Below are positions 1-64,000 of a stretch of DNA of 64,000 nt, piece by piece. This DNA is from Tricharina praecox (lineage: Eukaryota). The notes beneath the pieces were generated by a model, which did not search any database, was not told where the DNA came from, and was given only the letters and a program-made list of their open reading frames with translations. The stretch covers positions 992,001-1,056,000 of the forward strand of contig NW_026250403.1 in assembly GCF_024521635.1 (NCBI RefSeq), in the 5' to 3' direction. Position numbers and translations under genes: made by a program. The first letter of the stretch is position 1; each line of letters opens with the position of its first letter.

Positions 1-112
1 GTCTTGAGAGTTATTTCGTTCGAATCCCTGAATACCAGCTGACATTGGCCGAAGATATCCCTATCACCACAGCTTATCTAGATCCACAAACGCGTAGCTA
101 CAGCTATCAGCC

Positions 113-1700
113 ATGGCGGTTATCTCCAGCAGCTCCGAAGCCTCACCAGCTCCTCCCACCCTCTACCGCGGCACCGAGAGCATGCATATACGCTTGACCC
201 TCCCTGCGCTCTCCCCGCCGGAGGAATTCCCCGAATGTACCACGGCAACTGCAAAGTATCCTGCCAAAACGCACGCGCGCTCGGTGGCCTCACGGCTCCC
301 GACAAAATACGGGTTGATCTACCTCGAGGGAATGCCGTCACAGACTTTTGAGGATTCCGATATGTCGCCGAAGTTCAGGCAGAGACGCGGGTTCCTGTAT
401 ATGTCCGGTGTCGTGGATATTCCCGATTGTAAGCTGGTGTATAACATCGAGACGGATCACTTGACGCTGTATATTCCGCCCCTGGATCCGAACACGGTGC
501 TGTGGACGGGGATGCCGTTGGGGCTCGAGGAGTGTCTGAAGAAGTGAGTGAGACCTAAAGGGCAAAGAGGGTATAGGAGCTGATGGTTTTGGCGGTAGAT
601 ATGATATCGATGCATGCTCCCTCACCACATCCCTCACCCACGACCTCCTCCATTACCACCTCTCCCACCCTCTCTCACCGGTCTACCACCTCCCCACGCA
701 CACCCCGCACCCCGCCGGTATCCCCTCCACCCTCGTCCTCACAACCCACCACCTCTCCGCGGCCCTTTCCACCAGCCGCGTCTACAAAACGCCCTTCGAG
801 ATCTCCCTGATCCGGCACGCGAACGCGATCACCTCCGCCGCGCACCGTGCTGTCCTGTCCACACTCCGCTCGGGCTACGCCACGAACGAGACGCATCTCG
901 AAGCGGCCTTCCTCAGCGCGTGCACCGCGCGCTTCGCCAAAACGCAAGCGTACGACCCGATCATCGGGGCGGGGCGCAACGCCGCCACGCTGCACTACAC
1001 GCTCAACTCCGCGCCGCTGAAGGGCCGGCAGCTCCTCCTCGTCGACGCCGCCGCCGAGTGGCAGGGCTATGCCGCAGACGTCACCCGCACCTACCCCATC
1101 CCCGGCAGCAAGATCTCGGACGAGGCTAGGGCTACATACCGCCTCGTCGAGCATATGCAGGCAGAGTGCATACACCGCTGCGTGGCCGGCGCGGACTTCC
1201 TCGAGCTGCATAGGCTAGCCCACAGACTGGCCGTCAGGGGACTATTGAAAATGGGCATCCTCCGCGGCCGCGAAGAGGAGATCCTGCTGGCCGGCACGAG
1301 CCGCGCGTTCTTTCCGCATGGCCTGGGCCACATGCTGGGGCTGGACGTGCACGATGTCGACCTGCCGCCCATTCCCTCCTCCTCCTGCTCCTCCTCTCCT
1401 ACCACCCCCACCACTGCCCACGTAGTCGACGAAGTGCTCCCGCTGCACCGCGGGGAAAAAGCGCGGATCATGGCCCCCAGACTGCTCGAGGAGAACATGG
1501 TCGTCACGATCGAGCCCGGGATCTACTTCTGCGAGTGGATTGTCACGCCGTACCTCCGCGACCCAGTGCACGCGAGGTTCATCTGCGAGAAGGTCCTCGA
1601 TAGGTTCTGGGATGTGGGCGGCGTCAGGATCGAGGACGATATTCTCATACTGGCAACGGGGAGGGGGAATGATAATTTGACGGGTGCGCCGAAGTGGTAG
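113..1700 (+). CDS. Xaa-Pro aminopeptidase / prolidase (peptidase M24B, fungal PEPP type); 2 exons, intron 544-598
   Basis: N-terminal AMP_N-like 'KYPAKTHARSV...FRQRRGFLYMSGV'. After the GTGAGT..TAG intron the frame continues through 'YDPIIGAGRNAATLHY', 'LLVDAAAEWQGYAADVTRTYP', 'HGLGHMLGLDVHDV', 'TIEPGIYF' and 'GGVRIEDDIL' (M24 metal ligands). Confidence 0.93.
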
Positions 1701-2156
1701 GTACTGGGGAGTGCTGGGGGGGTAGTTGGGGTTTGTATAGGTTGGGGGTTGGGATTGTAGGTATATAGGGCGTTTTCTTGGGTCGTTTTCTTAGTCGTTT
1801 GCGGAGATGTTATACCATTGTCAGCTATGTAGAAGAGGGTAGAGGAGGCTTTTGACGTCATGCATGGACTCGTATCTCTTCTGTCTTGTGTTCGAAAACC
1901 CAGAATCTATAGTCAGTACCTAGCCACACTAGCAATTACGTATACCCCCGGCCTTCTTCCCTCGCCCCTCTCCCCACCCCGTCTCCTCCCAAAAACACAA
2001 CGATCGCTACATACCTACATGTAAAAGAGCCTAAAACGAAAAAATAAATGAAAAGTAGCAATCGACAAGTTACTTCAGTACGAACTTAGGTTTACACGTA
2101 AATACACTATCTGCTCCCGCTACCGCTCTCCATCCCTTTCCTTTTCTTTCCTTGAC

Positions 2157-4985
2157 TCACCGTCTTCCGTGAGGCTTCGCCAGTTCCTGGAAGGTACTCT
2201 CGATGTTTCTCTTGAGCTATTTTCGGTCAGCATGAAGGAAGCGGGAACAAGGAACTGGGGGGTGAGTAGGTAGGAGAACCAACATCCTTATACGACAGCA
2301 CGAAGCAATTAAGGCTATCTCTCGAGACGAGCATGACCTTCTCGTCTATGCCTGCGTCGAGCTTATTCAGACACGTAAGGACGTGCCCGATATCGACGAC
2401 GGGATTCCCATTCTCGTCGACAGAGTGGAAGACATAGTCTCTAAACAGCTTGATATAGTAACGATCGCCCGTCTCGCTCCATCTGGGGTCATGATCGAAC
2501 TCGGGGCGCTCATTGATGAAGCCGAATTTCGCCATGAGGCGCACGAGGCGGGCGTTCTCCAGCTCGCGCATGAGCTCGGACTCGAGCGTGTCCTCGTAGT
2601 GCAGCGAGCTGTTGAGGTTCATCAGTGCGTGCTCGGCGATGTTGCGGGCTAGCTCGTTGATGTTCTTGACTTGGCCGTTCACCAGCGCGAGGATCTGGTC
2701 CTTGAGGTGCCCTGAGTACTGCTTCGCCATATATTCCATGCTCTTTTGTGGGTTCTGCGCGGCGATCGGGCTGTTGCATGCGATGGACAGCATCATACGG
2801 CCCAGCTTGACAAAGTCCTCCGCTTGGTGCTCTTGCAGCGTGCGCGAGGTGTCGGGTTGCACAACGTCGAGCACGCCGCAGCAGTTCAGACGGATCCTAA
2901 GGGTGTGTGTTAGTAATGCGGTATACTGAACGAGTGGCAGTGATGATACCTCATTTTGCTCGTAAGCAGCACCTTGGACGGCTCGATCGCACGGGCAGCT
3001 AGTCCAGTGGTGTGAATCGTCTTCAATGCTGACGCAATTTGAACGATGTAACTCCATATAACGTTTTCTGGCACGTGTCTAGATCCGCTAAACATGGACG
3101 CAGATCCGAAATGTGCTTCGGCCAGAGTTTTGGACAATGGATGGTAGTCGTACACAAAGACGATAGAGCTGTCGCCGAACTTGGTGGTGGTCCAGGCATT
3201 GTGGATTGTTACGACATTGGCACAGGTGAGCTTCTTCCACCGTTGGATCACTCGGATGTCGTTCTCGTTGACCAAACGGAATCCTGGTCGTCGGCGTAAA
3301 CACCAGTTGAGCCGTAAAGGGGCGCGGGGGGCCTACCTTCGATCCTCCGTAGAGCATAGATGTTACCCTCATCTGTCGAGAAAGCCTTGTAGACCCAGGA
3401 TGGATAGCCAAAAACCTGAGTGCTCTTCTGGTTCGACATGTCGAGAGGTACCAGCGAGTGATATTCGTTGATCGAAGCGGGAAGCAATGATCCGGATATA
3501 TCTTCAAGGATTCTCCGTTACCACAAGGTGAAACAGACACAAAACGCCCAGGGGAGGACTTACGTGGCATTGTCTGGAGAGCCGCCTCTCCTTTCCGCTG
3601 CAATTCTTCTCGCAGGTTATCTGACAGGAAGAAGCCGTGAACCGTCTTCTGGAAGGGCAGTAACTTTTGCGGATACGGCGCCGTCGGCGCATAATGTAAG
3701 AAGTTAAGCTACAGCAAGCGGTCAATTTTCGGTCTCTTTCCTAAAGCAGTTAAGGAGTAACTGACGGGCATATAAGAGCTCTGTGGCGGCTGGTAAAACA
3801 TATCGACCTGTCCCTGTGCATATGGGTTCACCTGGCCAGTGCCGTACTCATAAGGAGTTATGCTTTGAACAGTCTTCAGTCCGTTAGTTCGACGTCTACT
3901 CTTAGCGGGCGTGAATACATTGTCTCCGAGCCCCATACTATCAAACCCTTGCTGTAGACCCTGGTGGTAAGATTGCGAGTCATGTCCCGGTGACATCATG
4001 AAGCTGCGGAGCCGCGATGTCAGCCAAAGTTGCCCTCTCTCTCTCTTTATCTCTCTCTCTCTGTGGCACATCCAGGATCTTAAAGAAGGTTTTATGCTTA
4101 CCTGTTCGTGGTATCTTGCTGAAACTGTGGTTGAACCGGCGGGGTGAGGGCACCCAGCATTGGCGGAGGGGCAGTAAGAGAGTGAGCTTGGAGCACAACC
4201 CAACAGCGGAACTGTAGGAGGACAACGCCTACCTGTATTTCCTCTCGGCGTGAACGGCGCAGCATCGACTGTTTTCGGGGATATGATATTCTTAGGCGGC
4301 GTAGATGGTGTGAATGACGGCGAGTCGACGTTGAACTTCCCCCGTCCTAAGCTGTGGTGGTGCAGGTGTCGGTGGTTAGCTGTTGTCATTTGAAGGTGGG
4401 AATGCTTCGTCTTCGTTATTGTCTGGTATTTCGCCTGGCGGTTGTGGGCCGAGCTTTGACAGAAGACAAAGAGCGAATTCAAACTCTAAACCCACCTGTT
4501 GGCTCCATTTGCATTTGGCTTTGAGCCCGGTTCATGATTGAATGCGCAACCTAATAAAGAAGCCGACCGTCTAACGTCAGGCCGAGTCCACATCACCCCT
4601 TCCCACGGCCTCTTCGCCGTACTCGACCGGCCGGGAACCAAATGGTAGAGTCCAACCTTTGCTCTCGTATCGGCAGTAGCCGTATATAGTGAGATTCCGA
4701 CATATCGTGTTGGTCGAGTCTGCAGTAACGTTCCGCGAGGTCAGAACCGCCATTCCCGAGTGGCCAATTGGCCGTTATGAGGTGTATCACCTTTCGTTCT
4801 CGGTCGCGGCGACGATGTGAGCGCGCCGACTCGTCTCTCGCTTGGCGGGGGAGTTCTTGCACCTGTAAACAAGCATTGGTAAAAAATTCCAAAGCTTCTA
4901 CCACTTGGCGACGGCGAAGGCTGCGCTGTGGGGGGGAGGGGGGTGACGTACGATCTCCCGAAGCGGTTGAGGGTCTTTCGGCCAT
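2157..4985 (-). CDS. PAN3: PAN2-PAN3 deadenylase subunit Pan3 (CCCH zinc finger, PAM2-like motif, pseudokinase, C-terminal knob); multi-exon
   Basis: Spliced CCCH finger 'CRNLTIYGYCRYESK|GCAFNH' (about 4700-4530), 'FNVDSPSFTPS', 'YHSLVPLD', 'FVYDYHPLSKTL', 'RELENARLVRLMAKFGFINERPEF', 'WSETGDRYYIKLFRDYVFH', 'LNKLDAG'. Start codon and last exon are inferred. Confidence 0.93.
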
Positions 4986-5748
4986 TGCGAGCTCTTCTGT
5001 TTCTTGCGGGAGGTGTGGTATAGAAGTGGATTACTATGGCAGTATGGGAGCGTACAAAATGGATTATTGTCGGCAACTGGCGGGCTTGGAATAGTGTGGG
5101 TTTTGTCTTCTGGTTCGTTCTTCTTTCTATAATGCACACCCTTGCGGTCTGAGCTTTGAATGATGATGCTTTTGCTATATGCGCCTTACCACAGCTTCTT
5201 TCTTCTGTTTCTTCTTCGCTTTGTTCCTGTCGCATGAACACTTCAGTACAGCTGTGGGCAATTCAAAAGTAACTTTGGCGGTTCGAGAGCAAAGGCACGC
5301 GCAAGGCTGCAGCCTGAACTCGCGGTTTCTGGCTTTGTTCGTCGGTGGTGGGTGGCGGGGTAGCGGTGGTAGGAGGAGACGAGCGGGGGGAAGGACTCGG
5401 GAGGGGAGAGACGAGATATCAGCGCTGGGAGTGCTGAGGTGTGTATCCGGCCGTGGAAGAAGCTTGCCGAACAGCGAGCCTGCTCTAATGCGGCCGAGGG
5501 CAGAGGGCTGGGAGTTGACGATACTTGGCGACGATGGATGGCGGGGATGTCGAGTTAACTGTGTTGAAGGGAACACGGAAGTGACACCAAAAGCTATCTT
5601 CTTCCTGGTCACGTGCCCCCACCCCCCACCTCAGTCGTCCCTCTCACACCACACAAGAAAACAACGCCGATTTAAAAACTCGATTGCAAAAAGAGCTCAC
5701 AAAATAACTCGAAGCCCAGGAACGGGACTCGAAATTACCAATTGGACA

Positions 5749-8393
5749 ATGGAAGCAGGTGATTTGGATACCGAAAATGCTTCGGTCTCGGACGCTGCTC
5801 CTTCGCGCGACTTCCGAATCATCTACCAAAAGGTGTTTCCGTTCCCGGCGCGTCACGACTTGATTGCTTGGAGTCCACAGCTCGATCTACTCGCCGTCGT
5901 TACGGACAACGGCAATGTCCTGCTGTATCGCATGAACGGACAACGCGTCTGGGGAATTACGTACAAGCCCGGAAACGGCGGGGTAGAACGGCTTCAATGG
6001 CGTCCAGATGGTAGGTAGAGCTCGCAATCCGCTCGTAAGAGGAGAGGAGGAGGAAGAGGAGCTTCCATGAATTGTCTAGCTAACACCTTCTTGAAGGAAA
6101 GATGTTGGCTCTAGGCTACAACGACGGATCGACGCGGATATACGACGTTAACAACGGCAAGGCGATCCACCAAATCGTCTCCGAGTCTCCCGAGTTTGGC
6201 CGAGTGACCTGTATGGGATGGGCCGACAACCACTCCCACGCCTCCAGACACAATCAACCGTTGGACGCAAAATCGGCTGAATGTACGCCGCAGGCTTTGT
6301 TCGACTTGGACATCGGCTCCATGCTGCCGCGGCTTAGTGTCCTGCCGCCTTCATCTGGACCCGAGAGCACCTTCACATCCAAGACCACACTCGACGCCCT
6401 GATCAATACTGTTGCCAAAGGAGGAGAGGGTAGCCATCTCGATGTGCTGCTGATTGGCGAAGAGGGTGGGAAGGTGATTCTGAATGTGTTCGAATCCTTC
6501 CTGATCGGCACGATGGAGCTCTCGTCACTGTGCCACCAGTTGAAGCGTGGCTCGACACTTCTGCGGCACACAGCGTCTCCCAACCTCTCTACACACTCCC
6601 TCTTAATCTCGGAATATAAGACTGGAAACCTGCTGTTTTCGACCATGGACATACTGTTTATTGAACAGTTTGGTCAATACTTGTTTCAGCTTGCGTCCAC
6701 ATCTACACGCGTTCAGGCATTGATTAGGTACATGCGGGAAACGGTGACGAGTATCGCAACTGAATTCAAGTCGATGAATGATATAGCGCAGAGATACATC
6801 AGCATTGTCGACGAAGATCTGGAGAAGGTCGGCAGCGAGGCGGCACTGGAGTTTTATGAGTTCTTGGTCACTGGAGTCCCATCTCCCACGCTGAAGGAGT
6901 GGCTGGTAGATGTGTTGACTGAGAGAGTGAGTATCTCTTGCTTTATGTGGAAGGGCGGCGGCGGCGGCTGACGGTTGGTAATAGGGTCAAAAACGATGGG
7001 AGAAGAGTTCGCTTGCTGGCTACGAGATGCTGAGAAGATTGGTTCACGAGAGCTTACTTCCGACATGTGAACGGCTAGTGGTGCTTTTCTCTCGGTTGAG
7101 AGGGTTAGCTAGATGGTAATGTTCCTCCAAATACTAACGAGATCAACCTTCTGACTCCCTTGCAGGAAAGAGAGCGGCAGTCCTCTAGGTCTCGAACCTG
7201 ACGATTTCACCCGCTGTCTGGAAGTAGTTGGCGGTATCAATCTTTACGCGCACGAGTTTCTCCAGGGCATCAACAATGAGCTGGACCACTACAAGGCGTT
7301 CATAAACTGGTTGCGCTATTCTCTTGACCAGATCTCGACCGTCATCAACATCGATGACAACAAGCCTACCGAAGACCCTCAAGTGGACGTCCTCAAGGTG
7401 GCAGATTACATCAGCCAGTATCTCAAGAAATCATCGCTCGAGTCTTACTTGAAGAGTGACACTGCTACTAAGCTCAGCGATTACAAGAACAGAGGGGAGA
7501 GCATCTTCGAACTCTATTCCAAGGACAGCAAATCGAAAAATGTCCCCGGACTCATGGAATTGGCTGAATACTTGGATGAGCTCTGCAAGACTGTGTTCTC
7601 AAAGCCCCAGGCGGCTATGAGGCAGCAGTTGCGAATCAGCAATCCGCTGCTTCTCAGCCCGGAGAAACTCGAGATCGTGGAAATGAGGATGGTCAAGAAC
7701 GATCAAGCTTATATTTGTGTTTTCCCCGGCAAGGACAAAGGAGGCTTTTGTGAGTGCAGATATCTTCGTGTGGCTTCCGGGTGGTGACGCTGACGCGACT
7801 GGGCATGATAGTCTACATGATCAGCTGTGAGATCGCCATCAGCGGCGGACTGAGTTCGTCATCGAAGGTTGGCTGCGCCAAGATACAGCTTCCTGATGAA
7901 ACGTTCATCGCAGACCTCAAGTTTGTCGACCACAAAATGATAATTGTGATCGTCCAAGATCTAGGTGAGCCCATTACCCCTCCTCCTCCTTCTTCTCGTC
8001 CCAGTTCCCTACTAAATCCCCTCTCTAGTCACCAAAGACACCGAGGTCGTAACGGTTGACTTCACCGAACTCGAGTACGATTCCGGATTCCAGCTTCCAA
8101 AATCGTCAAAGAGCATCTACAGCCACGCAACATCCCTCAAAGCACAGGAGCTCATAGCGGTTTCTAGAAGAACGTTTGATTCCTCCTGGGTTCCGAGACA
8201 GGTTGCCGTCAATGGAAAGCTTGACAGAAGGGTTGGATGCTTGATTGCGGCTGACAGCATGAAGTACATCATCTTTGATATGGATCACAGTGAGGAAGAT
8301 GTGGAGGCGGCCGAGGCGGCGGATGACACTATGGAGTACGAGGAGTACGAGGAGGAGGAGTACGATGAGTACGAGGAGGAGGAGGAGGAGTAG
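5749..8393 (+). CDS. APC4: Anaphase-promoting complex subunit 4 (Apc4/Cut20); about 6 exons
   Basis: ANAPC4 WD40-like N-terminus 'WSPQLDLLAV...YRMNGQRVW...LQWRPDG|KMLALGYNDGS', helical region 'LKEWLVDVLTER|GQKRWEK', 'LLPTCERLVVLFSRLRGL', and C-terminal 'VNGKLDRRVGCL'. GT-AG introns join the ORF pieces. Confidence 0.88.
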
Positions 8394-9950
8394 AAGGGGG
8401 GGGCGGGCATAGATACTCGGTTCATTTCGCCATCCATCATTCAAGGCGCATTGCATAATTCATGGCGTTTCGGGGGGCGCAAGGAATACTACACAGATTT
8501 CACGCTACGTCTACATATCACTGTAACACTGTTTGAGCTGGGCTTGAGTTCGTGTTGGGGGACAAGAATGTAGAGTAGATGCAAGCAAGCTCCAGGTGCA
8601 GATGACATGTAGGCAGAGTACCGTCGACCGCGGTATGTACATACGGTATGTACGGTATGTACGATGTACGGCGCTGCAGCCGGCAGCACGTCTCCCCCCT
8701 CCTCCCCCCTCCCCCAATCGGCTCCAGATGCTGTGCTCACGTTGTGTTCCACCTTGGGATTCCGACCCGAGAACGAGCGGGCAAGCGAGCGGACGGGAGG
8801 TCGGGGTGGTTCGTTTGTCCAGCCAGCCATGCAGGTCGACGATAATAATGGACCAGGTCTGAAGTATGTGGCAGTTCGCATGAGGAAGAATCTAATCTTC
8901 ACGTGATTTCCACGTTTTTTGTGACCAGCCTTGCCCTGCAGCATGTTGGCGTTGTTGCTGTCAGTGTTGTTGTCTCTGGCTCTCTGGCTCTCTGGCTCCC
9001 TGGTTCTGGCTCCCTGGCAATCGGAGTCATATGTACGCGCTCAGGTGCACGGCAGATGGATGTAGAAACGAGCGGGACTGATGACGGTAATTGGGAATAC
9101 CCAGTCCACAGTGTGCACAGAATAATCGGGAATACCCAGCCCACAGTGCGCACAACAAATCCTTCGTGACGGAAATCGACAGATCGTCTCCCCGGTCATT
9201 TCAGCCTGATTTTGGCGGTGGACATGCCGCTATGGTGCCCTTTTTTCCTGGGCTTCCTTCGACCGGCGTTCTGCGGCCTTCCTTGAGGTTCGGGGAGTCG
9301 AGGGGCAATCTGATCGGTCGTTGACATGGATCATACGGAGGAGCCCTACGGATGGCAGAGCGAGCACATTATTGTGAAGTCCCCGAAATCTTTTCGAGGA
9401 TGACTGGCTCGCTGCTTTCACACAACCGTGTTCCTTCTCCTTCTCCTTCTCCTCCTGCTCCTGCTCAGCTCCACTCCTGCTCCCGCTGCTTCTTTCTTCT
9501 TCGCCAGCCAATCCGCAAACCCCAAAGATTACGTTATCTCGATCATCTGTCAAAGTGCCGTTAGAGCAACTCCATCATCACCACCGCATAAAGCACCTTT
9601 CCTGCTGGCTTGGCACGACAGCACGGACTGCAAATCGAAGGTTCGTTATCCCACCACCCCAAAAGTTCCCCACCATCCATCCTTCCACCACAGATTTTCC
9701 CTCCACCACCGCCCACTCACAGCATATACCAAACACCCAACACACACCTCACCCACACACGCTGAACCTCCCGCTCACTGATCCCATACAGTAGCTTAAC
9801 TTCGTCAGCCTCGATCCAGTCACAACACCGCCAGGTATCTACAACCCCCCTCGACCCCCTCGACCCCCTCCACCCCCTCCACCCCTCCCTCCCCTGCCAA
9901 ACATCACTCCCGCACCCGTTCCTTCCCCGTTCCGCTCCCATCTTGCTTGC

Positions 9951-10097
9951 TGCCTGGTGTGGTGATCGTCTATCGCAATCCCCATCGGCAATATCTGGCG
10001 CAGAGAGTATCAGGAAACTAAAAAGGAACGGTGTAACGTCACCAGTCGAGTTGCAGTACGCAGTTGCAGGGTTAACCTCCGACCTGTATCAACACAC
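9951..10097 (+). ncRNA. Candidate box H/ACA snoRNA
   Basis: Hairpin (CCTGGTGT 9953-9960 pairs with GTATCAGG 10007-10014), then H box AAACTA (10015-10020), a second hairpin (GGTGTA 10030-10035 pairs with TGTATC 10085-10090) and ACA at 10092-10094. No target identified. Confidence 0.4.
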
Positions 10098-10318
10098 GCA
10101 GCGCCTCGTGCTTTGTTTTCACTAGACGACCTCTCCTCCGCATCTCCGCCTTCAACCCCCCCACCCTCCCGACCAGCCTAACTCCACGCACCCCCATCGC
10201 CGGGAGTTAAACATCCACCTTTCTCCGACTACATTACCACCATCACCACCGCAACGATTCTGACTACATCACCCCCGCCTTCACTTCACCCCGAAATAAA
10301 AAAGAGACATCCGTCACA

Positions 10319-13300
10319 ATGAATGTAGCTGAGGTCCTCGCAAATACTCTCTCTCCAGGTGAGATGCCCCCGCTGTCCCCCACTGTCCAGACAACCGACA
10401 CAACCGCTCCCCTTCCCTCCACCAACTTTCTCCATAAAAGACTCCATGCTAAACACCCCTACAAACAGATGCCACAATCAGAGATAATGCGGAAAAGCAG
10501 TTGTCGGCGGCTGCGGAGACGCATTTCGTGAGTCCCCACTATCATTCACCAACCAACCACCTCGGTCACTCCTGCTATCCGGCGTGAGGCTGCAGAGTGG
10601 AAGCGGAGAGATGATGAATGGCTGACGTTGACTACAGCAAGACTACCTGCACATGTTGTCGGCGGAGATGGCAAAGGAGGATTCACAACAACCCATCCGT
10701 GCCGCAGCTGGTCTCGCTCTGAAGAACGCGGTCTCCGTTAGGGATCGAACACGTTTGGCCGAATTACAGGATAAGTGGCTCAACAAGGTCGACCCTACTG
10801 TCCAGGCACAGGTCAAAGAGAACGCACTAAAAACGCTTCAATCCGAGAATGTCCGGGCCGGTACTTCGGCTGCTCAGTTCATTGCTGCCCTGGCCACAAT
10901 CGAGCTGCCCCGGAATCAGTGGCCCGAGCTGATGCCCGCCCTGGTGCGGAACGTCGGCGAGGGTTCGGATGCCCTCAAGCAGTCATCGCTTACGACAATC
11001 GGTTACATTGCTGAGTCTGAGGATCCTGAACTTAGAGAGAGTCTGGCTCAGCACTCTAACGCGATTCTCACTGCTGTCGTGCAGGGTGCCCGCAAGGAGG
11101 AGCCGAACGAGGATGTGCGGTATTCGGCGATGGTCGCTCTGGGCGATTCCCTCGAATTCGTGCGGACAAACTTCGAGAACGACGGAGAGCGTAACTACAT
11201 CATGCAGGTCATATGCGAAGCCACACAGAGCACCGATTCGCGGATACAAGCTGCTGCTTTCGGCTGTTTGAACAGGATCATGAGCTTGTACTATGACAAG
11301 ATGAAGTTCTATATGGAGAAGGCCTTGTTCGGTCTCACCATTGTAGGCATGGGACGTCCTGAGGATGAGGTGGCCAAATTGGCGATTGAGTTCTGGTGTA
11401 CTGTCTGTGAGGAGGAGATCAGCATTGAGGAGGAGAACCAGCAGGTGGGTGTCCCCTTCCCCCTCCACTCTCACCTGGCAGCTTGTCCGGGGATGTATTC
11501 GTGCTGACGATTGACAAGATCCAGCTGGAGGGAATGACGGAGTTGCGACCTTTCTTCAACTTTGCCGGGATCGCCACGCGAGAGGTTGTTCCTGTTCTGC
11601 TCGAGCTCCTCACCCACCAGGACGAGGACGCTGCCGACGACGAGTATAATACTGCTCGCGCTGCCTACCAGTGCTTGTCCTTGTACGCTCTGTGCGTCGG
11701 AGGAATGCTGATCAGCGATGTCCTACAATTCGTCGAGGCCAACATCAGAAGTGAGGACTGGAGAAAGCGGGACGCTGCTGTTTCGGCGTTTGGCGCTATC
11801 ATGGAAGGACCAGAATTTGTGCTGCTGGAGCCTTTGGTCAAGCAGGCCTTGCCTGTACTTGTCGGAATGATGGATGACCAGGTCTTGATGGTGAAGGACT
11901 CTGCTGCCTACACTCTCGGAAAGATCTGCGAGCAGTGTGGTCTTGCCATCGATGCCCAGCTACATCTCCCCAGCTTAATTCAAGCCCTATTCTCTGGATT
12001 AAAGGATAGTCCTCGGATGGCGAGCTCGTGCTGCTGGGCCCTGATGAATTTGGCCGACCGGTTCGGCTACGACAATCAGGACGGCGATGAGGTGCCGTTG
12101 TCCAAGTACTTCAAGGACAGTGTCAGTGCTCTCCTGCAGACTACTGAACGCCAGGACGCCGACAACCAGCTCCGCACCGCTTCGTACGAAGTGCTAAGCT
12201 CGTTTGTTACCAACGTTGGCAACGATGAACTCGGCTCGATTGCCCAGCTGTACACCGTCATCCTGGAGCGTCTTGAGAAGACGATCGAGCTGAGATCGCA
12301 GGTTGTCAGCGCCGATGATCGCAACGCGTTGGAAGAGATGCAGACCAGCTTGGCTGTCGTGTTGACTTCCATTACCCATCGTCTCGACAAGGAGGTTAAG
12401 CCTCAGGCGGACCGCATGATGCACATCCTCCTTCAGATTCTGAGCAGTCTGCCACCGAATTCGTCCGTTCCGGATGCCATCTTCGGAGCCGTCGGTGCCC
12501 TCGCCAACGCTCTCGAGGACGAATTCGCCAAGTACATGGAGGCGTTTGTTCCTTACCTCTACAACGCTCTCTCTAACCAAGAGGAGCAGCAGCTTTGCGC
12601 TATGGCAATAGGATTGACTAGCGACATCGCTCGCTCCCTTGGAGAGCTCGTTGCGCCGTTCTGCGACAACTTCATGAACTACCTCTTGAACAACCTTCAG
12701 AGCAACACCCTCAGCCAGCAGTTCAAGCCGGCTATCCTGCAATGCTTCGGTGACATTGCTCAGGCTATTGCGGGCCACTTTGAGACTTACCTCGAGGTCG
12801 TCATGGGTGTCCTGCAACAGGCAGCTGGTATCTCTGTCAACTCGGACACTAACTACGAGATGATCGAGTACGTCATTTCGCTGCGCGAGGGAATCATGGA
12901 TGCTTACGGTGGCATCATCATTGCGATGAAGAGTGGTGGAAAGCGTAATTATCTCCAAGCCCTTGATGATAACTCTACTGACATCCTCATAGCGAACGTA
13001 TTGGCGCCTTACGTCCAGTCCATCTTTGGCTTCTTGTCGGTCGTCAATGCGGATCCCAACAAGACAGAGGGATTGATGCGGGCTGCGATGGGTGTTCTTG
13101 GGTAGGCACCACCCTCCCCCGTGAAGACTCGTTTAAGGTTCTCTGACACTGATGTTACGTAGTGATCTTGCCGAAGCTTTCCCGAATGGAGAAGTCGCTC
13201 AATACTTCCGCGCCGATTGGATCACCACCATGGTTCGGGAAGTCCGCTCCAACCGCGATTACTCTTCCCGCACCATCGAGACGGCGCGATGGGCACGGGA

Positions 13301-13334
13301 ACTGGTCAAGCGCCAGCAGCAACACAACGCTTAG
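10319..13334 (+). CDS. KAP95: Importin subunit beta-1 (karyopherin beta, HEAT repeats); about 6 exons
   Basis: 'MNVAEVLANTLSP', IBN_N 'IRAAAGLALKNA', 'IELPRNQWPEL', 'NFENDGERNYIMQVICEATQ', 'AIEFWCTVCEEEI', 'DWRKRDAAVSAFGAIMEGP', 'KPAILQCFGDIAQAI', 'TARWARE'. Confidence 0.96.
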
Positions 13335-14348
13335 ACCCAGCATGAAAGCAATAAAACTCTTTAGAAGGCGCTCGGTGAGAGGCATTGTGTGGTTTTTCTT
13401 TGTGCTATATCGGTGGGTTGGTTGGGGTTCGGTCGCCTGGGTGCTGTTCTTTGCTTTGCTTTCCGTGCATCTTTGGTCCTGCTTTCCGTGTCTCCTATTT
13501 CCCATTCCGTTTCCTTGAGTTGTTATAGGGAGGAGTTTTGTGCTCTAATTCCTGTTTTTGCATCTGCCCTGGCCCCTCTCGCAACACCACTACCTACATC
13601 AACTCCAACCTGTCGCACATCTACATCCCTTCCCCTCCCCATCTCCCCCTCCCCCCTCCCCTCACCCTCACACCTCACATCTCCCCCCCATATCACACTT
13701 GCTCATGTCATAATGGAAAGAGATTCACAACCTGGGAATGCCCTTGACGATGTTTATGTGTTCCAAGCTGATGCCCGAATATTAATACTCCTAATGTATT
13801 CTCTGTACCACCACTGATTCCCTCCGCCCTACTGTACTACACGTCCCGGATTGCCCCACCATATCCGGTCCTCCTCATCCTCATCCTCACCCCATCTAAC
13901 TACCTTGAATGCCTCAGACGCCCCTATTATTATTACCATCCTCATCCTCATCATCTGCCCTGCATGTGGGGCCAGTGCACCATAAAGGTGTAAACAAGTG
14001 CTTTGTAAAAATGTAAAACAGCTTGGAATATATAACAAAGATTTCATGGCTTGCGTGCACACCTAAATATGGTCTAATTTCTCTCGATCCGAAGAACCGG
14101 AGATGGTGGATACATGGGTTGCATTATGTCGCACAATATCACTCAAAATCACCCCGCAGGTGCCCAGCCTTACCTACTAACTAGAGCTTCGGATTCGCTT
14201 GAGCCTCAATTCAACGCACGACCTCTCGATTGCTCTACACCTCCATCCCACCAACACCACCGGCCATCACAAACATCATCAACCACATCCGGCCCTACCT
14301 CACTCACCTCGCCAAAATCTCCCACCAGCTCGCCGGAAACTCACAGCC

Positions 14349-15450
14349 ATGTCGGGTTCGTCTCTGGAGTGGAACGCGTGCGAGTTGGGAGCTGAGCTCT
14401 GAGGAATGAATGGATAACTAACCGCGATGGATAAGCAGGAAGCGCCGGTTTCGATAGGCACATCACTATCTTCTCGGATCAGGGGAGGCTGTATCAAGTC
14501 GGTATGTTGTCCAGAGGAGGAGGATGGAGTTGGGGGGGGAAGGGAATGCAAGTTGGTGGTGGGATGCGGATGGGAACTGAACTGGCTGACTGGATGGGTA
14601 ACAAACAGAGTATGCGTTCAAGGCCATCACCGCGGCAAATATCACATCCATCGGCCTCCGCGGAAAGGACTGTGCCGTCGTCATCTCGCAGAAGAAAGTT
14701 CCCGTACGTCTCTCCATCCTATTCTATCCGGTCCTTTCGCGGCTGGTATGGCGAGCTAATGCGGTGGTGTCGGTGCTATAGGACAAGCTCCTCGACCCCT
14801 CGTCGGTAACCTACATCTTCAACCTCTCGCCGAGCGTCGGCTGCGTAATGACGGGCTCGATTGCGGACGCTCGTGCGTCCGTCACGAGGGGAAGGGCCGA
14901 GGCCGCAGAGTTCAGGTATAAGTACGGCTACGAGATGCCGTGCGATGTGCTCGCGAAAAGGCTGGCGAATATCAACCAGGTGTACACGCAGAGGGTATGT
15001 TTTGACGGCGGGCGAGTGGAGTGGTGGTGGGGGGGGGGGGGGGGGGGGGGGGGTTGTGCAAGTGCTGATGGCGGTGGAATATAGGCGTACATGCGTCCCC
15101 TCGGCGTGTCGATGACGCTCATTTCCCTCGACGACGAGCTGGGCCCGCAGCTCTACAAGACGGATCCGGCGGGATACTACATCGGCTCCAAGGCGACGGC
15201 GTCGGGGCCCAAGCAGCAGGAGGCGCTGAACTACATGGAGAAGAAGCTGAAGAACAAGGAGTTCGCACCCGGCGATTGGAAAGAGGTTGTCGAGACCGGG
15301 ATCCAGGCGCTCAGCAGCGTGCTCAGTGTCGACTTCAAGAAGGGCGAGGTCGAGGTCGGTGTCGTCGGTGCCGATGGAAGCGCCGCGTTCAGAAAGCTCT
15401 CCGAAGATGAGATCGATGAGCGTTTACAGGCTATTGCCGAGAAGGATTAG
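14349..15450 (+). CDS. SCL1: 20S proteasome subunit alpha type-1 (PSMA6/Scl1); about 5 exons
   Basis: '[26 protein letters not shown]', 'SQKKVP|DKLLDP', '[40 protein letters not shown]', '[12 protein letters not shown]'. Confidence 0.96.
15029..15053. repeat. Poly-G homopolymer (25 nt) inside a proteasome gene intron
   Basis: Direct reading of the sequence. Confidence 0.9.
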
Positions 15451-18105
15451 GTCTGCCTGTCTAGTCTGTCTAGTCTGGCCGGCTGTTAGCGGAATAGATT
15501 GGTCGATTGCTTGCAACAATAGCGAATGAAACTTCGTCTGCGAGTTCCATTATACAGTTTCTTTCTTTCTACACACAGATGCCCCCCACCACCCGTGAGA
15601 GCAGAGGGGTACAGAATGCGTTTCAAAGACCCGCACTTGTCCGCGTTTCATCCGTGCAAATAAGTGAGATGCATACAGTCTACCTACCTATATATACTTC
15701 GAGCAAGCGTGTACGAACGCGTATATCACAGGCTGTATGAGTACATGGAGTGCTTGGGCCCCGAAGTACTATAATTTATCGCAGTGGGAATCATTCTATG
15801 CCACCGCTCTACTTTAACTTAGACTAAACAGCGAAACCTCGTGGTATATAGGCATCTGGGTACCTGGTAGCGCTTCAACTCGGAAGCTATATCCAAGAAA
15901 ACCTAAGGTGGGTAGATACCTATCATAAGTCTCCTTTTTCTGCTTCATCATTCTGTATTCAACGACAGTTTCGGTAGGGCAGCCTCATCCCGACTACCTA
16001 TCTCCTTGCGTAGAAATTATAGAGGAAAGGTTTTGCTGTAACTATTCCAAGCCTACTTTTTTTGTTAAATCATGGATTGCATGCGACATAGCTAGATGAT
16101 GGCAATAGATGTACACACACACATACACACTCCGTTTCCATGTCCACTGATATTCCAAGCCTACCTAGAGGCTGGAAACGTGAAGCGTTGCTTATTCAAG
16201 TTGGCGTGGCGGGTGAGATCGCATGATCTGAATATTCCACCCGGACTCCTAGAGATGCCGTCTTGGAACAGTCCTTAAGAATAACATCTCATCCGTCCCA
16301 AGGTCTACCTCACTCTTACTTCCAATCCTCTACTCCTATTCATACTCGTACTCTTCACACAATAACAACACTACCACTCCACATCAGTCCTCGACAGCAT
16401 ATCTTGTCCAGAACTCGCTGTTTATCAGCACGACATCGTAAAGGAATCATATCGACGTCGGTGTAAAGCCTATGGAATTGCCCGTTTGAACTTTCAAGTG
16501 TTCCGTTCGATACCTGTGTAGAACACCGTCGGCAAAATATCATCACATCATGTCCCGACGGGGAGGATGGGAGGATGGTACGAGAGACGGCGGAAGAAAG
16601 TCAAATCGAGACGATTATCGGATTATGTACTTTATTTTGGGGGAGCAAACACCCATAGGTAATCCGTCCAGTGTGGAGTTGTGAATTGGATTTCGTTCAT
16701 GGCATAGCCTGGCCAGTGGGACGCTTTCTGGGTGGAAAGGGGAGTAGGTTTTTAGGGCCATCACGGGAGAGATATGTTATACGTACCTACCTTGGAGCAC
16801 ATAAGGTGCGGCAAGTATGGGGAGGACTGTGGAGTGTTGTGGTAAGTATAAGTGGCGGAGAGCTTTGACGACGACCTCCAAGAAATAGGAGGAAAATTGC
16901 CAAGTACATACACAGGTACGTACGTACTGTGGGAGGGAATTTCATCCCGACACTGGGGCACCCATTCAACGTCTACTTTCGATAGGCGAAGCAACCCTCA
17001 ATCGGGACTGGCAGGTGTCATTAGCAGTGTATACCTAGTATCATCATCGCCACTGACTCGACTCGTCTGCAGTACCTATTGAGCGCCGATTATGTACTTT
17101 TCTTGGTTGAAGCAAGTGTACCACGGCCCACGGGATGCCTTCCCCAGGGTAAATATCGGCAAGATCGGTGTTGTCTACGCGTACATAAGTACCGATCGGC
17201 TTGACCCATTCTCTTGGATGGGTCTTGGCTTTGGCATTGCCGAGGATGGTTATGTCCCCGTTTCGTGAGGGGCTGTTGGAGAGTTGTTTTACCCAGTGGA
17301 TATCACAACCTAATCCCCAAAGGCGGTGGAATAATCGTTGTTGCGCGAGGAAAAAGACCGAGTGATGGCGCGGGATGGTGCTTTGAATGGAGCACTCAAG
17401 AGTCACTTCAGACTGTTCACTCTGCCTATGTATTACTTCTGTTCCTACGGTATGTACTCTACAGCTATACCAAGTATGAATGGAGCCTGCGAGGGGAGTG
17501 TGTAACTGGGTACCTATGAAACCTACAAATCCACACGTAGATAACTAGTGCTTAGTAAACCGAATCATCCTCAGGCCCCCCTCCATGCAGCGCCGATGCC
17601 ATTACCGGACCTCACAGTGAATCTCAACGACGTCGTCAAGCTGAGCCACATGATTCACCTGCAGAGTATTGATTTAGAGTATCTTCACACTTCCAAGTTC
17701 CCGGGCTGTATCCGACAGGCTCGTTTCTGCGCCACGTTTCCCACAGCCGTCGTCGTAGATTTTCGGCTCCCGCGCGTCAGTGCGACACCACGCACTCATG
17801 ACCAAGTGCATGCGTTATCCTATACGCGTCCAGAAGGCGGAGTTGGTTTAGCCAAGCCCAGCCCCGCCCCACCCTCTGTGGAGTCTGCAACCGCGCTTTG
17901 AGCTCACCAAAGCCACTCCGGAGCTAGATCGCTCCAGATATAGTACCTGGTGGGGATACAACGGCCATGCGACAGCGACACCGAGACGCTACTATACTTC
18001 GTACATAGATGCGACACCTCGCTCGAAAACCTTTAACTCTACACTCGTCTTTCTCCTCGCTCGCACTTTCTCTCGCTTTTACTTTCGCATACGGACATAG
18101 CAGCT

Positions 18106-19474
18106 ATGGATAAGCGGTTCAAGAAGGTCTTCTCTTCTATCAAGACGCGTGCTGAGGGTGGTGAGTTTCCCTCTTCTGCCTAAGTGGGGGGCGTTAGCTG
18201 ACGGGGAACCATGGCAGTCAGCAGCGGCCATGGAAGTAGCAGTAGTAGGAGCGGTGGAATGTCGATTACTGCGCCGCTGGCAAGCAGCGGGACACCTGAG
18301 GGCGATCTACTGAATGCCATCGTACGTCATTTGTCCTTTCGGAGCTCGAGAGGTCGGTCGGGGGAGCCCATTAGCTAACAGTCGGGCCACAGCACCTCTT
18401 CGTCTCGACCGGTGGTCCGGACAACCCCAAGCCAGGCGAGGAATTCCTGCATCTCCCCGTGATAGTCGACAACGCCGAATCCTCACCCGCGGCGGCGGCG
18501 CAGGCCGCCACCGCCCTCCGCCAATACCTCTCGGCGAAGAACTCGTCGCGGCCGTACATCCACTACAACTCGATCATGCTTTTGCGAATCCTGGCGCAAA
18601 ACCCGGGGTACACGTTTACGCGGCACCTAGGCGAGGCGAAGTTCCTGGCCGCGATCAAGGACCTGCTGCGCAACGGCCGCGACCCCAGCGTGTGGCAGAT
18701 CCTGGGGGAGACGCTGGACTACTTCTCGCAGGACCCGGGGCGGATCGCCGACGAGGGCCTGCAGCCGCTGCGAGACCTGTGGCTGCGCGAGAAGGCGAAG
18801 CGCCCGCAGATACAGCTGCAGACGCCGGCGGCGTCGCAGGCGCGCGGACAGTACCAACAGCAGCAGCCGCCGATGATACCGCCGCGACCTGGCTCCAACA
18901 ACAACAACGCATCCCCATCCCGCCCGCATCTCCCCTCGCCGACCGAGCTCGTCGCACGAATCAGCGAGGCGAATACCTCGGCCACGCTGCTCACGCAGCT
19001 GGTGCAGTCCACGCCGCAGGCCGAGATCCCCGATAACGCGCTGATCCGCGAGTTCTCGGACCGCTGCAAGCTTGCCGCGAGGTCGATGCATGCGTACATC
19101 GAGGCCGAGGAGCCGGCGCCGCCCGATGCCGATACCCTCACTACCCTGATCGAGACTAATGATGTCATCTCGATTGCACTGGAGGGGCATAGGAAGGCGG
19201 TTGCGGCGGCGCTGAGGGAGAGGGAACAGTTTGCTGCTGTCGGGAATGCCAGGGTCGGCGATGTCGGCGAGGTCCCCGTGGCGCCGGTTATGCATGGGGC
19301 TAGAGATGTCAGGGAGAGGAGGGGTAGTAGTCCTGTCAGTCCGATGGTGAGTTCGCGCTCTTGTTACTCTTCTTTCATCACGAGTGCCTAACGGTGGCGA
19401 TGCAGACACCTCACACGCCGGATCTACCGCCGGCTCAGCAGCAACAGGGAAGTGCTGGAGTTTTCAGGTTTTGA
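18106..19474 (+). CDS. VHS/ENTH-like plus GAT domain protein (TOM1/LSB5-like trafficking adaptor); about 4 exons
   Basis: ATG 18106 'MDKRFKKVFSS', 'GEEFLHLPVIVDNAESSPAAAAQAATALRQYLS...YNSIMLLRILAQNPG', and GAT-like 'LPSPTELVARISEA...LLTQLVQSTP...LIREFSDRC...TLIETNDVISIAL'. The last exon follows an intron at about 19347-19405. Confidence 0.75.
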
Positions 19475-19529
19475 TCGGTGAGTGCGGCCGAGGGAGGTGG
19501 TACATTTGATCTTTTGGAGTGGAGCGCTT

Positions 19530-19592
19530 TTTTGGTTGTTAGCTTGTGCTTCTGGTTTTGGTTGTTAGCTTGTGCTTCTGGTTTTGGTTGTT
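19530..19592. repeat. 26-bp tandem duplication (about 2.4 copies) between convergent gene ends
   Basis: TTTGGTTGTTAGCTTGTGCTTCTGGT repeated. Confidence 0.8.
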
Positions 19593-19769
19593 CGGTGGAG
19601 CGGAATTGAACGGGACTTGGTACTGGAACATGCTCAGATTCCGTGTGAGCTCGTGTGATGGACTCTAAGACAGAGTAACTTGGCATATTCATCGTGATTG
19701 GTACCAGAAACACCAGAGGGAATAAGTACATAGAAAATATTAACGCTGAAAACAAAAGCCAAATTCCAA

Positions 19770-22700
19770 TCAAGCCCAGACCATCCTCTTGACAGCATAT
19801 CCCCACCTCTCCACCAGTCCCGTCCCCTTCTTCGCCTCGGCGAGCGAGACGATATCCGACTCCTCAACCTTTACACCACTCGCCGCACCAGCCAACTGCG
19901 CACAAACCGCATCGACGATTTCTTTCTCGCTCTTACTCTTCACCTCTGCGCTGCTGGCGGCGGAGGAAACAGATGCGGGCATAGCCTTAAACGCCCAGAA
20001 CTTCTTCGCGGCGTCCTTCGGGCCTGCAGCAGAGGCCGGGCGGCTCTCAGCAGTATGTGCCGGGTGCGTCTGTAGACTCCTAGTGTTGACACGGACGAGG
20101 TCCTTCTGGAGGTCACTAGCGGTGTACTCGAGCACGAAGCCGACGTTCCTTTCCTCGTCGACATGGGAGCCCGCCAGGGTGCCGGTGATGTACACGCCCT
20201 TGCGGATAGTGGTGATATCGTCGACGGACACGCGCTCGAATGCGGACACTTTCTCGAGCGCCCAGTCGAAGATGCACATGTACGCGGCCTTGTCGGTGAG
20301 GAGTAGCACGTTCTCGACCATGCCCCCGCCGCGACGCGTCCCCGGCTCCCGTGGAGAGAAGAATGTCCAGCCGCCCTGCAGCTGCTCGGATTCGTCGGCG
20401 ACGACTATTTTGCTGCAGATCTCGATGGCGTTCTCGCGCACGCGCAGGAGGGACACCGCCGGGTCCGACGAAATCATCTCGGCCTCGAAGTCGGAGAAGA
20501 CCTGGGCGGTGACGTTGCCGAGGAGGAAATCGATGCTGCACTGCGTAAAGAAGTCGGAGATTATGTTGGTGAAGTAGCGGGTCATAGTCAGGCCAAAGTC
20601 AGTGAGTGCGCCTTGGAGGTTGCGTTTTCGTGTGCGCGTGAAGTCGCCCTTGAGTGCTGCGGTGCTGGCGTATTGCTTCGAGATTGCGTCGCCGTTGTCC
20701 GCCCAGATCATGTTGAACCATTCGGTGCGGTCCGAGTCCTTGAGTTCGATGTCGAGCGCCTGGAGTTGCGTCTCAAGCGCTCGACGAGCACTTCCGGATT
20801 GGACGACGTTGGTACGGTCGAGACAGTCCATGCAGTTCGTCCGAAGCACACCCTTCTGGCGAGACTTAATACCGGATCCGGCGACTTCTTCTGTGTACGA
20901 GATTTTGTCCAGCACATCTCCAATCTCGGTGAACAGCCTGCTCACGTTCTCGAAACGCATGCCTCGACACTCCGAGTGGAAGTCAAACCACGTCCAGCCG
21001 ATCTGCGGACTGGAATCCGTGGTGTTCATGTTCGTCACGTAGTCACGGTACTTGTCTCCCACGATCGCCTCGGAGCCGTGCTTCTCGACCAGGTTGACGA
21101 CGTGCACATCTCCGTACCGCTCCTGCACATTCCTAAAGTGCTGTCGCATTGCCGCTGCATTGCTCTCATCCGAGAGTAGCAGTACGGGGCGAGGCCGCAG
21201 GGAGTATGGCGACTGGGAGAAGAATAACGGGATGCTGCCACGGATCTGGAGGTAGCTGAAGACGTGATCCCAGTTCTCAGTTGATAGCAGTTGCTCGGTT
21301 TCGACCGAGTTTGCGGTGTGGCCTTGATCATCGACGCCGCGTCTAAGATAACGGAGTCCGGCACGGCGAATCGACCGGCGAGAGATGATGGTTAAAACCA
21401 ACTTCTTTTGGCTGGTGGTAAGTGTTGTGGCCCCTTTCGTGGCAAAGTCCTCCGTCTTGACAACATGTGGATTGTAAGACTCCTCCTCAACTACCGTAGG
21501 GCCCGGATTCTGCGTCTCCGCCGGTGTAGGAGGCGATGAGGGTGTAGCTGAAAAAGTTGTTTGGGCGACGAAGCCCTGCATGAGAGGGAGAACGAATCCG
21601 TGCTGATCAGAGTCGATGAACTGCTGCTGGAGATGTCTGTTCCAGAAGTACTGTTCCCAAGTCAGAAACTGACAGCGTGCAACTCAAGAGCGTAACCTAC
21701 CAGCGGATCTACAATCTTAAATAGCGGAACCCCATTACTCATAGAGTTGGTTTGCGATCCCCACGACCTCGTGATATCCCAGTCGTAGCTGAAGTAGAAA
21801 CTCCTGCTCTGTGCCAGCAACAACTTCGTCGTGTGCAGCAGCTTCGGCGTCAGGCTGTGGGTGACAGTTTCCTTGACGGCCTCGGCGACCTCCTTCGCCT
21901 GCTCCTCAACCGGGGCTGCATCCTTCTTCGCCTCCGCCTTCTCGCCCTCGACGATATCGCCCTCGGCAGTCGGGGGCGCCGGCTGATTCTCGGGCTTTTT
22001 CATCTCGGCATCACCAACAGCCTTCACCGGCGCCTCAGCACTCATCCCCTCGCTCCGCCTACGATCCACCGTCCACCCACGCTTCGAAAACCAGCTCTCA
22101 GCAAACCTTCCATACGCGCCCTTCTTCGCGATGACATCCTGACCGACGGAGGTGGTACTAGTACTCTGCCGCTTCCCCCCCTCCGCCGCCGCCTTCCCCA
22201 CCTCAGCAATCTGATCCTGCACTTCATCATCCACGATCGCATCCTCGTCGGCATCCACATCCGTCTCGCCGCCATCAGTCTCGCTCCCGTTCCCTCCGTG
22301 CCCGTCCGTCACTGCGTGCCGCTTCACCGCCGCAGCAGTGCTCCGGTCGATCGCGAGCGCTGCGTCGCTCCGCGACGACAGCGGGATCAGCGCGATATTG
22401 GTGATGACATACACCGCATGCTGTCCCCGTATCGTAGCCACCTGCTCGCGCTCCGTAATCGCGATCAGGAAGGAGTCGGTCGGCGATACTTTCAGGAGTC
22501 CTATCCATCCCGTGAGCAAGCCGGCAAGCGAGCGGGAGTGGAGCTGGGGCTGGAGTTAGAAAAGCATACCAGCGATTCCGTGTGCCTCGACCCGCGAACT
22601 CTCGCCGCCGCCGGACGACTCCGGCCCCTCACGGTGCGCGCTAATCTTGTGCGTGCCATAGTCGACGCGGACACTGCCCGGCGGGACCTTGGTGGGAGGC

Positions 22701-22792
22701 GACGACCGGCTGGCGCGCGAGTTCTGCAATGGCGAGAGGATGAGCCCTTCGGCTGCCGCGATGATTAGGAGCTTGCGGGCGAGGGGGGGCAT
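19770..22792 (-). CDS. SacI-domain phosphoinositide phosphatase, Sac2/INPP5F-like (with C-terminal hSac2-like region); 3 exons
   Basis: 'FYFSYDWDITRS', 'YFWNRHL', 'LPLMQGFV', 'ISRRSIRRAGLRYLRRGVD..G..ANSVETEQ', 'QIRGSIPLFFSQ', catalytic CX5R 'RTNCMDCLDRTNVVQ', 'WADNGDAISKQYASTAALKGDFTR'. Confidence 0.92.
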
Positions 22793-25229
22793 CGTGCTCG
22801 TATCTGGTCGTGGTCGTAACTGGTCGTGGGCGCGTGCGTGATAGGTATGGGAGCTATAGCGGGGTATATGTAGAGTATCGGTGGTCACTGGTTTTACTTT
22901 ATATGGGATACGGGATACGCGGCAGAGCGGGACGAGAGGCTCGAGAGGCTCAAGGGGACGAGATGAGATCACAATACGTCAACGCATGGCAGGCAGGCAA
23001 GTGGGCCGGAAAACTTGGTGGAGTTGACTGAGACCCAGTACCCAGTACCCAGGCACCTGGTCGGCCGGTGGGGTTGGCTGCTTGGTTGCTTGGATGCATG
23101 ACGACAGCGGCTGACTGGATCGACGGCACTTACCGCCGAGGAGCTATCGTCAAGCGAAAGCGAGCTAGATCCCAGCACCATGCGGAATTCCAAACTATCT
23201 ACCGACGACATGTAGAGTACCCCATGAGATCCACTTTGTGGGTTCTCTCGCTTATGGTCAAAAGTGCCAGATGAATCAGTGTCATGCTAGGAACGGTAGC
23301 TTGGTACGGCACCGGTACCGGTATGTACCAGGTATTAAATCACGACCGGGCAAATCACGATTCATAACCACGCGAACCCTGGCCAGGACCAAAAAAAACA
23401 CTCTGGGTTGACAATAGCTTGACAACCCGACCCAAGGCTGGTGTTTGAAGCTTTGTTTTTGGTTTCATCATACCTAGTGTATGTACCGTGTTCGACTTGT
23501 CTTGAGCATGGCATGCGTATTTCCGGTACCGTACTCTACCAGTATCCTGCCTGCCGTCTATACTATGAAGTATGTATGAGCAGCCCCAACCCCCAGCTCT
23601 CCGCTCGAGGTAATCAAAAGGTATAGGAATACTAAGGATACCACACGGAAACTGGTATTCAATACCTACGTCCGCGTCCACATCCGACGAGAACTGAATC
23701 GTCGAGTGATATCCCATGTATATCGTGCTTTCCCCCCTTCCCAGCTAAAACCAGCTGGCTTACGACTGACATCCTGCATGTAAAAGAGCGTGGGTTATGT
23801 AAACCACAATGAGCCCTGCCATTGATGTAGAAATCCAGCGCGGTGAGTCGAGTGGCTTTAGGTTTGGCTTTGGCAGGGGCCACGTCGAGTTCATGACCAT
23901 GACCATAACCGGGTTGGAGATAATCCAAATTACAAGCTTACCGCTGGCTCTGAAACGCAAACAGCGATCCGAACGGCAAGATGGTTGTAAGCCGTGAAGG
24001 CCGCCGCGAAGCGTGGGGAGGTGACGGTAAAGCGTGACGGGGCACCACCCCGCCCGGAAATCCGTTCCTGGCCAGAAGCCGACCAGTCCTGGCCCGAGGA
24101 TATTTCGTCCCCACCGTTGTCCCCCCACCCTGCCGTCATACCCGGGACCAATGAGCTGTGGTGCCTGGCAGCTTGACGCTAGAGCAGGTACTCCAATACC
24201 ATAGTAGGCAACCATTGTCCCGGTAGCCATCTCAATAGGTGGTCCTTGAGCGGCGGAAACCTGCCTAACCACTCTACCGGTAGTCTTGCTGATATGTTCC
24301 GATTGGAGTAAATGTGCACTTACCCAAGCAAGCAAGTACCCAGGTCCGCATCAGCAAACACCTCCAGGCTTCAGATCCTAGCCGGACGACAATTCGAACA
24401 ACCGTCCCCCATCACGACAACCGGCCCGAACAGCACGAGTACCGTGGTAAACTAGTAGTGATAGCACACTCGTGACTAGCTACTATAGGTAGTTGGTATC
24501 CGGCTCAATGTCGTGCGGATTTCAAACTTGGAACTTGGAACTATGGGCACTCACTGGGGGACGGTACTCTACCCATCGTTGGTTTTCCTGGGAAACGAGC
24601 TCCCCAGACTCCCAAAGCATTCACGCAAACTTCGTTATTATACTCGCGTGGCCTATCATAATCCCCAACCAAAGTCATTCTTCACAACCCTCGGGCCTCA
24701 TGATGAGCATCTAGGCATCTAGGCACAGCAGCACGAAACTTCCAGAGTAAACACTCTCATTTCCCATCCTATTAACATAACAGTATAGGTAGTAAGGCTA
24801 CCTATCATCGAAAAACTAGATACTCCATCCCATCCAACCAATCATCCAACCATCCAATCTACATCCCCCCTCAATATCTACCAAAACCAGGCCCTCGCAA
24901 AATCATAACCGTAACCGTAAATCATAAATCATAAATCATGCAACATGAGTAAAAAAGGAAAAGTCAAGACCCGGGGTATTCATAAAGGGTCGGGGGAACC
25001 TTTAACCTTATAACGCCGTAGAAGAAAGAAATTTATATGCTCAATCATGAAACAGAAACAGTAGGAATGATAGGAGAGTATTTTTTGATGAGGAAATAGG
25101 GTTATGGGTATATGGGTATAGAGTATGAGTGATAAAGCCTGCGTAGGTATTCTGACGATGTGGGGAGGGCCCAGGGGGTATGTGGGGCAGCGATGAGAGG
25201 CGGCGTGCCCATTCATGCCTTCTAGATGC

Positions 25230-25285
25230 AGGAGGAGGAGGAGGAGGAGGAGGAGGAGGAGGAGGAGGAGGAGGAGGAGGAGGAG
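25230..25285. repeat. (GAG)n microsatellite
   Basis: About 18 perfect AGG/GAG units. Confidence 0.95.
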
Positions 25286-25548
25286 AGGAGATCTATGACG
25301 CTAGGCTGGGCTCGGGAATCCCAAGAGTAGAGTAGAAGGGAAGATAATAGAGTAAAGTAAAGAAGCATGAGAATAAGAATGCGAATATCAGGAGAGCGGG
25401 AACATCCCGTCTCATCCGCCGCTCGAAGAAGCAACCGAATCTAACCACGCCAGTATAGTAGTAGCAGCAGTAGCAGCAGCAGCAGCAGTAATCATAACCA
25501 TAACGCCCCTTTCCCACCCATCACCATACCACAGCCAAATCTTACCGT

Positions 25549-27113
25549 CTATACCAACCCCAAGACGAATCCCAACCCCACCCAGGATATGACCAATATC
25601 GCGATGCCATTTCCGATCGGCGTCATCGTGGGCGGCCCCGCACTGCAGATGTACCCCTGTTGCCGCCAATAATCGCAGCCCTGGCCGTCGGTGCCCTCGT
25701 CGACCACGACGGCGTTTCCATTGTCTATGAAACCCACGTATATAGTCAGCATCATTTCCTCCCGCACATCAATCATTCCTTCCAACTCTTTCCAAAAAAA
25801 AACGCAAAGCGCGCGTGGAGGGTATAATCCATCCTCAACAACCAGGCGGCACAAAATAATACCTGGCGAAGGAGACGGGGTATTTGTAGCGGCGGTCCCG
25901 CCGGCCGTCCTCGTGCGCGTAAAAACACCCGCCGTGACCACAGTCTGTGTGCGCGTGACCACGCCGCCGGCCACCATCGTGGTCTCCGTGCGGAAAAAAC
26001 GGCTCAGTGGCCGTCACGGTTTCAAGGATTGTAGTGGCTTCACGTATAGTGGTCGCTTCAGGAATCTCACCTCCCGTGACCACTGTAGTCCCGCCTGTAC
26101 CAGTGCCCGTACCTCCTCCTCCTCCTCCGGTGGTTCCCGTTCCGGTGCCAGTATCGCCTCCCGTACCCCCGCCAGTCGTGCCGCCGCCTGTTGCGCCCCC
26201 GCCCGTGAACGACTTGCCGTTGCACGTGCCGACGGGGTCCGCGCGTTTCCCCGCGTCGCCGGCGAACGCGACGTCTTCGCCCGCATCGGGGAATACCACG
26301 TCGGTGCCTGCGGCTGTGGTGCAGCCGTTGCCAACGTTGGCGACGAATACGGCCGGCCCAGTGAGCGCCCGCTTGATCCGTGAGCTGCCGCCCGTGATCG
26401 TTACGACGGCGCAGTTCATGTACCTACCCGCCAAAATCGAGTGTTAGCAAACCGGGGAGTAAAGGAACATGGAATGAAGACGGAGACGAACATTTCCCGA
26501 TTTCCTATCTGATTAAACCACGTCCTTTGGCGCGAAAACAAACCGCGTTAGCAAGCAATCATTTCGAGAACGGAACATCTGTCTGGCGGGCGGGTGGGTG
26601 GTATCTAATTACATACCATGCAAACACCGCCGTGCCGGCCGGCGTTCCCTGGGGAATAGTGAACTGGAAGGCGCCACCTCCACTGGCATGGGGGCAGTCT
26701 CCAATGTACGATTTAATAACCGTGTACGAGACGCCCCCGTCGAACGACAACGACACCTGGCACGACCCGCCGCCGTGCGCCGCTCCTCCGTCAATCCTAC
26801 AAATTACCATGATGTTAGAGGCGGTTCAAACATGCAGGTAGGAACGGAAAGGAACAAACTTGAGATCATAAGTCCCACCGGGCGCATAGTCCCTCACACT
26901 CGCACCCTCGGGCGTGTCGAGATCCTTCAGGTGGCCGCGGCACGGATAGTTCGAGCCGGACGGCGACAGCGGCGCGGTGTAGTCGAAATCCGCCTTTGCC
27001 GTGTTGTAGTGCGGGTTGGTCTTGTAGTTTATGGGCGGCGGCTCCGACATCACCATGTGTGCCGCGCACTGCGGTGCGAAGAGGAGGCATAGCAATAGTA
27101 GAAGGCCGAGCAT
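25549..27113 (-). CDS. AA11 lytic polysaccharide monooxygenase (chitin-active type) with G/T-rich linker and GPI-anchor-like C-terminus; apparent +1 frameshift at 25994-25999
   Basis: Signal peptide followed by His1 'AA|HMVMSEPPP', 'APLSPSGSNYPCRG', 'AAHGGGSCQVSLSFD', 'FAWTWFNQIGNREMYMNCA', 'GPAVFVANVGNGC...DVVFPDAG'. Introns at 26797-26859, 26525-26616, about 26424-26490 and 25725-25862. Confidence 0.88.
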
Positions 27114-30109
27114 CGAAGTGGTCGTTGATCCGCCGGAGAACGGGCCGCGCCGAGACGTGGTCTGAGACATGCTTGTTTTCGGTTCGGGCCGATGTGGTGC
27201 AGGGCTGCGTGTAACGCTGCGGTGGTCCGTCCACTCTTACTATCGATAAGGGAACGGGGGGGACGGGACAAGGTACAAAAAGGAAAAGTAACCTGAGCGA
27301 GCGAGTGAATAGAATAGGGACGCTCGGAGGGCGGGAGCAAGCGACAGCGTACTCCTATAAAAACCAGCAACCACAAAGGCGTATCTATATGGTTTGGCGA
27401 ATGAATGGGGAGGCCCTTGGAGGATCGGAGAATGGGCGCAACGACGAGAGAGGGCAACGGACAGACGATATGGGGGCGGCAGTGAATTGTTGACGTGGAA
27501 GATTGCGTAGAGGGCCGGGGCCGCGTTCGCAGCAGCTGGAAAGAAGAAGGGCCTCGAAGTATCAATCAAGGGGAAGTATTTCCTTTGGGTAGGAAACCCG
27601 ACAGCCGGCAATCAAGACAGACGTGGTATGTGGTGAATAGCTGACGATGTGTGTGGACGGGTGGTGGGTAAACAAGAATAGAAGGGGGGATGACGGACGA
27701 TTGCTCTGCGGTCAACACAGCGCAGCAGAATCAGAAGGGGGTGGTGGGCCCGGAGAGTTTGGAGTGCGGTGATGCTCTCGAGCGAGACGGATATTTTCAA
27801 ACAGCTGGTTTATGTATGACACGAACAGATGGTTTAAACAAGATGACGCTTTTCCTTCCGCCCCAACCCCTCCCCCGTCCTCTCGACGGTCTCCCTTGTC
27901 CGCGCGCTGCCGCTCCCGCTCTGCTGGCTCTCGTCATAGAGATCGTGTGGCAGAGATACGGACGGAGCCAGAGCAGAGCCAGAACGGCACCAGAGCCGGA
28001 GCCAGAGCCGTAGCCAGTGCGAGGCCTGCGCTGTGATGGGCGAGGGGCGAGATCTCTGGTGAGCGCTGTTACTTCCCCGCAACGGAGTATGCCAACCAAG
28101 TTCGAAGTACATTAGAGCGAGCTGTACCTGAGCGAGCCGACACCTACGTTTCGCGACACAGCCCCTCCGGATCGCCCTGAAGCGAAAGCGCACCACCTCC
28201 CAGCGGACCGGCGAGAGCGTTGACAGCAACCAGCTGCGCCAGAAGGAGCAGGCTCAAGCCGGCGAGAAGAAGAAAGAAAAAAAGGGTGGCAAGCGTCATG
28301 GGCGAGTCAGCGCTGGCCATCCTCCAGCGAATCTCCAGCGAATGTTCGCTGTGATGAGCTGGTCTCAGGCTGGTCCGCTCTGGGCCGCACATATGCTGCA
28401 ATATGCGTGTCTCCCCGCGGCCCCACCGCGTGGAATTTCCCGGGGGATCGAAACAAAGCAGGAACCGCGGGCTACGACTGGTGGCAGATCTGGACCTCGT
28501 TCCTGTCGACGAAAAAGGCTTATGTCCAGGAACGACGTGTACACGGCGTGGGGAGGCTTACAGTTGTTAGTTTGGACCCTGCATGCGTGATCGTCCAATA
28601 GCGTTGCGAGCTGGGAATGGGACCACGTGCAAAGAAAAATCAATAAGCCTTCTTCGCACGCATATCGCTGAGGCCATAAAAAAGAGGACAGGGCGGTCGA
28701 GGTGATTGCAATGGCTGCGGTGGTCGCGGTGGTCGCGGGCGTGGTGGTGGTGGGGTACTGGAGAACTACCGGCCTAAGCAGCTCCACGTCGGTGGAGGGG
28801 TTTGGTTGGCCGTCGGGCCAGTCGTCTCCCTCAGTGGCTCGGTTGCCAGGCCAGGGCCACAGTCCTCGTTGACGTTTGGCTGCGCGGTCTCGTCTCAACC
28901 CTCGCACCCCCACCACTAGCAAAGGAATTGAGACGAACATTTCGTTTCTCGGGCATTGGGCGTGCAGTTGTTTCGCGCGATTGATTTTTTCGCTGTTCTG
29001 ATAGCAGAAAGGCTCGGCGCAAGATGATGTCGCGTTACGGTGGAAAAAGAGGGCTGCAGAGTTGACCTCGCCCCTAGAGTAGCTCGCTGCCAGCTGCATC
29101 ACCACCACCACCGCCGCCGCATGTATGTACAGGCGGCTGGAGCTGCATGGCGTGCATGCATGTATGGCGAGCGAGCGGTAAACGGAGGTCTCCACACGCG
29201 ATTCTGCCTGTCGACGTGTCAACGAGAGAAGCGTCGAACAAACCATCTGCTTTCGCACAGCGCCAGGCCAGAGAGGAGAGATGGATGCAATGTCATTTGC
29301 AGGCAGGCTCTTTCGATGGCCACACGCACATAGGTAAGCGGTCCGTAGAGCACCTACAGTTGGAGTAAAGCGTAGAGTAGACTTCGGCCAGGAACGAACT
29401 AAACTGCTTCCAAAGAGTGGCCGATGGAAAGATGGGCCCGGAGAACGAAGAACTAGGCCTTTGGGGAGCTCGGTGAAGAGAGAGCGAGAGGGAGAGAGAG
29501 ACAAACGGGGTGGCGGGTGGCGAATCTCGACCATCTACAGTTCCATCGAGTCATAGGTTGCAAACAGAATCATCGCCCATCAATGCTGGTTGTACTTATC
29601 ACAGCAATTCCGTGGGCCCTCCGAGGGCCCGTGGTCACTGATGGGCTGTCCTGGTCAATGGAGGCGTGTGTTGGGCCATGCGGAGTGGGCGGTGGCTCGG
29701 AGCGACACGAAGTCCAACATGCCAGGTGGGTATCAAGTACAGTAGAGTACCGTACCTACACTCGGTAAATAGCACTCATCTCCCGTCGGACAGCGGGCCA
29801 TTGCTAGCTATGCGCTCAAGCACCTGCTGTGCATGCGTCGTTTTTGTTCGTGGACAAAGGGCAGACCGAGGGGCAGTATTGCGGCAGGTGTGGTGTGGCG
29901 TACCAGTAAGTAAGTAAGTGAGAGGTGAGTATCGTGCCATGCATGCAGTTGATGTGGGGGGCCACTTATGCAATTGGATCTGCGAGGCGGTCTCTGGGCT
30001 CCCCCATGAGGCGGAACGAAAGCTTGTCTTTGACACCGTCCGCTGTAAAATGCACGTTGAATCACTCTGCACTGGATACCATATGTAACTGATTTCCGTA
30101 TGCGTCTGA

Positions 30110-30390
30110 CGCTGTATTCGTATGTACGGTAATGACTTCACGATGCTTCATTCCTCGCTGTATTCGTATGTGCGGTAATGACTTTACGATGCTTCATTCC
30201 TCGCTGTATTCGTATGTGCGGTAATGACTTTACGATGCTTCATTCCTCGCTGTATTCGTATGTGCGGTAATGACTTTACGATGCTTCATTCCTCGCTGTA
30301 TTCGCATGTACGGTAATGACTTCACGACGCTTCATTCCTCGCTGTATTCGCATGTACGGTAATGACTTCACGACGCTTCATTCCTCGCTG
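30110..30390. repeat. Minisatellite, 6 x 46 bp
   Basis: Unit CGCTGTATTCGYATGTRCGGTAATGACTTYACGAYGCTTCATTCCT starts at 30110, 30156, 30202, 30248, 30294 and 30340. Confidence 0.97.
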
Positions 30391-30535
30391 CCGTGCGACG
30401 TCGCGGATATGTACACTACTAACTGGAAACAGGTATTCCATCAGGGACGAGTTTCGCCTCTAAAAAAGAACAAGAAAAAAAGATGGCCTGGTGTTTGTTC
30501 ACTTAAGGAACACTCCCGAAACCCCCATCCTCAGC

Positions 30536-31833
30536 TCACTCCTTCGCTCTCGGTATCTTGACAGCAATCCAAAATTCACACTCATAGACCCACTTCAGCA
30601 TAGCGCCCTCTCCGTTGCCAATGTACTCTCCGCAGCTCCCCTTCTCCCTCTTCTCCAGCCTGAACCCGATATTCCTGGCGACTTCCAGCACCTCCTCGAC
30701 CGTCAACTCGACACCCTGTGCATCCTCATCAGCAGCCTTCAGATCCGCCTCACGATTTTCCCAATGCCACAGCAGGGGGCCAAAATTGATCCAGACGCCC
30801 CCGTCGACCAGGACGCGGTGAATCGTCTCTAGGTACGAGAAGATGTTGACGGCAGTATCGATGAAGAAGACAGTGGCGACGACGTCGAACGCACTCTCGG
30901 AGGCGGCGTTGTTGTACGCGGACACGAAGTCGCCCGCCGTCATCGAGAAGCGGTCCTCTTCTGCGGCGCGCGCCAGCAGCGCCGGCGGGTGCACGTCCGG
31001 CACCGCTACCCCGCGCAGCTGGTTCGTCCTCGACCGGTGGTTCGAGAAGGAGTTGATGAACGGGTGCACTGTGTGTTGCCGCGCCGCGGACGTGCAGTTC
31101 AGGACGTAGTTCGACGCCATCAGCTGGTGGAACGAGTTCTCGTTGCCCTGCGCTGCGTAGCCCGCCACGACAATGTCGTATGCTAGCCGGCCCAGGCCGG
31201 CCCCGGGCACCAGCACCGAGATCCGGCCCTTTTCTGCCGGCGAGAGGTGCCCGAACCGCTGTGAGAGCGCCGCCATCACCGGTGCGTAGCAGACTTCGCG
31301 CTCGGATGCGCCCTCCGCACTCCAGTCGCGGTAAAACTGCTTCAGCGTGCTCCGCACCTTGTCGACGTCCTCGGCTGTGACGTTCATCAGCCAGTCCTTG
31401 CGACTGAGGATCTCCGGCTCGATTCCGAACGCTTCGATGGAGTGCCGGAAGATGGCTTCGGCCAGTTCCGCATTGTGTTCTATCGCTTCATCCAGACGGC
31501 CGAGCGTGGCCAGGTAATTGATTGGCTCGGCGGACAGGACCGATTGCTGGTACCGTGGCAGCGCGTGGAACTGATGTCGGCGACGGTGGGTTAGGTTGCT
31601 GTGAGCTGTTTGCCGGTAGAGGCTGCCGGAACGAGAGTTGAGTTAGCCAGGAGCAGAGGTGTAAACGCGGGGAGGGACGAAATGACGGACTGGTAGGCAC
31701 CCAGTGTGGAGAGAACCGTTTCGAGCTCGGTCGACGAGGAAACATCGCTGAGAGGCTTCTGGAGGTCGGTCGGAATGTGGAGCTTCTCCTCTGACTCAGA
31801 CTCCTCCGAGACCTCGTGTGGATGACCAGCCAT
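30536..31833 (-). CDS. N2227-like SAM-dependent methyltransferase (carnosine N-methyltransferase CARNMT1/YNL092W family); 2 exons
   Basis: 'DKVRSTLKQFYRDWSAEG..ER', 'VLVPGAGLGRL', 'QGNENSFHQLMASNYVLN', 'FSMTAGDF', 'TVFFIDTA', 'GGVWINFGPLLWH'. Intron at about 31623-31690. Confidence 0.92.
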
Positions 31834-32363
31834 GGCGGAATTGCGGTTGTCAAGCTGCGGCGGGGTGGGACTTGACTTGGCAGCGGGATAAAGTTGATCC
31901 AACGTGACCACCTACCACGCTACCGTTACTACATAGAGTACCAACCCCTACCCTAGGTAGGCCACTTGGTGCTTGCCAAAGAGTCGATCGCCTACATGGT
32001 ATGATGATCTCCAGGTAGAGTGTTATCCAGATCACCGAGTGCACGGTGCTTTGACACGCTCCTGCCCACCAGAGGTTCTTTGTCTCCACACTACCTATGT
32101 CACTAGTATGAAATGAGCCTGCAACACATGCTTTTTCCTACTCATGTCACTCCACGATTCCCACAATCACACCGGATCAATAATGATTCTTTGTTTGCCT
32201 GGCCTTTCATGCTCCACTGAAGCCTTGTTTCCCTTCCGTGGACGACGCGGTCATTTCCGCCGATGTAAAACTTCTTTATTAGGATACGGCATATATAACA
32301 GTATGGACAACCCTCAAACTTCCCCATTGTTCACGACTACGACACCGACATCTACACCTAGCA

Positions 32364-34285
32364 ATGTCGAAGTCGAAGTCGAAGTCTCACGGCCTGAGCG
32401 AGCTATTTGCCCCCGTGGGGAACTCCCGACCCCACGGCCCGCGTTACGCCTCGTCCTCCCACGAGCGGTACCTGCCTTCGCGGGCATTCACGGCGGAGGA
32501 GCAAGCGGCCGCCGTGCGGCTATTCGAGCTGGAGCACAAGCGGGTCAACGAGGGGCTATCGGAGCAAGAGATGGTGCAGCTGACACTGGCTCAGCAGCGG
32601 GAGCGGGGGCTCTGGATCGGGCGCAAGGACCGGCATCGCGCTGATCCACAGTTCGATGGGTGGAAACAGTGGTGTCGCCCTGAGGAAAGAAGGGATGAGC
32701 GTGCGGGAAAGGTTAGGGCCGCTGGGGTCGCCGGGAGTGTTACTGTCAGGGAGTATCTGAGGGACTGGAGACTTAAGGGGGCGGCCCTGAGGCCTGGCGC
32801 AGAGATCGATGCGAGTGTTTCCGTGCCGAAAAGGATCCAGAGGGGATACGAGGAGGGCAGGTTTTTCCCACATGCACAGGTCCCGGAAGTCATCATGCAT
32901 GATGCCCAGCATGAGCATCCGTACTTGTTTGAGCAGGACGTGGTGGGATGCAGCTACGCTGAGAAGTGGGGAAAGGATTCGAATGTGGAGGATAGAAAGA
33001 CGGCAAGGCCGGAAGTCAAGGGCCGTGGGACCTTTGGGTGGAGTTGGAGGCAGAGGAGGTTGGTTTGATTGATGCCCACTCGTATTTCGAAAGTGAATAC
33101 TCACGTTGTTCTAGGTCGTTTGTCCGGAAGTTGGCCCTCATACGCATCATGTTCTTGTTTCTGCGCTCGGAAATGATTCGAGGCGGCGGCGATGATCAGC
33201 CACTCGTGACGGCTCCACACATGGTACGTGCGAATATCCCGCTTGGTGTGATTGGGCTCTAACTAATCTTCATCAAGAGCTACCTGTATTCCAACTACGT
33301 AAAGGCCACTGACGAGAATCTCAACTTCGGACCATGGGCAAGCGTCGAAGACATGCTTCGGGCGGTCGTGTCGCGGAACTTACAATACTGGAAGGGAATG
33401 GATGCGTATGCCCTGAACGCAGAACGAGTGCGAGACAACAAAGGGCGATCAATCCGAGCGCTATTAAACCGCCCGGCTTTGCCGAATGGACTGACAGCAT
33501 TGGCAAATGTGAGGAGTAATTTTCACCGAGCATATACGCGCAGACCCAAGCTCGATGCGATCCGCGGGAACGAGCGGGAGCTGTACGCAGACAACAAGCG
33601 CTTCGTGCTCTACCTGTGGAACGACATCCGGTCCTGCCTGATGATGAAGGACACGCGCATCGTCGGCCTGGACAACTTCCAGAAGTCGATGTATGCGCCG
33701 TACAGCGTGGCGATCGCAGACCTCACTAACCAGTACAAGCCCGACGCGAAGAACGTCTACTACGACAAGGACGACTTGAAGAAAAACGCGCCGTTCAAGA
33801 TCCCGGAACGATATCTTTACCCGGTGCGCCGCGGCACGAAGAGAGAACCCCACTATAAGGACCGCATAGATAAGCGCGGACGCATGGAGTACGGCATGTT
33901 CGCCTTCCACGTCCGCAAGCTCCAGGAAGTGCACGACGAGGAGTACGGCGAGATCACGATGGAAGACCTGCAGTACGGCGACCGCTACGACGACGTCGAG
34001 AGCGAGCACGACCGCCCGCCACAGGTCCTGAAAGACCCCAGTGCTAGGAACAAGATGTGGGCAGACGAGGGGCTGCGCGACGAGGCTGAAGATTGGTTCC
34101 TGAGACCCGTATTGCTCCTCGTCAACCAGTTCGTCGAGACCTATCTCGCAGAGGACAAGACCGTCAAGTGGCTGGAGCCCGAAGTCGCGCAACATCTGTT
34201 GTACCCAACAGATGTGCCGACGGAGCAGGATATCATAGATAATGTTCCTCCTAGTTGGAAAGTGCCGGATCAGTACTGGGTCTAG
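32364..34285 (+). CDS. Hypothetical protein, about 603 aa, 3 exons (introns 33059-33114 and 33224-33277)
   Basis: Two GT-AG introns of 56 and 54 nt with branch-like CTCAC/CTAAC join three ORF-track frames in exact phase (695+109+1008 nt). Exon 3 has strong GC3 codon bias. No family recognised. Confidence 0.75.
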
Positions 34286-36940
34286 GGAAATGAATACTGG
34301 CAGGTCGGGGAGGTGCGTGTTATTGGTCTACGGACGTAATACTACATAGGTACCTACCTCGAATGATGGGAGTTTTTCTTCTTCTTTGACTAGGGAGTTA
34401 AAAAAAGATTGTTCTCTTTGTCCAGGGAAATAAGCACGATTGTTCTCTTTACCTTTCGAACCGCTTGTATGATACTATGCCTTGTTTCTTGACCTCTCGG
34501 TCCCGGTGAATCGTGATTGAAGATTGGATCACCCACCATCACACGGCTGGGCGTGTTCCCAGCGTCGACGATCCGCAAGTGCGTATGCAGCCACCCAGAA
34601 GCCAAGTTGGTATCCACCTCGCCACCGTGATTTCAACGTAGCTACCCACTCAGCCACCCGCCCACCTCGACACGCCCATTTGAGCTGGCGAGGATATCAT
34701 GAGCTCGCTGTCGCTCGGAGAACATCACATACGGTAGATAATGCAAGACAGCCCTCCTGAGCCCACAGCGTAGCTACTAGAGTAGGTACCGTATAGTTCA
34801 AGGAGGGTTAATAAAAACGGTGTTTCCTACTAGAAAGATATCGTATCGGTATCAGAACATAAAAAACACGTACATATTTGACCGTAGGTACTGATGCCAT
34901 ATCACTACGATTTTCTTAAAGATGTGGTATCCCCTGGATCGTAGCTCGTTTCCGGTCAATGTATCCTTTAAAATACGGATTTCCCAACTCTGACAGTCCC
35001 TCTAATTAGCCAGCTACCCCTTCACTATACAGTAATTAGATGGACCTCATCTCTGCGATCTCCTATTGATGATTATCTTTTCAAGGTTTGGTTATGTCCC
35101 TTGCCGAGTGAGTGAGTGGCGACAAGCTTTCCGGACGATACGATTTTGACCGATGTTTGGCCGATTGACAGCTCAACCATGAGCTCAACCATGAGGTTTC
35201 TACAGTCTAGAGAACCTAGGATTATCTTCGCCTTGCTGTACTACGGGCTCTGCGTAATGCTCGTTAAGTAGTTGGCCTTTTCTGTGTGCGGTCACAGCTC
35301 CCTCAACATCGTAGTTTTGGTCGAAAATCCGAATTTTTGAACAGCCACAACTCAGGTACATACATAAATACCAAATCTTGTACATTTTTGACTCTGATAG
35401 GTAACTCGACATCATCTGATGAGCCCCAAATGATCAATAAGGGGTTATAAGAAATATTCCCAAAGTTTTGGGATATTTCTGCACATTGTTTTTCGCATCT
35501 TGAAGGCATTTCTCTCCTTAACTAGGTACCTAGGATGGGAACACCTAAATTGAGGCCAGAATTATCACTTGATATATACCAGGATATGTGAACTTTGAAC
35601 GGATCAACTTTGGTTGTATACAGCCGTACGGTTGCTGAGTTGTGGACTCACGCACGTTCAAAAATGGCCCGGGGAGCACAGTAACGGCATATCTACGATC
35701 TAGGGGAGGTATATGTACTATACATGTTACCGCCTCCCTCTTCCCCAGCTGCAGAAGCGAAAAAGACAGGCTTGCCACAGGCTCACAGCTAGGTAAGTAT
35801 ATACCGCCACCATGGCCATGGACATCCATCCACGCAGATCGCCGTCCACTGCAAGATAAGCTACTGCTACTGTATGATAACTATGATATGATACAACCTT
35901 GTTATCCGAGTTCACAAATGCACGGTGGGTACTGGGTGCTGATTGCTGGGTGGGTGGTATCTGGCCGGTGACATATGAGCAGAGAAAGGCAGCTGCGGGG
36001 AGCTCACACGTGCGCTTCAGACAGCGTCCTGTTTGTTGATGCTCCGGGTTGATATTGCACCCACCACCACCACCTTCCGGCATCCGCCAGAACCAACTGA
36101 ACCAACAGATCATCTCAGCAGCCAGCTTCACGGTCACCGACTCACTGGCCGAATCGAGGGCTTGTACGTGGTCGCAGACAGCAGACAGCAGACAAGGGCG
36201 GAGACAATGAGGGACGGAGGATTCCGAGCGGGGGATGTCGTGAAGCATACACGAACGCGGGTGGGGTGGGGGGCTATGTACGACCTGCCGTCTCTCACGA
36301 GCCACCGCCATATGGCGGAAAAGCACGCGATATACCTACATACATTCATACATACATGTTCTTGGCGGCGGCGGAAAGTGCGGTGCTGAGCTGGAGCACG
36401 GGATATTTCGACATCTGGAGCTCATCCCGTAGGTGTTTCAGACTACCAAACTACCCACTATCTATGATACGGCCATCGTTATCCGCGGAACCGAAATCCA
36501 CTTCCTTTTTTTTTGCCGCTTCTCTCCGCGTTTACTTCTTTTTTCTCTTCTTCTTCTCTCATAAGAGAGGGGGGGTGCTCAGTCCCGCTACTATGGCTAC
36601 GCAGGGGGGTCAACGTCCCAAAGATCTCGTAGAGAGGATGCTTGGTTTGGGTTAGGTGGGCTGTATAAAATTCATGGGTAGTTGGCCCCGGTTTACTCCA
36701 GTTACAGCAGCTTTTGGATGTGGCCGGGGAGGAGGAGGAGCTGCAATGCTATATTGCTATAAATATTGGGTTAATCCATTGGTATTCGGACAGACCGAGG
36801 TGGCGGCACTGGGGGGCTGTTTGAAGACCAATGAGTTCGTCGAGAAGTGAAACATAGATAAGTCTATCGTGGGGTGGTGGTGGAGGTGGTGGTAGTGGTG
36901 GTTCGTGCGCCAACTATACACCACAAGGGTACATTCCCAA

Positions 36941-36950
36941 GTCACGTGAT
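36941..36950. promoter_or_regulatory. GTCACGTGAT (Cbf1-type E-box) about 790 bp upstream of the sulfate permease
   Basis: Matches RTCACGTG. Function is not shown. Confidence 0.25.
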
Positions 36951-37732
36951 ATTGCATGACCACACCCAACATCTAGGGACAAGCTCAGGACCAAAAGCTT
37001 GATTTCGCATTCCCCTGTGCAGTAATCCCGGGCCCCTACATAGATACAGTTTCTGTTGTTCGCTCGCTCGCCAAACAACCAATTATGGCGGTTTCGTGGT
37101 TGTTTGCTAGGGTGGCGGGGCGTAATGGAGATGCAATATTGCGTGCTCGCCTCCCTGCGTTTGTGTGATATTACAACACTCAGAATGATAGTCGACTACA
37201 ACACCTTCTTTGAGCCAATCTGGTCGGTAAAACTGCAGCAGAAACATGAGCTAAGTAAATGTGTAGCTATTACTCGAAACCACCGTACTGGTGGGAGCTC
37301 TGGCTGATTGACGAAAGTTGTAGATCATGCTCCGGCCATACGGTAGCATGGTCCCAGACTCGCAGGCCCGCAGAATCGCAGTGCCACCGCAGTTGTGCCC
37401 ACCCACCTCCCCCAATACTCCTACGCACCACCGCGAGCTTCCTACCTTGAACCCACCCGCGTTTGGCACTGGCCTCTCGCTTGCTCTCTGCCGGCCGGTG
37501 ATGACCGTAGGTTTATCCACCTGGCCCACCTCGAAATCCCGCTAAATTCAACCTCCTCGAAATGGGGGTTCTCGCGGGGACGCAAATTACCACTCCCCCC
37601 CTCCCAAAAAGCCGTCATTTATCAGTTGAATAGAATATTCCGGGGAAGCAGTAGCAGTACAAATACCATGCGCTCCCGCGTAAAGTTTGGAGGAGGCTAT
37701 CAAGCTCCGGAACAGTCAAACAGACCACGATC

Positions 37733-40384
37733 ATGGCAACAACACCAGACAGGATAGCGAGTGCGGACGAGAAGCTCAGTGGGGTTTCGTCAAACATCAA
37801 TATCACCGGCGCCGATTCCGCCCACACTGCGTACGGGGACAACAAGTTCGTCGACCGCACCATCAGCACCAAGGACTGGGCTGCCAGGACGTTCGACAAC
37901 GTCCCCGGACAGTTGAAGGACTATTTCTTCAGCCTATTCCCCATCGCAACGTGGATCTATCGATACAACTTGACGTGGCTGACAGGAGATGTATATTACC
38001 GACCCGTCCCACCACGTGGAGAATGATTGGCTAATATATGACGGCGCGGGGCAGGTCATCGCCGGTCTCACGGTCGGAGCCGTGGTGGTTCCACAGTCCA
38101 TGTCATACGCCATTCTTGCATCCTTGACTGCGGAGTACGGACTCTATTCGAGCTTCATCGGAGTGTTCATCTACTGTTTCTTTGCCACAAGCAAAGACGT
38201 CACCATTGGTGTTTGTGTCCCCTCCCCGCTCTCCTCGCTCTCCTCGCTCCTCCCCATGATATACAATTTAGAGTACGAACTGACACGTGACCAGCCCGTT
38301 GCCGTCATGTCACTCGAGGTTGCAAAGGTCATTGCCCACGTGAAGGAAACCACCGGGAATGAATATACAAATGCGGAGATTGCTACAGCACTAGCCTTCA
38401 TATGCGGTATCATATGTTTGGGAATCGGCTTGATCCGAGTCGGCTTCATTCTAGAGTTTATCCCTGGTATGTACATGATGCACCTCGTCATGCACTTATT
38501 GTTTATTGGTCCGCTGACATGGTCTTTAAGCACCCGCTGTGGCGGGTTTCATGACGGGCAGCGCCTTCACTATCGCCTCGACACAGTTCCCCGCACTCCT
38601 GGGCATCTCAAAGCAATACGTCAACTCCCGCGAGTCGGCGTACAAGGTGGTCATCAACACTCTCAAGAATCTCGAGCACACCAAGCTGGATGCTGCGTTC
38701 GGGCTCAGTGCCTTGTTCGGGCTGTACGCCATCCGCTTCGGATTGGAGTATCTGGCGAGAAGATATCCGCAGCACAAGAGGAAGTTCTTCTTTGCCAATG
38801 TCACACGCAACGGACTCATGGTCGTCGTCGTCACCTTGGCCAGTTGGTTGACTGTTCGCGGCGACATTGCGGCCGGGAGGGAGCCCAGGGTCAAGATCTT
38901 GAAGGATGTGCCCAGAGGATTTCAGGCCGTTGGCCCTCTCAGGATCGATAGCACCCTGCTCAGTGCCATGGCACCGCAGATTCCGGTCGCCGTAAGCCAC
39001 GCAGTCATCCCTATATTGCATGAAGCTCTGTACTGACCCCGTGCAGACGCTTATCCTGCTCCTGGAACACATCGCCATCGCAAAGTCCTTTGGCCGCATC
39101 AATGATTACAAGATCATCCCGGACCAAGAGCTCATCGCCATTGGCATGACCAACGTGATCGGTAATTTCTTCGGTGCTTACCCAGCGACGGGTTCCTTCT
39201 CGCGCACTGCGCTCAAGAGCAAATCCGGCGTACGCACCCCGGCGGCAGGAATCGTCACCGGTATCGTCGTTCTCCTGGCCCTTTACGCTCTGACCGACGC
39301 CTTCTACTGGATCCCGATGGCCGGACTCTCGGCCGTGATCATTCACGCCGTCACCGATCTGATGTCCCCACCGCGCCAGGTCTACATCTTCTGGCGGGTA
39401 CAGCCCCTCGAGGCGATAATCTTCCTCGCCGCCGTCTTCATCACCATCTTCACCAACATCGAGAATGGCATCTACTGGGCGATCATCTCCTCGGCCCTCG
39501 TCCTCCTCTACCGAATCGCGCGCCCGCGTGGACAATTCCTTGGTCGCCTCCGCCTCAGCAACGGACAGCAGGCCCGCGACATCTGGGTTCCAGTGGACAA
39601 GCGCGTGCTCAACCCGGATGCGAAGATCCAGAACCCGCCACCGGGGGTCGTCGTCTTCCGGCCCAGCGAGTCGTTTACGTACCCCAACAGCTCGACACAA
39701 TGCGACGTGGTAGTGGACGAGATCAAACGGATCACCAAACGCGGCAAGCCGAACGCATTCCCGACGCTTGGCGACAGGCCGTGGAACGACATTGGCCCCC
39801 GCCGCGGCTTCACGCAGGCCGAGATCGACGGCGACACGCGTCCCGTGCTCAACGCGGTCGTGTTCGACTTCTCGGCTGTGGCCAGCATCGATACCACCGG
39901 CATCCAGTGTCTCGTCGATACCAGACGCCAGCTCAACAAGTATGCCGACCGCGAGGTCGAGTTTCACTTCGCCAACATCATCTCCCCGTGGGTGCGAAGG
40001 TCGCTGCTCGCCGGCGGCTTCGGCACTGGACAGTCCAGCTCCGAGTTCACGGAGGTTGCGGCGGTGGTCCCGCGGCGCGACGACGACGGCCGCGCTGTGT
40101 CGTCCCATCAGAAGAGGAAGGGTGCTGCAGCCGCCGGAGGGGAGGGCGGTAATAACTGGAAGATGTTCAAGAGCTATGTCCTGTCCAAGGACCACAAGGA
40201 CGCTCGCTTCCAGGGCAAGGAACAGTACTCGGACGTTGAGGTCGCTGCCCACGAGGAGGAGCATTGGGGCCCCGCGATGAGCCAGGATACGCCGTTCTTC
40301 CATATCGATATCCCGAATTTGGAGGGATTGGCGTATGGTAAGGTGGGGTCGGAGTTGAGCGCGCAGAGCTCGAAGAGTGGATGA
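37733..40384 (+). CDS. Sulfate permease (SulP/SLC26 family with STAS domain); about 5 exons
   Basis: 'FPIATWIYRYNLTWLTGD|VIAGLTVGAVVVPQSMSYA', 'FATSKDVTIG|PVAVMSL', 'LLEHIAIAKSFGRINDY', 'YPATGSFSRTALKSKSGVRTP', 'GDRPWND', STAS 'VFDFSAVASIDTTGIQCLVD', 'PFFHIDI'. Confidence 0.95.
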
Positions 40385-40912
40385 GTGGATAGGAGCAGGT
40401 TGGGTTATGTTCATCTTTGGGTTTGCGATCTTTGGGGGCTTCTTTGCTGGATTTTTTTCATGTTCTGCGGTACCGTTCGGTAATGTGTGGTTTCGGAAAA
40501 AAGTGATGGTTTACTCCGATGTCCACAGTGTGTCACTCGTGATCGATGCTCGTGCTGCAGCCATACCACCAAATAATTGTCATGATCTCTACTCTATAGG
40601 TCGCATGCAAACAATGATTAAACAGACAAACAGAATATACCACCAAGTATCGGCTTCCTCTCAGCTCCCCGCCAATCTATCGTAGGTATATACAGCCCGC
40701 ACATTACTCCCACAGCCCACTTCACCCCTCTAAACCAAACCAAAAACACTCGCCGACCCCAAATGCCAACGTCAAATGCCAAATGCCAAATGCTTCTAAA
40801 TGCCAAATTCCAAACGCCAAAACTTCCACAATCCATTACACCTTCCCCCACCCTCTCGACCCCACCCTCTCAACCGCACCCTTTTTTTTTCCGACCCCAC
40901 CCCATCCCCCCT

Positions 40913-41506
40913 TCAATTAACCAAAACCCACCCGTCCTGAACCCCCACTCTCTCCGCCTCCTCAACCTCCCAATCCTCCGCCTCGATCCCGACCGCTCCG
41001 TCGACCCCTCCATCCACCCCTCCATCGTCTCCATCCAACCCCCCGCCCAGCGGCATCCCCCTCTGCCACCGTTCACACTGCATCCCCCTCTGCCATTCAC
41101 TAGCTTCCGCCACCCGCCCCCGCCCCCGCTGGCTCTGGCTCTGGCCGACACTCCCGAGCATCCAGCTTGCTAGGCGGGTTATTCCAACTCCTAGGCCTCC
41201 TGCCCATCCAGATGGTCTTCCAGATCCTAAAGCGACACTTTCACCGCTAGGTCTGCCGCTAGGTCTGCCGCTGCCACGTCCGCTGTTGTAGCTGCCGCCG
41301 CAGCGGTAACAAGCATTCCGCCGGTACACTTCTGATACATGCAGTCGGGACTGCCGCGGCTGCCGCATCTGTCGGTACAGGTGTGTATGTGTTGTCCCCT
41401 GTTTTGCTGCACTCGTCGGCGCTGGGCAGCGAGAGGAGCAGGTGATCTGTGGTGTGTACGTGCTGTGGGAGCAGAGGATGTGGTGGGTTAATGTGTAGTG
41501 ACACAT
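40913..41506 (-). CDS. Small hypothetical protein (197 aa) with N-terminal MC..C-x-H...C..C...CxxC motif
   Basis: ATG in good context (GCAATGTG). Pattern 'MCHY.......CSH........C...C...CYRC' followed by a G/S-rich, then acidic, tail. Confidence 0.55.
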   Translation of the reverse strand: MCHYTLTHHILCSHSTYTPQITCSSRCPAPTSAAKQGTTHTHLYRQMRQPRQSRLHVSEVYRRNACYRCGGSYNSGRGSGRPSGRPSGESVALGSGRPSGWAGGLGVGITRLASWMLGSVGQSQSQRGRGRVAEASEWQRGMQCERWQRGMPLGGGLDGDDGGVDGGVDGAVGIEAEDWEVEEAERVGVQDGWVLVN

Positions 41507-41574
41507 TGCTGCTATGGTAGGGTGGAGGTGGTTGTGGGGTTGGAGGGGGGCGGGGGGCGGGGGTTGGTGGTGGG

Positions 41575-41710
41575 GTTGGTGAGGTTGGGGTTGTGGGTGA
41601 GGTGGTGAAGTGAGGTTGTGGTGAGGTTGTGGTGAGGCTGTGGCGAGGTTGTGGTGAGGTTGTGGTGGGGTTGTGGTGAGGTTGTGGTGGGATGTGGTGA
41701 AGTTGTAGTG
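41575..41710. repeat. Degenerate 11-bp tandem repeat (GTGGTGAGGTT)n
   Basis: Direct reading. Lies just upstream of the 41506 minus-strand start. Confidence 0.8.
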
Positions 41711-42939
41711 GGGTCGTTTTGAAGATGTACTGGATTGTGGTGGGATTGCGAATTCAGATGTAGATGGAAATGTAGTTCCAAGATTTCGATGTAGATGTCG
41801 GTTTTGATGTGGTAGATGTCACAGTAGATGTCGCAGTAGATATCCCAGATACTCGTAAACTGTGAAGAGGCCGTGAAGAGTCGAAGCAGTAGTGGAGAAG
41901 TAGTGAAACAAGTGCGAGGCAAGTAAGAAGTAAGAACGAAGCAGCAGCCGTCGTCGGAGCCGTCAGACTAAGTACCTCTCTCCCTCCCTCCCTCTCTCCC
42001 TCGCTCTCCCCCTCCCTCACTCCCTCGCTCTCTCCCTCCCTCACTCCCTCACTCCCTCTCTCGCGCGGACGCAGTGAAAGATACCGGTACTAGTTAGTAT
42101 GTAGAAGTGCGAACTCCGCAGTCAGTATAGAAGTCAAGAAGTCAAGTGAATGCGGCAGTAAGAGGTATATAGAAGTATTCGCCGCAGCGCGCGCATTCTA
42201 CCCAGCTACCCATCTACCCATCTACCCAGCTATTATATCGCACCCCACCGAGTCACGCGTTGTCAAATCATCAAATCATCGAATCGCAGCTCGCAAACAC
42301 GCCATCATGTGGGGAGAAGGAAGAGGTTCGTTGGCTACCTGGTTGACTGCCTGGCTGCGGCCGTTTGCGGACAAGACCACCAAGTTTCGTCCAATCCGCG
42401 GTATACACAACTTTTGTTCTGTGTTGTGCTGGCCGAACCCGCCCACTCCCGCCGGGAGCATCGAAAGTACGAGTATGATCAGCTGTGCACTTGATGTATC
42501 TCCAATCACTTTTCCGCTCACACTCCACCTGTTGGGTATCTGCTGGTCCCCCCGCTGTTTAGTCACGAATATCACTCGCCTCCCACACTCGCCCCCCTCA
42601 CTCGCCCCCTCACTCCCTCAGCGCACCAGCCACAGCAATCCACTTGGCAAGATGATATATATACGCCCACACGTGCCCTACAGCTCGTATATGTATCGCA
42701 ATCACTCCACCAACCCGCTCATTAACGTACGGCCTGTACCAAGTATATCGATGCACAAAAAAAAGAAGACCAGAAGATGAATAAAAATAAAAAATAAAAA
42801 CCAGAACACGACCGTATGGTATTTTAATAAGACATAAAACATTGCCAAACAACTAACACCCCCCGCCCCCCATCCATCCATCCAGCCACCCATCCGTCCA
42901 TCCATCAAAGTAAACCGTCATCATTATCCCGTAGACCAT

Positions 42940-45483
42940 CTATCTGAACTTTGCAACACACCGGCCCATAACCTCGCCCTGGCACACCAGCTCGGCGTTG
43001 AACTCGGAGCCATCGAGCGTGAGGTAGATATCAAAGTAAACGCGGTAGAAAGTACCCTGCGGCGTATCCATGCGTTCAAAGTCCTTCTCAAGGTTCTTAC
43101 GCGAGAGGTCACTGGTTAGAGTTACCACCTCCTTGATCCCTATAAAAATGTCCTCTGATTAATATGAGACCAACCACCATACGGGGGAATGGGTGGGACT
43201 TACTAGGATCTTTGGTGTACTCGGGGCACTGGTCGTCATCGCAAGCATACAGGATATCCTCGTACATGAGCGTGGCACCCGGCGCAACCTGTCTAAAGAA
43301 CGAGACCTTGACGGGCTCACCGATCTTGACCCTCTGGCCCTTGGTGACGAAGATCTGCCTGGTGTACTTGCATCGGTCCTTTCCGTCCAAGCTAGGGACT
43401 CGGTAGGCCTCGGGGTGGTGGCCCTCTTTGAATGGCTGCAGCGTGGCCATGAGGTAGTGGCGTCTCGCGACACGCGATGTGACGACGCGTTCCGTGATAC
43501 CGGCCGTTACCGCTCCCTTGACGATGGCAGCTACCGAGTCCATGGGGCGGACCACCTTGGACTGGAACTGGGGGGGCACGTGCAGCTTGATCTGCTGGAA
43601 GAGGTACTCGGAAGCACCGAAACCACCGACGACGAGCACGTTCTGCAACTGGCGGTTCTGCGCCTGGATGGCGATGATCTGGTTGCGGACGAGCTCCAAA
43701 ATCCGGTTCACGACGGGCTCGAAGCACTGCAGGATCTCCTCGTTGGTGAATGACATGAATCCCTCCTCGATGCCGGCTTCGGGGTATTCCTTCTCGATGC
43801 CCACATCCACGGCCCATTTCTGGCCGTTGTTTCGGAAGTCGGCCTTGATCCGATTCTCAAAGTCCATAATGCACTTGGCGTACACCTTGCCGGCCGTCTT
43901 GGAACCGTCGGGAAGCTTCATCTTGCGGATCTTGGCACGCAGGATGTTGGAGAAGTTGCGGTTGAGCGCGGTTGAACCACACGAATCTCCGGAGCCGGCG
44001 GTACACTCGGCGACGGTGAACGGGACCTCTTCCTCGACCTCGTAGGCGATCAGATCGACGGTACCACCACCGCAATCCACGATCAGCACCGCGTCGTGCA
44101 CCTTCAGGTTCAACAACCCCGTCTTGGAACAGAACATAGCGGCCGCCTCAGGCTCGGTGATCAGAGTGAGACGGTTGTCGTTCTCATCCCTTAAGAAACC
44201 GGCCTGAATGGCTGCGGCACGGGTAGCCGCCTTTCCTGCATCGTTCCAGATAGCCGGAACGGTCAGGAAATAGCGAATGTTGCGCTCCTCACGGTTGAAC
44301 ACCTCTCCCAGCGTCTTTTGCAGCTGTGCTCGCATGGCACCACGGAGCTGGAATAGGTAATCTGCCGCCACATCGATCTCGGACTTTCCCGGGGGGAGGG
44401 GAGGAAGGTTGATGGGATCGATGTAAGTGTTTCCGGAAAGCATAAGCTGAAGCTTAAACCATTCCACCTATAAATTCATCAGCAGCCGCTCATTTTTTGG
44501 CTCCGCATCTCCCTTTTCCCACCTTTTGTACACCCGGCTTGGGGTAACCTGTTGGCGCCAGAGCGTCGGCGATATCTGGACCCCATCCTACAACTTTCTG
44601 ATACTGATCGTAGTAAAGAACCGTTGGGATCTACACGAGACGAAAATTAGCCAACTGTCCACTTTTCTTCTTCTCTTTCTTTCTTTCTTTTCGAATCGCG
44701 ATCTACAAGTTGCAGCGCACTCCTTTCCACCCTTTCGATTTCTCACCTTGTTTTTTGTCTGATTACCAGCCCCAGGCCATTCCGTGATGATATCCTCCTT
44801 CGCTTCCTGGTCCGTTGCGAACGCGAAAGCAACACCACTAAAAGTAGTACCCTATGACCCGCTAATCGTCAGCAACCCACCAACTCGCAAAGCTCGAGTC
44901 CCAGGACCCCTGCTCTTTCCCATCTTCCGATGAAAATGGAGAGAAAGATAGAAAGAAAAAAACTCACAAAATCAATTCCGACAATCAACTGCGCCTTACT
45001 CCGATTATTCGTCTCCATCTCCGAAACAGGTGGTCTCATGCCTCCGCCCATGATGCCCTGTTGGCTGCCGGTACTGGCCCTGTGTTGCTGCTGTTGCTGC
45101 TGCATGGGGTATCCGGGCGGCTGGCCGTACGGTTGTGGCGGGCCCATCATCTGCTGATTCGACATCTGGGGCGGGATACCGCCAATCTGCGTGGGGCCGT
45201 AGGGAGCCCCGCCGTGCGGCGGCATCGGAGACTGCGGACGGCCCTGCTGCACTAGATGCGGGGCGCCGACGGGCGGTCCCACGTACGGAGGCGGATACGA
45301 TGGGGGTCGTTGCGGGCCCATCTGCGGATGGCCTTGCTGTACGAGGGCTTGTTGTCCTTGTTGCTGTTGTTGCTGCTGTTGCTGTTGGGGCAGTTGGTTC
45401 GGGGGCGGTGACGGCGGCGGAGGCTGATTTTTGTTACGGAAGCCCATTCGCAGTCGATTGCTGAAGCCGGGGTTTGACGACAT
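42940..45483 (-). CDS. Atypical Hsp70 (HSPA12-like, actin-like ATPase fold) with Q/P/G-rich N-terminal extension; 5 exons
   Basis: 'LIVGIDF|GTTFSGVAFA', 'ITEWPG', 'K|IPTVLYYD', 'EWFKLQL', 'LTVPAIWND', 'ITEPEAAA', 'VDCGGGTVDL', 'VVGGFGASEYL', 'VARRHY'. It lacks the canonical Hsp70 substrate-binding domain motifs and EEVD. Confidence 0.92.
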
Positions 45484-48323
45484 GGCGAGGGAGAGGAAGA
45501 AGAAAAGCGGGCGCGCGAGAGGGTGGTGAGAATAATAAACGTGGGCGTCTCTTTCTTTACGTTCCGGGATCGAAAGATGATTCTATTAAGAGGGGATACG
45601 ATCTGTGAAGCAGTGCAGTGGCTGCTGCGATCAACCAGGTGCCTTTCTCTGACCTGGGAATGTTTGTTGTATGGGTGGGGTGTGATGTGATGGGATGATT
45701 TTGGGGGGTGGGGGGAAGGTGGGTGTGTGTGTGTGGAAGGATGAATGGGCAGGCAAGACGGGCTGGCTTGCTGAGAGGAACACACAGCGAGGGACACAGA
45801 CAGAGAGAGTTTGCCGTGCTGCGTGCGAGTTCGGTGAGGCTGAAGATTGAAAGCGCGCAAGTTAGCTACTAGCAGCTTCCAGGGAATACGGAGATGGTGG
45901 TTGGTTGTTGGGTTGGGGGGAAGGGATTGGGGGGGGGGGTGGCAGTGGGCGCATGGTAGGTACGAGGTTAAGTAGAGCAGGTATTATGGGTACGGGCAAC
46001 TCACATTGTTACTTGATCTCTCCGTCTTTTCCTGTCAACCGAAGCGAGCGAGCCAGTTGGAGCAGAAGAAGAAGGAGGAAAAGCGAGCTGTTTTGCTTCT
46101 ATTGGTGCCGGTAGTTGCCACTTGTTAACACTACGGCCCTTCTATGATGAATGTGTCGATGGAGCTATTGCGGGATTCCGAGGACGACGAGCAGGAACGA
46201 GTGAGGGGGGGGTAGGCGACACAGCGAGGGAGCACACACGCACACGGGCGAGAGTGGTCTTGTGGAAAGAACGAGGTAGGGGGGAGAGTGAATGGAAGGA
46301 TAATTTGAGGGCGAGTCAGGTCGGTCAATCAGAGGGGAGAAAGAGGAGAGGGAGAAGCAAGGCAAGGTAAGCCGGTAGTGGGCTGGTGGAGGCTGGAGGG
46401 CGGCTGTGCAACAGGTGGGCGTGCTGGCGGTGATACGGGAGGGGGAACCAAGGGATATTCTATGGGCGCCGAGGATAGCGCGGCAGCAGCAGCAAGTGAA
46501 GAACGTCTGCCACTGACAAGCGTAGTGGCAACTGTGAGCGTTCCGGGAAAAGGATCTTGTATCGAGGCGGCGGGGATTGAGGCTGGGGACTGTGGTGGTG
46601 GCAATGGTGGTGGTGGTAGAATAGCAGTAGCAGTGGTGGTGGTGAGGAAGGGAGGGGCGAGAAGGTCGTCCGCAGTGAGGTGAGGGGTATTATGTGATGT
46701 GATGTGATGTAGATTGCTGGGGGTTGGGCTTCGTGATTCGACATCCAATCGAATCCACACTTTCCCCGTTGGGGTGGAGATATGACTGCCTGTTGACGGT
46801 CCCGAGTACCTAGTGTCTTCAGGAGCCGAGCACGACGGTCTGTATGTGTGAAGAGGATGGAGTATAACTATGCCATGCTGTGACGACTCCGCAATGCTGT
46901 CTGCCACCGTCTCGTCAATTCATTCGGTCCATGACGACCACCACTCCTCGCGATAGAGTGCTACCCCGTACCACGGAAGAGACCATCGCAATCGCAAGGC
47001 GGAGCTGGGGAAACCCCTTCCTTCCTGTGGACCAGGTATGGTACTCTATGGTATGGTACTCTAGATACTGCGCGTTCGCTTTCGCTGCGCCCCGACCTCC
47101 GTCTCGCTCGCTCTCAGACTAGACTCCCCCTCCCAAAGTCCGAGCAGAGGAAGGCGAGTCTCACCCGACCCGAAGATGCGATCGAAATTTACCTACCCAT
47201 TCAGCCTTACCCATCCCCGCCCAGCCGAGACGATCCCCGCCCAGCCGATCCCCATTATCCCGACTCCCCGCCGTCGCTCCATCATCATCAACCACCGTCC
47301 CTTCAGAGTGCGTCGCTACTTCTCTCAGCCTTCCCCCTTCCCCGCCTCCTCCCCTCGCTCATCAGCCAGAATCCCACCCCCTCCCCTTCCCCTTCCCATT
47401 CCCATCCCCATTCACCCTCCCTCACATGGGATGGCTGAAACCCTCCCAACACCAACCAAACCAACACTGACGACTAGGCAACCGCCCAGCTATGTATACC
47501 ATACGTACGGCTGAACTCCCACCACCCACCACAGCTTATTTTTGCCGATAAGCGTCGACAGCTACACTTCAGGCCTAGGCCGTTCTTATCCGGTGGGCTC
47601 CAACTATGCTCCAGAGTGCTAGCAACTTGCACCCAACCGAACCGACGCTGGAGGTGTTCCGCGTGCGCAGGGGAAGAGAAAGAAAGAAAGAAAAGAAAAA
47701 GAAAAAGAAGTACCAGGAGCTGCCAATAAGTGGTCCCTCACCACCATTACGAAATATAAGCACTAGTCTATATTAGGAGCGCACTAAGCCAGATACAATA
47801 AAATGAGTGAGTGGTTGTGACTAAGTTGTATGGGGAGGAAACGCTAAGCTGTATGGGGGACAAACTGGTGAGGCGGCACTTACCCTTACACCCGAGTACA
47901 TAATGCCGAGGGAAAGCGGGGACGTGAAGGAAGAACACCAAAAGAAAAGAAAAGAGAGGTGAAGGGAAGGGAAGGGCAGATCTGCGATACTTCTCGCGAT
48001 CGTAGGCATACGGTACTCCAGATACTTACCAAAGTAGAAAGTTGGTGGCGGCTGGTGGTGGCGGCTGGTGCACGTCCAATAGAGTAGTTACACCGTACAC
48101 GAACATACACGTGGTATTTTGTGGGATGGGATACGGGACTTCGGTATCGTCGGAGAGTACTTACCCACCTAACACAGACACATTGGGCCCTGAGGAATAC
48201 CTACCTTACCGAGTGCTGAGTGCTGAGTGCTGAGTGAACACTGAATGCTGAGAAATGGTATCTAGATAACATCCTCACCATCTTCCTCGAGCGCGAAGAC
48301 TTCACTCCTTATTCAGTCACATG

Positions 48324-48325
<2 letters not shown>

Positions 48326-48355
<30 letters not shown>
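48326..48355. repeat. (CA)n microsatellite
   Basis: About 15 units. Confidence 0.95.
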
Positions 48356-48358
<3 letters not shown>

Positions 48359-49499
48359 TTCCCAGGCAGACGACGGCCATTGCTGCCGCCGTTGCCGTCC
48401 AACCGTTAGATTGATTATTCGTATCTACTTTACCTACAGCATCAACGGGGAGTGGAGTGGAAGGGGGGGCGGCGATTCAGGCAGCGGGCAAGCTCTCGCC
48501 GCCCAGAGAGTTTACACCTAGGGTACTTTATGAAGGGATGCAGTCTCACCGGACATAGCATATAGGCCTACCACCATCTAGAGTACCATCTATGCAACTA
48601 CCATCTCAGCCCGGACCGTACCGTACGGTACCGGTGCTGGTGGTGCTGGTGGTGGCGGCGAGGAGTTCGCTTGCCCGCCCGCCCGCTCGCCCACCCGCTC
48701 GCCACAGATAGGTACAGATACGTCTACATCCAGATACCCACAGATAGGCAGGAGATCTCGGCGCGGCTCGCTCGTTTGCATTTACATACATTCGACCCAA
48801 CAGTTCCCAACTTCCCATATAGCCACCAGGCTGTCAATCTGTCAAGCCGGTAGACGAGATGAGATGTGTGGGGTCGGGGTCCCCCTTCACCGGCATCATG
48901 ATCAGATCAGGCAACCTGTTCACTATGTGCTGCTCCCCCCTCCCCTCCCCCTCCCCCAAACCAAACTCACGCAAACCAAATCACGGGCCTCTCCCGATAC
49001 ATCCGCCGCACCTGCCACCGCCGCAGCGCAGCTTCCAATTGTAAGCCCGAGGGACCTGCATGAAATATCTGAAAAACCAAGTGAGAACAAAAGTGTTTGC
49101 GGCATAGCATATCCAGCATAGCGAGGTAGCCCAGGGGGACCAAGACCCAAGAGTCCCATTCAATAGCACTTTGTATTTTTGTATTCACACTTCATTCCGC
49201 AATGCACACCAAATCCCCATCCCCACCTCCATCTCCATCTCCATCCCAATCTCCACCGCAATCTGTACACGAGTGCTGCAATTGGTATCACCATCATAAA
49301 TCCATAAAAAACAAGAACAACAACAAAAACATAAATTCGGGTATACCCCATCACGCACCACGCATCATAGACAGCCACACTAACGAAACCATACACCTCC
49401 ACCTCACAAACTGCCCGGAAACACACATCTCCCCAGTCCAGTCCAACAACGAAGAATTACCATACATCCATCCATCCATCACTCCCTCCCTCGCCCAAT

Positions 49500-52244
49500 T
49501 TAGATCCACACTGGCGCCTTAACCAGAATACTGCGCCCCCTGACCTCGACGGCCATGAACCCAGCCACGCGGAGCCTATCGCCATCCGACGGCTCGCCCG
49601 CCTGCTGGAGCAACGGAGACTGGGCCTGTACTGGCTGCTGCTGCTGCTGCTGTTGCTGCTGCGACTTTCCGTTGCCGGTAGGGCCCTGAGCAGCGCCACT
49701 GGGAGCCTGTGGCCCAGTAGACCTCTGGAGCCGCTTCATGACCTTTTCGCCGAAGCCCTTCTCGCCGCCTACCGCCTTGCCCTGCTGCTGCTGTTGTCCC
49801 TGCTTCTGGGCCGGCAATCCCGTGATGCCCGCGCGGGCTGCGGCGTCGTCTTTGGACGCAATGGAAGCTTGGTCGGTTGTATCATTGCTCGCATTGTCCG
49901 TCTGCATCAGGTCGCCTTCTGGCTGGGCGTTCATCGGAGTTCCAAGTGGGGGAAGGCCACCCTCGATCTTCATGAACTTGGCGTCGTAGCGATCGCCCGG
50001 AAGGGGGTACCACACTCTCACTTCTCTGGACTCGACGGGGAGGTTGGCGGCCAAGCCGATGGCGATGTCGACAACCATCTGGATGCCGCCCATGAGCCCC
50101 GGAGGTGGAGGGTCGTTGAGATGGGACTGTAGAGCGGTGAAAAGCTTGTTGACCAACAGCGCTCCAAGCTGCTGGCGAGCCTCGGTGCCGCGTTCGCTGT
50201 TGATGTGCGCATGCAGGGAATCAAGGGTTGTAAGACGCCAATTGCACACCTTGACGCTAAGTGCATCATGTTCCTCCCCGGTTTGGGGCATGGGCGATAG
50301 CAGCCGGATGTTGCGTTCGATCTCCTTGAGCTGCATCGACAGATTTGACTCCAGGGCAGGATGAAAGAATTGTTCCAGAATCTCGTCGACCACCCATCTG
50401 GAGATAGACGCCCGACCGACTACTGTCATTTCTCTGCCTCCCTTGCCAGCCGCTCCAGCATTGATGACACCATGCAGCCAAGAAGGGATCGTCTTCCACG
50501 ACTGGCGAATCTCGAAAGCGACATTCTTGATTGCACCATCAAGCCGTTCGAAGCGCGACGTGTATTCGTTGTCATCAAGTGACGTGCGGGACTGTGCTAG
50601 GCGCTGGTGGGCGAGTGTGTTCTGGAGACGCTCAATTTCGGCGCTGCGGTCAAAGTAGAGCGACTTCACTTTGCGGTATTTGGTTTCTGTAGGATAAAAG
50701 AAAAAAGGAATCAGTCATCATTTTAGATTTTCGGGGAAGGGGGGAGGGGTAGAGGGGTTCCTACGCAAAGTTTCCAGTTCCTGTCGAGTTGCCTGGAGCT
50801 CGGCATTTTGCATATCTCCAGCTCGAGATTGCGAACGTACTTCGGGAGTTGCTCGTCCCGTCTGCTCTTGGTTGTATCCCGGGGGCACTTGGATCTGCTG
50901 TCCATCACCACCAACGCCAGCTTGATTTTGACTATAACTAGGGTTGCTTTGGTGCTGTGCGTATTGCTGCTGTTGTGGCTGCGGCTGTTGTATCTGTTGG
51001 CCAAGCGACGAAGATCCGCGGACTGGAGGACCCTGCTGTACCATGGCGTCCACTGGTCTTTGTTGTTCTTTGTGCTGTGGTTGCTGTTGATAATCGAACG
51101 ACTGCTGTTGCTGCTGATGTTGATGTTGAGGGTGTGGTTGTTGTTGTTGTTGCTGCTGTTGCTTCTGCTGCTGCTGCTGGTACTCCTGACCGTGCTCGTA
51201 GTACACCGACTGGCGACCTGGCGGTGGACCAAAATTACTCTGTCGTTGCGGGTCGCTCGTGTATTCCCCGCCTCGCTGATGATTGTAGTCTACAACTTCG
51301 TTTTCCCTTGGGGTGGAAAGTATTGACTGGGGCCGTGGGGGCAGGGGTTGTTGTTGTAGATACGGGTTCGGGTGGGGTTCCTCGGTCTGAGGTTGGTGAT
51401 GGTGTTGATGGTGCTGTTGCTGCTGTTGCGGTTGATAGGGCTGAGGGTCCGGAGGTGCGGCGGACTGCTGTGGTGGTTGATGTTTATTACTATGTCTCAC
51501 CGAAATCCTGCGACCGAGACCGGCGACACCCCCTCCACCTGGTTGCGGGGAAGACGGAGTAGCAGCAGACTTATCACGCGAGGACGAAAATAGATTAAAC
51601 CCGCCTGGCTTGCGGCTCGACGTCGTGGTGGTGGTGGTGCTTTGTGTGGATTGGCGGGCGGCAGATGCGAGCGATGTGACAGAGGATGAAGCTGAGGGGT
51701 GACTGTTGTTGTTGTTGATGGTGGAGTTATCGCTCAGGTCGATAGTGCTACCCCCACCGTTGTTGTGTTGCTGTTGCGGTTGCTGCTGCTGGTGTTGGTG
51801 TTGCTGGTGTTGTTGTTGCTGTTGCGGTTGCTGCTGCTGGTGTTGTTGTTGCAGTTGCAGTTGTTGCAGCTGCTGATGCTGGTACGGCGGCGGGTGCTGC
51901 TGTTGCTGCTGTTGCGGTTGGTATTCAGCCGCAAACTCCCCCAGTCTCGCTGGCGGAGACGAATGTTGATGGAGGGACGAGGGAGACAATGCTGACTCCT
52001 GTCGTTCGGACGGGACCAGTTGAATGGATGCCCTGTTGCTGTTGCTGTTGCTCAGATTGGTCTGCGAGAGCGTGGGTATCGTAGGATGTGTGTATACAGC
52101 TGAGCCGGGGAGAGCGATCGGCGGGGAGATGCTGAGGCGGGGTGAGTCCGGGCCACCAGAGCCAGCCACGCCAGGAGCGAGGGCCGGCGCGGCTGCGCGA
52201 TTTGAGTGCTGTTTTTGGAAGAAGTTTTTTCCGATTGAAGGCAT
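49500..52244 (-). CDS. Uncharacterised protein, about 888 aa: Q-rich disordered N-half, coiled coil, helical domain and GrpE/MIEAP-like C-terminal motif; 2 exons (intron 50687-50764)
   Basis: The intron joins ORFs 50718-52289 and 49500-50669 in phase ('ELETL-Q-TKYRKVKSLYFDRSAEIERLQNTLAHQRLAQSRTSLDDNEY'). Start taken as MPSIGK at 52244. Confidence 0.85.
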
Positions 52245-54676
52245 CGTGGCTATGTACCCACTGAGTGATGATGAGGGCAGAGGGTGCAAGGAAGTGAGTA
52301 CGGTATGGAGACGGAGAATGAATTTGTATTGTAGATATTGGTATTTTTTTGGGAATGGTACGGAGATTTGGTATTTGGGATTGCAGAAAATAATAGCTCT
52401 AGCGATGGCGGCGTCGATGGCGGCGGTGGTGGACGCCTCTCATGGGTGGGAGACGTCCGAGGGTTTGGGATGGAGGGGTTCGGCTTTCCTGGGCAGGGTG
52501 GGGGGTAGGCTGAAGAGATGAGAATTGGATGAGTGAACGAACGAACGACGAACGAAAGAACGAGCAGCGAGCTGAAACTATTCGTTCGAGCCGGAGAATT
52601 GGGCAGTAGAAGCAACTTGTTTCAGCCCTCAAGGGATGCGGGATTGTGTGATATGAGATATGAGAGGGTGTGTGAAGGATGTGGTGGCGGGGGGGACGAG
52701 ATGACAGTTCGGCAAAGTCAAGCCATTCAATCAAGTCAGGCGGCGAGTCAAATAGGTTGATGGAAGGAAGATGATGGGGATGGACAACTGCAAAGTGGTT
52801 TGCTGGGCGGGCGTGTGGTAGGGTCTAACTATCCCAGCCGTGCAGGGGAAGGCGAAGGAAACGGAGCTGCTTTTGCGTCTTCGGTTTTTTTGCTTTCTTT
52901 CTTTCCGTCGACGACGTTAACGTTGCGGCAGGTCCGAAGACTCAAGACTCCAGAGCTTTGTTCAAGGTGAGCTTTCTTTTCGCTTTGGCGGGGGCGGAGG
53001 GGCCCAAAATAGTAGCAGATCCCGAGTACCGTAGCGTAGCGTAGTCTATCTAGCCGGAGGAACGCGAGCTCAGCCACACGATTGCTTTTGTGGGTTGAGT
53101 TGAGTGGTGGATTGACTGGCTGGCGGATTGAGGGAATGGTGATTAGATGGGTATTGCCAGACTGCCCTGGTTCTTGCTCGTGAATCGTGATTGCTTGTCA
53201 GACTTTTAAACAAGTGATTAGAGTAAGGTTGGTAGTATGTACTGGCACATTAGGAAAGATAGATAAGTGCTTAGCTGATGCACCGATCAAAACACCGACG
53301 GGTGGTTAAGCAGTGTGAGGATTGTCGAAGAGAAGGAGGCCACCAAAGTCATAGGTACTACGAGGCTGACATGACGGGGGGCGCCGGCACGCTTTAAGAG
53401 CTCTGGAAAGCCCTCAACCAGGCACTTACACAGTTGAGTGCTGTACAATCAAGGGGGAGTAGAGTTCATGCAATCGATATAGTATCCACGCGTGATCGAT
53501 TGCTTCTACATATCATAGGTACTTACACGGTGGACACGCGTTTTGACCGCGTTGGTGATGTGAAAACAGAGCGTCACCGAAGTATGTACCGTATCTTTCC
53601 AGTACTGTCCGAGAAGTATGCGGACATTCTCAAGAATACCTAGCGATAGCAGGAATCCTACCCGCCCCTTCCATGATACGGCAAGTACGGTACTTACTTC
53701 CACTTACATACTTCTCTCCTGTCATGTCAGGGCGAGTTCATCTAACAGCCGCCATTGCCGGTGAGGGGCACTTACCTCTGCATCTCCCTTGCTCACACCG
53801 TTTATTCTAGGTAGCATGTAGGTGAAGACGCCAGCAACACCTACCCGGTGGGCGCACCATGCCACAACGCCGATCCGACAAACCGGCTTTATCCTACGAC
53901 GGCCGTATGGTACTCTACATGCTGGATCTTGACGGACTCGGATTATTCGACAGGCCGGAGCCTAAACGAATCGGGTAATTAAGGGTAATTCTGACGCTTA
54001 AATAGTGAGCCGAGCCGTTTCATGCATAGTGACTCACTCGGACCTGGCAAGCACTTCCGTCTCGTTCCGTACGTGCAGCGGACGTTAGAGTATGGAGGAG
54101 GAAAGAGGAGGCGGCGCTCGACGGCTCGACTTCGGCCGGAAGCCGTCAGTCGTCACATGCTAGAATCCCGATGCCCAGCCCGTCTAACTGGCAGGGCGCC
54201 AGTCTCCGGGACGGACCGAGGACTAGGTACCGCGAAAATCTGTTCGTTGTCGTCCAACAGGCAACTACCTGGAACTTCACGGGCATGGCGACGGACGGCC
54301 AAGGCCTTATGTTTGCCCACAGCCAGTGACGATGCAACGAGTAATAGAGGAGTTTCGCAGGTCGTGAGGGATGGTTTGCGAAATCGTTTTAGGCTTAGTG
54401 AGGTGACAAAAAGCGCTACCGGTTAAATTCGGGATCCATCGCGCTAGAGATACCGCGCGATTTGTCTCTTCAACCCGCACACGCTTGGGCCAACTAGTCG
54501 AGTGGGATGATCCAGTTAGGCATAGTGAGTGTCTCCTCTAAGGTGAATGGGGAGTAGCGCTACCTGCTCTAACATAGATGGGAAGTAGCGTTGAGAAGGA
54601 GAGTTGTTGTATCGGTCTTTGTTACGTACAAGTGTCATCCAGAAAGCATTGGAAGTCAATAAACCCACACAGTTAC

Positions 54677-54785
54677 AGTCATTGAAGGAATGACTCTAGT
54701 CAATGAGCAGGAATGACTCTGGTCATTGAGGGAATGACTCTAGTCATTGAGCAGGAATGGCTCCAGTCACCGAGCAGCAATGACT
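54677..54785. repeat. Array of five 21/23-bp units built from inverted heptamers AGTCATT / AATGACT
   Basis: AGTCATT-gaagg-AATGACT-ct-AGTCAAT-gagcagg-AATGACT-ct-GGTCATT-gaggg-AATGACT-ct-AGTCATT-gagcagg-AATGGCT-cc-AGTCACC-gagcagc-AATGACT. Confidence 0.9.
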
Positions 54786-56086
54786 GAGTAAACCCGCGAG
54801 ACTCGAATAAAATACCGACTTAGACAGTCTATTGAAGTTCATTTCGACAGTACAGTGATGCTGGCCTTCGCGATGCGCATCATGGTGATGTTGGAGTACT
54901 CCTGTCTATACTGCCGTGCTCTGCTCTCCTCTGTCGCGGAGAATTTTTACTGAGTCTACGCTAGTCAAACCGCTAATCTCGAGAGTAGTCCACTTTTTCT
55001 CAGCCCGCACCTCCGAGTTGCGAAACGCCTTTTTTCCCACTAGAGGGCTCGGCACGCTAAAAGCCCACCTCACAGAGATCCCTCAGAACTGCAAAACTCC
55101 TCTAATGTTTCGCATGGCTAATGTAATCGCGTTAGGCGCTCACAGTAGGTACACTGCATGGACGTTCACCCATGCCTGACCCTATTGGCGCCGTCGAAAG
55201 GGATCCTCGGAGTACTACCTATAGAACTCTATGCTATGGGAGTCCGTTCGTTTGCCTTTAACTCTGTGAGCCTGTTTGAACGGTGTGTGTAAAAGAGTAA
55301 AAAGCCGCGTTCGGCACCGTCACAGAGCAGTCTACTATTGGCCATTCTCTTCGCCAGCCGAATTTCACGGATTACCGCGCCGTGCCCAAGCATGCCTTGA
55401 ATTGGACAGAAGTATGCATGTGCGTGGAATTTTGTTACGTGAGTTCTTTGGAGGTGGGGCTGATTCGTTTGCCACTCGATTCGACCTTGTGTCGCCGCCG
55501 TTCCAAAGAAGAGCGAATTCATGGTTTTAAGCCTCGCACCATAGTAGCCTCGTAACCATCTACCCGAACGGGCCCCTGCTGTCCTGTGTGTTCGAGCCCC
55601 GAATGAAATGGAAAGTATAATTGGACATGGCCGAAATGATATGTACACACCATATTCGGGCACCAGTAACGCCATGTACATATTTTCCGAATGAATGCTC
55701 CTGCTAAACCCCCTACAGTCCGTTAGATACTCTGGAGTGGAGTATGGTGGATACTATGGTCGTGGGTGGTATTCATTTGACATGGGAGGTGGGCTGCGAT
55801 TGGTTTAGGACATCGGCCACGACCTTGCGACCGCAGCAGGACGCTTCTCTTCGCTCTCACAACCACCACTACCACCACTACCCACCACCATCACCACCGC
55901 CGTCATCATCACCGACCACTGCCTCGATCCAGATTAAAATCTCGCCTTCCCTGTCGAAACTGATCGCTATAAACTCACAATTATTCACAATACAAATCCT
56001 CACCTTCGCATCGTCACAACAATCGTCGCCGTCGTCGTTGCGTGTTGCCAACTGATCGGTTACACCTTCCCCCCTCCCCCCGATCA

Positions 56087-58181
56087 ATGGCTTCGGCCGT
56101 ACCAAAATCTCGCCCCCGTCAATCGATGGCACCTACCGTGGCTCCCCTACAACACCAACAGCAATCGCCGCCGTTTCAGGCCGATCACTACGCATTCCCA
56201 TCCCCTAACGCGCAACCATACGACCACTCGCCAGCTTCGTACACATTCACAGGCCCTGTATGTCGCTACATCAATGGAGCACATTTCCAGCAGCTTCTGG
56301 ACCGAATTAATGTGGGCCTCCAGAGATCTACACAGGAGGAAGAGAAGCGCGCAGTTATCGATGCAAACTTTGACGCCCTCGAGAGCGACGTGCATGGCGA
56401 GATCCGCCGTTTGAAGGCCGAGTTATTTACTTCGCATGGTCTTCGTCCGAGCCCGAATAAGCGACCTCCTGATGATGATCCGTCGTCGAACTACAGCTCG
56501 CCTGACGCGAAGCGGCCCAAGGCTGACGACGAGGACGACGAGGTTAACGCCAGGGGAAGCTGGCGTTGTCTTTACTACGAAAACGACCCAGACAGCAATT
56601 TCCACTGCAAGGGCAAGCGGTATAAGCGTGTATCGGAGCTAAGGAGGCACATCAAGACGCATACGCTTCCGCACTACTGCAAGGACTGCGGATATCGTAC
56701 CGCGGAAGAGCGACGATTGCAAAACCACAAATGTGAGCCTGGTAACAAGAAACGGTATTCTCCCGTAACGGAGGAGGATCGGCTCAAGCACGAACAGCTC
56801 GCACGGATGGGCATCAAGGTGGGGCAGATGCGGCTGATCCTGTTTGGAAAAAAGAGCGACAACGAGGAGGATAATATCGCTGACGATGGTATGCCAACAC
56901 TCACTCATGCACGGCTTCCTTCTCCTCAACTTTAACTAACCCCCTAGAAGACTCCATAAACTCCGAAGGACCCAGTCGGCGTCAATCCTTCAGTGATTCA
57001 CAACAGCCCCAACATCTTCCAACATTTGTGCCCGTCTCCTTCCCTGGCTTTCAGAATCCCATCCTCACCTCGCAAGCACCGCTCGATGGAGTCACACTAT
57101 CGCCGTCCGCTCCCATGTATATTGTACCGCACCTCCCGCAGATGCCGCACATAGCGCATACACAATATGTCGTCCCTCACGGCTTGCACCACCCGCATCC
57201 CACGCCGCCCTTTCACCCAGGCTCGGCGCCCCATTCACCGATCATGCAACCAGGCCACAACCATTCCTACTACAACTCCGATTACCACCAAGAATCAAAC
57301 GACTTCGTGCTCTACGACAATAATGGCACGGTGACTTCGTCACCGAGTCACCACCAGCAGTCGCCGCCACCCAACAACTACCAGTTATACACTATGCCAG
57401 GACAGTCTCCCGGATACACGATATACTCACCTCCGCCTGGGATGCCACAGCGCCAGGACAGTCTCGGCAATTACCTGTCGACTGTTTTCCCCGAGACCAA
57501 CGGAGGCGGGCTCGACAATTTCGAAGGTGGAGTGACTGCGCGAGCTATGCCGGCCGAATTGATCGCGGAGATGGAAGAGAACCTTCGCAGGCAGGGCCGC
57601 ACCGACACCAAGCTCGGTGTTGCCGAGAAGTATTACCGCCCCCCCTCCTGCCTGGGAACACTGCTGACAAAGTTTAAAGGTCCAAGAACTTCTTCAGGTC
57701 GTTGTCTAGCCGATCCCTTGGTAAACCTGATGGCAGTGAATCTAGTGGTGCGGAGAGGAAGATGTCGTTCTGGAAAAGACGAACGGCGAGTGCACCGGCA
57801 GAACTGGGCAACCGGAAGACCGAAGAGCACGGCATTTTGGGGGGCATCAAGAAGATCTTTTGGATTGGCGTGGGACGTAAAAGACCTACGCGGGTCGAGG
57901 AAGCTAGAGCCGATACTGCTGCACCTACTGCTGCACCTGCTGCTGCTGCTACCCCTGCCGAGGGTGCACCCGCTCCCAGTCTACCCGCTCCCAGTCTACC
58001 CGCCCCAGTGGTACTTGCTGCAACCGCCGAGGAGACACCAGCGGCCACCACTACTCCCGCCGCGCCCGCACCTACCAAGCAGCCCGCTGCCACCAGCTCT
58101 ACTGTACCCGCCGAGGAAGTCATCACCCCCGCCATGGCCGCCCCAGTAGTTACCCTCCCAATGGTGCAGGCAACAGCATAA
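56087..58181 (+). CDS. C2H2-type zinc finger protein (probable transcription factor), about 661 aa; 3 exons (introns 56889-56947 and 57630-57679)
   Basis: 'WRCLYYENDP....HCKGKRYKRVSELRRHIKTHTLPHYCKDCGYRTAEERRLQNHKC'. Both introns are GT-AG with CTAAC/CTGAC branch sites and restore a single frame. Ends in an A/P/T-rich tail. Confidence 0.8.
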
Positions 58182-58540
58182 GCATTGGGGGGAGCATGTG
58201 GAGGTTCTTTATTTCTTTCGTTTATATCATCTTGACGGACAACCATTCCGTATTTTTTGTTTCCTATTATCACTTTCCTTTTAATGTCGGGCGTTTTTAT
58301 GTTCTTTTTCCTTGCGTCGTGCGAATACCGAAATGACCGTCATTTGTTCATTGATACCTATATCGGATCTGGAATACCCAAAGTATTGTAGGGCGGGCTG
58401 GGGGGCGGGGGGGGGAGTTGCATTCGCTCCGTAAGGTACTTTGTTGATTGCGATTGCGTCGTCTTTGCTTGCTTGCTGTGCGATTTTTTCTTTCTTTTTT
58501 TCTACCTTGTCTTTCTTGGGATGAACTTTGTGCACGAAGC

Positions 58541-58590
58541 TGGTATGGTACGGTATGGGTACGGTATGGTACGGTATGGTACGGTATGGT
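58541..58590. repeat. (GGTAY)n pentamer microsatellite
   Basis: GGTAT/GGTAC units. Confidence 0.85.
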
Positions 58591-59707
58591 AAGATATCAC
58601 GTCGCGAAAAATTGAAATTCCGTCTTCTGCTGGATGATATTTATTGGTGGACTGGTCACTGGACCGTTATGGATATGGGACCCTACTACAGTCTACAGAC
58701 ATGACCACACATCCTGCCACCTGGGCCCCAGTCGGAGGACTGGCCTGGGCGGATCATTATTAATCCTGATTTCTGGCACTTGTTGAGAAGTGTCCGGTGG
58801 ATACTGGAGGGCATGGTTTGTCATTTGTCACTTGCTACTCCCGCAGCCTCCGTACTCACCGCCCGCCCGTGTTCGACATACCTAGTCCAATCCGTTCGTC
58901 CCGAGCCTCGGCATGGACTGGACTGCAGTCCGGACCGGACTATGTAGGTACGTTGAACACTGCCGCCCGCGTCATTCCGGACGCTGGGAGGACTGACAGT
59001 CTCAGACTCTCGGTCCGTCCAAGGAATACCTACGGTAAGATGGGATGGGATGGGATGGGTAAACGGTCTGTGCTATCTGCCGGACCGGACCGTAGGAGGG
59101 CGTAGGAATGGCCGGGCTGTGAGATCGGAACTACAGCATAGGTAGCAGGATGCGGACGTAGGGAGGAGGAAGCGATTATACCATACCATGGCACTGGGTA
59201 GTGTGTATATACTTGGATGTACCATACGCAGCCTACAGGATCCGGAGCATGAGTGCTCAGTGATGTTCCCACTCGCTGCTATTTTCACCGTCACCGTCAC
59301 CGGGGTACTATATTCGTCTTCCGGGGGATCTGCCTAGGAGACATTTTATGCTCTTGTGTTTGCATAAACAAAGGTAATAGGCAATGATGGGGATTCCATG
59401 AGCGAGGGGCCGGATCGGACATCAAGCTTTCCACCACGGGGCGGACCATTACGCAGCCAATACGGAGCAAGAAGTAAAGAGTGCGGCCATAACGCGAATA
59501 CGCCTACTTTACCATTCATCCATCTATCTATCCAACCATCCAGCATCTCGCGGGAGGGAATAACTATCGATATCGATACCGACGGGAAAGTATGACCGTG
59601 GGTAAGTGTTGTATATACCAACTACTACTACTACTGCTACTAGTAGTAGCGCCTACTGGGACGGTCAAAGCTAGACGCGCGTATATCGAGTCAAAGTCGG
59701 CGCACTT

Positions 59708-59709
59708 TG

Positions 59710-59740
<31 letters not shown>

Positions 59741-59742
59741 CT
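59708..59742. repeat. (TGGCTC)n hexamer microsatellite
   Basis: About 5.5 units. Confidence 0.85.
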
Positions 59743-60387
59743 TTCAACTCTCCTCCTCCCTCGCTTCCACCTCCTCCACCACCACTTCTGGCGTGCCGCG
59801 TAATCGATGAAGCTACCTACCAAGGGGTTCAAGGATGGAAGAAAGGCAGTTGGATATTTTTGGTCTGATCGGCGGGAGAGGGGAAACTAGAGACTCGAGG
59901 AAGGAAGGTAGTTGAACATATCTAGTTAGCTGAAGAGAAGAAGCTTGAGGATTGGGGGGAGGCTCTGGGTTAACTGGGCAACTGGGTAGGGAAGGCAGTT
60001 GGATATCTCTGGTCAGCTGTCAGCGGGAGCGGGGAAGCTTGAGGATTGGGGATTTGGCGGCCATGCTTTAGGCTTCAACTAAATTCCTTACCACCAGTAT
60101 TTCCCACTACGTACGGGAGGTTCTGGGTTAACCGGGTAGAAGGATGGCATACGCAATAAACCATGAATACACACTCGCAACGTTGACCCTCACTCGCGAG
60201 AACAATCTCCCTTCTAGAGATCTATCTTGAGGAAGTGGTGAAGTTTGCACCATCCGTGGGCGCCGTAGGAGTGCTAATAAAACGCCCTCCGTCCACCTCT
60301 CAGTGACCATATCACCCAACACCATTACCAACACACCAACCCACCCACCCCGCCCTTTCACCCACTCACCAGCTCCAAACCAACATC

Positions 60388-61956
60388 ATGCGTCTCCTCC
60401 TCTTCCTCCCGGTTCTAAGCGCTTTGTTGGCACCCACGCTCGCCAGCGCGGTCCCGCAGCAGCAATCCGCGCCCTGGGGCGAAAAAACCGACGGCCGCGT
60501 CGAGCAATTCCGCAACATGTGGAAGGACCGCCAGGCGGGGCGGCAGCCGGGAAAGATGGAGAAGCTCGTGGGCAACGCCGAAGACCGCGAGCACGGGAAG
60601 TACACCAATCCCAAGCCGTACACGCAGATGGGCGGTGGAATGAGTGGTGCGCCTCCTCCTCCTCCGAAGGAGCAGCCGAAGAAACAGCAGCCCCAGCAGC
60701 AGCCCAAGCAGCAGCAGAAGAAGAAGAAGAATGGGCCTCCTCCTCCCTCCACCGGTGGGAAGAAGAAGGGCGGCTCTGGCGGGCTGCATAAGCGTGGCGG
60801 CGACGATATCTGCAGCCTCACCTCGCTCCAGGGCAACGGAAAGTACCCCGACCCCGAGGACTTCTTCAAGTTCTCCGAGGAGAAGCTCGGGAAGAAGTAC
60901 AGTCCGGCGGAGCTGGAGGCAGCGCGCGACCACCTTGCGACGCAGCTTGCCGCCGCCGCGAAGCGCGATCAGGAGCGTAAGAGCGACGACCCCCCGCCCG
61001 TCCAGTGCGATGACGAGTTCCTTGCGTTCGCCGGCATCCCCAAGGAGGAGGTGGCCCCGCCCGCGCCCAACGTCATCGAGGTCGAGGCGAAGAAACTCGG
61101 GTTCAAGGACTTGGCCTCCGCGTGCCAGACCAAGAAGGCGACCGCTCCCTGCCCCCTCGCCAACCCCGATGCCAAGTGCGATTACTGCTGCGAGGCCGGC
61201 TACACGGGCGCCAACGAGTTCCAGGACTCCGGGTGCGGCTGCTGCAGCTACGAGTACGCCGGCGGCGACTTCCCGATCGACTTTGCGCAGTTGGCGTTCG
61301 AGTGCCGTCCCTTCAACGACTGTGAGGGTGGCAACGGGAGCGTCGGTGGCCGTGGCGGCGTCCGTGGCGGCCGTGGCGCGGGAGACGGCGGAGACGACAT
61401 CGAAGTCGATGTGTCCACCAACAGGGACACCGAGATCTACGCTGTGTTCGAGGACATCAGGCGCCTGTGCTTCTTCTTCGACTCGAAGAACAACCAGGAC
61501 GTCAACATCAACACGCCGTACGAGGGGGTCGTCGACATCAGGGTCGATACCGAGGACCTCGCTGCTGCTGCTGCTGATGATGGTGATGAGGTCGTGATTG
61601 CCAACTCTCAACCCGGTAGGGATTTCTATCCGGGTTCCCCGGCGAGGGCTGAGAAGTCGGGTGAAACCATCAGCGCTTCCCCGGCGAGGGCCGAGAAGTC
61701 GGGTGAAACCATCCGCGCTTCTAAGGATTACTATCCGGGTTCCCCAGCTCGGGCCGAGAAGTCTGGAGAAATCATCAGCTCTTCCCCGGCGAGGGCCGAG
61801 AAGTCGGGTGAAATCCTCAGCCCTTCCCTGACTGATATTCACTCCCTGGCCGATGCTCACACCAGGGAGGAGTTCGACGCCAAGGCGGCCCAGATCGCGC
61901 CGTACGGCAGAGTTTCGGACGTTGAAATGCTGGGGTTCTTGAATCTGATGGTTTAG
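60388..61956 (+). CDS. Secreted protein, 522 aa, intronless: signal peptide, K/Q/P-rich pro-region, Kex2 site, Cys-rich module and C-terminal SPARAEKSGE repeats
   Basis: 'MRLLLFLPVLSALLAPTLASA' signal, 'LHKR|GGDD' dibasic site, strong GC3 bias, 4 near-identical repeats at 61621-61820. Confidence 0.85.
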   Translation: MRLLLFLPVLSALLAPTLASAVPQQQSAPWGEKTDGRVEQFRNMWKDRQAGRQPGKMEKLVGNAEDREHGKYTNPKPYTQMGGGMSGAPPPPPKEQPKKQQPQQQPKQQQKKKKNGPPPPSTGGKKKGGSGGLHKRGGDDICSLTSLQGNGKYPDPEDFFKFSEEKLGKKYSPAELEAARDHLATQLAAAAKRDQERKSDDPPPVQCDDEFLAFAGIPKEEVAPPAPNVIEVEAKKLGFKDLASACQTKKATAPCPLANPDAKCDYCCEAGYTGANEFQDSGCGCCSYEYAGGDFPIDFAQLAFECRPFNDCEGGNGSVGGRGGVRGGRGAGDGGDDIEVDVSTNRDTEIYAVFEDIRRLCFFFDSKNNQDVNINTPYEGVVDIRVDTEDLAAAAADDGDEVVIANSQPGRDFYPGSPARAEKSGETISASPARAEKSGETIRASKDYYPGSPARAEKSGEIISSSPARAEKSGEILSPSLTDIHSLADAHTREEFDAKAAQIAPYGRVSDVEMLGFLNLMV

Positions 61957-64000
61957 AGAGTAATTGGGGGGGGGGGCTCTGGTGTATGTACGTACGGTGA
62001 AGGTGGCGTTGGCGGCGGTGTCAGGTGGTATTTGATGCGAATGTGTGTGTACCATTGCTTTCTTTTCTCGAGTCTTTCTTTCTTTCCGGCTATAGATAAA
62101 GTAATGTACTCAAGTAGTAATCAAGTTTAGTATCAAACAAAGGGGGAAAGGTAATACCATGACAGCGTGTGTAGATATCTCATGCCATCTTGTCGCATTC
62201 ATATCCTAGATATCAACACCACTACCAGGATAGGCACCGTGTTTACAAGTCTGCTAGACTGAAGAGGTGAGCATTCCATCGGCCATTCCGATACGCGGCT
62301 GTGTGTTTCACGAAGAAACGTTGGTTGCGTAGTTGAGACAGATTCTGTGAGATCACTCGTGTTCCCTAACTGGTCACTCGTCGAGGTCCCTCCGCATGCG
62401 GGGCTATGGCCGTCTGGTTGGGTAAGGGTTCCCCATAATCTAGGTAGATGGCTTGGATGCAAAATAAATTGACGTTCTCTCTCTAATGGACAACCAAGCC
62501 CAGACACCGCAAGAGCGTCGCCGTCGTCTTGATCAAGCCTCATGGCTTGAGCAAAGGATTCTCCGCTTAGCTAGGCCCGCCGTCGCATGGGCTAGCTGTT
62601 CCCTGTGCACCATCAAGTCTCTCCTCACGAAACAAACTCTCAACGAGCGGACCGTTTCTCTCTCCCTGTTTCCTCACACTCACGCCCCCTCCCCCACACA
62701 CTGCCGCTCTCGCTGGCGCCGCCGATAGCAAAGTTGCCACCACAGATTGCCGACAAGGTATTAGAGTAGGGTACGGCAGTTTGAGCTCACAGTGGGTGAC
62801 GTCGAAGGGTGCACGGAGGGTGCAACGGGAAAGCCCGTTTCTCTTCTCCACCCTTCTTCCCCCCACACATCACGGCTTTCCCTTGATCTTCGATGAGGTC
62901 TGGGCACGGATACTACCGGTATATAAATGTTCATCGTGGATTGAAGGTTCTGCCTCTCGACGATCGCGATGGGGCGTGATGCGGGGTGTGGGGAAGGGGA
63001 GTCACCGCGGATGAAGTTCCTTTCCTGCTTGGACAATGGACAATGGACTTTGGAGGGCCACGGACGGTGCTAGGTGGAGCGGACAACATCCCGCGCACTG
63101 TTTCCGCACTCTTTTCTCCCTGGTTGCTTCTGTGGATGTAACTCTGTAACTCTTTCCTCCGTTGGTTGCCTCTGTGTATAATACGAGTATGGATGTACCG
63201 TAACTCTTTTGCTTTTATGGATGTAACGCCGACCGTCATCGATCGCTTCGTATGCAGAGTACGTACTGCTCTATTCCCGACGTTGGTTGCACCAGCCCTC
63301 GGGATTCGAATTGTGTGGGTGCCCACTGGCGCGGTGGGAGATGCGATGCGGCTGTATGGATGGTGGTCTCGATGGGTGGATGGATGTCCCGTCCGGGTCG
63401 TGCTGGTGTGATCGCCGTTAGTTGCTGTGGTTATCGCGAGCCAAGATGGCCGTCGACGTGCGGGGCATTTTGCCGCGGCTTGAACCGTTTGGCGAATCAG
63501 GATCCGCGCAACCAGGGGCCCTCACTTGGCGCAGTTAGCATGGGCCAAGACGCGGCGTGCAAGAGCGAACATCAATCTAAAAGGACTAGAGCACTATCAA
63601 GTCCCGGTGGGTGGTGTTTGGGGAAAACCAGGAACCGTCGGCGTGAGGGTGACGCAAGACGCATGGGCGGTGCTGTGGAAGGTTCCAAAGCGCTTGGCCC
63701 CTTGCGGGAAATGGTCAACTGCTTTCTACACGAAGTTCTTAGCATCGTTGGACGCCCAGGACGCGGCGGTGGCTGTGACAACACCATCATCCATCGCACG
63801 ACCGTGCTAGCTGGTTGGTTGGTACAAAGTGCATCATCATCATCGCAGTGGTTTTCTTGATTCTGCTCCAGCCACATTTTCAAGCGGGCGGGAAGGAAGT
63901 CCTTGTATCGAGGCCGGCAGGTACTGTCATACTCTCCAACTTTGCTTGTTTTCACTTCTGCAAAAGCACTCACGGCGAATAATGTCTTCCCGTTGACCTT

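Follow-up and report, generated by a model that had tools for sequence, protein, structure and literature searches.

A candidate exchange-factor-like partner of an HSPA12-type Hsp70 encoded by its neighbour in Tricharina praecox

Gene A of Tricharina praecox encodes an Hsp70-type ATPase of the HSPA12 type, and complex prediction for the pair from Drechslerella dactyloides placed the C-terminal domain of the product of its neighbour, gene B, on the nucleotide-binding domain (NBD) of the ATPase. Based on evidence that is computational throughout, we tentatively propose that B may be an exchange-factor-like partner of A, a reading to which we give somewhat less than an even chance. In the proposed mechanism, the C-terminal domain of B (about 400 aa) would dock on the NBD of A and bridge lobe I, at the loop aligning to DnaK 20-36, and subdomain IIB; this would open up the cleft and accelerate the release of ADP, making B a dedicated nucleotide-exchange or regulatory factor of A. 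Lobe I and subdomain IIB are also where known exchange factors engage their Hsp70s, so cleft opening and ADP release would be the most likely role of B. Regulation or targeting would fall to the disordered N-terminal halves, in which B has conserved motifs of the basic-kinase and proline-directed kinds and A has a PPxY motif. Together, the two proteins may form a dedicated chaperone pair that has gone unrecognised.

Gene models and transcription of the locus

The window analysed is a 64-kb stretch of T. praecox DNA, in which an earlier note had pointed out two co-oriented neighbours about 4 kb apart with no clear gene between them. Their arrangement was borne out: genes A and B both lie on the minus strand, the ATG of A and the stop codon of B are 4016 nt apart, and both genes are spliced and transcribed. 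The features of the locus are as follows.

42940-45483, minus strand: gene A, HSPA12-type Hsp70-like ATPase, 730 aa, five exons (sequence, spliced contigs, Pfam)
45483-44968, 44851-44747, 44630-44523, 44467-43204 and 43139-42940, minus strand: coding exons of gene A (stop codon 42942-42940)
44968-45483, minus strand: exon 1 of gene A, the N-terminal extension followed by the start of the ATPase fold, LIVGIDF (translation)
43205-44467, minus strand: exon 4 of gene A, coding for 421 aa of the ATPase core (translation, relatives, interface mapping)
45484-46591, minus strand: 5'UTR of gene A, reaching at least to 46591 (transcript contig)
47006-47830, no strand assigned: transcribed stretch of low depth, a separate 825-nt contig within the gap
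49500-52244, minus strand: gene B, 888 aa, two exons (sequence, intron skipped in X1 and X2)
52244-50765 and 50686-49500, minus strand: coding exons of gene B (stop codon 49502-49500)

All four introns in the coding sequence of gene A, with GT..AG ends on the minus strand, were skipped in spliced contigs from runs X1 and X2, which belong to two separate studies, and the 78-nt intron of gene B (50687-50764) was skipped in transcripts of the same runs. The 5'UTR of gene A holds a further intron of 165 nt (45840-46004); spliced contigs of X1 and X2, together with one of X3, joined 45839 to 46005 with CT..AC ends.

The supposed absence of a gene between A and B held for known families, since the gap contained no Pfam match in its ORFs (two tested), no Rfam match and no tRNA, but the gap is transcribed, in the 5'UTR of gene A and in the stretch at 47006-47830. 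A GT..AG joint at 47307-47490 was found in the gap transcript in one run. The ORF at 46935-47435 was negative in the Pfam search and the 47006-47830 stretch carried no coding signal; it may be a non-coding transcript.

Gene A encodes an atypical and extremely constrained Hsp70

The product of gene A scored 37.4 bits against the Pfam HSP70 profile (PF00012), above the curated cut-off of 20.6, and carries the ATPase motifs of this family. Its best sequence matches in the PDB were the NBDs of DnaK and Hsc70 (E 2e-6), and the phosphate-1, phosphate-2 and adenosine motifs were invariant in an alignment with 30 DnaK NBDs, where GIDFGTT, DCGGGTVD and VGGFGAS aligned with the DnaK motifs. Judged by its sequence, gene A encodes an Hsp70-type ATPase, and the HSPA12-type label follows the names of its orthologues ('Heat shock 70 kDa protein 12A/12B', several database sources). 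The Pfam match, which lies on exon 4, spans profile positions 137-373 of 599 and the PDB matches were confined to the NBD; with the profile match ending at 373, a canonical substrate-binding domain and helical lid were not found in gene A. The N-terminal extension of about 160 aa described earlier for this atypical Hsp70 is present. Modelled over its full length with AlphaFold2, the protein had a mean pLDDT of 36.5.

Exon 4 carries the nucleotide-binding motifs DCGGGTVD and VGGFGAS and the IIB-like region that is predicted to contact B. Among the relatives listed, its product was 88-97% identical across Pezizomycotina classes, with 88-266 of the 421 third codon positions differing against merely 1-30 residue changes. 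Gene A is extraordinarily conserved and under extreme constraint.

Gene B, a member of a small fungal family, encodes a disordered N-terminal half

Over the 394 aa queried, the product of gene B was 100% identical to a database protein of T. praecox (P0001, 888 aa). It belongs to a small fungal family whose named records all come from Pezizomycotina, and no Pfam domain was matched. The protein was divided as follows, where residue numbers of the C-terminal domain are those of the exon-2 translation.

50814-52244, minus strand: disordered Q/S/P-rich N-terminal half, about 477 aa (composition, no Pfam match)
50511-50813, minus strand: long stalk helix, interrupted by the intron (residues 2-58)
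49965-50453, minus strand: helical bundle (residues 78-214) and first two strands (222-240) (AlphaFold2, pLDDT mostly above 90)
49590-49934, minus strand: disordered Q-rich insertion (residues 251-365) between the halves of the beta-sheet (pLDDT below 50)
49503-49589, minus strand: conserved C-terminal tail RVRxAGFMAVEVRGRSILVKAPVW (alignment block and model)

Mean column conservation was 0.78 in the stalk helix and 0.27 in the Q-rich insertion. The tail forms strands at residues 378-381, 385-388 and 390-393 (pLDDT 86-95) that pack back on the domain. Short motifs are kept in the N-terminal half of B across a 32-sequence alignment, namely an N-terminal MP..F..NRS, LGRRxSxR and GRxTPP. The earlier account of an 888-aa protein with a poly-Q N-terminal half and a helical region proved correct, the former containing 24% Q and the latter appearing as helices in the AlphaFold2 model.

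The predicted fold of the B domain has a GrpE-like architecture

AlphaFold2 modelled the last 394 aa of B as a long helix (residues 2-58), five more long helices and five short strands; most of residues 41-250 and 371-394 had a pLDDT above 90. The architecture of GrpE, an N-terminal stalk helix, a bundle and a C-terminal beta domain, is present in this model, together with three extra helices and the disordered insertion. When the domain was compared by structure, all against all, with 48,161 PDB chains, ranks 1 to 3 were all GrpE: 9bls_B (Z 7.8, rmsd 5.1, 141 of 161 residues aligned), 4ani_A (Z 7.6, rmsd 5.0, 139 of 156) and 1dkg_B (Z 7.3, rmsd 4.9, 132 of 151), followed at rank 4 by a structure unrelated to GrpE (Z 6.6). 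However, these Z values alone are not significant, because the best Z of this search tool is typically 7-8 when there is no clear match and higher for helical models, and the three GrpE matches count as one because all GrpE chains share one shape. Foldseek against the PDB returned nothing at E ≤0.001 (best 0.17), and GrpE was absent among the matches listed from its best 1000 chains.

The 'GrpE-like ending' that had been ascribed to B was thus recovered in the predicted fold and not in the sequence. The GrpE profile PF01025 gave no match to B at E ≤1, phmmer and profile searches of the PDB with B gave no GrpE at E ≤10, and hhalign assigned a probability of 0.2% against E. coli GrpE and of 0.3%, over 19 columns, against a 31-sequence GrpE alignment. 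Neither exon of B matched the BAG, HspBP1/Fes1 or Hsp110 Pfam families at E ≤1. The model suggests that the last 400 aa or so of B may form a GrpE-shaped domain.

These results bear in both directions on a rival explanation that we consider somewhat unlikely, in which A and B are unrelated in function and belong to an old linked block that was slowly rearranged, B is a phospho-regulated scaffold with a helical domain, its likeness to GrpE comes from the frequent pairing of a long helix with a small sheet, and the predicted complex is a false positive. Such a rival would account for the missing sequence similarity, the Z values within the chance range and the negative Foldseek search, whereas it would leave to coincidence that the top structure of 48,161 chains was of the very family predicted beforehand for an Hsp70 neighbour.

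The B domain is predicted to dock across lobe I and subdomain IIB

The complex was predicted for the pair from Drechslerella dactyloides, using residues 245-814 of the Hsp70 (P0471) and residues 487-906 of one copy of the B protein (P0012). The Hsp70 core with the B domain scored 0.76, 0.76 and 0.74, against 0.08 for the best of three controls, and passed the mark for a complex. Of 78 solved complexes 51 attained this mark, as did 2 of 108 mismatched pairs; for eukaryotes the figures were 39 of 65 solved pairs without a like complex and 2 of 126 unrelated pairs. It was also attained by 7 of 44 blindly picked neighbouring gene pairs, which favours the unrelated-function rival. Against that rival, the four passing mismatched pairs scored 0.34-0.59, below the score of the Drechslerella pair, and the three controls did not exceed 0.08. 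The three runs shared at least 20% of their contacts, with a partner pLDDT of 70. The prediction that had been proposed for comparison with DnaK-GrpE was positive with a single copy of B, and B may act as a dimer; the pass may owe something to solved DnaK-GrpE complexes that the pair resembles.

The contact residues on the Hsp70 align to DnaK 20-36, 134-138, 264-297 (subdomain IIB) and 368-371. In the predicted complex, the conserved helix of B lies across the parts aligning to DnaK 20-36 and IIB, and most contacts of B come from the stalk helix (P0012 interface residues 521-563), so that helix and bundle rather than the small sheet chiefly make up its side. Residues identical in Tricharina numbered 28 of 37 in the Hsp70 interface and 28 of 36 in the B interface. 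The B interface was not enriched in conserved residues, as positions at least 90% conserved made up 13 of 36 against 65 of 240 (odds ratio 1.5, p 0.32), a further point for the rival of unrelated neighbours. The placement of the contacts on lobes I and IIB, the sites of exchange factors, speaks against it. The docking model predicts that the B domain binds the NBD of the Hsp70 across lobe I and subdomain IIB, from which we infer that A and B would bind each other in the cell.

GrpE and BAG-type factors usually open the cleft by bridging lobe I and subdomain IIB. This usual mode of action, for which the available part of PMC4753570 may be compared, argues against a second alternative, in which B binds the ATPase A in another capacity, as an adaptor to a place or client through its disordered half or as a lock on a nucleotide state. 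The passed complex prediction and the mainly helical contacts of B fit this alternative; that part of PMC4753570 assigns the main work in GrpE to the beta domain. It also gains from the approximately 477 disordered residues of B with conserved kinase-type motifs, as in many adaptors, and from the extreme conservation of A, which makes many fixed partners plausible. A Pfam search of B, however, revealed neither a client-binding nor a targeting domain, and we consider the adaptor or lock quite unlikely.

The linkage of A and B is old but loose

Among 23 tag-matched species, the locus tags of A and B were consecutive in one, D. dactyloides (Dda_2243 and Dda_2244), and no more than 24 tags apart in 12 species from several classes, the other 11 having both genes on one contig 4-24 tags apart. 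One close metagenome relative (L002/L003) showed the matching order and strand. The 10 kb upstream of the Hsp70 contained B at 2 of 29 metagenome loci, representing one of 19 lineages, and the 10 kb downstream at none of 28. In Trichophyton, Oculimacula, Phlyctema, Monilinia and Thyridium, A and B were far apart or on different large scaffolds. The expected conservation of synteny across Pezizomycotina thus held as proximity in about half of these species and failed as adjacency, and the linkage is old but loose.

Other genes of the block are linked to the Hsp70 too, including CARME and an ATG27-like gene. CARME, 12 kb away in the window, was also within 10 kb of the Hsp70 in 10 metagenome loci and was fused to it in at least seven of the gene models listed. 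Inherited block synteny could explain the proximity of A and B. Both the rarity of adjacency and the behaviour of CARME are what general synteny of a block of unrelated genes would give, whereas linkage kept in 12 of 23 species of several classes counts against mere neighbourhood.

The proposal of an Hsp70 with a nucleotide-exchange-factor-like module was supported in silico by the predicted fold and the docking score, and was weakened by the missing GrpE sequence match, the chance-range Z values and an adjacency that is not general. A wider form of the exchange-factor reading, possible in our view but clearly short of an even chance, is that B represents a new class of exchange factors found, among the named records, across Pezizomycotina. 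Its GrpE shape would have arisen by extreme divergence or by convergence, it would be the dedicated factor of an ultra-conserved HSPA12-type Hsp70, and the two genes would have stood side by side in the ancestor of filamentous ascomycetes. If true, no HSPA12-type protein would have had a co-chaperone assigned to it before B, and through its disordered half with kinase motifs B would tie the ATPase cycle to signalling or to a particular place in the cell.

Q-richness of the N-termini is largely a Tricharina trait

The N-terminal extension of A is of low complexity and rich in Q, P and G, and includes two poly-Q runs as well as a PPSY/PPPY motif; orthologues retain 'GRPPSY' and an N-terminal basic motif. 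Of 14 poly-Q-coding runs of at least five codons in the window, 12 fall in genes A and B. Q-rich N-termini in both proteins, as noted earlier, were thus present in Tricharina but not conserved: the extension of A is P/G-rich with at most 13% Q in six orthologues, and the Q content of B drops to 12-16% in five others. Going by these compositions, Q-richness appears to be largely a trait of Tricharina.

A third alternative holds that A and B are linked mainly by their low-complexity N-termini, which would make the two proteins condense together, at septal pores for instance, without involving the folded domains. The long disordered N-terminal regions of both proteins and the clustering of poly-Q-coding runs would suit it; the loss of Q-richness in orthologues does not, and we judge it very improbable. 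No localisation data were found, and a septal-pore screen (PMC10023807) names Hsp70 in its reference list only and makes no mention of 'actin-like', 'methyltransferase', 'coiled-coil' or 'chaperone'.

Comparison with known chaperone systems

The exchange-factor reading of B can be set beside DnaK-GrpE (E. coli 1DKG and Geobacillus 4ANI) and mortalin-GrpEL1 (9BLS), which likewise combine an Hsp70 ATPase with a partner of stalk, bundle and beta domain, in B a predicted one. The predicted contacts of A and B lie, as in DnaK-GrpE, on regions aligning to DnaK 20-36 and IIB, and dnaK and grpE are neighbours in several sampled proteobacterial genomes (such as G008 and G002), like A and B. In contrast to GrpE, B has no detectable sequence homology, contains three extra helices, a 115-aa disordered insertion within the sheet and the long disordered N-terminal half, and is predicted to make mainly helical contacts rather than contacts through a beta domain. 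Eukaryotic GrpE homologues sit in mitochondria and chloroplasts, as stated in the available part of PMC4753570. Gene A is of the HSPA12 type and about 25-27% identical to DnaK NBDs.

The mostly helical interface predicted for B, which includes IIB, is similar to that of BAG factors, whose helical bundles aim at subdomain IIB of the Hsp70 NBD and occur in multi-domain proteins recruiting Hsp70 for special tasks (PMC4753570, available part). B differs from them in lacking a BAG Pfam match (E ≤1) and in its added sheet and long stalk, and no BAG structure was among the best 50 structural matches listed for B.

For HspA12 itself, the available part of a 2026 review (PMC13580251) describes the function as unknown and the mechanism as untested. 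Like gene A, animal HSPA12A and HSPA12B are atypical Hsp70s with a recognisable ATPase domain and no canonical lid, from which gene A is set apart by its P/G/Q-rich N-terminal extension with a PPxY motif and by its extreme constraint.

Gene models and transcripts of the neighbouring pair

The putative HSPA12-type Hsp70-like ATPase (gene A) and its neighbour with a predicted GrpE-like shape (gene B) were modelled with the following coding exons:
45483-44968, 44851-44747, 44630-44523, 44467-43204 and 43139-42940, minus strand: five coding exons of gene A, 730 aa
52244-50765 and 50686-49500, minus strand: two coding exons of gene B, 888 aa

All coding introns of both genes, with GT..AG borders on the minus strand, were spliced out exactly in contigs from two studies (public RNA-derived runs X1 and X2), and this exact absence indicates that the contigs are RNA-derived and confirms both gene models. 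The translation of exon 2 of B was 100% identical to the C-terminal 394 aa of P0001, an 888-aa hypothetical protein of Tricharina praecox. The earlier note had read the two genes as co-oriented and about 4 kb apart, which these models bear out: both lie on the minus strand, with 4016 nt from the stop codon of B to the ATG of A.

It had also seen no clear gene between them. Neither of the two ORFs tested in the gap had a Pfam match, and searches for Rfam families and tRNAs gave none, but the gap is partly transcribed. The transcript contig of A extends to 46591, giving a 5'UTR of about 1 kb (45484-46591, minus strand) with a 165-nt intron (45840-46004) found in three runs. Separate from this transcript, a low-depth contig covers 47006-47830, with a plus-strand GT..AG joint (47307-47490) in one run; this stretch lacks any coding signal and shows no conservation in a relative represented by metagenome locus L002. 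Gap stretches lacking contig cover were not taken as silent, and a sigma-70 promoter and terminator scan of the gap was set aside as inapplicable to a fungus.

In all four runs, chimeric RNA contigs joined A (at 45103 or 45378-45390) to B (50964-52033) across CAG-repeat stretches, and CAG-type poly-Q repeats lie at 45085-45387 and 50964-52050. Trans-splicing was rejected as the origin of these joints, which, with CAG repeats at both ends, were taken for assembly chimeras.

Gene A encodes a highly constrained Hsp70-like core

Exon 4 of A (421 aa, 43205-44467, minus strand) matched the Pfam HSP70 profile with 37.4 bits (cut-off 20.6), the match being confined to profile positions 137-373 of 599. 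Its best sequence matches in the PDB were the nucleotide-binding domains of DnaK and Hsc70, at E values of 2e-6 or weaker, and A has all three nucleotide-binding motifs, which stay invariant in an alignment with 30 DnaK domains. Several sources name the orthologues of A 'Heat shock 70 kDa protein 12A/12B', and on these names A is putatively assigned to the HSPA12 type. When exon 4 was compared with 401 proteobacterial genomes, matches were found in 32 of them, all to proteins that resemble DnaK in length, N-terminal motif and location next to grpE; identity was 25-28% in all but one of the 30 loci listed. AlphaFold2 on a whole Hsp70 orthologue with a shallow alignment (22 near-identical sequences) gave a mean pLDDT of 36.5, too poor for the C-terminal fold.

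Identity to exon 4 was 88-97% in all 240 relatives among the matches listed (120 in each of two lists), and the named ones belong to Orbiliomycetes, Lecanoromycetes, Eurotiomycetes, Dothideomycetes, Leotiomycetes and Sordariomycetes. In a codon comparison of 13 metagenome loci, third positions differed at 88-266 of 421 codons, while only 1-30 residues differed. These sequence comparisons place the Hsp70-like core with the most strongly constrained proteins to be expected in filamentous ascomycetes, and such identity across classes, together with heavily substituted third positions, implies a central but undescribed role.

Gene B belongs to a small family whose predicted fold may be GrpE-like

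The B family is small, with 212 matches at E <= 0.001 and 197 at E <= 1e-10 among 1.84 billion representative proteins, and its named members all come from Pezizomycotina. Neither exon of B had a Pfam match above noise, and an ESM Atlas search returned the family's own clusters only and no usable named match. Two labels were rejected as identities: 'SAM-dependent methyltransferase-like' arises from gene models in which B is joined to neighbouring genes, B being without such a domain, and 'glutamate decarboxylase' members in the B clusters were traced to fused or mixed gene models. The misnamed or fused models concerned are P0118, P0020 and P0110 plus the B clusters, which gave no curated names.

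The last 394 aa of B were modelled with AlphaFold2 from a 32-sequence alignment (mean pLDDT 75, pTM 0.65), with pLDDT above 90 across most of residues 41-250 and 371-394. The predicted fold starts with a helix (residues 2-58), followed by five long helices as far as residue 214 and two short strands; residues 251-365 are predicted to be disordered, and the conserved tail would form three strands packing back on the domain.

The earlier note had described the end of B as GrpE-like, and every sequence test for this was negative: Pfam gave no match to GrpE at E up to 1, PDB sequence and profile searches (E up to 10) contained no GrpE, and hhalign gave probabilities of 0.2% against E. coli GrpE and 0.3% against a 31-sequence GrpE alignment. 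A Foldseek search of the PDB with the B model yielded generic helical bundles only (best E 0.17), with GrpE absent among the matches shown from the top 1000 chains. The predicted fold gave another result: in an exhaustive comparison of the B model with each of 48,161 representative PDB chains GrpE took the first three ranks, at Z scores (7.3-7.8) within the 7-8 that is typical of the best match even for models without a true one.

Best structural matches of the B model among representative PDB chains
Rank 1: 9bls_B, human GrpEL1, Z 7.8, rmsd 5.1, 141/161 aligned
Rank 2: 4ani_A, Geobacillus GrpE, Z 7.6, rmsd 5.0, 139/156 aligned
Rank 3: 1dkg_B, E. coli GrpE, Z 7.3, rmsd 4.9, 132/151 aligned

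The three chains share one shape and therefore count as one match; the first non-GrpE match was unrelated (Z 6.6). The GrpE alignments cover the B model from the first through the last residue, and the match carries weight because it is exactly the family that had been proposed beforehand for the neighbour of the Hsp70 gene.

Predicted docking of B on the ATPase domain of A

A complex prediction had been suggested with a dimer of the partner; it was run with a single copy of the B domain, for the pair from Drechslerella dactyloides (A orthologue P0471, residues 245-814; B-family protein P0012, residues 487-906), which has consecutive locus tags and full-length sequences of both proteins. Custom alignments played no part. 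Three runs scored 0.76, 0.76 and 0.74, against 0.08 for the best of three controls, and passed a mark that 51/78 solved complexes and 2/108 mismatched pairs attain (among eukaryotes, 39/65 solved pairs without a like complex and 2/126 unrelated pairs); 7/44 pairs of neighbouring genes picked blindly likewise pass. The runs agreed in at least 20% of contacts, with a partner pLDDT of 70.

On the B side, the predicted contacts would involve mostly the conserved stalk helix (521-563 of P0012), some of the bundle and two tail residues. Invariant helix residues in the predicted interface include the SRTSLDD stretch and an R and an F close to residue 60 in exon-2 numbering. On the Hsp70 side they correspond, via an alignment of DnaK domains, to DnaK residues 20-36, 134-138, 264-297 (subdomain IIB) and 368-371. 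DnaK loop 28-33 and subdomain IIB are classic contact sites of GrpE. Residues of the predicted interface are identical in Tricharina at 28/37 positions of the Hsp70 and 28/36 of B, but the interface of B is not enriched in conserved residues (13/36 against 65/240 in the rest of the domain, p 0.32). A pass can also stem from likeness to solved DnaK-GrpE complexes. The modelled complex supports binding of A and B without showing it. The alternative that B is an adaptor with a non-exchange role appears improbable to us.

Low-complexity N-termini

Q-rich N-termini had been noted in both proteins, and they are present in Tricharina; the Q-richness itself is mostly specific to this fungus. The low-complexity N-extension of A (44968-45483, minus strand) has two poly-Q runs in Tricharina and is P/G-rich, with 13% Q or less, in six orthologues. 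All orthologues read (P0121, P0123, P0155, P0211 and P0471) retain in it a PPxY-type motif, 'GRPPSY', as well as the basic N-terminal sequence SRFKxLGF..RK; these are candidate sites that might be recognised by WW-domain proteins, Rsp5-type ligases for example. The N-terminal ~477 aa of B are disordered and Q/S/P-rich, and Q makes up 24% of this half in Tricharina against 12-16% in five other members. Short motifs conserved here are MP..F..NRS, LGRRxSxR and GRxTPP, of which the latter two resemble basophilic-kinase and proline-directed phosphorylation sites in an otherwise fast-evolving, disordered region. Both N-termini are basic, without an acidic residue in the first 30 or more positions. 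The idea that the low-complexity N-termini drive joint condensation found no support here.

Gene order around A and B in other fungi

The pair lies among ordinary housekeeping genes, namely those for aminopeptidase P, Pan3, APC4, importin beta, a GAT-domain protein, a Sac1-like phosphatase, carnosine N-methyltransferase (CARME) and a sulfate permease; none of the genes surrounding A and B encodes a J-domain protein. Conserved linkage was surveyed by locus tags and contigs in 23 species common to both protein lists, leaving out Golovinomyces (tags not visible) and Aspergillus fumigatus (lists from different strains). Consecutive tags were found in one species, D. dactyloides (Dda_2243 and Dda_2244), and 11 further species carry both genes on one contig, 4-24 tags apart.

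Distance from A to B on the same contig, in locus tags
Piccolia 4; Thelocarpon 4; Neophaeotheca 5; Phylliscum 7; Polycauliona 7; Sarea 9
Gyalolechia ehrenbergii 9; Pyrenodesmia 10; Blastenia 10; Xanthomendoza 12; cf. Caloplaca sp. 1 24

Of the remaining 11 species, in which the genes are on separate contigs or widely spaced, six have fragmented assemblies with contigs <150 kb (Candelina, Pycnora, Sticta, Loekoesia, Wetmoreana and Teloschistes) and five show clear separations (Trichophyton, Oculimacula, Phlyctema, Monilinia and Thyridium).

A second survey took in the surroundings of the Hsp70 gene in 80 metagenome loci, counting those with at least 7 kb of flank. B lay within 10 kb upstream in 2/29 loci and downstream in 0/28 (1/19 and 0/18 lineages after clustering at 95% DNA identity). 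The two positive loci, L002 and L003, come from a single close relative, in which collinearity with the window extends past the pair; its A-B gap is ~1.8 kb. No neighbour was common to all long loci. The CARME gene was recorded near A as well:
30539-31642, minus strand: CARME gene, Pfam CARME E 2e-91, 12 kb from A

Ten metagenome loci have CARME within 10 kb of the Hsp70 gene, and seven lichen-fungus gene models among those listed join the two in a fusion. Together, the tag linkage of A and B and the CARME linkage and fusions point to an old linked block, and we infer that A and B were adjacent in early filamentous ascomycetes and later drifted apart. Linkage of the pair holds as co-location within 24 tags in 12/23 species, but not as general adjacency (1/23 species, 1/19 lineages), and it is weaker than that of a maintained operon-like pair. 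We regard it as rather unlikely that A and B have no functional link.

Possible role of B and relation to known exchange factors

To our knowledge, neither the mechanism nor a co-chaperone of HSPA12-type Hsp70s is known. In the part of the literature covered by our search, we found no paper on the fungal Hsp70-like A or B family, nor on a co-chaperone of HSPA12-type proteins, and the function of HspA12 is called unknown in a 2026 review (PMC13580251). All support for the A-B pair is computational. Its best-supported account, which we hold tentatively and at slightly less than an even chance, is that the folded end of B would bind the ATPase domain of A across the nucleotide cleft and, once bound, would regulate nucleotide exchange on A. 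B thus offers a specific, testable partner for an HSPA12-type protein, with an exchange-factor-like predicted shape and docking mode, and a direct way in. If the account is true, such pairs could be found by gene order and predicted fold despite absent sequence similarity.

In a 2015 review (PMC4753570), GrpE homologues are placed in bacteria, mitochondria and chloroplasts, the exchange factors of the cytosol and ER are Hsp110, HspBP1 and BAG proteins, and GrpE is described as combining a stalk of helices with a four-helix bundle and beta-domain 'wings'. The B model differs from GrpE in three additional helices and in a disordered stretch inserted into the sheet. If its predicted role is true, B would represent a new class of exchange factor whose architecture is GrpE-like, and the pair would be a variant of the Hsp70 and exchange-factor theme.
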